From the NCBI RefSeq assembly GCF_001458695.1, contig NZ_LN885086.1, positions 1,830,001 through 1,862,000 of the forward strand: a stretch of 32,000 bases of DNA, in the 5' to 3' direction. Numbering within the stretch: the first letter of the stretch is position 1; the number at the start of each line of letters is the position of its first letter. The notes under the pieces were generated by a model. The model worked only from the letters and a program-made list of their open reading frames with translations, made no database searches and was not told the DNA's origin. Made by a program: the position numbers and the translations under genes. Origin of the DNA: Candidatus Nitrospira inopinata (GTDB lineage Bacteria; Nitrospirota; Nitrospiria; Nitrospirales; Nitrospiraceae). This document shows, one piece after another, positions 1 to 32,000 of this stretch.

Positions 1-13
1 TTCGTTGAGGCAT
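1..13 (-). CDS. 5' end of an unidentified gene running off the left edge
   Basis: ATG at 13..11 (minus strand), with AAGGAGGG (revcomp of 20-27) 6 nt upstream. Only 4 codons are visible. Confidence 0.3.
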
Positions 14-110
14 AAGAAGCCCTCCTTGTTGAGGTCGTCTTGCTCTCCTTAGACGGAGATTCTTCGGGATGGTAAACGTCCTTGAGGGATAAGGTGCGTC
101 AATATAGTCC

Positions 111-1043
111 TTGACGACGGCCGGAAACAAGGGTATGTCCCTCGCCATGCCGCCGTCCACCACGCTGGCCTATGGATCGGTCGTGCTCGCCGCCGTGTTA
201 TGGGGCGGGTCGATTGTCGCCCAAAAGATGGCGCTGGGGTCCTTTTCGCCGGTCGAAGCCTCGGTGTTTCGCGACGTCGGCGGCTTGGCGATTCTGCTGG
301 TGACTTGGTGGGTTCAGGAACGGGGAACCTTGGCCATCGCTCGCTCGGACCTCTCTTTGTTGGGGCTGTTGGGGCTCGGCGTATTGGGCAATCACCTCTT
401 GATCCTGATGGGGCTCAACTACGTGAGCGGAGCGGTGGGCGGCGTCATTATCGGATCAAGCCCGGTGGTGACCTCTTTGCTTTCGGCTCTGTTGATCCGG
501 GACGTGCCGTTGCGCACCGTCTGGTTGGGGGCGGTGCTCTCGTTTGCCGGTGTCGGCCTGGTGTCCGTGGCGGGCTTTCAGGCGGCCGGAGAACAGCCTC
601 TCTTGGGTGGAACCTTGGTGTTTCTGGGCGTCGTGAGTTGGGCGCTTTACAGTATTGGAAGCCGCGCCATTATGGACCGGCTGTCCGCCTTGACCGTCAA
701 TTGGACGACCCTGCTTGTGGCGACGGTCTTGCAGATTCCGCTCCTGTGGACCGACCGAAAAGTGACGGACGCAGGTGTCTCGTCGGTGACGACCTCCGAT
801 TGGCTGGCCCTTGCGTATCTGATCGTCTTTGCCACGGCCGTAGCCCAGCAGGCCTGGCTGTTCGGCGTGAAGGGGATCGGTCCCTCGCGGGCGTCGGTGC
901 TGGGGAACCTCACGCCGGTCGCGGCGATCGGCTTATCGGCGCTGATTTTGAAAGAATCGGTCGGGCCGGTTGAAATGACCGGCATTGGCTTGATCCTGGC
1001 CGGCGTGTGGAGCGTGAACCGTCAAACGGCTAAACAGCCCTAG
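111..1043 (+). CDS. EamA/DMT-family transporter
   Basis: 310 aa, about 10 hydrophobic segments, duplicated EamA-like halves (VLWGGSIVAQK..., ALYSIGSR...). The ORF starts at TTG 111; ATG 135 is an alternative start. Confidence 0.85.
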   Translation: MTTAGNKGMSLAMPPSTTLAYGSVVLAAVLWGGSIVAQKMALGSFSPVEASVFRDVGGLAILLVTWWVQERGTLAIARSDLSLLGLLGLGVLGNHLLILMGLNYVSGAVGGVIIGSSPVVTSLLSALLIRDVPLRTVWLGAVLSFAGVGLVSVAGFQAAGEQPLLGGTLVFLGVVSWALYSIGSRAIMDRLSALTVNWTTLLVATVLQIPLLWTDRKVTDAGVSSVTTSDWLALAYLIVFATAVAQQAWLFGVKGIGPSRASVLGNLTPVAAIGLSALILKESVGPVEMTGIGLILAGVWSVNRQTAKQP

Positions 1044-1219
1044 GCGCCCTTTCTTTAGTTGCCAGATGGAAAGTTCCCAGATAGAAGGCCGGCGAAGCGG
1101 GTGCCGCCGCGCTCCGGGAATCAAAAAAGAAGAGAGCGGACAGTCCGAGGGGAGATTCCATCGTCGGGTAGGTCGCACGCGGTCTCCTGTTCTTTTCATC
1201 TGCATGGAGGGCTGGTGCC

Positions 1220-1612
1220 ATGCTTCAACAACGGATCAAGGAAGTGACTGTCGTCAATCAAAAGTTTTACGAGGCGTTCGAAAGCCTCGATATCGCCCGG
1301 ATGGACGATGTCTGGGCCCATCAGGACTATGTGACCTGCATCCACCCCGGTTGGACGATTCGCTCCGGCTGGCCCGCCGTCCGCGACTCCTGGGTCCTGA
1401 TCTTCAACAACACCTTCTCCATGAAGTTCGAGCTCACCGACGTGATGGTGCAGGTGGCGGGGGACATCGCCTGGGTGATCTGCGTCGAAAACCTGACCAC
1501 TCAACAGTCCGACGAACCGCAGCAGGCCAGGGTGCTGGCGACGAACCTCTACGAACGAATCGGCGATAAATGGCTGATGATCCACCATCACGGCTCGCCG
1601 GTGATGGGGTAA
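1220..1612 (+). CDS. SnoaL-like / NTF2-fold (DUF4440-like) protein
   Basis: 130 aa. N-terminal NQKFYEAFESLDIARMDDVW and C-terminal LYERIGDKWLMIHHHGS are typical of the SnoaL/ketosteroid-isomerase-like fold. GGAGGG lies 8 nt upstream of the ATG. Confidence 0.7.
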   Translation: MLQQRIKEVTVVNQKFYEAFESLDIARMDDVWAHQDYVTCIHPGWTIRSGWPAVRDSWVLIFNNTFSMKFELTDVMVQVAGDIAWVICVENLTTQQSDEPQQARVLATNLYERIGDKWLMIHHHGSPVMG

Positions 1613-1637
1613 GAGGAAAGAAGCAAGGCCACGCCTT

Positions 1638-1667
1638 GATGTGCAAGCAAGAGATGTGCAAGCAAGA
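1638..1667. repeat. Perfect tandem duplication, 2 x 15 nt (GATGTGCAAGCAAGA)
   Basis: Read directly: 1638-1652 is identical to 1653-1667. It lies in the intergenic region upstream of the acyltransferase gene. Confidence 0.9.
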
Positions 1668-1849
1668 AAGGGGACGGAACGGCGTGGATCGATCGCGATT
1701 TGCGCGCGGGTCAACCAATGGTCGGCGGAGGCCGATTGACAAGCGACGGAGGGCGCGCAACAATCGAAGCCCTTTTCAAGCCGATCAAGCCGAAGAGCCC
1801 GTTTCCCGGTGACGGGTTGGTCATTGTTCGGTTGCGGAGAGCTCAGTCC

Positions 1850-2956
1850 ATGGGGACTCAGCCCATGACAAGCGCCAGGGTATACGAAATCGACCTGCTC
1901 CGCTTCCTCGCCGCCCTGGCGATCGTGCTCTTTCACTACTCTTATAGAGGGCATGCGGCGGACGATTTGACGGTGATGTCGTATCCGGCGCTCGCTCCGG
2001 TCTTCAAGTACGGCTACCTGGGCGTCGAACTGTTTTTCATGATCAGCGGGTTCGTCATCCTGATGACCGCGGCGAATCGCAGCCTCGGCGAGTTTGTCAT
2101 CGCGAGAATCGTTCGCCTCTATCCGGCCTTTTGGACCTGCTGCACGATTACGTTCCTGGTGACGCTTGTCATCGGAGAGCCGCCTCACTCAGCCTCGCTG
2201 GCTCGCTATCTCGCCAACATGACCATGCTGTCCGGTTTTGTGGGCATCGTCTCGATTGACGGTGCCTACTGGTCGTTGTTCGTCGAGCTGCAATTTTATG
2301 TTCTGGCGGCGCTCCTCGTGGGCGGTCGGCGAATCCATCGGCCCGAACCATTTCTCTGGTTGTGGCTCCTCGCCTCGACGGCATTCGCCATTTATCCGGT
2401 GGGAGCGTCGTATTCCCTGCTGATCGCTGAGTACTCGGCCTTCTTTATCGCGGGAGCAGCCTGTTTCCTGATCTGGTCGAACGGGTTGTCTCTGCCGCGA
2501 GCCGTGCTGATCGCCTGTTCGTGGGGTCTTGCGCTGTTTCAGTCCCTGCAGAAGTTGCGATCGTTTGAACGGCATTTCAGCACGACGTTCGATATTTTTG
2601 TTGTCGAGGGAATTGTGACCCTCTTTTTTGTCGTCATGCTGTTGATCGCGCTGCGGCGGACGGCGTTCGCGAGTCGCAAAGAGTGGGTGGTCCTGGGCGC
2701 GATCTCGTATCCCCTCTATCTGCTCCACCAGAACGTCGGGTACATGGTGTTCAACGTCGCCTACCAAGGCGTCAATGTGCACGTGCTTTTTTGGGGCACC
2801 ATCATTGCGGCTCTCATCTGCGCATACCTCGTGCACGCGCTCGTTGAAAAACGATGGTCCGCCCCGCTGAAAACCATGCTCAATGTGTCGGCGGGCCGCG
2901 TGCAACGTCTCGCCGTGCGTTCCAAGCAGGATGCCTCTCAGGCGGTACGGCCCTGA
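1850..2956 (+). CDS. Acyltransferase family 3 (OafA/YrhL-like) membrane protein
   Basis: The IDLLRFLAALAIVLFH motif followed by multiple TM segments is characteristic of Acyl_transf_3. I chose ATG 1850 (GGAGA 9 nt upstream) rather than the track start 1700, whose extra N-terminus is Arg/Gly-rich. Confidence 0.85.
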   Translation: MGTQPMTSARVYEIDLLRFLAALAIVLFHYSYRGHAADDLTVMSYPALAPVFKYGYLGVELFFMISGFVILMTAANRSLGEFVIARIVRLYPAFWTCCTITFLVTLVIGEPPHSASLARYLANMTMLSGFVGIVSIDGAYWSLFVELQFYVLAALLVGGRRIHRPEPFLWLWLLASTAFAIYPVGASYSLLIAEYSAFFIAGAACFLIWSNGLSLPRAVLIACSWGLALFQSLQKLRSFERHFSTTFDIFVVEGIVTLFFVVMLLIALRRTAFASRKEWVVLGAISYPLYLLHQNVGYMVFNVAYQGVNVHVLFWGTIIAALICAYLVHALVEKRWSAPLKTMLNVSAGRVQRLAVRSKQDASQAVRP

Positions 2957-3010
2957 GAACGGTATGAATCCCAAAGCAGCTTGAACAGACCTCCTTGAGG
3001 TGGTCGTAAG

Positions 3011-3460
3011 ATGGCCGATCTCGTTCGTCGAGCGACAATGCAAGACCTTGATCGGCTCGTCCCGTTTTTCGACGCGTACCGTCAATTCTATGGGCAGGCG
3101 CCGGACCCGGCCGTGGCCCGGCGGTTTCTGCACGATCGTCTCGCGCGCAATGAATCTCTCGTGTTGATCGCGGAGGATCACGACGGTGTCGCGATCGGCT
3201 TTGTCCAGCTCTATTCCCTGTTCTCTTCCATCCTTGCCGCGCCGATGTATCTCTTGAGCGATCTGTTCGTTGTTCCCCACGCCCGTCGCCGTGGGGTCGG
3301 GACGAGGCTTCTCAAGGCGGCGGCGGAAGAGGCTCGGTCCGCCGGCGCGGTGCGTCTGGAATTGGCAACGGCGATCACGAATGCCGCGGCGCAACGGCTC
3401 TATGAACGATTGGGCTGGGTCCGTGACCAAGAATTCTACGTGTACAGCCTCTCGCTGTAA
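3011..3460 (+). CDS. GNAT-family N-acetyltransferase
   Basis: 149 aa. It carries an acetyl-CoA-binding-type motif, VVPHARRRGVGTRLLKAA, and the C-terminal RLYERLGW. Confidence 0.85.
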   Translation: MADLVRRATMQDLDRLVPFFDAYRQFYGQAPDPAVARRFLHDRLARNESLVLIAEDHDGVAIGFVQLYSLFSSILAAPMYLLSDLFVVPHARRRGVGTRLLKAAAEEARSAGAVRLELATAITNAAAQRLYERLGWVRDQEFYVYSLSL

Positions 3461-3480
3461 GGCACGGGGTTTCCGGGCGC

Positions 3481-3720
3481 TTACACGACCGGCGCGGTTG
3501 AGGGGAGGTCTTCGAGGCGAAGGGTTTTCATCCATTCGGCGACGACCGTGTCGCGTTCTTCCATGGTCATCGCGGCGTATTTGTGAAACATTTGCGGGCC
3601 TCGTTTGCGGCGCCAGGTGAGAAAATGGAGGAAGTGATCTTTGCAGATGGACCCCGTGCCGGCCGGCGCATAGGGCTTGCCTTGGCAATTCGGGACTCGG
3701 CATTGTTCATCCAACTGCAT
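3481..3720 (-). CDS. Small hypothetical protein with a Cys/His cluster
   Basis: The track ORF is 3481..3801, but ATG 3720 has AAGGAG 6 nt upstream. The product is 79 aa and contains CRVPNCQG...CKDH (CxxC...CxxH). I recognise no family. Confidence 0.5.
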   Translation of the reverse strand: MQLDEQCRVPNCQGKPYAPAGTGSICKDHFLHFLTWRRKRGPQMFHKYAAMTMEERDTVVAEWMKTLRLEDLPSTAPVV

Positions 3721-3827
3721 GGCTTGCTCCTTGCGAGGGCCAGTATGCCGAGCGGGTTCATGGATTTTCAAGGGCCGTACCGCCTTCCGCTTGATCTTCA
3801 CTCCGTCACTCGCTCAGACTGTGTCCC

Positions 3828-5303
3828 ATGCGTCGCATCTTCTTCTTGGTCTTCTCCGGGCTGTTGGTTGCCGGATCACTGGGCTGTGTTTCCCCTTCGC
3901 GCGAAGGGCTTCCGCCGAGCAGCCCCTTTCTCGCTTCGGTCGTGTTGGCGGAGGATCTCTTGCCTCAAGGCATTGCGGTCGGCGACGTCGGTTCCAGCGG
4001 CGCCATCATATGGGTGAGAACGGACGGGCCGGCGTTGGTGCGGATCGAATGGGCGACGCCGGCGCAATGGGAGACTGTTTCGAAAATGGGATCGGCGCGA
4101 GCCCCCGTCTCCAGAACCGACCGGCTGTCCACGACGAGCGAATCGGATTACACCCTCTCCGTTCCGATCCAAGGCTTGGCTCCGGCCACCCGGTACCGGT
4201 ACCACGTGTGGATTGAACGAAGGGGATCGACGGGACACGAGCAGCCGACACTGGCGGCGAAGGGTGAATTCACGACCCTGCCGGATGCAACTACCTCCGC
4301 TCCCATCACCTTCGTTTGGAGCGCGGATCTGGGAGGCCAGGGCCACTGCCGCCAAGGGGAGGCTGGTTATCCGATGTTCGATGTGATGCGGCAGAAAGAC
4401 CCCGACTTCTTCCTCTTTTTAGGCGATACGATTTACGCCGACAATGCGTGTCCCGCTCCGCCCAACGAACCGGGGGCAACCGTTGTCGCGGCGACACTTG
4501 ACGAATACCGGGCCCGCCATCGCTATCAACGGGGCGCCGCCGCGCTCCGCCGATTTTTGGAAACCGTGCCGGTCTATGTGACGTGGGATGACCATGAGGT
4601 GCGCAATAATTTTGCCGGGCCGTTCGATGAGCGGATGCCCGAAGGACGACAGGCATTACGCGAGTATTGGCCCATTGGGTCACCGCCCGACGATCCGCAT
4701 CGGCTTTACCGGTCCGTCAGATACGGCGCAGATTTGGAACTGTTTCTTCTCGACACCAGACAGTACCGGAGCCGCAACGCCGAGCCGGATGGTCCGACCA
4801 AGACCATGTTGGGATCGGCTCAGTTGCAATGGCTGCTCGATGGGATCTCGCAATCGACCGCGACATGGAAGGTGATCGCGACGTCCGTGCCCCTGTCGGT
4901 GCCGAAAGGGGGAGGAGAAACGGTGCCCGGCAACGACGGCTGGGCCGGCGGTCCCGATGGAACCGGCTTTGAGCGCGAGCGGCAAGTGATCGTCGAGACT
5001 ATCCTCGATAAACGACTGAAGAACGTCGTGTTTCTCGCCGGCGACATCCATTGGGCCCAGGCCAACGCCTACGATCCGGATCGGGACGGTGTCGTCGATT
5101 TCCATGAATTCGTGGCCGGTCCGCTCTCGGCCAATCCGGGACGAATCACCGAGGCGGCGGGATCGCTCCATCCGACGCGCCTGTTCAATGAATCGGGCTA
5201 TCACAATTTTGGACTGGTTCGGGTGACCAAGACCCTGTTCGAAGCGGCCATCATCGATCAAACCGGCGTGACACGATTCGTCCATCGCGTGGCTGCTCGG
5301 TAG
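3828..5303 (+). CDS. PhoD-like alkaline phosphatase / metallophosphatase, lipoprotein
   Basis: Signal peptide with lipobox LVAGSLGC. PhoD-type motifs are present: DFFLFLGDTIYAD, WDDHEVRNNF, FLAGDIHW. Confidence 0.85.
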   Translation: MRRIFFLVFSGLLVAGSLGCVSPSREGLPPSSPFLASVVLAEDLLPQGIAVGDVGSSGAIIWVRTDGPALVRIEWATPAQWETVSKMGSARAPVSRTDRLSTTSESDYTLSVPIQGLAPATRYRYHVWIERRGSTGHEQPTLAAKGEFTTLPDATTSAPITFVWSADLGGQGHCRQGEAGYPMFDVMRQKDPDFFLFLGDTIYADNACPAPPNEPGATVVAATLDEYRARHRYQRGAAALRRFLETVPVYVTWDDHEVRNNFAGPFDERMPEGRQALREYWPIGSPPDDPHRLYRSVRYGADLELFLLDTRQYRSRNAEPDGPTKTMLGSAQLQWLLDGISQSTATWKVIATSVPLSVPKGGGETVPGNDGWAGGPDGTGFERERQVIVETILDKRLKNVVFLAGDIHWAQANAYDPDRDGVVDFHEFVAGPLSANPGRITEAAGSLHPTRLFNESGYHNFGLVRVTKTLFEAAIIDQTGVTRFVHRVAAR

Positions 5304-5422
5304 TCAATCGGCCTCCATTCAGCCCGTTGCAATCGTGGCGACCCCTTGCAATCGTGGACGGTTGGCGGGTACGGTACGACCGCTCAACTGTCTGGATGTC
5401 GATGTAAAAAGGAGAAGCAACC

Positions 5423-5905
5423 ATGTCCGGATTGATGTCGGCAGATGATGTGTTTGCGAAGGCCGAAGCGGCGGCGGTGGCCGCCACGGGGCCGGATGAG
5501 CGGGCCTTGCAGATCGATTACGCGGTGCTCAAGGAAAACGTTCGCGCGGCGCTCGGCGACCGCAAGGTGGCGTTGTGCCACGTGAACAAGTTTCTGCCGG
5601 AAGGATACGAAGACCAAGGCCGCTTCAACATGGTGCTGCTCACGGCCGGCAACGTGGTGTTCGACATGGTCATCGGCGATTCCTATTTCCGCTACGACGT
5701 GGTGTCGGTCGGCCGGCTGGACAAGGTACAGCTCATCGACGCCGTGTGGGACAACCGGGAAAAACGGCGGGAAGAGCCGTTCTTAAGCCTGCGACTCATG
5801 CACGGCGATGAAGCGCATCTGTTGCTGGCGTTGGACGATGACGAGCGGAAGAGCGTCCTGGCCTTTGCCAGAGCCGTGACCGACGCCAGGAATCCGGAAC
5901 GATAA
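5423..5905 (+). CDS. Hypothetical protein
   Basis: 160 aa ORF with AAAGGAG upstream of the ATG and codon usage like its neighbours. No recognisable domain. Confidence 0.6.
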   Translation: MSGLMSADDVFAKAEAAAVAATGPDERALQIDYAVLKENVRAALGDRKVALCHVNKFLPEGYEDQGRFNMVLLTAGNVVFDMVIGDSYFRYDVVSVGRLDKVQLIDAVWDNREKRREEPFLSLRLMHGDEAHLLLALDDDERKSVLAFARAVTDARNPER

Positions 5906-5978
5906 TATCTTCGAACGGGAACGGCGCCGTCCCCACTCCATCGATGAACCGGTCTTCCGGCTCGGCTCATACTCAAGG

Positions 5979-7640
5979 TCAATACAAATAGATCGCGCCA
6001 CTATCCAAGTTTGGACTGTCCTTGAGAGGGCTGCCTACCGCGAGGGTATGGCCGTCGGCGGACAAGGAAAGGCTCACGCCAAACCAGTCGCCGGCTTCCG
6101 TATTCGAGGCCTTCACATAGGCCTGTTGGGTCCATGAATTTCCGATTCGAGTGAAGACATAGACCGCGCCGCTGTCGATGGCGCCGTTGTCGGTCTGGTC
6201 GCCGTTGATGCCGAGGGCGCGGCTGTCTTCCTGGAGCGCTCCGATCGCCAGGGTGCTCCCGTCGGCGGAAAAAGCCAGGGCGGTGCCGAACCAATCATCT
6301 GCCTCGGTGTTGGAGGCTTTTACATAGGCCTGTTGAGTCCATGTTCCTCCGCTGCGCGTGAAGAGATACACGGCGCCGCTGTCCGGAGCGAGATTGTTGT
6401 TCTGATCCCCATTGACGCCGATGGCGGCACTGTCTTCGAACGGCGCTCCAACCGCCAGGGTCTGACCGTCAGGACTGAGGGCCACTCGGAGTCCAAACCA
6501 ATCGTTGGATTCAGCGTTTGAAGCCAGCAGGATCGACTCATGAATCCACGAGCTGCCGTCAAAGGCAAAGACATGGACGACGCCGGCATCAAGACCGGCA
6601 CTGTCTGTGAGCGGCGCCCCCACTGCCAGGGTCCGACCCTCTGCCGAGAGACTCACGATCGTGCCGAACTGATCTCCGGCAGCCGGAGTTCCGGCTTTGA
6701 GCACAGCCTGTTGAGTCCAGATGCTGCCGGCCCGGCTAAAGAGATAGGTTGCGCCACTGTCGGGAGCAACGACATCGTTACGTGGCGCTCCAACGGCGAG
6801 GGTATGGCCATCGGCCGAGAGGCTCAGACTCGTGCCGAACTGTTCGCCCGCTTCCGGGGTGGTGGCAGTGAGCACGGCTTGCTCGGTCCAGACTCCTCCG
6901 GCGCGGACGAAAACACGCACGGCGCCACTGTCGATCGCCCCGTGGTCCGCTAATGGAACTCCGACGGCCAGGGTATTGCCGTCTTCGCTCAGCGCAAGGC
7001 CGAAGCCCAGCCAATCGCTCGTTCCAGGACTTGAAGCTCTCAGCTCGGCTTGTGGATTCCAATTGCTTCCGTTACGGACAAAGACATAGACGGCGCCGCT
7101 GTCAAAAACCGCGCTGTCTTCAAACGGGGCTCCGACGGCGAGGGTTTGACCATCGGCCGACAGTACGATGCTCAAGCCGAAGAGGTCGCCGGCTTGGCCG
7201 GCCGGAGTGGTCAGGTACCCAACGGCGGGGAGTAAGTCAGAGACCGAAACGGGGGCGGAGTCGGTGCAGCCGGCGCTGTTACAGGCCTGGACGATGTACC
7301 GGGCATTGACCCGGATGGGCAGAAAGGCGATATGGTCGTAGTCGGTCGTGTCTGCCGGGAGGGAAGCGATGGCGGAAAATCCAGCGCCCGGCGCCGGTTC
7401 TTCCAACAGTCGATACTCTGTTTCTCCGGTGACATCCTCCCACGTGAAGTGAAAGGTCTTGATCGCGGTCGGCGTCAGGGTGACGTTCAGAGGCGCAGCC
7501 GGGCGGGCAAGGCTTCTCCCCCTTCCGACACCGGCGCCGCCCCCACCGTCGGCGCAGGCGACCAGCCCGCCAATTACGGCGAGCAGGCCTATATTAAGAC
7601 TCGCCTTCGCGAGTTGATAGAAAGGCGAGACGGATTTCAT
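5979..7640 (-). CDS. FG-GAP repeat (integrin-alpha-like beta-propeller) lipoprotein with an N-terminal Fn3/Ig-like domain
   Basis: Lipobox LVAC. There are about seven repeats of the pattern FG..(L/V)(A/S)LSADG.TLAVGAP..D....DSGAVYVF. GGAGGA lies 8 nt upstream of the ATG. Confidence 0.85.
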   Translation of the reverse strand: MKSVSPFYQLAKASLNIGLLAVIGGLVACADGGGGAGVGRGRSLARPAAPLNVTLTPTAIKTFHFTWEDVTGETEYRLLEEPAPGAGFSAIASLPADTTDYDHIAFLPIRVNARYIVQACNSAGCTDSAPVSVSDLLPAVGYLTTPAGQAGDLFGLSIVLSADGQTLAVGAPFEDSAVFDSGAVYVFVRNGSNWNPQAELRASSPGTSDWLGFGLALSEDGNTLAVGVPLADHGAIDSGAVRVFVRAGGVWTEQAVLTATTPEAGEQFGTSLSLSADGHTLAVGAPRNDVVAPDSGATYLFSRAGSIWTQQAVLKAGTPAAGDQFGTIVSLSAEGRTLAVGAPLTDSAGLDAGVVHVFAFDGSSWIHESILLASNAESNDWFGLRVALSPDGQTLAVGAPFEDSAAIGVNGDQNNNLAPDSGAVYLFTRSGGTWTQQAYVKASNTEADDWFGTALAFSADGSTLAIGALQEDSRALGINGDQTDNGAIDSGAVYVFTRIGNSWTQQAYVKASNTEAGDWFGVSLSLSADGHTLAVGSPLKDSPNLDSGAIYLY

Positions 7641-7902
7641 GGTTTGCGTCCTCCATCGAATTACCCTGTGAGTCTTTGTTGTGACATGTGGAACTCCCTG
7701 CGTGCTTATCTGTAGTCTGGCGGCGGGCTCTTCCGCTATTCCTCATGCGAAGGAGGCGGTCCATACGAAAGGAGGGGGTTTCACAGAATGGGTTTGCCGA
7801 GGAACGGCGGCGGTTTTTCGTTTCGATGGCAGGAAATGAACGGAATGGGCCTTCACGAACGGAGCCCCTCTATCGGCGGACTCCGTTCGCGCGCGTCCGA
7901 GA

Positions 7903-8973
7903 TCAGCGAGTGGGATCGGGTTTGTCCCCGCGATTGACGAGCAAGTTGGGCGGCGGGCCGATCGGCTCGAAGTTTTTTAGGAGCGGGACATCGTCTTTGC
8001 GCACCCACAGGACGTCGTGATTGTACGAACCCAGCGGCCCAGACCCGCCGGAGAACATCGCGCCGTCCGGGGTGAAGGTCCAGCACATGTCTTCCCCGGC
8101 CGTATTGATCGTGTCGCCGAGATTCAACGGCTCTTGCCATTCGCCTCGGGGATTCTGATAGGAGATCCACATGTCGTGCCCGCCCCGTGACCCCATGTCG
8201 GGGCGAGTGCTGGTGAAGATGAGGACCTTCCCGTCTTTCGACAGACCCGTCCAATGGAGGTGGTCGCGATAGGGGGAATTGATGCGCGGCCCCAGACTCT
8301 CCGGTTTCTGCCACACGCCGTTTTTCTTCTCGACCTTCCAGATATCGCTGTCCTGCGTGACGCCCGGCTGTTGATAGCTGAAATAAATGAGGCTGTCGGA
8401 GACGATGATCGGGCAATGTTCCTCGCCCGTGGGCGTATTGATGTGAGGGAGCTCCGGCACGTCGTTCCAGTTTCTGGCCGGTTGCCAGACCCCGTTGACT
8501 TTCTGCACGACGTAGAGGTCGCCGGTCGAAAGATTGCCCGGCTCGTATCTGGTGAAGTAAATGACGTTGCCGTCATCCGAGAGACTCGGTTCCAGCTCCC
8601 ACGCGGAGGTATTGATATTCGGCCCCACGGTCGGATCGATGCCCGGTCCCAAGTGAATCGGCGGTTGCCAGACCCCGTCCACGGAGTGGGACATCCAGAT
8701 GTCAAAATTATAAGGAACTCCCGGCGACGGGATACTTCCCTCACGGGCCGAGACGAAGATTGCCGTCTTCCCATCGGCGCTATAGGTGATTTCGATCTCG
8801 GCGTCCGGTGAGTTGATCGGCTCGCCCATACTCTTCGAGAGCGCGGAACTCGCATGCGTGTGCCCGCCGTGCGGCGTCTCCATGCCGGACATCGCGTGGG
8901 GAGCGGCGGGAGTCAGTACGAGGGTGAGCACCGCCACGATGCCGTACATTGAGCCAACGGTCTTTCTGTCCAT
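7903..8973 (-). CDS. Secreted TolB-like (PD40/WD40-like) beta-propeller protein
   Basis: Repeated motifs: P(I/E)NLG..INS...E..P.LS.DG..LYF, and DIW(M/K)...(V/K)NGVWQ.P. It has a signal-like N-terminus and a His-rich stretch, PHGGHTH. I chose ATG 8973 (GGAGGAGG just upstream) over the track's TTG 8988. Confidence 0.7.
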   Translation of the reverse strand: MDRKTVGSMYGIVAVLTLVLTPAAPHAMSGMETPHGGHTHASSALSKSMGEPINSPDAEIEITYSADGKTAIFVSAREGSIPSPGVPYNFDIWMSHSVDGVWQPPIHLGPGIDPTVGPNINTSAWELEPSLSDDGNVIYFTRYEPGNLSTGDLYVVQKVNGVWQPARNWNDVPELPHINTPTGEEHCPIIVSDSLIYFSYQQPGVTQDSDIWKVEKKNGVWQKPESLGPRINSPYRDHLHWTGLSKDGKVLIFTSTRPDMGSRGGHDMWISYQNPRGEWQEPLNLGDTINTAGEDMCWTFTPDGAMFSGGSGPLGSYNHDVLWVRKDDVPLLKNFEPIGPPPNLLVNRGDKPDPTR

Positions 8974-9025
8974 ACCTCCTCCATTCAAATCATGGTGCGA
9001 TGATTCATCCGGCCGCGCGCCAAGC

Positions 9026-9445
9026 TCAGATTTCTCCCCTGTTCACTTGCCGGACTCGTTCTGCCGGGATGCTGAGGGCGGCCAAGAGGTAGTCCTTCAA
9101 TTCGCTGCTGTAGGGCTGGGCGGCCAGGGCCCGCTGCATGCACAAGAGCCAGGCGTCTCGTTCTTCGTAGCCGATCGGAAAGCGCTTGTGCGCGCCGGGG
9201 ATACTGATCGGTCCGTAGTGTTGTTGAAATAGCTTCGGTCCTCCCAGCCAGCCGCAGAGGAAATAGGTCAGTTTTTTGCGCGACTCGGTGAGATCGGCGG
9301 GGTGCATGGCTCTGATGACCTGTGCTTCCGGCAGCCTCTCCATGTTGGCGTAAAATTCATCCACCAACTTGGTGATGCCTTCGAGTCCCCCCGCCGCCTG
9401 GTAGGGGGTAAGCGCGGCGTCGTTCTCTTGGTCGTGGCTGGTCAT
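9026..9445 (-). CDS. glbO: Group II truncated haemoglobin (trHbO-like)
   Basis: 139 aa. Typical 2-on-2 globin group II motifs are present: FY..M, LFLCGWLGGP..Y....G...(I/L)...H..F.I...E.D.WL.CM..AL. Confidence 0.8.
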   Translation of the reverse strand: MTSHDQENDAALTPYQAAGGLEGITKLVDEFYANMERLPEAQVIRAMHPADLTESRKKLTYFLCGWLGGPKLFQQHYGPISIPGAHKRFPIGYEERDAWLLCMQRALAAQPYSSELKDYLLAALSIPAERVRQVNRGEI

Positions 9446-9515
9446 GTGAATCCTTGGTCACGTGTGAAAAGAAATCTAAACCGCCGAATTAGCCTTGCTG
9501 TTTGAGGCGTCGCTC

Positions 9516-9751
9516 TTACTCATCGTGGGATCCGATCCATACCCAAATGAAATCCGACCCATCCTCAACGGCTAACGCCCGGTGATGAGGTCCGACCCTC
9601 GCAGACCACGGTTTGCCGATTTTTTGAAGTGGAGCAAAGGGTATGCGGGATTCTCTTGCAAGGGGTCAAAGTTGTGTCGAGCCATGTCCTGGACCGATTC
9701 CGGAAGATCCGCAAAGAAAGTCCAGAACCGAGGCGTTGTGCGGTGCCTCAC
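9516..9751 (-). pseudogene. RelE/ParE-superfamily-like toxin, disrupted by a 1-nt frameshift
   Basis: GTG 9751 overlaps the antitoxin stop (GTGA). Frame 1 reads VRHRTTPRFWTFFADLPESVQDMARHNFDPLQENPAYPLLHFKK. After the A6 run (T6 at 9620-9625 on the + strand) the family-typical continuation IGKPWSARVGPHHRALAVEDGSDFIWVWIGSHDE* sits in the -1 frame. The span is 236 nt, which is 237 minus 1. Confidence 0.7.
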
Positions 9752-9948
9752 AGGTCCTTGCGCATCCCTTTGGCTTTTGCATCGAGCGCTTCACGCACCA
9801 AGCAATCCAGCTTTCCAGCTATGGAGTCGGCCTCGATTTCCTTGCTCCAACGCCCCCAATCCTTTTCTGACAGCCATCGGCCAAGTTCGGCGAATTGTTC
9901 CGGAGAGAGTTGCTCGATTTCCGTTTCGAGTTCATCTATCGTTGCCAC
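9748..9948 (-). CDS. Small antitoxin-like protein (addiction-module component look-alike)
   Basis: 66 aa from GTG 9948, with AGGGGAGGG 6 nt upstream. The sequence VATIDELETEIEQLSPEQFAELGRWL...WSKEIEADSIAGKLDCLVREALDAKAKG resembles small antitoxins paired with RelE/ParE toxins. It has a 4-nt overlap with the downstream toxin. Confidence 0.65.
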   Translation of the reverse strand: MATIDELETEIEQLSPEQFAELGRWLSEKDWGRWSKEIEADSIAGKLDCLVREALDAKAKGMRKDL

Positions 9949-10376
9949 GGATTTCCCTCCCCTCACTGATCTGGACCGCCAATTCCTCGGCTTGCGACCG
10001 GGAGAGGATCATTCATCGTAGGCCTTCAACGGTATTCAACAGTAGGCCCCGCATCGCAACCGCTGCGCCATATCACTCAGGACTTTGGGAGGGAACCGCT
10101 CGTTATGAGATGAAGCTGACGAGTGGTCCGCAGGATGGAGGATAGAGGCGGAGCTCGTTGTTTTTGCCGTCGACTGTCAGGGGATTCACAGGGCGGCAGA
10201 TTGTCGAGTCGGGAAACAGAAAGGGCACAGTCATATTTGCTCCAGATAGTGATTCACTTCATGTAGCACAAAGCCAAACGTCCCCTTATTCTCTCCCTAC
10301 CCGAGTATCGATTACGCCATGCATCCATGGGCTCATCATGTTCTCACCGTGTGCTCCCGACCTCTCGAATTGTGTA

Positions 10377-10436
10377 GGCTAACGCTAAAGCTCAGCCGCG
10401 CCGCGTAGCGGCGTCGGCTGGAGCGCCTTGTTGGGC
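10377..10436 (-). repeat. attC recombination site (60 bp), top strand on minus
   Basis: The minus strand reads GCCCAAC-AAGGC-GCTCCAGCCGACGCCGC-TAC-GCGGCGCGGCTGAGC-TTTAGC-GTTAGCC. It has RYYYAAC and GTTRRRY-type ends and imperfect inner arms, with two extra bases (T and G on the + = bottom strand). The stop codon of the 591-aa ORF lies 10 nt upstream. Confidence 0.85.
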
Positions 10437-10446
10437 GACAATCCCG

Positions 10447-12222
10447 TCATGACATCCGCTTTTCTATGCTCTCAAGCTCGTCGGCGACTTGTGCGCACAC
10501 ATGATGGAAGTGATTGGCGAACGTTTCATGCTCCATCAAAGCATTCTGCGCCAACTGCTGGGCCTCGCTGCCGCCGGCATGCCCCTTGGCTTTTGAGCGC
10601 AAGAGCTGGACTGTTCGCAAGCCGGCCAGCCTCCCAACCCCCGTGCTGGACTTGCTCAGGAGCTTTTCGAGCAACGCTATTGTCTTGTCCTCCTTGGCGT
10701 ATGAAACTTGCCCTTCATCTAGTCGAGTTCGGATCACTTTTGTTTCAAAGCCCTCGATAACCAGCTTTGCAAGATCCATGAATACCTCAGCCCATTCATC
10801 GCGACTCTCCGTTAGAGGCGTATTCACACGCTTAAGCAGCATCTCATCCCGAAGTGTCCACCATGCAACCTTGTCGTCGTGCCAGCGCTGAACGATAGAT
10901 AAGACCTTCTGCAGCGGCTGTACGAAGTTCACAAACTCGCCCTCGAAATCATTGATGAAGGCGCGTTTGGAGATACTGGCTTTCGGTGGCTCGTTGTAGG
11001 AGAGCCAGTGCAGCTGCTCCTTGTACGGAAGGCGGCGCAGGTAGCAGATGTAAGCGTGTACCTGACCCGCTTCGTTAACGTCGATTGCTTCAAGGTGCCA
11101 CGCTGCCCGGCATGAGACATCACGATCGCTCACTGTGTACTTGTCACGATCTGCCTTGTACTTCAGTAGAACTTCCGGCCCGAAGAACGCGGGCGATAGT
11201 TCGAAAGGCAGTGTGTTTTCCTTGGCCTGAAAATAGTCCGTCGTGGCCGCCGGGTCAGTGGAGATTCCCGTCACGCGCTGATTGCGCCAATCGTAGGCGA
11301 TGAACTCGACGTACTGCTTGTTCTTCCTTCCGAACCATCGGTCCGTGATACCCGTGAAGATAGCTTCCGGAGAGCGACGAGGGCGGATGATCTGTACACC
11401 CCGCGTGTAGGCCGCATAGCTAGGCATGACTTGCCGGCGGTAGAAGAAATCGGGCGATTCGATGATTTCCTGCGTCGGCCCCTCTGACCAGCCGGAGAAT
11501 CCGGAGCGCCGCAGCAAAGTGAAATCAAACATCCTTACGAGCGAAGCGTTGGACGCCGCAAGGTACTCCTCCAGCGGCGCCCACTTAAAGGAGACGAGTG
11601 CCATATTGCTGGCCTTGTCCTCGCGGCTGGTCACGGAAACAACGGGCTCAAGATCACCAAGTTCATTGAAGCGGCAGTAGGCTCGCATTTCGGGACGCCA
11701 GTGGATGTCGGTCAGATGCGCGTACTCCTGATGGAGCTCGTGGTAGGTGCGGCCCGGCCCAGTCCAGCCTTCGAACGTTCGGACGAAGATCAACTGCATG
11801 GCATTTTTCAGCGTGTTGGTGCCTGTTCCGCTCAGGCCTCGTTCGACCCACACGCCCTCGCACCCACCCCCGGTCACATAGCTGGCGATTGACGTGAAAG
11901 GCTTGAAGCTCCATTGCATCAGGTCTTGCTGGTCAACAGGTGCGAGCCGGTCATTCGGAACGGCGACCGAGTGGATCAACGTGTATTCACCCGACGCGTG
12001 AATGACCAGTTCATCGGCGCGGGCGTTCTTGCGCAGGAAATCGAGATGCGCCTCAGCCTCTATCCACTCGGAAAAGGGTTTGGAATCCGCCGGTACTTCG
12101 TCGAGTCTAGTGATTGCCTCAATCAGCTTCTTGTGTTCGTAATTGTGCAACCATTCCCTCCTGTTACTCGGCCTCAATGTGCCTGGCGTCGGCGCTCCGC
12201 TTGAGCGAGGGGTTAGGGTCAC
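10447..12222 (-). CDS. Large hypothetical protein (567-591 aa), cassette B gene 2, with a C-terminal Rx5H (HEPN-like?) helical region
   Basis: Long uninterrupted ORF with balanced amino-acid composition, unlike the Arg/Pro-rich shadow ORFs. The track start GTG 12222 has no SD, whereas TTG 12150 has AGGAGG 6 nt upstream. I saw no Walker A, TM segment or known catalytic signature. The C-terminus contains LRTVQLLRSKAKGHAGG. Confidence 0.8.
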   Translation of the reverse strand: MTLTPRSSGAPTPGTLRPSNRREWLHNYEHKKLIEAITRLDEVPADSKPFSEWIEAEAHLDFLRKNARADELVIHASGEYTLIHSVAVPNDRLAPVDQQDLMQWSFKPFTSIASYVTGGGCEGVWVERGLSGTGTNTLKNAMQLIFVRTFEGWTGPGRTYHELHQEYAHLTDIHWRPEMRAYCRFNELGDLEPVVSVTSREDKASNMALVSFKWAPLEEYLAASNASLVRMFDFTLLRRSGFSGWSEGPTQEIIESPDFFYRRQVMPSYAAYTRGVQIIRPRRSPEAIFTGITDRWFGRKNKQYVEFIAYDWRNQRVTGISTDPAATTDYFQAKENTLPFELSPAFFGPEVLLKYKADRDKYTVSDRDVSCRAAWHLEAIDVNEAGQVHAYICYLRRLPYKEQLHWLSYNEPPKASISKRAFINDFEGEFVNFVQPLQKVLSIVQRWHDDKVAWWTLRDEMLLKRVNTPLTESRDEWAEVFMDLAKLVIEGFETKVIRTRLDEGQVSYAKEDKTIALLEKLLSKSSTGVGRLAGLRTVQLLRSKAKGHAGGSEAQQLAQNALMEHETFANHFHHVCAQVADELESIEKRMS

Positions 12223-12234
12223 CGTGTGCTCGTG

Positions 12235-12873
12235 CTATTGCGCTCGGAACAGGTGCTTTAGATAAGGACGGAGTTGGGGAAACTCCGTTCGAGCCTCTTC
12301 GAAGTAGTCTTCGTATTGCGGCATTGCATCAACCAAACGCGGCTTAAGCGCAAGCTGTGCGTCAAGTTGCTGCCGAAGATGTGCCTCTGTCATCGCGCCC
12401 ATCGACCAGTATCTCGAAGGACGAAGGAACGGCTCGCGGTTATCCCAAACACATCGAGCCAGATCCGTAAACATGAATCTCCCATCCTCGGCTGGTGGTT
12501 CGTCGTCGGGTAGCAAGATGGCCATGCGAACTGGCGCGTGGCCATCCGAGCGCGAGAACTCGCGCTCATCATCATTACTATAGTCATAGCGTCCATGAAT
12601 CAGCAAGCCGCTCGACGGACAGCGAACTAAGGCCTCATGCTCAATCTCACCGGCCATTCCTCCAAGAAATGGAAGATATAACCTTGGGACAGTTAGTCGG
12701 TATCTTGCAATCGGGTCACCGCGCTTTATCCAGGCGTAGTTCGTTCTGTCTCGGAGCCCAGTGAGCGCGCCTGAGTGACTGAACGTACCCCCAAAGACGG
12801 CTGGTACCAGGAGCATCTTCGTGCCGAGGGTGACCCCGGCTGGAACTTCGCCTCTGCGGTATTGCTCAGTCAT
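12235..12873 (-). CDS. Hypothetical protein (212 aa), cassette B gene 1
   Basis: ATG 12873 has AAGGAA 5 nt upstream. The stop is 12 nt (or 84 nt) ahead of the next ORF's start. No domain recognised. Confidence 0.75.
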   Translation of the reverse strand: MTEQYRRGEVPAGVTLGTKMLLVPAVFGGTFSHSGALTGLRDRTNYAWIKRGDPIARYRLTVPRLYLPFLGGMAGEIEHEALVRCPSSGLLIHGRYDYSNDDEREFSRSDGHAPVRMAILLPDDEPPAEDGRFMFTDLARCVWDNREPFLRPSRYWSMGAMTEAHLRQQLDAQLALKPRLVDAMPQYEDYFEEARTEFPQLRPYLKHLFRAQ

Positions 12874-12932
12874 GTCGGTTCCTTGGGGGAGGGTCGGGAA
12901 GCGGGTTGCTACGCGAGCCGTTAGTTCGTGAC

Positions 12933-12996
12933 GCCTAACGCTCCGGTTCAGCGGCGGGCCGCGCAGCGGACCGTCCGCTGCAACCGGTTGTTAGGC
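12933..12996 (-). repeat. attC recombination site (64 bp), top strand on minus
   Basis: The + strand reads GCCTAAC-GCTCC-GGTTCAGCGG...CCGCTGCAACC-GGTT-GTTAGGC. The 7-nt ends are perfect inverted repeats. The inner arms pair with one extra base in the right arm of the + strand. The 98-aa ORF stop lies 9 nt away. Confidence 0.85.
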
Positions 12997-13005
12997 TCCC
13001 TTCGT

Positions 13006-13302
13006 TCACGTCGTGTGCTTCTGCACCGTGAACGTGCGGTCGATGAATATGTTGACCTCCGCATCGATCGACCCGCCAACGCCTGACCAGAAGTGGATTC
13101 TGAGCCGATCTCCTTCGGCGGTCAGGTCCAAGGCTGTGTTATCAAGACCGAGATCGAGCATGCTGTTCAGCTCTGCCACGATCGCCCACAACCGTCGGTG
13201 GAGGAGGTCCCTCACTTCAGAACCAATCTGGTGCTCCAGAGGTCCGAGTTGAGCGTTCAGGATGGAGACACGCTGCAAGAGGTCGTCGAATCGACTTGTC
13301 AC
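13006..13302 (-). CDS. Hypothetical protein (98 aa), cassette A gene 2
   Basis: GTG 13302 overlaps the upstream stop codon (GTGA, 13299-13302), suggesting translational coupling. No domain recognised. Confidence 0.65.
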   Translation of the reverse strand: MTSRFDDLLQRVSILNAQLGPLEHQIGSEVRDLLHRRLWAIVAELNSMLDLGLDNTALDLTAEGDRLRIHFWSGVGGSIDAEVNIFIDRTFTVQKHTT

Positions 13303-13964
13303 GACGGCGGCGACTCCCGTGTGACCGTCTCTGCGGATGTGATCTTGCCGGCAGCCACCAAGCGTACCAACGGCCGCTGTTCAAGCACGACAGCGGAGAC
13401 AAGCTGTCGCGTTTCCTTCTTCGTGTAGCCGAGTTCCTGCGCCAGACCGACGAACTGCTTGGCAATCTCGACCTGCAGCTGCTGGTTCTCAAGTTCGCGG
13501 CGTTCATTCTCTAACGAACGCTGGCGCCTTGTGGACCAGTGCTCGATGAGCCGAACCAAGAGATCCTTCAGGTGACCGACGATCTCGCCGATCCCGACGA
13601 GGTCCTTGATGCCGGGGGAACCGTAAAGCACGCGCTGCACGACCAAGCGCTCGTCTGGCTCCAGCAGTTCGGAGGCGACTGCGAAGGGGACCTCGCCGCG
13701 GCCCAGCAGCGGGGCACGCCCGGAGCGGAGGACCGACGGGGGAGCCAGTCGTGCCCAGGTGCGGAGAGACCTGAGCGATCGGGGAAACGGGGGGAAAGGC
13801 GCGTCCATGTAGAAGTCGCGCAACTCACGAAGCTCCTCGATCTCCAAGGCGAGCGCGAAACGCAGCGCGTAGAGGCGATCGAGTGCGTTGAAGGACGTCG
13901 CGAACTCGCCCGCCTCCCAAGCGCCATCGATGCCAACTCGGAGTACCTGCCGTTCCTCGTTCAT
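13299..13964 (-). CDS. Hypothetical coiled-coil protein (221 aa), cassette A gene 1
   Basis: ATG 13964 is only 22 nt from the attC core, with AAGAGG upstream. There is a central heptad-like segment, RRQRSLENERRELENQQLQVEIAKQF. No domain recognised. Confidence 0.7.
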   Translation of the reverse strand: MNEERQVLRVGIDGAWEAGEFATSFNALDRLYALRFALALEIEELRELRDFYMDAPFPPFPRSLRSLRTWARLAPPSVLRSGRAPLLGRGEVPFAVASELLEPDERLVVQRVLYGSPGIKDLVGIGEIVGHLKDLLVRLIEHWSTRRQRSLENERRELENQQLQVEIAKQFVGLAQELGYTKKETRQLVSAVVLEQRPLVRLVAAGKITSAETVTRESPPS

Positions 13965-13986
13965 ACCGTTGATGCCTCTTTTTGGA

Positions 13987-14056
13987 GCCTAACGTTCGGG
14001 TTCAGCCGCATTGCGGAGCACAGCGGAACAACGTCGGCTGCAACCCGTTGTTAGCC
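13987..14056 (-). repeat. attC recombination site (70 bp), top strand on minus
   Basis: The + strand reads GCCTAAC-GTTCG-GGTTCAGCCG...CGGCTGCAACC-CGTT-GTTAGCC. It has the same architecture and the same side for the extra base as the attC at 12933-12996. Confidence 0.85.
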
Positions 14057-14138
14057 AGCCGGCGAAGACGGTATAGGCACTAACGTGCACGCACATATCG
14101 GCAGACCAGCGCACCCGTGCTTGCTTTAGCAGTCGATA

Positions 14139-14668
14139 TCAATTCGAACGGTATTGCTTTCCCGTTTGTGGTAAAGATCGTCTACCCCCGCCAAGAATCA
14201 TTGGCCCGATCGTCAGCAATAACTCATCGACAAGATCCGCAGCGAGCAACGACCGAACCATCATCGCGCTGCCGTACACATAGATGTAGCCCCCCGGCTG
14301 CGCCCGCAGGTCGGACACTTTTTGCAAGAAGTCATCACCACGGATGATCGTCGTAGGATGCCATGTGATGTCCTTTTCGCTGAGCGTGTTGGACACCACG
14401 TACTTCTGCACCTTGTTGATCCAGTCTGAGAACGGGTCTCCCGAGCGGCTTGGCCAAGCGGCGGCGGACGTTTGATAGGTGGGCGTCCATGCAAGAGCGC
14501 GTCACTCTGCTTGGCGAGGTCGTCAAACGTGCCGCCGATCACTTCTGGGTCAAAGTACTTCAAAAACCATCCGCCATGGGCAAAGTCGCCGTCCGTGTCT
14601 TCCTTCGCCCCACCTGGAGCCTGGACAACACCGTCCAAGCTGATGAATTCAGTGACTAGCGTCTTCAT
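14139..14668 (-). pseudogene. Dihydrofolate-reductase-like (RibD C-terminal domain family) gene with a 1-nt frameshift
   Basis: The first frame reads MKTLVTEFISLDGVVQAPGG...SDALLHGR. The family-typical continuation TYQTSAAAWPSRSGDPFSDWINKVQKYVVSNTL...YVYGSAMMVRSLLAADLVDELLLTIGPMILGGG is in another frame. The switch is at about 14479-14484 (a C run). The span is 530 nt, which is 531 minus 1. Confidence 0.75.
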
Positions 14669-14704
14669 GGGGTCTCTTGTTTATACGACTGTGGGATCTG
14701 TGCT

Positions 14705-14793
14705 GGCTAACTATTGAGTAGATTGGTCAGCCTATCCCCGCCAACCGGTTTCTTGGTTGCGGCCGATCCTAATAAGCGTTGCCCATACTTAGC
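14705..14793 (-). repeat. Degenerate attC-like imperfect palindrome
   Basis: GGCTAACTAT (14705-14714) pairs with ATACTTAGC (14785-14793). The inner arms ATTGGTCAGCC / GGCCGATCCTAAT pair with bulges. The spacers are non-canonical and one core reads CTTAGC rather than GTTAGC. Confidence 0.3.
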
Positions 14794-14861
14794 AAGACTT
14801 TTCTCACCCCTCTGGAGCCTGACAAACACCGCATGCTAGGTCAGCCTATCCCGGCGTGCCG

Positions 14862-15086
14862 TCACGGCTCTCCGCCCCGCCTGTCAGGGGGTGGATGGTC
14901 TATGTCCGAGGCGGTCAGCCGGGCTGTGGTTATGATGACGTATTGATGTCGGCGGGCAAATTCAAAAATGGCGCGATCGTCGAGCGCTCTGCCAGGGTGA
15001 TCGTGGATGTGGATGGCATCGTGTCCGCGTTCGCGCAGCCAACCAGCGAGGCCTGGTGGGAGGTTGGCGTCCACGAGAAATGTCAT
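14862..15086 (-). pseudogene. DUF5615-type (PIN-like, Mut7-C-related) toxin gene, probably 3'-truncated
   Basis: MTFLVDANLPPGLAGWLRERGHDAIHI...DDRAIFEFARRHQYVIIT matches the DUF5615 N-terminal pattern. The usual C-terminal third is missing (74 aa). The gene abuts a partial attC-arm copy. Confidence 0.55.
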
Positions 15087-15286
15087 GTGGCTTGTGCCGG
15101 CATGATCGTATGGTCCAAGTATGCAGCGGCGTAGGTGATCGCGGCTCGATCGTGATGGCGCAGATATTTCCATCCTTGTCGATATCGAGTTGAGTGTCTG
15201 CATCCAAATCTCTTGTCCCTGACACCGGTGCCGTTTTGAATTCGATGTCCAGTGGGTCGGTGTCGTTGAAAATGTTTGATTGTCAT
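15083..15286 (-). pseudogene. DUF2283-type antitoxin gene with internal frame disruption
   Basis: The ATG frame gives MTIKHF. The conserved core FNDTDPLDIEFKTAPVSGTRDLDADTQLDIDKDGNICAITIE is in a different frame, reached after a T4 run. The stop (ATGA overlap with the DUF5615 start) is back in the first frame. Confidence 0.6.
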
Positions 15287-15468
15287 GGCTTGAACCCTCG
15301 GTCGAAAAAGACATTGTGGACTGTTTCACGATCGGACAGTAATGCCACCAGCACGTATCTGTTTCCCATTTCTTTTATCGGGGCCCAGCGGCGGATGCGT
15401 CCGTCTTTCTGAACCGTTTCTCCACCGGGCTGACGGTTAGGAATGCCGGCCGGCGTGGTATGCCAACA
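15283..15468 (-). pseudogene. DUF4258-like toxin gene remnant, 5'-truncated
   Basis: An open frame without a start codon reads ...GETVQKDGRIRRWAPIKEMGNRYVLVALLSDRETVHNVFFDRGFKP*. Its stop overlaps the DUF2283 ATG (ATGA). The pattern matches the DUF4258 C-terminal half as I recall it. Confidence 0.5.
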
Positions 15469-15470
15469 TC

Positions 15471-15509
15471 ATCTGAAAAATGCATCTGAAAAATACGTCT
15501 GAAAAATAC
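15471..15509. repeat. Three tandem 13-nt repeats (ATCTGAAAAATGC / ATCTGAAAAATAC / GTCTGAAAAATAC)
   Basis: Read directly. The repeats abut the truncation point of the DUF4258-like remnant. Confidence 0.9.
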
Positions 15510-15686
15510 GGAGAGATTGTTGCGTGGCCTTCTTCGCCGGTCAATCTTCTTGCTGGTGTCACGGCGACGCGCGAACGAGAATGACTTCCTTGAATCAACA
15601 GGTGTCTATCGCGAAAACGAGGGAGAAAAGTATTTCATCTAAGCCGAGATGCGCCCATGGAAGGGGGGGGCTAGACGGATGAACGG

Positions 15687-16778
15687 CTAGCCTTTCGTGT
15701 AGAAAGGCAGGTCGTGGACCATGGCCTGGTGTCGCTGTCCCTCGATCTCGACGGTGAGCGTGGTGTCCGGCTTGGCGAAGTCGCGCAGGGGAAAGCCGAA
15801 GGCGATGACGCGGTTTAAGAGGGGGGAGAAGGTCGCGCTGGTGACCCAGCCGACTTCGCGATCGCCGCTCAACAGTTTGGCGCCTTTCGGCGGGATGGTC
15901 GGTTCATCTAATACAAGCCCAACGAGGCGCCGTCGTACCTGGCCGTAGGTGTCCATCCGCGCCATGACTTCCTGGCCGGGATAGCAGCCCTTGTTGAGGC
16001 TATAGGCTTTGCTTTCCAGGTTAGCCTCCGGCGGGACGATCTCTTCCGTCAAATCCGCTCCGGCTTTCGGCAGTCCTGCTTCAATCCGCAAGGTCTCAAG
16101 TGCCTGCCGGCCGACCGGCTTGATCCCGTGGGATTGGCCTGCTTCCCACAGCCGATTCCACGCCACCGGCAAGGCCTCGGCCGGCAGCATCACTTCAAGA
16201 TCGAGGTCGCCCGTTTCCTCCGTCCGCATCACGAGGGCGATCTGGTCTCCGATCCGTGCGGTGACGAAGGTCACCGGCTTGAGATCCGACACATCGACGC
16301 CGAAGGCCGACTGAACGACCGTCGGGGCCTGGGGACCGCTCACGAGCAGCAGGCCCCAGCTCTCGGCGCCGTTGTCCATCTTGGCCTTGGTGCCGTAGAG
16401 GAGAAATTTGCGCAGGGTCTGATAGGTCGTCTCGCCGATTTCTCCGACGTCTTCGATCATCACCGCGTCGGGCTGTCTGTACAGACGGAAATAGGTCAGC
16501 ATTTTGCCTTTGTGATTCAACAGGCTGGCATAGCAACCCTGCCCCGGTTGAAGGGACAGGACGTCGTTGCTGACGATACTTTGGAGCCACTTGATGCGGT
16601 CTTCGCCGGTCACGCGGACCTTCCCTCGATGCGAGAGGTCGGCCAAGCCGACGGACCGGCGCACGGCGCGGTATTCGGCCGCCGCGTCTCCATAGTGGGC
16701 CGGGACTTCCCAGCCGGTCACCTCTTCAAACGACGCGCCGAGCTGGACGTGATGGGCGTATATGGATGAGCGTTTCAT
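15687..16778 (-). CDS. Aminomethyltransferase-family folate-binding protein (GcvT/YgfZ-like)
   Basis: 363 aa. Family-typical motifs are present: AEYRAVRRSVGLADLSHRGKVRVTGEDRIKWLQ, RIEAGLP and KGCYPGQE. Confidence 0.85.
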   Translation of the reverse strand: MKRSSIYAHHVQLGASFEEVTGWEVPAHYGDAAAEYRAVRRSVGLADLSHRGKVRVTGEDRIKWLQSIVSNDVLSLQPGQGCYASLLNHKGKMLTYFRLYRQPDAVMIEDVGEIGETTYQTLRKFLLYGTKAKMDNGAESWGLLLVSGPQAPTVVQSAFGVDVSDLKPVTFVTARIGDQIALVMRTEETGDLDLEVMLPAEALPVAWNRLWEAGQSHGIKPVGRQALETLRIEAGLPKAGADLTEEIVPPEANLESKAYSLNKGCYPGQEVMARMDTYGQVRRRLVGLVLDEPTIPPKGAKLLSGDREVGWVTSATFSPLLNRVIAFGFPLRDFAKPDTTLTVEIEGQRHQAMVHDLPFYTKG

Positions 16779-16842
16779 CGTGCAAGAGCCTGTGTTGAGC
16801 GGTTCGGGTTCAAAATGGGCGCGTCATGCGATTCGGTGATCC

Positions 16843-17262
16843 TCATTGCGCGCCGGACAGGATCGCTTCCACCAGATCCCTCGTGCGCGCCGACATCTCG
16901 TTGCGGGTGACGATCCGATCGACACCGAGCGATCGGGCTCTGTTCCACGTCTCGACGTCCTCGTGGCTGGCGTAGGCCAGCACGGGGATCGTGGTGAAAC
17001 GACGGTCTTCCTTGAGCATCTTCAGGGCCTGAAAGGCATCGATGGCCAGATCGTTCATGTCGAGGAGCACCGCGACGGGGTGTATGGCCGACGCTTTTTT
17101 CTCGATGTCATCCTGTGACCGGGCCTTTTCCAATCGATAGCCGTGCGGCAACAGGGCTTCACGGATTTTGGCGTAAAAGAACAGATCATTGACACCGACC
17201 AGCAGGGTCTTGCGGGAATCGGCGGCATCGCGCTCTGTGGTCGGATTCGTCGTGATGGTCAT
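16843..17262 (-). CDS. Single-domain response-regulator receiver-like protein (atypical)
   Basis: CheY-like layout: LLVGVND...VLLDMND...IPVLAYAS...GVDRIVTRN. The acidic pair is ND rather than DD. The conserved Lys position appears to be Arg. Confidence 0.7.
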   Translation of the reverse strand: MTITTNPTTERDAADSRKTLLVGVNDLFFYAKIREALLPHGYRLEKARSQDDIEKKASAIHPVAVLLDMNDLAIDAFQALKMLKEDRRFTTIPVLAYASHEDVETWNRARSLGVDRIVTRNEMSARTRDLVEAILSGAQ

Positions 17263-17361
17263 GTGGGGTTCTCTTTTCTCTCTTATGGTCTTGCTACACT
17301 CGGGTAGCCGCTCTCGTTTTTTCGACGCGGGCGCTGAAAACTGGGAACGGCAACTGCCGCA

Positions 17362-17877
17362 TCAGTTCAGCATGCTGATCAATCGTCCCAACGCCTTTCT
17401 GGCCAAGGCGTAGTTCGGGTTGAGGGCCAGGGCTTGTTTATAGGCGTTGATCGCTTCCGTCCATTGGCCTTTTTTCTCGTACACGCGACCGAGATTCAGA
17501 TAAGGGAACGCGGGGCTTTCATATCGCTTGGCCCGCATGGCTTTTTGGAACCAGACGATCGCGTCGTCCAACTCGCCCTTCTCGATCAGATAGACGCCGA
17601 TGTCGTTGTACGGGTTGCCCAGGTCCGGATCGCGCGCGATGGCCTTGTGGCATTCTTCGATGGCGTCGTCCAACCGCCCCATAAAACTGTACGTCCATCC
17701 CAAAAAGGTATAGGCCTCGGCGGTCGGGTGCGCGGCCAGCGATTGTTTGTAGAGGTTGACGGCTTCTTCAAGCTCCCCTTTCATCTGTCGCTCAAACGCC
17801 CGTTGAAAAAGATTCCATGCTTCCCGCTTGTCTTCTTCGCGGCCTTCACCCTGTACGAGAAAGTCTTGGACGTCCAT
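17362..17877 (-). CDS. Tetratricopeptide-repeat protein
   Basis: 171 aa with repeated W..LG..Y...G....A...Y..AL...P TPR consensus units. Confidence 0.85.
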   Translation of the reverse strand: MDVQDFLVQGEGREEDKREAWNLFQRAFERQMKGELEEAVNLYKQSLAAHPTAEAYTFLGWTYSFMGRLDDAIEECHKAIARDPDLGNPYNDIGVYLIEKGELDDAIVWFQKAMRAKRYESPAFPYLNLGRVYEKKGQWTEAINAYKQALALNPNYALARKALGRLISMLN

Positions 17878-17970
17878 GGTCGTTAATCGCCGATCGTCAT
17901 TCGTCGTTTATACGCCGGTCTACGTCGGGCGGGGGCTTTCTGGACGGCGTTCGACGGATGACGGACGACG

Positions 17971-18771
17971 CTATTCCTGTTTCAGCTTTTTCTTGATTAA
18001 CTGCGCTCCGTATCGGCCGGACAGCAACATCGAGCCGAAGGCCGGACCCATGCGCGGGGTGCCGTACACGGCCGCGACGGCCAGGCCGACGACGAAACAA
18101 TTGGGATAGACCTCCCCCGTCCGGTCCACCACCTCTTCCTCCGATCGAGAAACCCACATGGCTCCGTTGCCCGGCACCGGCTTGTACAGGTTTCGCTTGT
18201 GCAAGAGCTCGACGACGACGGCGTCGTGCCCCGTGGCGTCCACGACGATCTTGCTTTCCAAGGCGATCGGGTCCACGTGGATGACGTCATGACCGGCCAT
18301 CTCCGCCGTGGTGTTGTTCACCACGATGCCTTCTAATAATCCGTCTTGGCGTAAGATCAAGTCCACGACGCGGGTCAAGTTCAAGATCTTGGCGCCGGCC
18401 CGGTAGGCGGCTGCGACGAGGGCGCCCGTGGCGTGGGGCGGATCGACCATGTACATGCCGTCGCAATCGGCGATTCTTTTACAAGGGACGCCGAGTTCTT
18501 CGAGAATCTCGTTGGCCGGCTCGCAGATCGTCGCTTTGTTCATCAAATAGCCGCCGTGCCAGAATCCTCCTCCCAGGGCGAGGCTTTGCTCGACGATCAA
18601 CGTGCGGAAGCCCATCGCGGCCAGGTCGTGCGCGCACAGCAGGCCGGAGGGGCCCGCTCCGACGATGATCACGTCGCTTTCGATGAGCTGGTCGAACTCT
18701 TTGTAGTATTCCCGCGCGATGTGCCGGGTGACGTCCCTCTCTCGCAACGGGGCAGGCTTGGGTTTGTGCAT
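17971..18771 (-). CDS. thi4: Thiazole synthase, Thi4 family (ADP-thiazole synthase)
   Basis: Contains the dinucleotide-binding motif VIIVGAGPSGL, plus GGGFWHGGYLMNK, DATGHDA and GPAFGSMLLSG. It lies directly downstream of thiC on the same strand. Confidence 0.9.
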   Translation of the reverse strand: MHKPKPAPLRERDVTRHIAREYYKEFDQLIESDVIIVGAGPSGLLCAHDLAAMGFRTLIVEQSLALGGGFWHGGYLMNKATICEPANEILEELGVPCKRIADCDGMYMVDPPHATGALVAAAYRAGAKILNLTRVVDLILRQDGLLEGIVVNNTTAEMAGHDVIHVDPIALESKIVVDATGHDAVVVELLHKRNLYKPVPGNGAMWVSRSEEEVVDRTGEVYPNCFVVGLAVAAVYGTPRMGPAFGSMLLSGRYGAQLIKKKLKQE

Positions 18772-18849
18772 ACGTGGCTCCCTGTGGCCGGCAACGTCCG
18801 ATCACTCGGTTTGCGCCGGTATTGTGAACCGGCCTGCCGAAATCGGTTG

Positions 18850-20823
<1,974 letters not shown>

Positions 20824-20924
20824 TCAAAAAACCGATCCGTTCGCCGGTCGCCGTGCTTCCAAATAAAAAAGCCGCACCCCCCGGCCTGGAGGTACGGCTG
20901 AATCCCCACAACGTCCGCTGTCTG

Positions 20925-21012
20925 TCCGGCTTCCCTACGCTGGTATTACCCAGGTCAGGTTGTGAGGGTCGTCCGATCGAGCGGACTCTCAGCCGTGAGG
21001 CTCCCCTAGCTA
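20925..21012 (-). promoter_or_regulatory. TPP (THI-box) riboswitch in the thiC leader
   Basis: The minus strand reads AGGGGAGCCTCACGGCTGAGAGTCCGCTCGATCGGACGACCCTCACAACCTGACCTGGGTAATACCAGCGTAGGGAAG. It contains the conserved CUGAGA, ACCUGA and CCAGCGUAGGGAA elements. Confidence 0.9.
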
Positions 21013-21158
21013 TCGAAGCCGCATCATAGGTCCCGTCGAAGGGCGAAGTCAATCGGCCATTAGCCCTATGGCTTTATGGCACACCATCACGTCACGGAGG
21101 CGTCTTCCGGCTCATGTGAGGAGCAAGGTCTCTTTCGCCGACGCTCTTCGTTGAATGT

Positions 21159-22310
21159 ATGAGGCCGCTGTCTGTAGAATCACGTTCTACCTTACTGGAG
21201 GATGCGGTGAAAACAGACGTCACGGTGCCGAAGCCGATCACCGAGTATCAATCATTGACGGCGGACGAATTGTTCGATCGGACCGTTGCGGCCAGGCAAG
21301 CGCTCGGCGAACGGGTCATGATCTTGGGGCACAACTACCAGCGGGATGAAGTGATCCGGCACGCCGATTTTCGGGGAGATTCGCTGCTGTTGTCGAAACT
21401 GGCCGCCGAACGATCGGACCGACCCTACGTCGTGTTTTGCGGCGTCCATTTCATGGCCGAGACGGCGGACATCCTGAGCCGATCCAATCAGACGGTCATT
21501 CTGCCCGACATGGCCGCCGGCTGTTCGATGGCGGACATGGCGGCGATCGAGCAGGTCGATCAGTGTTGGGAAGCGCTCGGCCGCCTGATGCCGGTCGAGG
21601 AGACCGTGACGCCGGCGGTGTACGTCAATTCCGCGGCCGTTCTCAAGGCGTTTTGCGGAGAGCATGGCGGCATCACCTGCACGTCGTCCAACGCCAGGGC
21701 CGTCCTCGAGTGGTCGTGGGCGCGGCGCGAGAAGGTGCTGTTCTTCCCCGACGAACATCTCGGTCGCAACACGGCGAACACAATGGGCATCCCGCGCGAC
21801 GAGATGATCGTGTGGGACCCCTATCAGCCGAACGGCGGCAACACCAAAGAGTCCATTCGGCGCGCCAGGCTGATTCTGTGGAAGGGGCATTGCAGCGTGC
21901 ATCAGATGTTTCAGCCCGCGCACGTCGAGTATTTTCGAAAACAATATCCCGACGGCCGCGTCATCGTGCACCCCGAGTGCCATGAAGACGTCGTCAACAA
22001 GGCCGACCTCGTGGGATCGACCGAGTTCATCATCCGAACCGTGTCGGCCGCGCCGGCGGGCACGATCTGGGCGGTCGGCACCGAGCTGAATCTGGTCAAT
22101 CGTCTCAAACGCGAGCGGCCGGACAAGAAAATTTTCTTTCTCTCCTCGACCATCTGCCAATGCGCCACCATGTTCCGCATCGACGCCGCGCACCTCTGTT
22201 GGGCGATGGAAAATCTGGCGGAAGGACAGGTCGTCAACCACATTGTCGTTCCGGAAGACGACAAACGGTGGGCGAGGGTCGCGCTGGATCGGATGATGGC
22301 GATCAGCTAG
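21159..22310 (+). CDS. nadA: Quinolinate synthase NadA
   Basis: NadA blocks are conserved: ILGHNYQ, GVHFMAETA, CSMA, VYVNS, HPEC and CxxM near the C-terminus. GTG 21207 (GGAGGA upstream) is a possible true start. Confidence 0.93.
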   Translation: MRPLSVESRSTLLEDAVKTDVTVPKPITEYQSLTADELFDRTVAARQALGERVMILGHNYQRDEVIRHADFRGDSLLLSKLAAERSDRPYVVFCGVHFMAETADILSRSNQTVILPDMAAGCSMADMAAIEQVDQCWEALGRLMPVEETVTPAVYVNSAAVLKAFCGEHGGITCTSSNARAVLEWSWARREKVLFFPDEHLGRNTANTMGIPRDEMIVWDPYQPNGGNTKESIRRARLILWKGHCSVHQMFQPAHVEYFRKQYPDGRVIVHPECHEDVVNKADLVGSTEFIIRTVSAAPAGTIWAVGTELNLVNRLKRERPDKKIFFLSSTICQCATMFRIDAAHLCWAMENLAEGQVVNHIVVPEDDKRWARVALDRMMAIS

Positions 22311-22422
22311 CTCTCGTACGCCGTTTTGAGTTATAACGTCCTCGTATCAAACGGGACCAAGACAACTTCTAACCGAGAACCGACAACCGGCGACGCGCAG
22401 TTCCTCGTCACCCCTTCATTTC

Positions 22423-25242
22423 ATGGACTACAAAGCCACGCTCAATCTGCCAAGAACCGACTTCCCGATGAAGGCCAACCTGCCGCAGCGGGAGCCCGAA
22501 CTGTTGGCCTGGTGGGACGAGCGGAAGCTCTATCAACGCATCCAAGAGGCGGGCAAGGGGAGGCCGCAATATGTGTTGCACGACGGTCCTCCGTACGCCA
22601 ACGGGCATATTCACATCGGTCATGCGCTCAACAAGATCCTGAAAGACATCATCGTCAAATCCAAGACGATGGCCGGTTTCCACGCGCCCTACGTGCCCGG
22701 ATGGGATTGTCACGGCCTGCCGATCGAACATCAGGTGTTGAAAGGACTCGGCGAAAAGAAGCATGAGCTGGATGTGCCGGCGATTCGCGCCCTGTGCCGG
22801 GACTACGCGGAGAAGTATGTGGCGATCCAGCGAGAGGAATTCAAACGCCTCGGCGTGTTGGGCGAATGGGAGCATCCCTATCTGACGATGACGCCGGCCT
22901 ACGAAGCGGCCATCATCCGCGAGTTCGGGAAGTTCGTCGAGCGGGGCGGCGTCTACAAGGGCCTCAAACCGGTGTTGTGGTGCACGCAGGATCGAACGGC
23001 CTTGGCCGAGGCCGAGGTCGAATACGACGACCACACGTCTCCGTCCGTGTACGTCAAATTTCCGATCGTGGTCGCGCCGCCGGTGTTGAGTCGCCTGTTC
23101 GGCGATCTCGCGTTCCCCGGCGAGGTGCGCTCGGTCTCCATTGTTATTTGGACGACGACCCCCTGGACCTTGCCGGCCAATCAAGCCGTCTGTCTCCACC
23201 CGGACATCGACTACGCCTTCGTGCAGGTCGGGGACGAGGTGCTGATCGTGGCGGAGAAGCTCTTGGAGTCCGTGGCGAAGGCCTGTCGTCTCGGAGCCCA
23301 TCATGTGATCGGGACGAGAAAGGGTGCGGCCGGCTTCGAGGGAGTGGAAACGCAGCGACCTCTTTCCACGGGCCTGTCGCCGATTCTGTTGGGCGGGTTC
23401 GTGACGCTGGATCAGGGCACCGGCTGCGTCCACATCGCTCCGGGACACGGGATGGAAGACTATCTGCTCGTCCTCGATCACAACGCCAAGGCGTCGCCGG
23501 GCGAGCGGCTGGAAATCCTGGCTCCGGTGGACGACGGGGGGCGATTTACGAAGAGCGTCAAGGAATTTGCCGGCCGACACGTCTTCGAGGCCAATCCCGC
23601 AATCGTCGAGCGATTGCAGTCGAGCGGACGGTTGCTGGGCCAAGGAATGCTCAGCCACTCCTATCCCCACTGCTGGCGGTGCAAAAGTCCCGTCATTTTC
23701 CGCGCGACGGAACAGTGGTTCGTCTCGATGGAAACGAACGACCTTCGCCGGGAAGCGTTGGCCGAGATCGAGCGGGTGAAGTGGATTCCAGCGTACGGCC
23801 GGGATCGCATCGCCGGCATGATTGAAAACAGGCCGGACTGGTGTCTTTCGCGCCAGCGGGTGTGGGGGGTGCCGATTTCCGGCTTCACCTGCGCCTCATG
23901 CCGGACTCTGTTGGCGGATCCCACCGTGATCGAGCACGTCGCCGCTCTGGTCGAAGCCCATGGGGCCGGCGTCTGGTTCGAGCGGCTGGCGTCGGATCTG
24001 TTGCCGGACGGAACGGTCTGCGCCCGCTGCGGCGGGACGTCGTTTGAAAAGGAGCGGGACATTCTCGACGTGTGGTTTGAATCGGGTGTGAGCTACGCCG
24101 CGGTGCTGAAACCCAGACGCTGGTGGCCCGCCGACCTGTATTTGGAAGGGTCCGATCAACACCGGGGATGGTTCCACAGCGCCCTGCTGGCCGGGGTCAC
24201 GACGGACCGACGCGCTCCCTACAAGGCGGTGCTGACGCACGGATTCGTGGTCGATGGGCAGGGTAAGAAAATGTCCAAGTCCGCCGGCAACGTGGTGGCT
24301 CCGCAGGACGTCATCAAACAATACGGGGCGGAAATTCTCCGCCTCTGGGTGGCGGCGCAGGACTATCGAGAAGACCTCCGCATTTCGCAGGAAATCTTAA
24401 ATCACCTGATCGAGGCCTATCGAAAGATCCGCAATACCTGCCGGTTTCTGTTGAGCAACCTGTACGACTTCGATCCGGAACGGTATCGGGTGCCCTATGA
24501 AGAGTTGCCGGAACTGGACCGCTGGGCGCTGCTGCGATTGGGAGAATTGATCCCCAAAGTAACGAAAGCCTACGAGGATTTCGAGTTCCATGCGATCTTT
24601 CACGCGCTCAACAATTTCTGTTCGGTGGACATGAGCGCCGTCTATTTGGACATCCTGAAAGATCGGCTGTACACCTTTCGAAGGGATTCCCATGCCAGGC
24701 GGAGTTCTCAGACCGTGTTGTTCGACGTGCTGACGGCGCTGACGAAATTGATGGCGCCGATTCTCAGCTTTACGGCCGAGGAGATTTGGCGGATGTTGCC
24801 GGACGCCGCGCGCACGGGGCCGGACGGATTCAGCGTCCATCTGGCTTCGTTTCCGGACGTCGATCCCAAGTGGGGTGATCCGGCGTTGGGCGACCGATGG
24901 GAGCGGCTGTTGGAAGTGCGGGAAGCCGCGCTGACGGCTTTGGAGGAACGGCGCCGGGAAAAACTCATCGGCTCGTCGCTCGAAGCCGGCCTGGAGATCG
25001 AGGCGAATGCCGAGCGGTTTGGTTTGCTCAAACGGTACGAGCAGATTCTGCCGAGCCTTTTCATCGTCTCGCAGGTTGAACTCAAGGAGGCCGGCGGGTT
25101 TCCGCGGAAGCCGGACTTTCTGGTGCGCGTGTTCAAGGCCAAGGGCGACAAATGCGAACGGTGCTGGAACTACCGGGAGGCCGTGGGTCGGGACGCCGCG
25201 CATCCGACCCTGTGCGATCGATGCCTGGAGGCCATTCATTGA
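22423..25242 (+). CDS. ileS: Isoleucine--tRNA ligase
   Basis: 939 aa. It carries the HIGH-type motif [19 protein letters not shown], a C-terminal Zn-binding CxxC...CxRC, and the class I editing-domain layout. Confidence 0.97.
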
Positions 25243-25760
25243 ACGGCTCTCCCTTGCCCCACTTCCTGTTGGCTTCCCTGACCGGCGTCGTCATCGCGGT
25301 CGATCAGATCACCAAGCTGCGCGTCATGCAGACGATGCGGCTGCACGAGTCCATCCCCGTTATTCCCAATTTCTTCAGTTTGACGTACATCCGAAACCCC
25401 GGCGCGGCGTTCGGTCTCCTGGCGGGCAGCAGCCAGACCTTTCGCATGATCTTTTTCGGCGCGACCTCGCTGTTTGCGCTCGGACTGTTGAGCGCGATTC
25501 TCCTGCGCATGCCGGAACGCGATCGGATGGGGCGCTTCAGTGTCGCCGGCATTTTAGGGGGAGCGATCGGCAATCTGATCGATCGGATCAAATACGGAGA
25601 AGTGATCGACTTTCTGGATTTTTATATCAACGACTACCATTGGCCGGCCTTCAATGTGGCGGACTCGGCCATTACCGTCGGGGTGATCTTCCTGATCATC
25701 CATTTTTCCCTCGAAAAAAAAGAAGCCCCTTCTTCTTCAGAAGGGGCTTCCGTCCCGTGA
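25239..25760 (+). CDS. lspA: Lipoprotein signal peptidase (signal peptidase II)
   Basis: Contains [24 protein letters not shown] and FNVADS motifs. TTG 25239 overlaps the ileS stop (TTGA). The upstream part of the track ORF (from 25152) lies inside ileS. Confidence 0.9.
25714..25750 (-). terminator. Intrinsic terminator for the minus-strand uppP-DUF2024 transcript
   Basis: 12-bp perfect stem GAAGCCCCTTCT / AGAAGGGGCTTC (25722-25733 / 25739-25750) with a 5-nt loop. On the minus strand it is followed by T8 (A8 at 25714-25721). It lies about 90 nt downstream of the DUF2024 stop. Confidence 0.7.
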
Positions 25761-25839
25761 AGGGGCGAACCCTCTGTCCCGATGTCGTTCGTGTTGAGCG
25801 AAGATCGGGTAACAGCGATCGATCGCGTGGATGGGCCGG

Positions 25840-26100
25840 TTAAGCCGGCAGGGGGACGATGAATCCTCCCTTTTCCCTGAATTGCTTCTGCTGCTCCGCC
25901 GAGAACATGAACACCGGCTCACTGTGGCAGAACTGGCACTCCTTGGAAGTCACCGACGCATCCGGCTCTCCGATGCCGGCCAAATACTCCTTGGCCAGCT
26001 TCAAGGCGGTGGCCTCGTCCGTCGTCATCACGTCGAAATGAATCCGGCCTTTCTTCCCCATCACCCAGGTGTCATACACGTGCACGGTATCCGCTGCCAT
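25840..26100 (-). CDS. DUF2024-family small protein
   Basis: 86 aa from ATG 26100 (AAGGAG 8 nt upstream). VHVYDTWV...GRIHFDV...CQFCHSE matches the DUF2024 pattern as I recall it. The longer track ORF (to 26301) overlaps uppP. Confidence 0.75.
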   Translation of the reverse strand: MAADTVHVYDTWVMGKKGRIHFDVMTTDEATALKLAKEYLAGIGEPDASVTSKECQFCHSEPVFMFSAEQQKQFREKGGFIVPLPA

Positions 26101-26114
26101 GGCAAGAACTCCTT

Positions 26115-26990
26115 TCAGTGAACAATCGCCAGCACGGCGACGCCGAGGATAATACGGTAATACGCGAACACGCGCAAGGTGTGCCGCTGGACGTAGGATA
26201 AGAACGCCGCGATGACGGCCCAGGCGACCAGGAATGAGACGAGCATGCCGATGCCGAGCGCCATGAAATCTTGATCCGTAAACGCGGCCCTGGCTTTCCA
26301 CGTTTCGTACAGCGTGGCGGCGATGATCGTCGGCAGGGCGAGGAAGAAGGAGTATTCCGTGGCCACTTTTCGGTCAAGGCCAGCCAGCAGGCCGCCGATG
26401 ATCGTGGAGCCGGACCGGGACATGCCGGGGATCAGGGAGGCGCACTGCGCCAAACCGATCCATGCGGCGTGAGAAAGAGAGACGTGCTCAAGCGTCGTCG
26501 TTCGGTTGGTTCGTTTCATGCTCTCCACAAGAAGGATGATCATTCCGCCGAGGATGGAGGTGGCGCCGACCGTCCGAGGCGTAAAAAGATGAGCGGTGAT
26601 CCAGCCGTGCGCCGACAGGCCGACCAAAGCGGCGGGCAAAAAGGCGACGCCCAGGCCGATCACGAACCACAGGTGGCGGTGCGTTTGAACAGAGGTTTTC
26701 AGGCAGGCCGACCAAGTGGACGATCCGCCCTTTTTCGCCAGAGCGCGAAGCTCCGCCTGCTCTTGCCAGGCGCCCGACAGAAGCCTGCCGATTTTTTCCC
26801 TCTCAAAGACGAGCACGGCCAGGATGGCGCCGAGTTGGATGGCGATTTCCGCGTTGGCGGCCGTCTCGCCGGTAAAACCCAGGGCGTGGCCGGCCAAGAT
26901 CAGGTGGCCGGTCGAGGAGACGGGCAGGAATTCAGTCAAGCCCTCGATGATGCCCAGGATGACGGCGAGCGCGGGACCCCATTCATTCAT
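26115..26990 (-). CDS. uppP: Undecaprenyl-diphosphate phosphatase
   Basis: 291 aa from ATG 26990. Contains EGLTEFLPVSSTGHL and PGMSRSGSTI motifs and about 8 TM segments. The rest of the 463-aa track ORF is a non-homologous upstream extension. Confidence 0.92.
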   Translation of the reverse strand: MNEWGPALAVILGIIEGLTEFLPVSSTGHLILAGHALGFTGETAANAEIAIQLGAILAVLVFEREKIGRLLSGAWQEQAELRALAKKGGSSTWSACLKTSVQTHRHLWFVIGLGVAFLPAALVGLSAHGWITAHLFTPRTVGATSILGGMIILLVESMKRTNRTTTLEHVSLSHAAWIGLAQCASLIPGMSRSGSTIIGGLLAGLDRKVATEYSFFLALPTIIAATLYETWKARAAFTDQDFMALGIGMLVSFLVAWAVIAAFLSYVQRHTLRVFAYYRIILGVAVLAIVH

Positions 26991-27246
26991 AAGAGAAACC
27001 TTTGCGGTTGGAGAGGGTTTGGTTGTGCGAGCGATCGCTGCGGATCGATCATCACAGAGAGGCGGCCGTTCGTCAAGCGGAGGTCGGAAGAGTTGGGTCG
27101 GTCGGGCAAGACCGGCCAACCGCAAATCTATTGACAAAGCAGGGATGTTGGCATAATGCTGAAACTGCGCGTGTCTTCGCGCCGAGCGACGACGAGTCAG
27201 AACGGAGCAGGCTGTTGACTCTGAGGTTGAGCAAGGGGAGGTTGTC

Positions 27247-27912
27247 ATGAAGCGGAAGTGGATGGCGGCCATAGCGGCCGGCGTGCTGCTGACGACGGGC
27301 TGTGTCTCCAACTCCAAATACCAAGAGGCGGTGACGGAAGCCGAACACGTCAGGGAGGAATTGGCCAAGGCGCGGGAGCAGAGAACCGCTCTGGAGCAGC
27401 AGGTGCGGGCCTTGAAAGAATTGAACGCCAAGTACAGCAGCGAGGCCAATGCGGCCCGCGACGAGTTGCAGCGGCTTGAACACAGTCGGGACAAGGAGCG
27501 GGGCAAGATCGAAGGAAAGACCGGCGAGCTGGAAGAAAAAGTCCGGGCCCTCTCGACTCAAAACCGCAACCTGCGCCAGGAATTGCAGGACGTGAAACGC
27601 CACAATGAAACGTTGAAGTCGATGGTGGCTCGGTACCAGAAAGAGCTGAAAGACCGGGCTCAGATGCCGATGCTTGCGCCGGCTCAGTCGGGTGCGTCGG
27701 CGCCGTCCGAGGCCGCTCCCGCCGTCGGCATGGTGAACGTCAACAAGGTGTCGGCAAGCGACCTGGTCCTGTTGTTGGGAGTGAACCAGGAAGAGGCGGA
27801 TCGGATCGTCAACAATCGCCCCTACCGGGTCAAAGGCGAGTTGGTGGCCAAAAACGTGCTGACGAAGGACGCGTTCGACAAGATCAAGGAGCGGATCACC
27901 GTGAGTCAGTAG
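27247..27912 (+). CDS. Lipoprotein with a coiled-coil region and a C-terminal helix-hairpin-helix (ComEA-like) motif
   Basis: Lipobox LLTTGC. A long heptad-rich central region is followed by C-terminal VNVNKVSASDLVLLLGVNQEEADRIVNNRPY, which resembles the ComEA HhH module. Confidence 0.7.
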   Translation: MKRKWMAAIAAGVLLTTGCVSNSKYQEAVTEAEHVREELAKAREQRTALEQQVRALKELNAKYSSEANAARDELQRLEHSRDKERGKIEGKTGELEEKVRALSTQNRNLRQELQDVKRHNETLKSMVARYQKELKDRAQMPMLAPAQSGASAPSEAAPAVGMVNVNKVSASDLVLLLGVNQEEADRIVNNRPYRVKGELVAKNVLTKDAFDKIKERITVSQ

Positions 27913-27947
27913 GCGAAGCCGCCCGGCCGTTTCCTTGTGAGTCAGTT

Positions 27948-27984
27948 CGAGAGGGCCGTTCCCGTTAAGGGAACGGCCCTCTCG
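27948..27984 (+). terminator. Stem-loop, probable terminator after the lipoprotein gene
   Basis: CGAGAGGGCCGTTCCC-GTTAA-GGGAACGGCCCTCTCG is a perfect 16-bp stem. The trailing U-tract is weak (GCGTTT). Confidence 0.5.
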
Positions 27985-28289
27985 GCGTTTAGGAGGACTG
28001 CTTAACATAAGTGAATCCTCCATGTTGGGTCATCATGTACGTAAGAAATACGTAATAAGCTTGTGACATGAAAAAATCTTGACCAACTGCTCGGATGCCA
28101 TTTTCTTGTGTGTCAAATCTTTTGGGCGGGTAAAAGTACGCAAATTACACAGGGATGCCACGCTATCGACTCACATAACACAATGTGTATACTCTCCCGC
28201 ATTTTGGCGATATCTCTGTAATGCTGAGGAGCCAGGCAAAGCGGTTCTGATGCTTAGTTACTACCGCTGATAGGGAGGTTTTGCTCGTC

Positions 28290-30833
28290 ATGCAGCACAC
28301 CACGGCTGAGATTGCGCGTCTTTTTTCCGCACAGGCCGGAGAGGTGCGGCAGTATTTCAAGCAACTGGCCATGCTGAATGAGAGTGGCCAGAGCGTTCAG
28401 GAGGGCAGGGCCTCTCTCCCGGCCCTTCTGCAGGGAATTCTTCGGACGGCAAAAGTGCTGACCGGTGCCCGCTATGCCGCGTTGGGTGTGTTTGATGAGA
28501 CCGGAGAGCGGCTGGTGCAATTCTTGACCGAAGGAATCGATGAAGAGACGAAGCGGGCGATTGGGAGATGGCCGACCGGTCGAGGGTTGTTGGGTGCGCT
28601 CATCACAGATGAGCGTCCGGTGCGGCTCAAAGATGTGAGCCAGCATAAAGAGTCGGTCGGTTTTCCGCTTCACCATCCTGTGATGCGATCGTTTCTTGGT
28701 ACGGCCATTCGCGCGCACGGGAAAGTGTTCGGGCGACTCTACTTGACCGACAAGGTACGTCCGGGACTCGATGAATCCATGACGGATGTGTCAGTCTCTC
28801 GCGCAGCCGAATTTACCGATCTCGATGAACAGTTGATCATAGCGCTGGCGTTTCAAGCGGGAATGGCGATTGAAACCGCGAGCTTGATCGAAGCAATCAA
28901 GGTTGCGCAACGAAGGGATCGGGCGGTACTTGATTCGGTTCAAGAGGGCATTGTGGGAATTGATTTGACCGGCGCATGCATATTCGCCAATCGAGCCTCT
29001 GTTGAGGCCCTCGGGTATACGCAGGACGAGCTTATCGGCAGGAACGTGCATGCGCTGATTCATCATACACGGGAGGACGGGACACCGTTTCCAGAAGCGG
29101 AGTGCCCGATTATGCAGGCCTTGTACAATCAACGAGAATGCCACCTGGAAAACGAAATCCTGTGGAGAAAGGACGGCACGTCGTTCCCCGTTATGTGCAC
29201 TGTGGCGACATTTCGGGATGAGTGCGAGCGGGTGGCTGGTGCAGTCGTGAGTTTTGTGGATTGCACGGAGCGCCGAGCGCTCGAAATCCAGAGACGACAG
29301 GGACAAAGGATGGAGCTGCTTGGCTACTTGGCGGCCGGAGTCGCCCATGATTTCAACAATCTGCTGACGATCATGCAAGGATATGGCGAGTTGGTTCTTC
29401 TTCAATCCGATGTGCCGGTGTCAGCTCGCGCAAAAATTCAGGAGATCAAAAAGGCGGTGGATCGCGCGATGGTCTTAACCGGGCAGTTGCTCGCGTTCGC
29501 CCGCAAACAACCGGTTGAACGGCGCGTGGTTGATGTCAACGATCTTGTGCGGGGAATCGAGCCGTTCTTTCGTCAATTGCTCACGGAGAATATTGTGTTG
29601 TGCCTTAATCTGACGGAGAAACGACTTCCGGCAAAGGTTGATGCGGGCGGGATCGAGCAGGCCCTGCTCAATTTGATTGTGAATGCGCGAGATGCCATGC
29701 CGACCGGCGGGAGACTGGAAATTCGTACTGCGATTCGTGATCAAGCGGGAGAGGAAGAGAAGCGAACACAGAAACGCATCGGTCAATCCATCGTCATCGA
29801 GGTCAACGACTCAGGAGTCGGCATGGATCAGGATACGCTGGACCACATTTTCGAGCCATTTTTCACCACAAAAGCGACGGGGAGAGGGACCGGTCTTGGA
29901 CTGGCGACGGTCTACCGCATCGTCATGGAAAACGATGGAAACATTCAAGTGGCGAGCAAGGTCGGGGTTGGCACCACCTTTACGCTGGTGTTTCCCTTGG
30001 CGGAACAGGAGGAGCAGGTACCCACGCCAGTCTTCCATGCGCCGGTTCAGGGCTGGGGGGAGACCGTGCTCCTTGTTGAGGATAATCCCGCGGTGCGGGA
30101 AGTCATAAAATTGACGTTGGAAAGCAAAGGTTACCAGGTGCTTACGGCCAGCGATGGCAGTGAAGGTATCCATGTTGCGCTGAGTTATAAGGAGGTAATT
30201 CACCTGCTCATAGCCGATGTCATGATGCCAAACATGGACGGATTGCTGATGGTACGGAGTTTACGATCTCGGATGCCTCATCTGAAGGTTCTCTTTATCA
30301 CCGGTGGAACCGCGACGGGAGCGGAAGACCGTAGCAAGGGGCTGGCGAGTTGTCGGCCGGAAGTATTGTCGAAGCCTTTTACGAATGAAGCGTTGTTGGC
30401 AGCCGTCAGACGGGCGCTGGACCAGCCAGTCGGACACTCATCCCGGGACAGAGGATCTCGTAAACCGAAGCGTGTTCTGGTCCTTGACGATGATGGGCAA
30501 GTCAATTCTTTGGTCCGGGAAATACTCAGGAGTGAACGGTATGAAGTGTTGACAGCGATGAGCGGAGTCGAGGGGCTTGAGTTGTTACGGCAACATTCCA
30601 TTGATTTGCTGATCACCGATATGCTTTTGCCGGGCATGGACGGCGTCGAGGTCATTCAGGAGGTGCGGCGTCTCCAGCCTGCGTTGAAAATTCTTGCTGT
30701 GTCCGGTGGTGGAATCGGTGCAACGCCGGAATTTCTTCTCAATCGGGCCGGGCAAGCGGGGGCTGTGAGCACACTAGCGAAGCCGTTTACGCGCGAGCAG
30801 TTGCTCGCGGTGGTGCGGCAGATGGTCGATTGA
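28290..30833 (+). CDS. Hybrid sensor histidine kinase (GAF-PAS-HisKA-HATPase with two receiver domains)
   Basis: A GAF-like N-terminus is followed by a PAS domain (AVLDSVQEGIVGIDL...). The H-box is AHDFNNLL, with N/G boxes (LNLIVNARDAM, DSGVGM, GTGLGL). Two REC domains follow (LLVEDNP...DVMMP; VLVLDDD...DMLLPGMDG). ATG 28290 is preferred over TTG 28281 because of GGGAGG spacing. Confidence 0.9.
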   Translation: MQHTTAEIARLFSAQAGEVRQYFKQLAMLNESGQSVQEGRASLPALLQGILRTAKVLTGARYAALGVFDETGERLVQFLTEGIDEETKRAIGRWPTGRGLLGALITDERPVRLKDVSQHKESVGFPLHHPVMRSFLGTAIRAHGKVFGRLYLTDKVRPGLDESMTDVSVSRAAEFTDLDEQLIIALAFQAGMAIETASLIEAIKVAQRRDRAVLDSVQEGIVGIDLTGACIFANRASVEALGYTQDELIGRNVHALIHHTREDGTPFPEAECPIMQALYNQRECHLENEILWRKDGTSFPVMCTVATFRDECERVAGAVVSFVDCTERRALEIQRRQGQRMELLGYLAAGVAHDFNNLLTIMQGYGELVLLQSDVPVSARAKIQEIKKAVDRAMVLTGQLLAFARKQPVERRVVDVNDLVRGIEPFFRQLLTENIVLCLNLTEKRLPAKVDAGGIEQALLNLIVNARDAMPTGGRLEIRTAIRDQAGEEEKRTQKRIGQSIVIEVNDSGVGMDQDTLDHIFEPFFTTKATGRGTGLGLATVYRIVMENDGNIQVASKVGVGTTFTLVFPLAEQEEQVPTPVFHAPVQGWGETVLLVEDNPAVREVIKLTLESKGYQVLTASDGSEGIHVALSYKEVIHLLIADVMMPNMDGLLMVRSLRSRMPHLKVLFITGGTATGAEDRSKGLASCRPEVLSKPFTNEALLAAVRRALDQPVGHSSRDRGSRKPKRVLVLDDDGQVNSLVREILRSERYEVLTAMSGVEGLELLRQHSIDLLITDMLLPGMDGVEVIQEVRRLQPALKILAVSGGGIGATPEFLLNRAGQAGAVSTLAKPFTREQLLAVVRQMVD

Positions 30834-31002
30834 ACACGTTCCCGCCGCGAAGGAGCGCACGCGTTCCCCCACGGCAAGCGGCCTTCTCTCGAAGGCGAAC
30901 CTGCCATATTCCAATTGTCATCAGGGGCATCGAGATCTGTTTCTCCCCTTCCGCGGACGTTACCCATCGCTTCACCGGCTTTATCAAAGAAGCAGCCTCC
31001 CG

Positions 31003-31995
31003 TCATTCGCTGGAAACCTTGCGAGCTGATCGGCGGAGTATCTCCTCGATCGAGCGAAAGCCGAGGCCCAGTTCCCGACAGACAAGCGCCTGTCGGTCGA
31101 ATCGGTTTTTGGTGCGGATCAAATTCGACAACGTGCGAAGGTCCACCCGCCCCCAAGCGGCCATATGAAACACGGAAAGCGGATAATCCGTGCCGAAGAG
31201 CAGACGATCGTGGAGTTCGGGGTGCCGTCGCAGAAGCAGGAGCATCTTGAGGCGATGGGGTTGTGTCAGGGAGGAAATGTCCGCATAGAAGTTGGGGTGC
31301 GTGGCGCAGAGCGTGCGAAACGTCGGGAAAAACCGCTCGTACACCATCAAACCGTAGCTACAGGCGTGGGCCGCGATGACGGTGACGCCTTCGTCTAATG
31401 CCGTGCGGAGTCGCTCCGGGTCGCCGAGCGATTGATCCCGGCTTGTCAAGCTGAGCTCATAGCCGACGTGACTGAGCAACGGCAGGTTCCGCTCCGCGAG
31501 CGCGCGGTAGAACGGCCGGTACCGCGGATCGGCAGGGTCGAAACCCTGGCTGTTGGGCAGGACCTTCACCAGGACCGCTCCGGCATCGGTGCAGCGATAA
31601 ACTTCTTCGACGGCGTCTCTCCGTTGCGGGTTGATCGACGGGCCGGCCAGGAAACAATCGGGATGGGCCCGCACGGTGTGGAAGACGTAGTCGTTGGCGA
31701 CGAGAAACTCCGTCTGAGACCGGTTCGGGCGTCCCGCTTCATCGTAGACTCCGTCCATCCCAAGCAAGACAGCTTGGCGCACGAGCTGCGAGGCCCGCAG
31801 CTCGTTGAGCAAGTCATTGAGGTATTTTAGATTGGCTTGCCCCGGGTCCTGCGGAGACAGGTCGTGCTTCCAGAGCAGAAAGCGAAACAACGGGCTCTTG
31901 AGCAGCCTCGGCGAAATGTAGCAGCCGTTGCTCCCGTCCGGCAGGGCGGCCAAATGCACGTGGCAATCGATCAGACGTTTGGCCGTGTCGGGCAT
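31003..31995 (-). CDS. Amidohydrolase-family metal-dependent hydrolase (TIM-barrel)
   Basis: 330 aa. The N-terminal IDCHVHL metal-binding motif, VIAAH and the late FGTDYP motif are typical of Amidohydro_2-type enzymes. Confidence 0.8.
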   Translation of the reverse strand: MPDTAKRLIDCHVHLAALPDGSNGCYISPRLLKSPLFRFLLWKHDLSPQDPGQANLKYLNDLLNELRASQLVRQAVLLGMDGVYDEAGRPNRSQTEFLVANDYVFHTVRAHPDCFLAGPSINPQRRDAVEEVYRCTDAGAVLVKVLPNSQGFDPADPRYRPFYRALAERNLPLLSHVGYELSLTSRDQSLGDPERLRTALDEGVTVIAAHACSYGLMVYERFFPTFRTLCATHPNFYADISSLTQPHRLKMLLLLRRHPELHDRLLFGTDYPLSVFHMAAWGRVDLRTLSNLIRTKNRFDRQALVCRELGLGFRSIEEILRRSARKVSSE

Positions 31996-32000
31996 CGGCG

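Follow-up and report, generated by a model that had tools for sequence, protein, structure and literature searches.

The array studied here lies on the chromosome of Candidatus Nitrospira inopinata between a gcvT/ygfZ-like gene and glbO, within a stretch of 32,000 nucleotides that was analysed as a whole and is called the window below. Read on the minus strand from the gcvT side, the locus consists of a degraded toxin-antitoxin pair, the last codons of a destroyed integron-integrase gene (intI), an attI-like region and three cassettes, each of which ends in an attC site (Table 1). The IntegronFinder 2.0 table (PMC9024848) gives this organism two CALINs with three attC sites each and zero integrases, a genome-wide total of six attC sites. 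It lists no coordinates, and the array described here is probably one of the two. For the genome outside the window, the absence of an integrase is taken from this published table.

Table 1. Features of the array and its flanks (positions in the window).
Feature	Positions	Strand	Description
Distal flank past the last attC	9518..10376	-	26 nt found only here and in L143; beyond them, sequence common to several strains
attC1	10377..10436	+ (bottom strand)	Site of cassette A; extrahelical T, G; R1 68.1 bits, R2 75.2 bits
Cassette A	10383..12938	-	2556 bp; ORFs of 212 aa (12235-12873) and 567 aa (10447-12150)
attC2	12933..12996	+ (bottom strand)	Site of cassette B; extrahelical T, C; R1 42.4 bits, R2 65.9 bits
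Cassette B	12939..13992	-	1054 bp; ORFs of 221 aa (13299-13964) and 98 aa (13006-13302), 4-nt overlap
attC3	13987..14056	+ (bottom strand)	Site of cassette C; extrahelical T, C; R1 33.9 bits, R2 54.9 bits
Cassette C	13993..14710	-	718 bp; RibD_C/DHFR-like gene (14139-14668) inactivated by one frameshift
attI core site	14705..14711	-	GTTAGCC on the top strand; attI/first-cassette junction
attI-like region	14712..14883	-	Two direct repeats GCSGGGATAGGCTGACC at 14839-14855 and 14725-14741
intI stub	14884..14928	- (cassette strand)	Last 14 codons and stop of the destroyed integron-integrase gene
DUF433/DUF5615 (PIN-like) toxin-antitoxin pseudogenes	14929..15290	-	Pfam DUF5615/PIN_10

The attC sites were searched for with two covariance models, R1, whose sole input was five class 1 attC sites (aadA1, catB8, aadB, aac(6')-IIa and aadA6), and the broader R2, built from 150 environmental attC sites. 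R1 matched all three sites on the + strand (E-values of 5.7e-17, 1.3e-9 and 3.7e-7 for attC1 to attC3), at exactly the positions where the initial annotation had placed three palindromes of attC architecture, and R2 agreed. With R1, the reverse strand reached 16 bits at best, and the rest of the 32-kb window contained no further match with E < 0.2. R2 found these three attC sites and no others in the window, and as a control it recovered 9/9 attC sites from a pair of class 1 arrays (L007, L008). The sites are 2556 and 1054 bp apart from start to start. The pattern CTAACG-N7-TCAGC...GCTG-N7-TTGTT occurs in the window only at the three attC sites and had 0 matches in 100 shuffles. By blastn, 3294 plasmid records contained a match to attC1, in the attC of aac(6')-IIa/catB8 cassettes.

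Folded as single-stranded DNA, the + strand forms imperfect hairpins at all three sites, with z-scores of -3.5 (site 1), -6.6 (site 2) and -1.7 (site 3). R and L boxes, an unpaired spacer and two extrahelical bases are present in each of them, as judged from the folds and the model alignments. The extra bases are always on the 3' side of the + strand hairpin, 6 bp apart; together with the strand-specific R1 scores, this bears out the earlier assignment of + as the bottom strand and of the cassettes to the minus strand. Of the 150 environmental sites, 76 have G and 60 have C as their second extrahelical base. In the stems, 94.6% of the cells were paired vs 22-45% in slid controls, in an alignment that was fitted to the model and so favours structure; in the same model-fitted alignment, seven pairs were altered on both sides and 0/500 shuffles reached the covariation score. 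The RYYYAAC/GTTRRRY cores described initially hold approximately but not exactly, since sites 1 (GGCTAAC/GTTGGGC) and 3 (GTTAGCC) each deviate from the consensus by one base. The catB8 core GGCTAAC shows a one-base deviation, too. According to the ORF table, all intervening ORFs are on the minus strand and stop 10, 9 and 82 nt ahead of the attC sites, as had been noted before. Class 1 arrays oriented like the window have their cassette genes on the minus strand and intI1 at the right.

Neither ORF of cassette A had a match in Pfam, NCBIfam or PADLOC. The 567-aa protein has an 87% identical homologue in Truepera radiovictrix, where it is encoded in the first cassette beside a truncated intI, in an array of four attC sites, with an attC 10 nt past its stop codon. 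The gene pair of cassette B was found at ≥ 90% identity in other attC-bounded arrays (L135, L137, L138); in L137 it forms the first cassette past the 3' end of intI, and the cassette start GTTAGGCTCC... is identical in the window and in L137. Thus, cassette B and the 567-aa gene of cassette A both occur as independent units in other arrays. In cassette C, Pfam RibD_C matched both fragments of the frameshifted gene, which is annotated as a fragment in the source genome, and the protein reconstructed to 177 aa scored 72.5 bits across the full domain. Any roles of the cassette proteins are putative. The initial statement that the sequence between the sites is less GC-rich than the flanks (0.596-0.603) applies to cassettes A (0.564) and C (0.557) but not to cassette B (0.614).

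Both L143 and L144 conserve the attI-like region, and L129 and L132 have its upstream, integrase-proximal part alone. The direct repeats of the region may serve as binding sites for the integrase. A search for sigma-70-like promoters, as candidates for a Pc promoter of the cassettes and with a consensus that may not fit Nitrospira, returned none in 14700-14930 and a sole regional match at 15544-15516.

The intI stub next to this region has longer orthologous fossils in the closely related strains L143 and L144 (about 35-40 codons of the C-terminus), which share 60% identity with IntI1 residues 296-332. An HMM of the IntI C-terminus matched five relatives (E-values of 8.6e-15 in L143, 1.3e-13 in L144, 1.9e-7 in L132, 1.8e-5 in L129 and 2e-3 in L131), in every case at the same locus, on the cassette strand and directly upstream of the array position. 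Upstream of the fossil, four genomes are colinear and therefore share one intI truncation. Truncated intI was the only form in 6/6 sampled relatives that keep this part of the locus (L129, L131, L132, L142, L143, L144); the segment that would carry the IntI-specific insertion has been deleted from every sampled relative, and none of them has an intact intI. The fossil itself comprises only the C-terminal ~35-40 residues, without this insertion. The HVLNR...SP.D tail, the position and the synteny point to IntI rather than to another Xer-like recombinase. The initial annotation had reported that the window holds no tyrosine-recombinase-like ORF and that the upstream side runs straight into the GcvT-like gene. 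Regarding the ORF it was right: tblastn with IntI1 (best E 0.43) and the IntI C-terminus HMM (best E 3) detected no integrase gene in the window, and the remaining ORFs of the window yielded zero recombinases against Pfam. It had overlooked the 14-codon stub, and the second claim fails because the end of intI and the attI-like region survive on that side.

The decayed toxin-antitoxin genes on both sides had also been taken to mark a former array from 9.5 to 15.5 kb. This is not supported for the right side. An intact DUF433/DUF5615 pair lies beside gcvT in L130 and remnants of it in L132 and L134, and these three relatives have no attC. The pair is also located beyond the intI fossil and attI, on their far side, and so lies outside the array and is not a decayed cassette; its genes are ancestral gcvT neighbours. 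A deletion of ~310 bp, defined against L143, truncates the pair and took most of the intI fossil in the window. The array begins at the attI core. On the left, the distal flank contains an antitoxin-like ORF (9748-9966) as well as a ParE-like toxin gene with a frameshift (9518-9751), whose reconstructed product matched Pfam ParE_like with E 5.4e-5 and 23.5 bits, slightly below the cut-off of 24.4 bits. Past the 26 nt, this flank is common to L143, L144, L129 and L132, among them strains that differ in their cassettes, and neither R1 nor R2 detected an attC in it. The ParE-like toxin-antitoxin remnant (9518-9966) could be what is left of a terminal cassette, or plain flank.

Cassette content differs among related genomes, which agrees with the suggestion that the segment between the core genes is variable. 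In L143, the attI ...CTACTCAATA is joined directly to cassette A, the sole cassette of this strain, at G|TTAGGC (CAATA|GTTAGGC|cassette A), and in L144 the same attI carries a different cassette, X, with its own attC. Thus, one attI has three partners at the core site: cassette C in the window, cassette A in L143 and cassette X in L144. Compared with L143, the window has gained, or L143 has lost, two cassettes, with junctions exactly at G|TT. Not all variation at the locus is site-specific, because in L129 and L132, from which the cassettes are absent, the junctions lie within attI and off the core sites. In L141 and L142, the whole region is deleted or replaced, and L142 and L134 carry non-integron islands at the same locus.

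Based on these findings, we are confident that the array is a relic of a sedentary chromosomal integron, with attI and three cassettes remaining and intI decayed to a stub. The original order on the minus strand would have been gcvT, DUF433-DUF5615, intI, attI and cassettes, with intI read in the same direction as the cassettes, an 'inverted' arrangement. The first ~250 intI codons were lost before this Nitrospira clade diversified, and the further ~310-bp deletion in N. inopinata left only 14 codons. Still in place are attI, cassette C with its frameshifted RibD_C gene, cassette B (ORFs of 221 and 98 aa) and cassette A (212 and 567 aa), all of them cassettes that end in an attC. The + strand is the bottom strand of every attC and can fold into the canonical hairpin, and an integron integrase would act on bottom strands folded in this way and recombine them at G|TT in the cores. 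Lacking a local integrase, the array should be static, unless the enzyme comes in trans. The closely related strains differ by whole cassettes with junctions exactly at attI/attC core sites, and site-specific gain or loss would therefore have continued after the truncation of intI. We tentatively propose, at somewhat less than even confidence, that cassettes changed at G|TT after the truncation and that the platform is still active through an integrase supplied in trans.

The differences between strains could also have arisen by homologous recombination across the conserved flanks on the attI and glbO sides, with unsampled Nitrospira carrying an active integron at this locus as donors and no integrase acting in trans. 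We consider this a real possibility, albeit a rather doubtful one. It would fit the identity between the window and L143, which is 98.4% in the left part including cassette A and 95.3% on the gcvT side and suggests a recent allelic exchange, as well as the deletion or replacement of the entire region in L141 and L142. However, such a donor needs an intact intI, whereas the gene is truncated in all six relatives, and flanking exchange alone does not explain the exact G|TT junctions.

Two other explanations question the resident integron itself. The cassettes might never have belonged to one, if an integrase encoded elsewhere had integrated a circle of several cassettes at a secondary GTT site within a variable intergenic region and thereby created a CALIN de novo. 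The window has indeed no integrase gene, and the locus, with its non-integron islands, is a general hotspot, but a recombinase C-terminal fossil directly upstream on the cassette strand in five relatives, a conserved attI-like region ending in a core site and the different cassettes of L143 and L144 at the same attI core make such an insertion very improbable. Still further from the data is a reading of the palindromes as generic repetitive extragenic palindromes or as transcription terminators with no link to integrons, to which we give practically no weight. Although the three sites are GC-rich imperfect hairpins right behind stop codons, they score 34-68 bits, strand-specifically, against a model of class 1 attC sites only, and site 1 closely resembles aadA/catB8-type attC. 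In addition, no T-run follows the stems, 0/5 predicted terminator-like sites overlap them, the three copies in 32 kb are all within the array, with six attC genome-wide according to the IntegronFinder table, and homologous sites elsewhere lie in arrays adjoining IntI genes. We therefore retain the reading as a decayed resident integron.

CALINs are common and are thought to be degraded integrons that can possibly still be mobilised in trans. To our knowledge, direct natural evidence for either their origin by decay or their mobilisation in trans is scarce. The locus offers a compact and well-sampled case in the environmentally important comammox Nitrospira, in which stub, attI and cassettes are still readable. 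If true, the trans-activity reading would provide evidence from natural populations that a CALIN or pseudo-integron of a nitrifier stays recombinationally active. Two of the cassettes also occur in other integrons, one of them in the Deinococcota (87% protein identity). The element is of a known kind and not a new type; beyond the published listing, we add its origin from a resident integron, the core-site junctions in strains and the presence of two of its cassettes in other integrons. Its value is that of a worked example and of a pointer to two cassette-borne gene modules that are widespread and uncharacterised.

Among known systems, the closest is the CALIN, a cluster of attC sites lacking an integron-integrase (Cury et al., 2016; IntegronFinder 2.0, PMC9024848), delimited by ≥ 2 attC within 4 kb of one another and no integron-integrase gene within 4 kb. 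In the array, three co-oriented attC sites follow one another at < 4 kb, the cassette ORFs share one strand and stop shortly ahead of each attC, and there is no integrase gene nearby or elsewhere in the window; the initial classification of the array as integrase-less and CALIN-type stands. What differs is that the origin of the array is traceable, with a 14-codon stub and an attI-like region in place and a longer stub in sister strains; it is a degraded resident integron and not an orphan cluster. Of the parts of a complete integron, an attI with insertion at G|TT is present and an intact intI with the IntI-specific domain is absent.

'Inverted' sedentary chromosomal integrons, in which intI and cassettes are co-oriented as in Treponema denticola, were reportedly described by Coleman in 2004 and Boucher in 2007. 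Like these, the locus has the 3' end of intI facing attI and the cassettes on the same strand, a layout that is intact in L137, L048 and L079, whereas here the integrase is destroyed and the array is short, with three cassettes, one of them a pseudogene. The likeness to class 1 arrays concerns attC1, which is ~75-78% identical to 60-bp attC of the aadA/catB8 type and has the same R/L boxes, extrahelical T and G and 6-bp spacing. Unlike class 1 arrays, the array is chromosomal, lies off any transposon and carries neither resistance genes nor intI1, and its cassettes A and B are two-gene modules with no assigned function.

The three imperfect palindromes that the initial annotation had read as attC sites (attC1 to attC3, see table) are attC sites. 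Each of them is predicted to form a hairpin as single-stranded DNA, and all share the pattern CTAACG-N7-TCAGC...GCTG-N7-TTGTT, which has no other match in the 32-kb window and appeared in 0 of 100 shuffles. A covariance model (R1) was made from five 60-bp attC sites (aadA1, catB8, aadB, aac(6')-IIa, aadA6) of two class 1 arrays, with the canonical structure written in, and used to search the entire window with filters off. Significant matches fell on the + strand at exactly the three proposed intervals, with 68.1 bits for site 1 (E 5.7e-17), 42.4 bits for site 2 (E 1.3e-9) and 33.9 bits for site 3 (E 3.7e-7). The reverse strands of the sites reached at most 16 bits, the best unrelated match in the window had an E-value of 0.22, and a genuine class 1 attC left out of training scored 29 bits. 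A broader model (R2) was trained on 150 environmental sites detected by R1; about two thirds of these had come via a window-derived pattern, and R2 served for sensitivity and not as an independent test. In the same two class 1 arrays it recovered each of the nine attC sites, the long ones of oxa-1 and qacG2 among them, and in the window it found the same three sites with no other significant match. Across eight related sites, 94.6% of the stem cells were paired versus 22-45% in slid controls, and seven stem pairs carried changes on both sides. Together, model scores, folds and covariation identify the sites as attC; the bottom strand that recombines is the + strand, and the cassettes are read from the minus strand.

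The details of the sites agree with this orientation, which had been proposed from the sequence. All three have their extrahelical bases in the 3' arm of the + strand: first a T and then, 6 bp further out, a second base, which is G in site 1 and C in sites 2 and 3. C at this second position is normal for attC: the 150 environmental sites have G in 76 cases and C in 60. As initially described, the minus strand carries every ORF between the sites, and the stop codons precede the next palindrome by 10, 9 and 82 nt. Site 1 aligned by blastn to 3294 plasmid records, in which it matched the attC sites behind class 1 cassettes such as aac(6')-IIa and catB8. In two class 1 arrays oriented as the window's + strand, the cassette genes are on the minus strand with the matching site just 3' of the gene, and intI1 lies on the right-hand side on the + strand. 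At the gathering threshold, Rfam returned no attC family anywhere in the window; its sole match was a TPP riboswitch (RF00059, 66.5 bits) upstream of a minus-strand thiC-like ORF. Two weak candidates for additional sites (E 3-6.5) were rejected, one matched by R1 only and one by both models. MAFFT alignments mixing short and long class 1 attC sites misaligned the centre structurally, and no model was made from them.

Coordinates of features in the window and at loci of other genomes (L-numbers)
Feature	Locus	Coordinates	Strand
attC1	window	10377-10436	+
attC2	window	12933-12996	+
attC3	window	13987-14056	+
567-aa ORF, cassette A	window	10447-12150	minus
221- and 98-aa ORFs, cassette B	window	13006-13964	minus
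attI core	window	14705-14711	
attI-like stretch	window	14712-14883	
Last 14 intI codons	window	14884-14928	
glbO and PD40 pair	window	7903-9445	minus
TPP riboswitch	window	20915-21017	minus
Rejected attC candidate (R1 only)	window	14705-14732	
Rejected attC candidate (R1 and R2)	window	9570-9617	
Rejected RibD_C remnant (repeat D10)	window	14807-14831	
Cassette B pair in array	L135	1885-5557	
gcvT-glbO gap	L141	10093-10304	
Defence island	L142	10859-18459	
attI with tandem duplication	L144	4935-4960	
Antitoxin gene and toxin start	L144	6989-7322	
567-aa homologue	L145	7001-8650	

Read from the attI side, the first cassette (C) holds a RibD_C gene with a single frameshift. Cassette B consists of two ORFs overlapping by 4 nt, and the gene pair also occurs in other arrays at 90% identity or more. 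At L135 it stands beside RAMP-TIR and TIR-domain genes; this neighbourhood hints at a defence or toxin-antitoxin role for the pair, which is backed by no family match. Cassette A combines a 212-aa ORF with a 567-aa ORF (open frame 591 aa; the called gene starts later). The family to which the latter belongs has more than 1500 members and spans phyla as distant as those of Truepera, Acidobacteria and Spirochaetales; the 120 members with the highest scores show 72-88% identity. In Truepera radiovictrix, an 87% identical homologue occupies the first cassette position next to a truncated intI, with an attC 10 nt past its stop and three more cassettes thereafter. Judged by these sequence identities, conservation is unusually strong for an uncharacterised, horizontally moving gene. 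The four intact cassette proteins have no match in Pfam, NCBIfam or PADLOC, and the 567-aa protein has neither a Pfam domain nor a match among PDB sequences. That the two-gene cassettes are toxin-antitoxin or defence modules is a reasonable guess, though no more than that. The lower GC content noted between the sites holds for cassettes A (0.564) and C (0.557) and not for B (0.614), the flanks being at about 0.60.

In agreement with the initial annotation, no tyrosine recombinase ORF was found in the window, neither by tblastn of IntI1 (best E 0.43) nor by Pfam among the remaining ORFs. We searched the gcvT neighbourhoods of related Nitrospira (73% to more than 90% identity to the window in the GcvT-like protein) with an HMM of the IntI C-terminus made from nine integrases found in this analysis. 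It matched at the gcvT locus, on the cassette strand, in L143 (E 8.6e-15), L144 (E 1.3e-13), L132 (E 1.9e-7) and L129 (E 1.8e-5), and more weakly, over a different piece, in L131 (E 2e-3). The L143 fossil shares 60% identity with residues 296-332 of IntI1 and bears the HVLNR...SP.D tail typical of integron integrases. Upstream of the fossil, L143, L144, L129 and L132 have colinear DNA, so that one old 5' truncation is common to all four. The window has undergone a further deletion of about 310 bp, which left the last 14 codons of intI. Between this stub and the first cassette lies an attI-like stretch of 172 nt with two direct repeats GCSGGGATAGGCTGACC, ending in the core GTTAGCC. A short similarity within it to the RibD_C N-terminus, considered as a duplicated remnant, is not colinear and was treated as chance. 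A metagenome scan for the DNA pattern of attI and fossil gave no match, in a collection that evidently does not contain these contigs.

The segment between glbO and the gcvT-like gene is variable among relatives. Across cassette A and the distal flank, L143 and the window share 98.4% identity, and the L143 attI, the same as that of the window, is joined straight to cassette A (...CTACTCAATA-GTTAGGC-GTCACGAAC...), so that cassettes C and B are missing exactly at core sites. In L144, the same attI is followed by a different cassette (an N6/N4 methyltransferase and a 239-aa ORF) with its own attC (43 bits). The L144 attI carries a 10-nt tandem duplication (AATCTACTCA twice) directly before the core, which reads GCTAGGC and not GTTAGGC. 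In L141 (GCA_024331095.1), only 212 bp separate gcvT from glbO; this close relative has none of the TA remnants, intI fossil, attI or cassettes. In L142 (GCA_024331025.1), a 7.6-kb defence island replaces attI and cassettes, which makes the gcvT-glbO gap a general hotspot and not only an integron platform. The island contains RibD_C, HsdS, a ThsB-like TIR protein, AbiEi/AbiEii and HsdR, with one weak attC-like match (18 bits); the gcvT flank of L142 is about 95% identical to that of the window at the DNA level. The glbO and PD40 pair left of the array is absent in the more distant Nitrospira L131, L132 and L134, so the variable region extends beyond the array.

Decayed TA genes on both sides had been taken as signs that the array once extended from about 9.5 to 15.5 kb. 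On the right, this is not supported: the DUF433/DUF5615 remnant lies beyond the intI stub and adjoins gcvT in L130, L132 and L134, relatives without attC, and is thus an ancestral neighbour and not a decayed cassette. On the left, attC1 is followed by 26 nt and then by sequence common to strains with different cassettes. This flank holds a ParE-like toxin gene with a frameshift (Pfam E 5.4e-5, just below the cut-off) and an ORF resembling an antitoxin, with no attC beyond; the remnant may be a decayed terminal cassette. In L144, the attC is followed by an antitoxin gene (Unstab_antitox) and the start of a toxin, limited to its first codons; this stretch is truncated at the start of the flank that L144 has in common with the window (window position ~10348). 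This suggests that the distal flank begins at an old deletion inside a TA cassette.

The genomes separated by cassette differences are 95-98% identical, and the common intI truncation predates the split from L132 (84% GcvT identity). Given both, core-site turnover postdates local integrase loss. The cassettes may have been exchanged by an integrase supplied in trans, or homologous exchange may have brought in whole arrays from unsampled strains whose intI is intact. L129 and L132 are without cassettes, and their junctions lie within attI at short microhomologies, with different left breakpoints and right breakpoints no more than about 15 nt apart. These junctions look like ordinary deletion, with loss in these strains or gain in N. 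inopinata as possible readings.

Exact protein look-ups assigned the window, with proteins CUQ66879 to CUQ66890, to the 3.295-Mb genome of Ca. N. inopinata. In a survey with IntegronFinder 2.0, the only integron elements found in the phylum were two CALINs in this genome (PMC9024848). Table S3 of that study lists one with 3 attC / 5 proteins and the other with 3 attC / 4 proteins; it contains neither a complete integron nor an In0 for the genome, and gives no coordinates (PMC9024848). The array described here is very likely one of the two, so that the element as first described would already be catalogued. The CALIN reading was correct, with three attC sites and no integrase gene in the window, and the element is of a known kind that appears to be in the published census. 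Our analysis traces the element to a degraded resident integron with inverted orientation, locates its attI, and adds evidence of core-site cassette turnover after integrase loss. The intI fossil and the cassettes point in the same direction, which is the 'inverted' integron layout. This layout is intact in L048, in L079 and in L137, where the 3' end of intI is followed by attI and then by the same cassette B as in the window.

Follow-up and report, generated by a model that had tools for sequence, protein, structure and literature searches.

Does a cassette that carries two intact genes encode a two-gene system? This question is raised by a locus of Candidatus Nitrospira inopinata, contained in the 32,000-nucleotide stretch of contig NZ_LN885086.1 that we analysed (hereafter, the window). 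The first-pass annotation had described it as an unusually large integron cassette, whose two genes together could represent a novel defence or conflict system. The cassette belongs to an attC array that spans positions ~9500–15600, between a globin gene and gcvT. An integron integrase and attI were not found beside the array: a scan of the 20 larger ORFs in the window gave no integrase domain, and because the scan covered these 20 ORFs we call the attC cluster "apparently" integrase-less. The neighbouring cassettes had been taken for toxin-antitoxin (TA) modules. The ORF at 14862–15329 is the only one with a Pfam match to DUF5615/PIN_10, and the flanking pair of 59- and 72-aa ORFs had no Pfam match.

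The cassette and its content

The attC sites were called by direct reading, folding and cross-locus alignment rather than by automated scanners: of two strict home-made scanners, one caught 12933–12996 alone and the other missed the downstream attC, and a third gave many false positives in GC-rich DNA. Both sites present inverted R'' (RYYYAAC) and R' (GTTRRRY) boxes and a stable imperfect hairpin in single-stranded DNA (ssDNA). The GCCTAAC-N-GTTAGGC pattern of the upstream site matched once, with 0.00 matches expected, and its hairpin reaches −29.3 kcal/mol (z = −7.8 against dinucleotide shuffles); the downstream site folds at −20 kcal/mol (z = −3.9, same comparison). The G|TT crossovers fall at 12938 (cassette start) and 10383 (cassette end), and the cassette is therefore 2556 bp long. 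Thus, the interval between two canonical attCs and its unusual size were both as annotated.

The two ORFs are intact and co-directional, and each has its own Shine-Dalgarno sequence, in agreement with the first reading of the locus. The frame of the large ORF can be extended upstream to a GTG, giving 591 aa; all homologues begin at the position matching the TTG, behind the AGGAGG. No sigma-70-like promoter was found within the cassette. The coordinates of all features are reported in Table 1.

Table 1. Features of the two-gene cassette and of its edges (window positions).
Feature	Position	Strand	Description
Upstream attC (5' side in gene orientation)	12996->12933	-	GCCTAAC...GTTAGGC; R' box GTTAGGC ends at 12933
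Small ORF	12235-12873	-	212 aa, ATG start, intact; AAGGAA Shine-Dalgarno 6 nt upstream
13-nt word GAGCACACGGTGA, copy 1	12219..12231	-	directly past the small ORF stop codon
Remnant of the small gene's attC	12197..12218	-	R''-like CCCTAAC, then L''-like CCCTCGCTCAAGCGG; L'/R' half missing
3' part of the large-cassette leader	12151..12192	-	AGGAGG Shine-Dalgarno at 12157-12162, then TTG
Large ORF from TTG	10447..12150	-	567 aa from TTG at 12150; stop codon 10447-10449; intact
Same frame from GTG	10447-12222	-	591 aa
Downstream attC, large gene's own	10436->10377	-	GCCCAAC...GTTAGCC
13-nt word GAGCACACGGTGA, copy 2	10344-10356	-	directly past the large gene's attC

Neither protein has a recognisable domain, as had been noted by eye: searches of Pfam, PADLOC and NCBIfam returned 0 matches at E ≤ 1 for either, PHROGs gave nothing meaningful and the PDB sequences nothing at all. 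The first-pass annotation had also recommended a screen for defence systems and structure prediction followed by Foldseek; the former (PADLOC-DB v2.0.0) returned 0 matches and the latter no significant fold match for either protein. Furthermore, the suggestion that selection maintains the genes is supported by the purifying selection found in both families, with a dN/dS of about 0.18 for the large gene and of 0.077 for the small gene compared to a 75%-identical homologue.

Relationship between the two genes

If the two genes formed one system, their families should be adjacent across diverse genomes, and this was not observed. Using all 22 small-family sequences as tblastn queries against the large-gene loci, with flanks up to 10 kb, we found the small gene beside the large one in a single other locus (L022), from a Nitrospira metagenome-assembled genome (MAG); at 99% identity, this is the same lineage as the window locus. 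The small gene was absent from 79 other large-gene loci (35–87% identity) and from seven later ones, that is from 86 other loci, and the large gene was absent from all 18 small-gene loci. The two families also differ about 60-fold in size, with more than 1300 clusters against 21 at 90% identity. The claim that the genes act as one system had been proposed to fall if homologues never co-occurred, and this is essentially what emerged, L022 being the sole exception. On these comparisons of gene content, a functional pair of the 567-aa and 212-aa genes is not supported.

Each gene is also found in single-gene cassettes. Small-family genes are flanked by attCs at loci L104/L105, L017, L018 and L019. 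The alignment places the large gene with the same attC, recurring as a unit in unrelated arrays and genomes, at six other loci in four phyla: Truepera, two Acidobacteria, a gammaproteobacterium, another Nitrospira and a metagenome contig. The Truepera cassette adjoins an integrase fragment. Since each gene stands elsewhere alone in a cassette that has its own attC, the size of the window cassette is best explained by fusion and not by a multigene system.

The spacer between the small ORF and the TTG start, about 85–87 nt long, is coherent with this explanation. The attC remnant that it contains is similar to the 5' half of the site behind the small-family cassette in L104 (GCCTAAC CCTTCGCTCGAGCGG). 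Direct reading found no GTTRRRY (R') box in the spacer, and its ssDNA folding was no better than that of shuffles (z = +0.8 and +0.6). The 3' ~40 nt align instead with the leaders of large genes from Truepera, Acidobacteria, the gammaproteobacterium and others (consensus ..atcgaggtcgagtgacaggagag..TTG). In other large-gene cassettes, an R' box GTTRRRY stands 62–65 nt before the start codon; it is absent from the window locus. We rejected the idea that the spacer is a complete but degenerate attC (CCCTAAC...TTGAGGCCGAG TAACAGG as R''-L''...L'-R'), because the supposed L'/R' arm is the conserved large-cassette leader in other phyla and because the spacer has no hairpin stability.

MAFFT can also align the stretch past the small ORF stop codon with the 5' leader of other cassettes.

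Most likely, then, two independent cassettes became joined as the recombination site that separated them decayed: the internal attC is partly lost and the ORFs are separate cassettes elsewhere. Cassettes that became fused when an attC was partly or wholly lost have been documented (PMC4670013), and ours resembles them in having two ORFs between two functional-looking attCs, an internal half-site and genes that are separate elsewhere. The documented cases are mostly resistance cassettes of class 1 mobile integrons, whereas the window cassette lies on the chromosome of a nitrifier, in an array that apparently has no integrase; it unites two genes with no assigned function, and its ORFs are not themselves fused. 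As for the order of events, we infer that two unrelated single-gene cassettes would have inserted side by side in the array, and that a deletion, whose exact form is not reconstructable, would then have removed the 3' half of the first cassette's attC and the initial ~25 nt of the leader of the second. Afterwards the pair would move, or stay, solely as one 2.5-kb unit. The 13-nt word GAGCACACGGTGA counts against the fused-cassette account, which leaves it unexplained: it forms a flanking direct repeat of two exact copies, against 0.07 expected with at most one mismatch.

The same locus could be read as a two-component defence or TA-like system kept by selection, in which the 212-aa protein would serve the 567-aa one as sensor, regulator or antitoxin. 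The close spacing of two intact, co-directional genes, each with a Shine-Dalgarno sequence, the presence of the same arrangement in the second Nitrospira assembly and the plausibility of multigene cassettes as carriers of defence systems all speak for it. However, given the lack of co-occurrence outside the lineage, the disparity in family size, the single-gene cassettes of both families and the half attC in the spacer, and with the large gene solo nearly everywhere and needing no partner, we regard such a system as very improbable. It is scarcely credible that the spacer is a still functional, non-canonical recombination site, making two cassettes resemble one: an R''-like CCCTAAC, an L''/L'-like inverted pair (CTCGCTCAA / TTGAGGCCGAG) and a GTTGCAC over the start codon, one mismatch from GTTRRRY, could compose such a site, and unusual recombination sites are known in integrons (PMC12901181), but R'' and the putative R' are complementary at AAC/GTT only, the z values of the spacer are positive where those of the true attCs are strongly negative, and the 3' arm corresponds to the leader that all cassette copies conserve, in which the real R' box lies further upstream.

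Returning to the fused cassette, its 212-aa gene is a cassette gene in its own right, and an orphan. None of its family's clusters has a Pfam match. The N-terminal half of the protein is beta-rich, with WxxRGD and SPxSGL motifs, and weakly resembles lipoyl/barrel-sandwich domains; the C-terminal half is helical and contains LLPDDEP and LRPYLKHL motifs, conserved in the alignment. Its AF2 model was good (pLDDT 88, pTM 0.84), and a fold search of PDB and BFVD gave no match at E ≤ 0.001. The same search returned faint similarities to barrel-sandwich/lipoyl domains (CusB, RpoB flap, 2dne). A weak 53-aa match linking the C-terminus of one small-family protein to a Pseudomonas aeruginosa CBASS CD-NTase (E = 6e-4) came from a tiny database and was judged to be due to chance.

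More generally, the presence of several ORFs in a large cassette is not, alone, evidence of a multigene system, which calls for caution in scans of integron arrays.

The 567-aa protein as a candidate solo conflict protein

The large gene exposes a very large family (1821 clusters at 50% identity) that is missing from Pfam, NCBIfam, PADLOC, PHROGs and PDB, and whose members are stand-alone proteins of about 570 aa. Among 54 diverse members, no family was recognised in Pfam, NCBIfam or PADLOC apart from a fused TIR, and a profile search of PDB sequences with the same members gave 0 matches; Pfam found nothing in four distant plasmid relatives. The integron-borne clade maintains 72–88% identity over the whole length, and between phyla dS is 0.36–0.56 with dN/dS of 0.17–0.23. 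Such identity fits a recent transfer but is unlike that of fast-evolving sensors, which counts against the conflict role proposed below. The sequences indicate that the large gene is a horizontally mobile solo gene, exchanged between phyla. Translation starts at TTG in 26/56 large-gene loci and, at ≥57% identity, in the majority of relatives. Clustering of 1629 neighbour ORFs from 88 loci revealed no conserved partner. The family was found in none of 50,697 phage records and in one of the 2.9 million IMG/VR contigs.

Locally, a SEC-C protein recurs beside the large gene at three loci, and a 266-aa protein at four sphingomonad/alphaproteobacterial loci.

The N-terminal part of the protein (about 290 residues) is variable, and the central and C-terminal module is conserved. 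Residues 410–567 are predicted to be helical (pLDDT about 75–90) and include R518-x5-H524; across the 54 members, which share 28–55% identity, R518 is invariant and H524 is at least 90% conserved. The motif is kept in distant relatives (LRNEIRGH, VRSSGVAH, IRSAGSAH), and the family has in this respect the conserved R-x(4-6)-H motif of HEPN proteins. No HEPN profile match was found in Pfam, NCBIfam or PDB for 58 family members. The model of the whole protein was poor (pLDDT 62.9, falling below 50 over the most conserved region, 267–410) because the input alignment held homologues at ≥72% identity only, and Foldseek gave no significant match with it; among the top 28 entries were the HEPN toxins 7bxo_G/H and 7ae6_A, from two systems, at non-significant values (E 0.4–2.3, TM 0.30–0.45). 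Overall, the C-terminal R-x5-H helical domain weakly resembles HEPN.

The genomic context points, circumstantially, to defence. Members of the family adjoin type I, type III and ISP restriction-modification genes, SNF2-PLD, MADS mad2/mad3, AriA-like, Fic and HicB genes and integrases, as well as OLD and TA genes. On a P. aeruginosa megaplasmid, about 550 bp separate a copy from a CBASS operon, and a P. syringae relative (hmmsearch 7e-62) occupies the first cargo position in a GMT island on plasmid pPma4326F, after gmtY-gmtZ-gmtX; the cargo of GMT islands is rich in defence systems (bioRxiv 10.1101/2023.03.28.534373). Two proteins located in defence islands, P0238 and P0292, join an N-terminal ThsB-like TIR (PADLOC ThsB1, 6.9e-56) to the family body. 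The fusion is rare: TIR was present in 2/120 close relatives of P0238 only, and in PADLOC the strong matches among the 54 members all belonged to a single protein, in keeping with the TIR fusion in P0238. The neighbours are heterogeneous, and many loci have ordinary housekeeping ones. Of the proposal that this cassette is a defence or conflict candidate, the pair is not supported, for lack of co-occurrence, and the large gene remains, being repeatedly, if circumstantially, tied to conflict and defence loci.

Our best guess, unproven, is that the 567-aa protein acts as a stand-alone abortive-infection or defence effector, and the gene can reasonably be proposed as a new defence system consisting of one gene. 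We infer both the defence role and the HEPN/RNase chemistry: the N-terminal part would serve as sensor or regulator and the central and C-terminal module as effector, most likely a HEPN-like RNase centred on R-x5-H, while the weak TTG start would keep basal expression low. The joint account, in which the cassette is fused, the genes are not a pair and the large one encodes a solo conflict protein with putative HEPN-like RNase activity, seems to us fairly probable. The broader proposition that the ~570-aa family is an undescribed, widespread single-protein abortive-infection system with a new HEPN-like effector, spread between phyla as a cassette with its own attC and leader and represented in Nitrospira by one fused-cassette copy, is more tentative.

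Alternatively, the protein could be an ordinary accessory enzyme or binding protein that hitch-hikes on mobile elements, its defence neighbours reflecting integration hot spots. The strong conservation over the whole length, the dN/dS value, the many housekeeping neighbours and the lack of detectable similarity to any defence family in PADLOC would all be expected of such a protein. We consider it unlikely, since the ThsB-like TIR is fused in two diverged proteins within defence islands, one relative is first in GMT cargo and another copy sits beside CBASS, the cassette has a patchy cross-phylum distribution, and weak TTG starts are frequent.

A role in addiction, with a self-contained toxin-like protein that harms the cell when lost or deregulated and so stabilises arrays and islands, would explain the spread of the gene. 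Indeed, it travels with TA cassettes (HigB/HTH in Truepera, Phd/RelE and RES in Rhodococcus plasmids), its TTG start and conserved leader point to a tight limit on expression, and its motif, if HEPN-like, is of a kind typical of toxins. Nevertheless, no cognate antitoxin gene is conserved alongside it across the 88 loci, and immunity neighbours of the restriction-modification, CBASS, TIR or OLD type are commoner than TA modules, making this role quite improbable.

If, as we favour, the large gene serves immunity, a common single-gene system would be added to the defence catalogue. Cassettes would then spread defence beyond Vibrio and clinical integrons, to nitrifiers, Deinococcota and Acidobacteria.

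Comparison with known defence systems

Taranis/AbiJ-like and Esos, whose effectors are of the HEPN type, are defence systems of one gene each, carried as cassettes in sedentary chromosomal integrons (bioRxiv 10.1101/2024.07.02.601686). Compared by description only, they share with the large protein the stand-alone cassette format, a variable N-terminus and a C-terminal helical R-x(4-6)-H. They are Vibrio systems, whereas the large protein has no Abi_C/HEPN profile match and its family is far larger and present in many phyla.

The protein also recalls GAPS2, a solo defence protein of GMT islands without known domain (bioRxiv 10.1101/2023.03.28.534373), in being solo, in lacking detectable domains and in the GMT-island residence of a distant family member. 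The first 126 aa of GAPS2 (WP_174208646.1), the only part compared, scored −2 against the large-family HMM, indicating no similarity over that fragment, and no homologue that could extend it was found in the plasmid collection. An identity of the family with GAPS2 or with GAPS7, 8, 9, 12 or 13 found no support in their N-terminal fragments, which show no similarity to it.

The large protein is similar in several respects to ApeA, which together with other single-protein HEPN abortive-infection systems was reportedly described by Gao et al. in 2020: a length of about 570–600 aa, a solo gene, residence in defence islands and a putative C-terminal HEPN-like motif. Models of these systems are included in PADLOC, yet neither the window protein nor the 54 members matched them, the fused TIR excepted.

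Finally, the likeness to ThsB of Thoeris is confined to the TIR of P0238 and P0292, whereas the window protein and almost all its relatives have no TIR. No ThsA-like partner was noted at the TIR-fusion loci (L109/L110). A 167-aa protein recurs upstream of the TIR fusions.

Cassette boundaries and the spacer between the two genes

The cassette had been delimited at positions 10383 and 12938 in the first-pass annotation, and both positions coincide exactly with the G|TT crossovers of the flanking attC sites; therefore, the cassette size is 2556 bp. The position of the TTG codon of the large ORF is the start in every homologue of the large protein, and an NCBI “hypothetical protein” of Candidatus Nitrospira inopinata matches the window protein at 100% identity. 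The array spans approximately positions 9500-15600, with a bacterial globin gene on one side and gcvT on the other. No integrase domain was found in the 20 larger ORFs scanned in the window, and a search of the cassette for a sigma-70-like promoter found none.

Coordinates of the features in the window and at the homologous loci (attC boxes in gene orientation)
Feature	Sequence	Position	Strand	Description
Small ORF	window	12235-12873	minus	212 aa, ATG start, AAGGAA upstream
Large ORF	window	10447-12222	minus	591 aa if counted from GTG
Large ORF, homologue-supported start	window	TTG at 12150	minus	567 aa, AGGAGG ahead of TTG
Upstream attC	window	12933-12996	minus	GCCTAAC...GTTAGGC; unique in the window vs 0.00 expected; ssDNA fold z = -7.8
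Downstream attC	window	10377-10436	minus	GCCCAAC...GTTAGCC; ssDNA fold z = -3.9
Third attC	window	13987-14056
GAGCACACGGTGA repeat, first copy	window	12219-12231	minus	just past the small ORF stop
GAGCACACGGTGA repeat, second copy	window	10344-10356	minus	~20 nt beyond the attC of the large gene
Overlapping ORF pair	window	9572-9966	minus	59 aa and 72 aa
Adjacent cassette	window	13006-13964	minus	two ORFs, 221 aa then 98 aa
155-aa ORF	window	14862-15329	minus
TIR-fused family member	L109	6764-9573
TIR-fused family member	L110	7477-10289
IMG/VR family member	L113	8001-9698		27.8-kb contig, 57% identity
CD-NTase gene segment	L106	13420-13563		CBASS, P. aeruginosa

The spacer from the TAG of the small ORF to the TTG of the large one is 85 nt long and reads cac GAGCACACGGTGA CCCTAAC CCCTCGCTCAAGCGG AGCGCCGACGCCAGGCACATTGAGGCCGAGTAACAGGAGGGAATGG. 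CCCTAAC and the following 15 nt resemble the R''/L'' half of an attC (the counterpart 3' of the small-family gene at locus L104 is GCCTAAC CCTTCGCTCGAGCGG), and the leader of the large-gene cassette makes up the final ~40 nt. The R' box (GTTRRRY) is missing at the position where other loci carry one. In contrast to the flanking attCs, the 87-nt segment formed by the spacer and two bases of the stop codon shows no folding advantage over shuffled sequences (z +0.8 and +0.6). In the simplest history, one deletion would have removed the first attC's 3' half along with the opening ~25 nt of the cassette that follows, thereby producing a fused cassette. The structure of the locus is that of a fused integron cassette, an already known kind and a rare but documented outcome (PMC4670013).

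The 13-nt direct repeat GAGCACACGGTGA occurs in two exact copies (0.07 expected), which bracket the large gene and its attC, and may be a trace of cassette joining or insertion. In L022, a Nitrospira metagenome-assembled genome with both genes, the downstream copy has one mismatch.

The description of the neighbours in the array as TA modules was weakly borne out: the overlapping 59-aa and 72-aa ORFs have no Pfam match at E<0.01 (by eye, the former resembles a truncated RelE/ParE-type toxin), and the DUF5615/PIN_10 match of the 155-aa ORF is confined to residues 82-135. The adjacent cassette, between the upstream and third attCs, holds 221-aa and 98-aa ORFs, neither with a Pfam match, whose coding regions share 4 nt. 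Because of this translational coupling, the pair is more promising as a genuine two-gene module than the cassette studied here.

Distribution of the two genes in other genomes

Among large-gene homologues with 72-87% identity, an attC of the window type starts 9-10 nt past the stop codon. The gene with this same attC is found in Truepera radiovictrix, two Acidobacteria, a gammaproteobacterium, another Nitrospira and a metagenome contig. On the upstream side of these loci, an R' box lies 62-65 nt ahead of the start codon, and a conserved leader (..atcgaggtcgagtgacaggagag..TTG) occupies the interval. The Truepera gene has an integrase fragment ~240 nt upstream of it, and the cassettes after it are DUF2442/DUF4160 and HigB/HTH. 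In the leader of four loci (L001, L024, L025 and L027), a small inverted repeat is conserved ~30-60 nt ahead of the start. It reads, for instance, gcgtgaacacaagcgttattacgc in Truepera and gcgagagcacgcgtttttgcgc in an acidobacterium, and could act as a regulatory hairpin; the window copy is without this part of the leader.

The divergence of the large gene was computed between window positions 10447-12150 and loci L001, L023, L024 and L027. The dS was 0.36 versus Truepera (Deinococcota), 0.53-0.56 versus Acidobacteria and 0.41 versus the gammaproteobacterium, with dN/dS of 0.17-0.23. A dS of only 0.36-0.56 between phyla implies that the gene-plus-attC unit has recently passed from one phylum to another. 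Judging from these sequence comparisons, the large gene moves between phyla and is constrained.

As for the small family, its genes lie between attCs in a textbook array of small co-directional genes at L104/L105 and adjoin attCs at three further loci (L017, L018 and L019). Other members are chromosomal or on Alteromonas plasmids, and the large gene is always absent.

The two families also differ in size. The large one, which is very large and entirely uncurated, falls into more than 1302 clusters when grouped at 90% identity and into 1821 at 50% (E<=1e-3), with nearly all full-length members of 550-590 aa; the small one comprises 21 clusters. Using all 22 small-family sequences as tblastn queries against the large-gene loci (80 genomic loci from many phyla, plus eight more), we found the small gene adjoining the large one in L022 only, at 99% identity. 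The small gene was absent from seven additional large-family loci, and the large gene from all the small-gene loci (0/18). Clustering 1629 neighbour ORFs revealed no conserved neighbour of the large gene, which is a solo gene across the loci examined, and nothing was found that links the small protein to the large one. The two genes had been proposed to form a novel two-gene defence or conflict system; outside the Nitrospira lineage of the window and L022, the families are not adjacent at any of the loci examined and their homologues do not co-occur there, which contradicts this proposal. The locus is thus very probably a fused cassette and not a two-gene system.

Features of the two proteins

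The earlier statement that neither protein has a recognisable domain was confirmed. Pfam, PADLOC and NCBIfam gave zero matches at E<=1 for both proteins, PDB sequences gave none, and the single PHROGs match was meaningless. Among 54 diverse large-family members (28-55% identity to the window protein), no domain was found except the fused TIR of one member, and their profile found no PDB chain.

The AF2 model of the 212-aa protein is confident (pLDDT 88, pTM 0.84); it is beta-rich in its N-terminal half and helical in its C-terminal half. The conserved motifs of its family are W48xxRGD, SPxSGL, LLPDDEP and LRPYLKHL. The fold search in PDB and BFVD gave no significant match, and the weak matches (CusB, RpoB flap and lipoyl domain) hint at a barrel-sandwich-like element in the model. 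The dN/dS of 0.077 versus a 75%-identical homologue indicates that the small gene is under purifying selection. The C-terminal helical region of one small-family protein, P0126, has a weak 53-aa match (36% identity) to a CBASS CD-NTase gene, which is probably due to chance (E 6e-4, very small database).

BLAST alignments of the large protein with plasmid relatives cover only residues ~296-564 (Rhodococcus) and 119-564 (P. syringae), and the family profile extends back to about position 103-135 in these relatives. Since the alignments stop short of the start, the extreme N-terminus is the least conserved part. The invariant or near-invariant polar residues of the 54 diverse members include D287, D334, K337, R348, N359, Q363, E378/Q379, E466, R518, H524 and H547. 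R518-x5-H524 falls within the confidently predicted helical C-terminal domain (410-567), and distant relatives keep this motif as LRNEIRGH, VRSSGVAH and IRSAGSAH. The model is unreliable over the most conserved region, 267-410 (pLDDT <50). Entries of two HEPN toxin systems, 7bxo_G/H and 7ae6_A, were in the top 28 of 350,542 PDB chains with non-significant scores (E 0.4-2.3, TM 0.30-0.42), and none of the profile searches of large-family members supported HEPN. Tentatively, the large protein might be a putative HEPN-type RNase effector, an assignment that we regard as rather doubtful.

The large gene is similar in logic only to Taranis and Esos, single-protein HEPN-type cassette defences of the V. 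cholerae superintegron, and to ApeA. By PADLOC, the window protein and the 54 diverse members are not detectable members of Taranis, Esos or ApeA; the comparison with GAPS2 (WP_174208646.1), limited to its N-terminal 126 residues, revealed no similarity to the family.

Genomic context of the large family

The regions around the large gene are variable, with an abundance of conflict and mobile genes. Among the neighbours are type I HsdR/HsdS, a type ISP enzyme, an SNF2-PLD protein and DNA methylases, as well as MADS mad2/mad3, AriA-like AAA_15/21 proteins, Fic, HicB, P4-type integrases and SEC-C proteins; many others are ordinary genes. The P. aeruginosa megaplasmid pWTJH6 has a full-length family gene (31.6% identity) and, ~550 bp away, a CBASS operon with SAVED, nucleotidyltransferase, ThiF, MPN and exonuclease genes. 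A 526-aa relative (hmmsearch 7e-62) on P. syringae pPma4326F comes first after gmtY-gmtZ-gmtX, where GMT islands have their cargo; an abundance of defence systems is reported for these islands (bioRxiv 10.1101/2023.03.28.534373). Rhodococcus plasmid relatives adjoin Phd/RelE and RES modules.

Two relatives, mutually 70% identical, carry an N-terminal ThsB1-like TIR (6.9e-56). Both are located in defence islands. One of these islands has a further TIR protein together with a SACS/NOV_C giant, and the other an OLD-like protein (OLD-family nuclease), UvrD, an N6_N4 methylase and GmrSD_N. A 167-168-aa ORF without Pfam domains, located 17-20 nt upstream of each TIR-fused member, may be a partner specific to this variant.

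The family is essentially non-viral: 50,697 phage records yielded no matches, and IMG/VR a single locus. Of the 56 loci with an aligned residue 1, 26 start with TTG, as do most members at >=57% identity; this fits deliberately weak translation. The large gene is a cassette-borne candidate defence gene, and we consider the chances of a defence or abortive-infection role of any kind evenly balanced.

Other associations recur locally. At L006-L008, L028 and L029 (spirochaete, Syntrophobacterales and related uncultured-bacterial contigs), the family gene lies among radical-SAM/SPASM genes, in a cluster that also encodes a DUF6375 protein and a domainless protein of 1345 aa. A SEC-C-motif protein of ~340-460 aa immediately adjoins the large gene at L023, L038 and L042, and a 266-aa domainless protein lies 15 nt downstream of it at four sphingomonad or alphaproteobacterial loci (L049, L051, L054 and L079).

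Follow-up and report, generated by a model that had tools for sequence, protein, structure and literature searches.

Positions 12939 to 13992 of the window (the whole 32-kb stretch of DNA that was analysed) form an integron cassette, which carries two genuine genes, A and B, that are co-inherited and translationally coupled, and which has moved between cassette arrays and between at least four bacterial phyla. The cassette is a clean, well-bounded element of 1 kb with conserved genes. It is a reasonable candidate for a new toxin-antitoxin (TA) or phage-defence module. Integron cassettes found outside clinical settings mostly have no known function and, as recent reports describe them in outline, some were shown to be compact phage-defence systems.

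Cassette boundaries and attC sites

The cassette lies on the minus strand and has an attC site on both sides. The crossover points (G|TT) in these sites place its ends at 12939 and 13992, exactly as in the original prediction. The upstream attC (13987..14056, 70 nt, minus strand) was identified by its core motifs, by alignment with two other attCs and by its hairpin fold, and belongs to the RibD_C-like cassette that comes before this one. With its R′ core GTTAGGC (13993->13987) it forms the 5′ boundary of the present cassette, the crossover being between 13993 and 13992. A covariance-model match to this site extends over 13980-14063 on the minus strand and scores 84.5 bits, with a model made from the same sites. 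The cassette's own attC (12933..12996, 64 nt, minus strand) is a perfect RYYYAAC...GTTRRRY match, and was also recognized by its fold and by a covariance-model match at 12926-13003 (minus strand). The cassette ends with the G of this site's R′ core, at 12939. A third attC (10377-10436) is homologous to the two flanking sites, and in the alignment of the three sites of the window the mean column identity is 77%.

All three sites have cores of the RYYYAAC/GTTRRRY type (GCCTAAC...GTTAGGC); the flanking sites read GCCTAAC...GTTAGGC at 12933-12996 and GCCTAAC...GTTAGCC at 13987-14056. DNA folding predicted imperfect hairpins for the attC sites, with a dG of -29.3 kcal/mol (z = -7.8) for the plus strand of 12933-12996. 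In the predicted fold both flanking attCs have an unpaired spacer of 6 nt/5 nt, and in the third site, which is more degenerate, the cores are unpaired. A single extra base is present in the plus-strand 3′ arm of all three sites: C in both flanking sites, G in the third site. Both the 6/5-nt asymmetry of the spacer and this additional 3′-arm base agree with the geometry of the aadA1 attC. By this comparison the plus strand would be the recombined bottom strand, so that A and B, minus-strand genes whose end is 9 nt short of the cassette's own attC, are read towards it in the manner of a normal cassette. Core-bearing attCs, hairpin geometry, ORFs directed towards the own attC, lack of a promoter and recurrence elsewhere, all of them found here, are the attributes of an integron cassette.

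A chance resemblance is ruled out, as the covariance model made from the three sites of the window also detects attCs in unrelated loci. In a Planctomycetaceae MAG it detected eight attCs on the same strand, two of which flank a homologous A-B pair, and in Nitrospira moscoviensis it detected one attC directly after the A-B pair.

Between the attC core GTTAGGC and the ATG of gene A there is a leader (13965..13986, minus strand) of exactly the 22 nt that had been predicted, with a Shine-Dalgarno-like GAGG at 13975-13978. The leader, GTTAGGCTCC...GAGGCATCA...ATG, is conserved at a length of 22-24 nt in the window and in three other loci (L006, L007 and L013). A leader of this size has no room for a promoter, and no sigma-70-like or other promoter-like site was found inside the cassette. 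Dependence on read-through transcription, as originally proposed, is plausible.

No tyrosine-recombinase Pfam family matched any of the 30 large ORFs scanned in the window. As there is no integrase in the window, the array is a CALIN and not a complete integron, which would have IntI and attI adjoining the array. For Ca. N. inopinata IntegronFinder 2.0 gives two CALINs (PMC9024848). The same array contains other TA-type cassettes: one with a DUF5615/PIN gene, and RelE/ParE-like remnants, the latter recognized by eye.

The two genes and their products

Gene A (13964->13299, minus strand, ATG start) encodes a protein of 221 amino acids (CUQ66885.1 / WP_062484842.1) and was identified as an ORF and by exact-sequence look-up. 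Gene B (13302->13006, minus strand, GTG start) encodes 98 amino acids (CUQ66884.1 / WP_062484840.1), and was defined by its ORF, by alignments and by the conserved junction with A. Both products are annotated as 'hypothetical protein'. The expected 4-nt overlap is present: TCAC at 13299-13302 of the plus strand reads GTGA on the minus strand, and places the start codon of B over the stop codon of A. A coding signal in both ORFs, which the original prediction required, was evident from strong purifying selection, with dN/dS values of 0.04-0.14 (A) and 0.12-0.24 (B), the rate of evolution of B being about double that of A.

The AlphaFold2 model of protein A (pLDDT 74, pTM 0.75) starts with a strand and a long helix (residues 1-53), followed by a variable, basic linker modelled with low confidence (54-100). 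A β-hairpin (114-134) bears the signature Y-G-S-P-G-x-x-D-L-x-G-x-G-x-x-x-G-H-x-K-D, and is followed by three helices and a final strand (208-215). Only five residues are invariant across 74 diverse members of the A family: W16, S116, G118, D121 and G124. The stretch ERRELENQQLQVEIAKQF, previously described as a coiled-coil, is indeed present (residues 154-171) and lies in a helix of the AlphaFold model (153-178); to this extent the description holds. A Ser-His-Asp hydrolase built from S116, D121 and H131 was considered and rejected, the motif not being G-x-S-x-G and H131 not being invariant across the family.

Protein B is acidic (pI 5.15). Its AlphaFold2 model (pLDDT 88) has two helices followed by four strands, and alignments revealed the invariant motif G-L-D-N-T-A-L-D-L. 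The model contains no RHH, HTH or AbrB-like fold, nor any other recognizable antitoxin DNA-binding fold. Neither A nor B has a hydrophobic segment, and a membrane effector was rejected on this ground; a relationship between the two proteins was ruled out by hhalign.

Occurrence of the pair in other genomes

The two proteins had been called orphans. The term is apt in that neither of them is annotated, but both have many homologues, forming 57 clusters for A and 26 for B. The A family, with 1018 representatives, is large: it comprises more than 1000 sequence clusters at 50% identity, is without annotation and is named in no database.

Conservation of the pair beyond the window was borne out by 13 other loci (L001, L005, L006, L007, L009, L013-L018, L024 and L026), in which B directly follows A and the start of B overlaps the stop of A or lies within two bases of it. 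The junction is ATGA or GTGA in 11 of the 14 loci, the window counted; the other three are tightly coupled. The hosts belong to Nitrospirota, Planctomycetota, Gemmatimonadota and Acidobacteriota, and further pairs come from metagenomes. B without A was not seen in the loci examined. A without B was found in Ralstonia holmesii (65% identity) and in all five distant loci that were examined and whose flanking sequence was long enough, and most members of the A family appear to stand alone.

Between phyla the A proteins are 81-96% identical and their distribution is patchy, which points to selection for mobility, as is typical of selfish or defensive modules. A metagenome contig (L013) carries a 96%-identical cassette with the first 30 nt of the same downstream attC and a different upstream attC, and another homologous cassette is part of the attC array of L006. 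In L006 and L013 the 5′ boundary GTTAGGCTCC has been kept; the ICE-like loci L005 and L001 have a decayed copy of it, and L007 was counted in both groups. Most A-B occurrences belong to integron arrays or to islets in the chromosome rather than to leading regions. The pair of N. moscoviensis is part of an ICE-like region with genes for ParB_N and a T4SS coupling protein, and that of a Bryobacteraceae MAG is accompanied in its region by an SSB gene and PRTRC-type genes (PRTRC_E, Prok_Ub, Prok-E2_D, ThiF). Housekeeping genes flank the inserted A-B pair of L026 and also the stand-alone A genes of Polaribacter. Relatives were not found in the phage (INPHARED), IMG/VR and plasmid (PLSDB) collections, and searches of plasmids or phages with the family members P0094, P0145 and P0191 yielded nothing relevant.

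Searches for known families and folds

No characterized family emerged for A or B of the window, in agreement with the original prediction: there was no match in Pfam, NCBIfam, PADLOC or PHROGs, nor in the PDB by sequence or predicted fold. Two neighbouring orphan proteins likewise had no match in Pfam, NCBIfam, PADLOC and PHROGs. When the PDB was searched by sequence profile with the alignments A1, A3 and A5, the matches were to helical or designed proteins and did not rise above chance level. The best Foldseek E-value was 0.17 or worse for the A model (PDB, BFVD) and the B model (PDB), and a word-indexed homologue search with a diverse A profile did not reveal any further name or domain. Several A homologues carry a HAMP label in JGI. 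A HAMP domain was rejected, as A had no Pfam match at E <= 0.01, and precomputed Pfam domains were absent from 56 full-length A homologues. The label was probably caused by the helical, coiled-coil-like segment of A.

The PD-T4-10_B models of PADLOC matched weakly 6 of the 74 diverse A relatives (best E ~3e-4), whereas A of the window did not match this profile. In P0094, the one member examined, and by coordinates only, the match (residues 93-156) covers the signature motif of the A family.

Fusions and neighbours of the A domain

The A domain occurs in fusions and next to genes of defence or toxin type; each type of fusion is represented by a single example, and the neighbourhoods are individual cases from about 10 loci. 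In P0190 an EAD11 domain is joined to the A domain, and the next gene encodes a P-loop protein whose matches to models of STAND-type NTPases are weak and below threshold; no copy of EAD11 was found in this NTPase fragment by Pfam or by BLASTP against P0190. A TIR+TPR+A fusion adjoins an N6 methyltransferase and an IS66 element, and an A-SCP2 fusion adjoins a kinase/STAND-like protein, which matches the PD-T4-6 and MkoA models. Stand-alone A genes were found beside a type IV restriction enzyme and an FRG/PDC-S15 protein, beside a MazF-like gene (identified by eye), beside a PDC-S54-like gene, and beside a NERD protein with a large opposite-strand ORF, by eye the S subunit of a type I RM system.

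Possible function of the cassette

The suggestion that the cassette is a TA or other conflict module stood in part. The evidence in favour is circumstantial and consists of the mobile and defence-related neighbourhoods, the EAD11 and TIR+TPR fusions and the weak similarity of A relatives to PD-T4-10B. Against it, A and B of the window match no known family or fold, the cassette has no space for a promoter or operator, relatives were not found in the phage and plasmid collections, and A is often found without B. With A so widely present on its own, a classical, constitutively toxic A is difficult to maintain. The reading that we tentatively put forward is a mobile conflict module, of the TA or the abortive-infection/phage-defence kind, with A as effector and B as subfamily-specific neutralizer or regulator. 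A, a soluble α/β protein, would be the core component, and its invariant S-P-G-x-x-D-x-x-G hairpin with the helices that follow may be the functional centre. Elsewhere the A domain would be used alone, or tied to STAND-like NTPases through the EAD11 adaptor. B would be a lineage-specific partner, whose translation by termination-reinitiation at the ATGA/GTGA junction would keep it in fixed ratio to A. It may bind A and hold it inactive, or tune it, up to the moment when A is released by a trigger, for example when a phage infects or the element is lost. As the cassette is without a promoter of its own, transcription would be supplied by upstream cassettes.

A wider reading, which we consider doubtful, makes the A domain, with its hairpin and helical bundle, the defining element of a large superfamily, hitherto unnamed, of toxins or immune effectors, with PD-T4-10B of E. 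coli among them; the domain might work alone, be brought to STAND NTPases by EAD11, or be paired with B. PD-T4-10 of E. coli ECOR65 is a TA/Abi system of two overlapping ORFs without recognizable domains, in which PD-T4-10B was experimentally shown to be toxic and to be neutralized by its partner, and which protects against T-even phages (Vassallo et al. 2022, PMC9519451). The cassette resembles it in having two overlapping ORFs without recognizable domains, and the A family in the weak PD-T4-10_B matches, the one in P0094 falling on the signature hairpin and the following helix. The two differ in several respects. The PD-T4-10_B profiles have 353-367 positions, whereas A of the window has 221 amino acids. 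The PD-T4-10 toxin is the second gene and A is the first; the PD-T4-10_A partner is upstream of the toxin, whereas B is downstream and has no PADLOC match, and no sign of relatedness was seen between PD-T4-10A and B. If the superfamily reading were true, what is shuttled between phyla here would be an abortive-infection system of minimal size, borne by an integron.

In NTPase-centred conflict systems, effector-associated domains (EADs) serve to link the core NTPases with effector or signalling domains (Kaur, Burroughs, Iyer and Aravind 2020, PMC7159879). P0190, with EAD11 and A followed by the STAND-like P-loop protein, has such an architecture in one fused example, whereas A of the window has neither an EAD nor an NTPase neighbour. 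Should the weak PD-T4-10B link prove sound, and with it the associations with EAD11, STAND and TIR, a large unannotated block of sequences would acquire a name and a testable effector role, and the idea of integrons as defence banks would extend to environmental nitrifiers. Should they fail, the cassette would be one more well-documented cassette without known function. In the outline given by two recent reports, compact integron cassettes of no known function often prove to be small defence systems (10.1101/2024.07.02.601719; 10.64898/2026.03.17.712381). The cassettes outlined there, like the present one, are compact and located in integron arrays; they come from Vibrio genomes (10.64898/2026.03.17.712381) and from plasmid-borne mobile integrons (10.1101/2024.07.02.601719), and the present cassette is likened to them by description only.

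A and B might instead be ordinary accessory cargo without a conflict function, borne by integrons and ICEs as most cassettes of unknown function are. They would then make up a small complex, of benefit in some environments, that serves in regulation, stress or structure. Most integron cassettes, by the same outline accounts, are without known function, and the present one is promoter-less as normal cargo is. The proteins show no enzymatic or toxin signatures, with the five invariant residues of the A family, and have no homologue in the phage or plasmid collections; the A genes of Polaribacter and the pair of L026 are both located between housekeeping genes. Against this reading speak the repeated defence and toxin neighbours and EAD11, TIR and STAND domains, which would be unexpected for neutral cargo, the high identity of A across phyla with a patchy distribution, and the weak PD-T4-10B similarity. 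We regard ordinary cargo as unlikely, but as an explanation that deserves weight.

Reversing the roles, so that the small downstream B is the toxin and the larger upstream A the antitoxin or regulator, would give the canonical type II order, and the gene order with the 4-nt overlap is as in classical type II operons. A can occur alone, as orphan antitoxins do, and B was always with A in the loci examined. A conserved helix-G-Y-helix segment of A (residues 172-195) superficially resembles a helix-turn-helix. Small RelE/ParE-type toxins have a topology resembling two helices and four strands, and in topology only the layout of B is similar; yet Foldseek found no RelE/ParE or other toxin match for B in spite of its pLDDT of 88. 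RNase toxins are typically basic, whereas B is acidic. B also evolves faster than A, the pattern expected of antidotes, and the weak PADLOC link joins relatives of A to a toxin model. Moreover, A takes the effector or signalling position behind the EAD11 adaptor, and there is no promoter or operator for A to regulate. On balance we hold the reversed polarity to be quite improbable. That the pair is an anti-defence or establishment module, which helps an incoming ICE or cassette past host immunity with the small, acidic B as inhibitor, would suit the ICE-like region of N. moscoviensis and the PRTRC-type region of the Bryobacteraceae MAG, but is highly improbable in view of the preference for integron arrays and chromosomal islets over leading regions, the absence of homologues from PLSDB plasmids and phages, the lack of a known anti-defence protein similar to A or B, and the associations with EAD11, STAND and TIR, which indicate the side of host immunity.

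The tentatively preferred conflict module can also be compared with the type II TA cassettes of chromosomal integrons, which are of the relBE, parDE and higBA types in Vibrio superintegrons and are self-regulated. A and B have no sequence or fold similarity to known toxins or antitoxins, the large gene precedes the small one, and A is frequently alone. An own promoter and autoregulation are absent here, given the short leader and B without a DNA-binding fold. As in type II systems, A and B are adjacent, co-directional, coupled and co-inherited. The likeness extends to the layout of a single cassette, in which two small genes of the same direction overlap by 4 nt, and to an array that here, too, includes PIN-type and RelE/ParE-like cassettes.

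Cassette boundaries and attC sites

Both genes are read from the minus strand: gene A (13964 to 13299) starts with ATG and encodes 221 aa, gene B (13302 to 13006) starts with GTG and encodes 98 aa. The plus-strand TCAC at 13299–13302 is GTGA on the minus strand, and combines the GTG start of B with the TGA stop of A. Three attC-like sites (10377–10436, 12933–12996 and 13987–14056), with left cores of the GCCTAAC type and right cores of the GTTAGGC type, proved mutually homologous by alignment, and all three are predicted to fold into an imperfect hairpin (plus-strand fold of 12933–12996: dG −29.3 kcal/mol, z = −7.8). An unpaired 6-nt/5-nt spacer is seen in each of the two sites that flank the cassette; the remaining one, 10377–10436, is more degenerate, and its cores are unpaired in the predicted fold. 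A single extra base is present in the plus-strand 3′ arm of all three. Position by position, this is what we take to be the geometry of the aadA1 attC bottom strand, which would make the minus strand the 'top' strand; A and B would then face their own attC, as is usual for a cassette.

The G|TT crossover points delimit a cassette of 12939–13992, the same coordinates as in the original prediction, and the 4-nt overlap of the ORFs and the 22-nt gap between the attC core and the first start codon, described there, were reproduced. GAGG occurs at 13975–13978, in the leader that separates the GTTAGGC core from the ATG of A. Matches of the covariance model R1 inside the window are circular because R1 was built on the three window sites; its detection of attC sites in unrelated loci is independent evidence. 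The region is a genuine integron cassette.

Conservation of the gene pair

The proteins A and B have exactly the sequences of CUQ66885.1 and CUQ66884.1, respectively, two Candidatus Nitrospira inopinata entries annotated as 'hypothetical protein'. The homologues formed 57 clusters for A (29–96% identity) and 26 for B. Conservation of the pair in other genomes and coding signal in both ORFs had been named as checks. Profile scans of all fetched loci found B directly after A in 13 other loci: in N. moscoviensis (L001), in MAGs of Bryobacteraceae (L005, where B is unannotated), Planctomycetaceae (L006), Gemmatimonadaceae (L007) and Acidobacteriota (L009), and on the metagenome contigs L013–L018, L024 and L026. 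Among the B-paired loci the identity to the window A goes down to about 51%. Of 14 loci, 11 have ATGA or GTGA at the junction; the remaining three show TGATG-type alternatives, a 2-nt spacer (L015) or a 14-nt overlap (L017). Pairwise dN/dS values (NG86) of 0.04–0.14 for A and 0.12–0.24 for B, not close to 1, indicate that both genes code for proteins under selection, B evolving about twice as fast as A. The cassette thus carries two real, coupled and co-inherited genes. B was absent beside the Ralstonia holmesii A, which is 65% identical, and beside all five distant A homologues with enough flanking sequence (L010, L011, L012, L029, L030); B is confined to the subfamily nearest to the window A.

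Movement of the cassette

In the Planctomycetaceae MAG the pair lies exactly between two attCs (5875–5985 and 6989–7101), in an array where the covariance model finds at least eight attCs on the same strand. In N. moscoviensis an attC (6986–7062, 52 bits) directly follows B; ParB_N, a T4SS coupling protein and a VapC/MazE pair give this locus an ICE-like character. The metagenome contig L013 carries a cassette with 96% protein identity to that of the window; the first 30 nt of its downstream attC are the same as in the window and its upstream attC is different. L013 (1066 nt) has both of its ends within attC sites, and several cluster members are on contigs of 1057–1086 nt, about one cassette long. 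The window, L006, L007 and L013 all keep the 5′ boundary with its leader (GTTAGGCTCC...GAGGCATCA...ATG), both of which are recognisable yet decayed in L005 (GCTAGGCTCC) and L001. The other arrays and the shared boundaries show that the cassette moved between arrays and between phyla: in the form of an integron cassette the pair reached at least four phyla, with 81–96% identity, and boundaries later decayed in place. At about 5960–5980 of L007, CCCTAACACATAGTTAGGC precedes the 5′ boundary, with just 5 nt between two attC cores, as if the upstream attC had lost its entire hairpin.

Properties of the A and B proteins

The original prediction recognised no TA family, and A and B indeed had no match in Pfam, NCBIfam, PADLOC or PHROGs, or in PDB sequence-profile searches. 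The two proteins are unrelated to each other and both are soluble (pI 6.8 for A, 5.15 for B). In the AlphaFold2 model of A (pLDDT 74, pTM 0.75) a strand (5–12) and a long helix (18–53) are followed by a low-confidence, basic and variable linker (54–100, pI 12), a β-hairpin (108–125) bearing the signature Y-G-S-P-G-x-x-D-L-x-G, three helices and a final strand (208–215). B is modelled as two helices followed by four strands (pLDDT 88). Foldseek searches against PDB or BFVD gave no match better than E = 0.17.

A belongs to a large unnamed family: exhaustive profile search yielded 1018 representatives (E < 1e-3, clusters at 50% identity), most of them 190–235 aa long. In 74 diverse members only W16, S116, G118, D121 and G124 are invariant. 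None of the members examined has a curated name; both families are unannotated, the cassette type itself being known. Many A homologues (among them P0003, P0004 and P0009) bear the JGI/IMG label 'HAMP domain-containing protein'; none matched a HAMP profile, and the label is likely an annotation artefact.

A possible role in conflict

Fusions of the A domain are rare within the family. In P0190 it follows EAD11, and the next gene downstream encodes a P-loop protein whose nSTAND3/NB-ARC/NACHT-type matches are weak and below threshold; EADs act as adaptors, whose homotypic interaction links a core NTPase with effector or signalling domains (PMC7159879). P0164 (TIR_2 + TPR + A) is encoded beside an N6 methyltransferase and an IS66 element, P0057 (A + SCP2) beside a 1077-aa kinase/STAND-like protein matching PD-T4-6 and MkoA models; P0197 is a Biotin_lipoyl + A fusion. 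Stand-alone A genes adjoin a type IV methyl-directed restriction enzyme and an FRG/PDC-S15 protein (Ralstonia), a MazF-like gene (called by eye), a NERD protein with a large opposite-strand ORF that by eye looks like a type I RM S subunit, and a protein that matches PDC-S54 over the N-terminal half of the profile. These defence-type associations are anecdotal. In the Psychroserpens MAG (L012, 4431–5838) two overlapping genes (269 and 201 aa) lie upstream of a stand-alone A homologue; the 201-aa product matches the PADLOC candidate PDC-S54 only at positions 1–203 of 410 (E = 2e-40), and together with the 206-aa A homologue it has about the length of that profile.

A PADLOC scan of the 74 diverse members matched PD-T4-10_B models in six (PDLC04024) and five (PDLC04026) of them (best E 2.9e-4), and other families in only three scattered cases. 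The match of P0094 spans residues 93–156, that is the signature hairpin and the next helix, at profile positions 211–274 of 367, which argues for more than helical low-complexity similarity. The window A itself did not match the model. Homology of the A family to PD-T4-10B may be suspected from these sequence matches, which stand as a lead rather than a result. The E. coli system PD-T4-10 comprises two overlapping ORFs with no predicted function; its second protein is toxic, its first neutralises the toxin, and the two jointly confer abortive-infection protection against T-even phages (PMC9519451).

Taking the fusions and neighbourhoods together with the PD-T4-10B lead, we tentatively favour, at somewhat less than even chances, a conflict module. 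A would be its effector or core and B a stoichiometric partner neutralising or regulating A; transcription of both would enter from upstream, since the conserved 22–24-nt leader is too short for a promoter. The TA or conflict module first proposed for the pair drew partial support from these associations and from the weak profile matches. Weaknesses of this reading are the very frequent solitary occurrence of A, which rules out a constitutively active toxin, the position of the partner, which is downstream here and upstream of the toxin gene in PD-T4-10, and the lack of similarity to known antitoxins. Some stand-alone A genes are flanked by plain housekeeping genes, and the pair might be ordinary cargo without a conflict role, a less likely reading in view of the defence-type associations. 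A TA pair of reversed polarity is improbable. No relatives were found in the INPHARED phage, IMG/VR and PLSDB plasmid collections, and an anti-defence or establishment function, despite the ICE-like locus of N. moscoviensis, is the least credible reading, with little chance of being right.

The array around the cassette

None of the 30 large ORFs scanned in the window is a tyrosine recombinase, thus the array is a CALIN (a cluster of attC sites lacking an integrase); two CALINs have been reported in the Ca. N. inopinata genome by IntegronFinder 2.0 (PMC9024848). Pfam matches and inspection by eye gave the order along the minus strand as PIN-type gene, RibD_C-like gene, attC, A and B, attC, genes for 212 and 591 aa, attC and TA remnants. 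The 155-aa ORF at 14862–15329 (minus strand) matches DUF5615, PIN_10 and Mut7-C with residues 82–135 only, which correspond to the first half of each profile. It probably represents the PIN-type toxin gene of a TA cassette in truncated form, and may be fused with what is left of the antitoxin. Upstream of it TTTTTCAGA(C/T)G is repeated three times in tandem (15474–15510, minus strand), near 15544–15516, where this strand has its sole sigma-70-like promoter match, and the region could be a promoter/operator driving read-through into the array.

At 14139–14668 (minus strand) two overlapping ORFs (90 and 135 aa), both matching RibD_C (PF01872), look like a single dihydrofolate-reductase-like gene split by a frameshift; it stops just short of the attC at 13987–14056, and is therefore the next cassette upstream of A and B. 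Two short minus-strand palindromes upstream of it, at about 14707–14745 (GGCTGAC...GTTAGCC) and 14830–14870 (GGCTGAC...GTCAGGC), both with GGGATAGGCTGACC in front, resemble attC sites that are miniature or have undergone internal deletion; one of them scored only 8.9 bits with the covariance model.

On the other side, the cassette of A and B adjoins another two-gene cassette (10437–12938), likewise of unknown function. Its minus-strand genes (12235–12873, 212 aa; 10447–12222, 591 aa) encode proteins with no match in Pfam, NCBIfam, PADLOC or PHROGs. Inspection by eye of about 9565–9950 (minus strand) showed a small ORF resembling an antitoxin (...EQLSPEQFAELGRWLSEKDW...) and, after it, a RelE/ParE-like ORF that terminates at a GTTAGCC core (9565–9571), probably a decayed TA cassette at the low-coordinate end of the array, beside a globin gene (9026–9445). 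Elsewhere in the window a TPP riboswitch (RF00059, 66.5 bits; 20915–21017, minus strand) lies directly upstream of thiC (18850–20814, minus strand), an ordinary arrangement.
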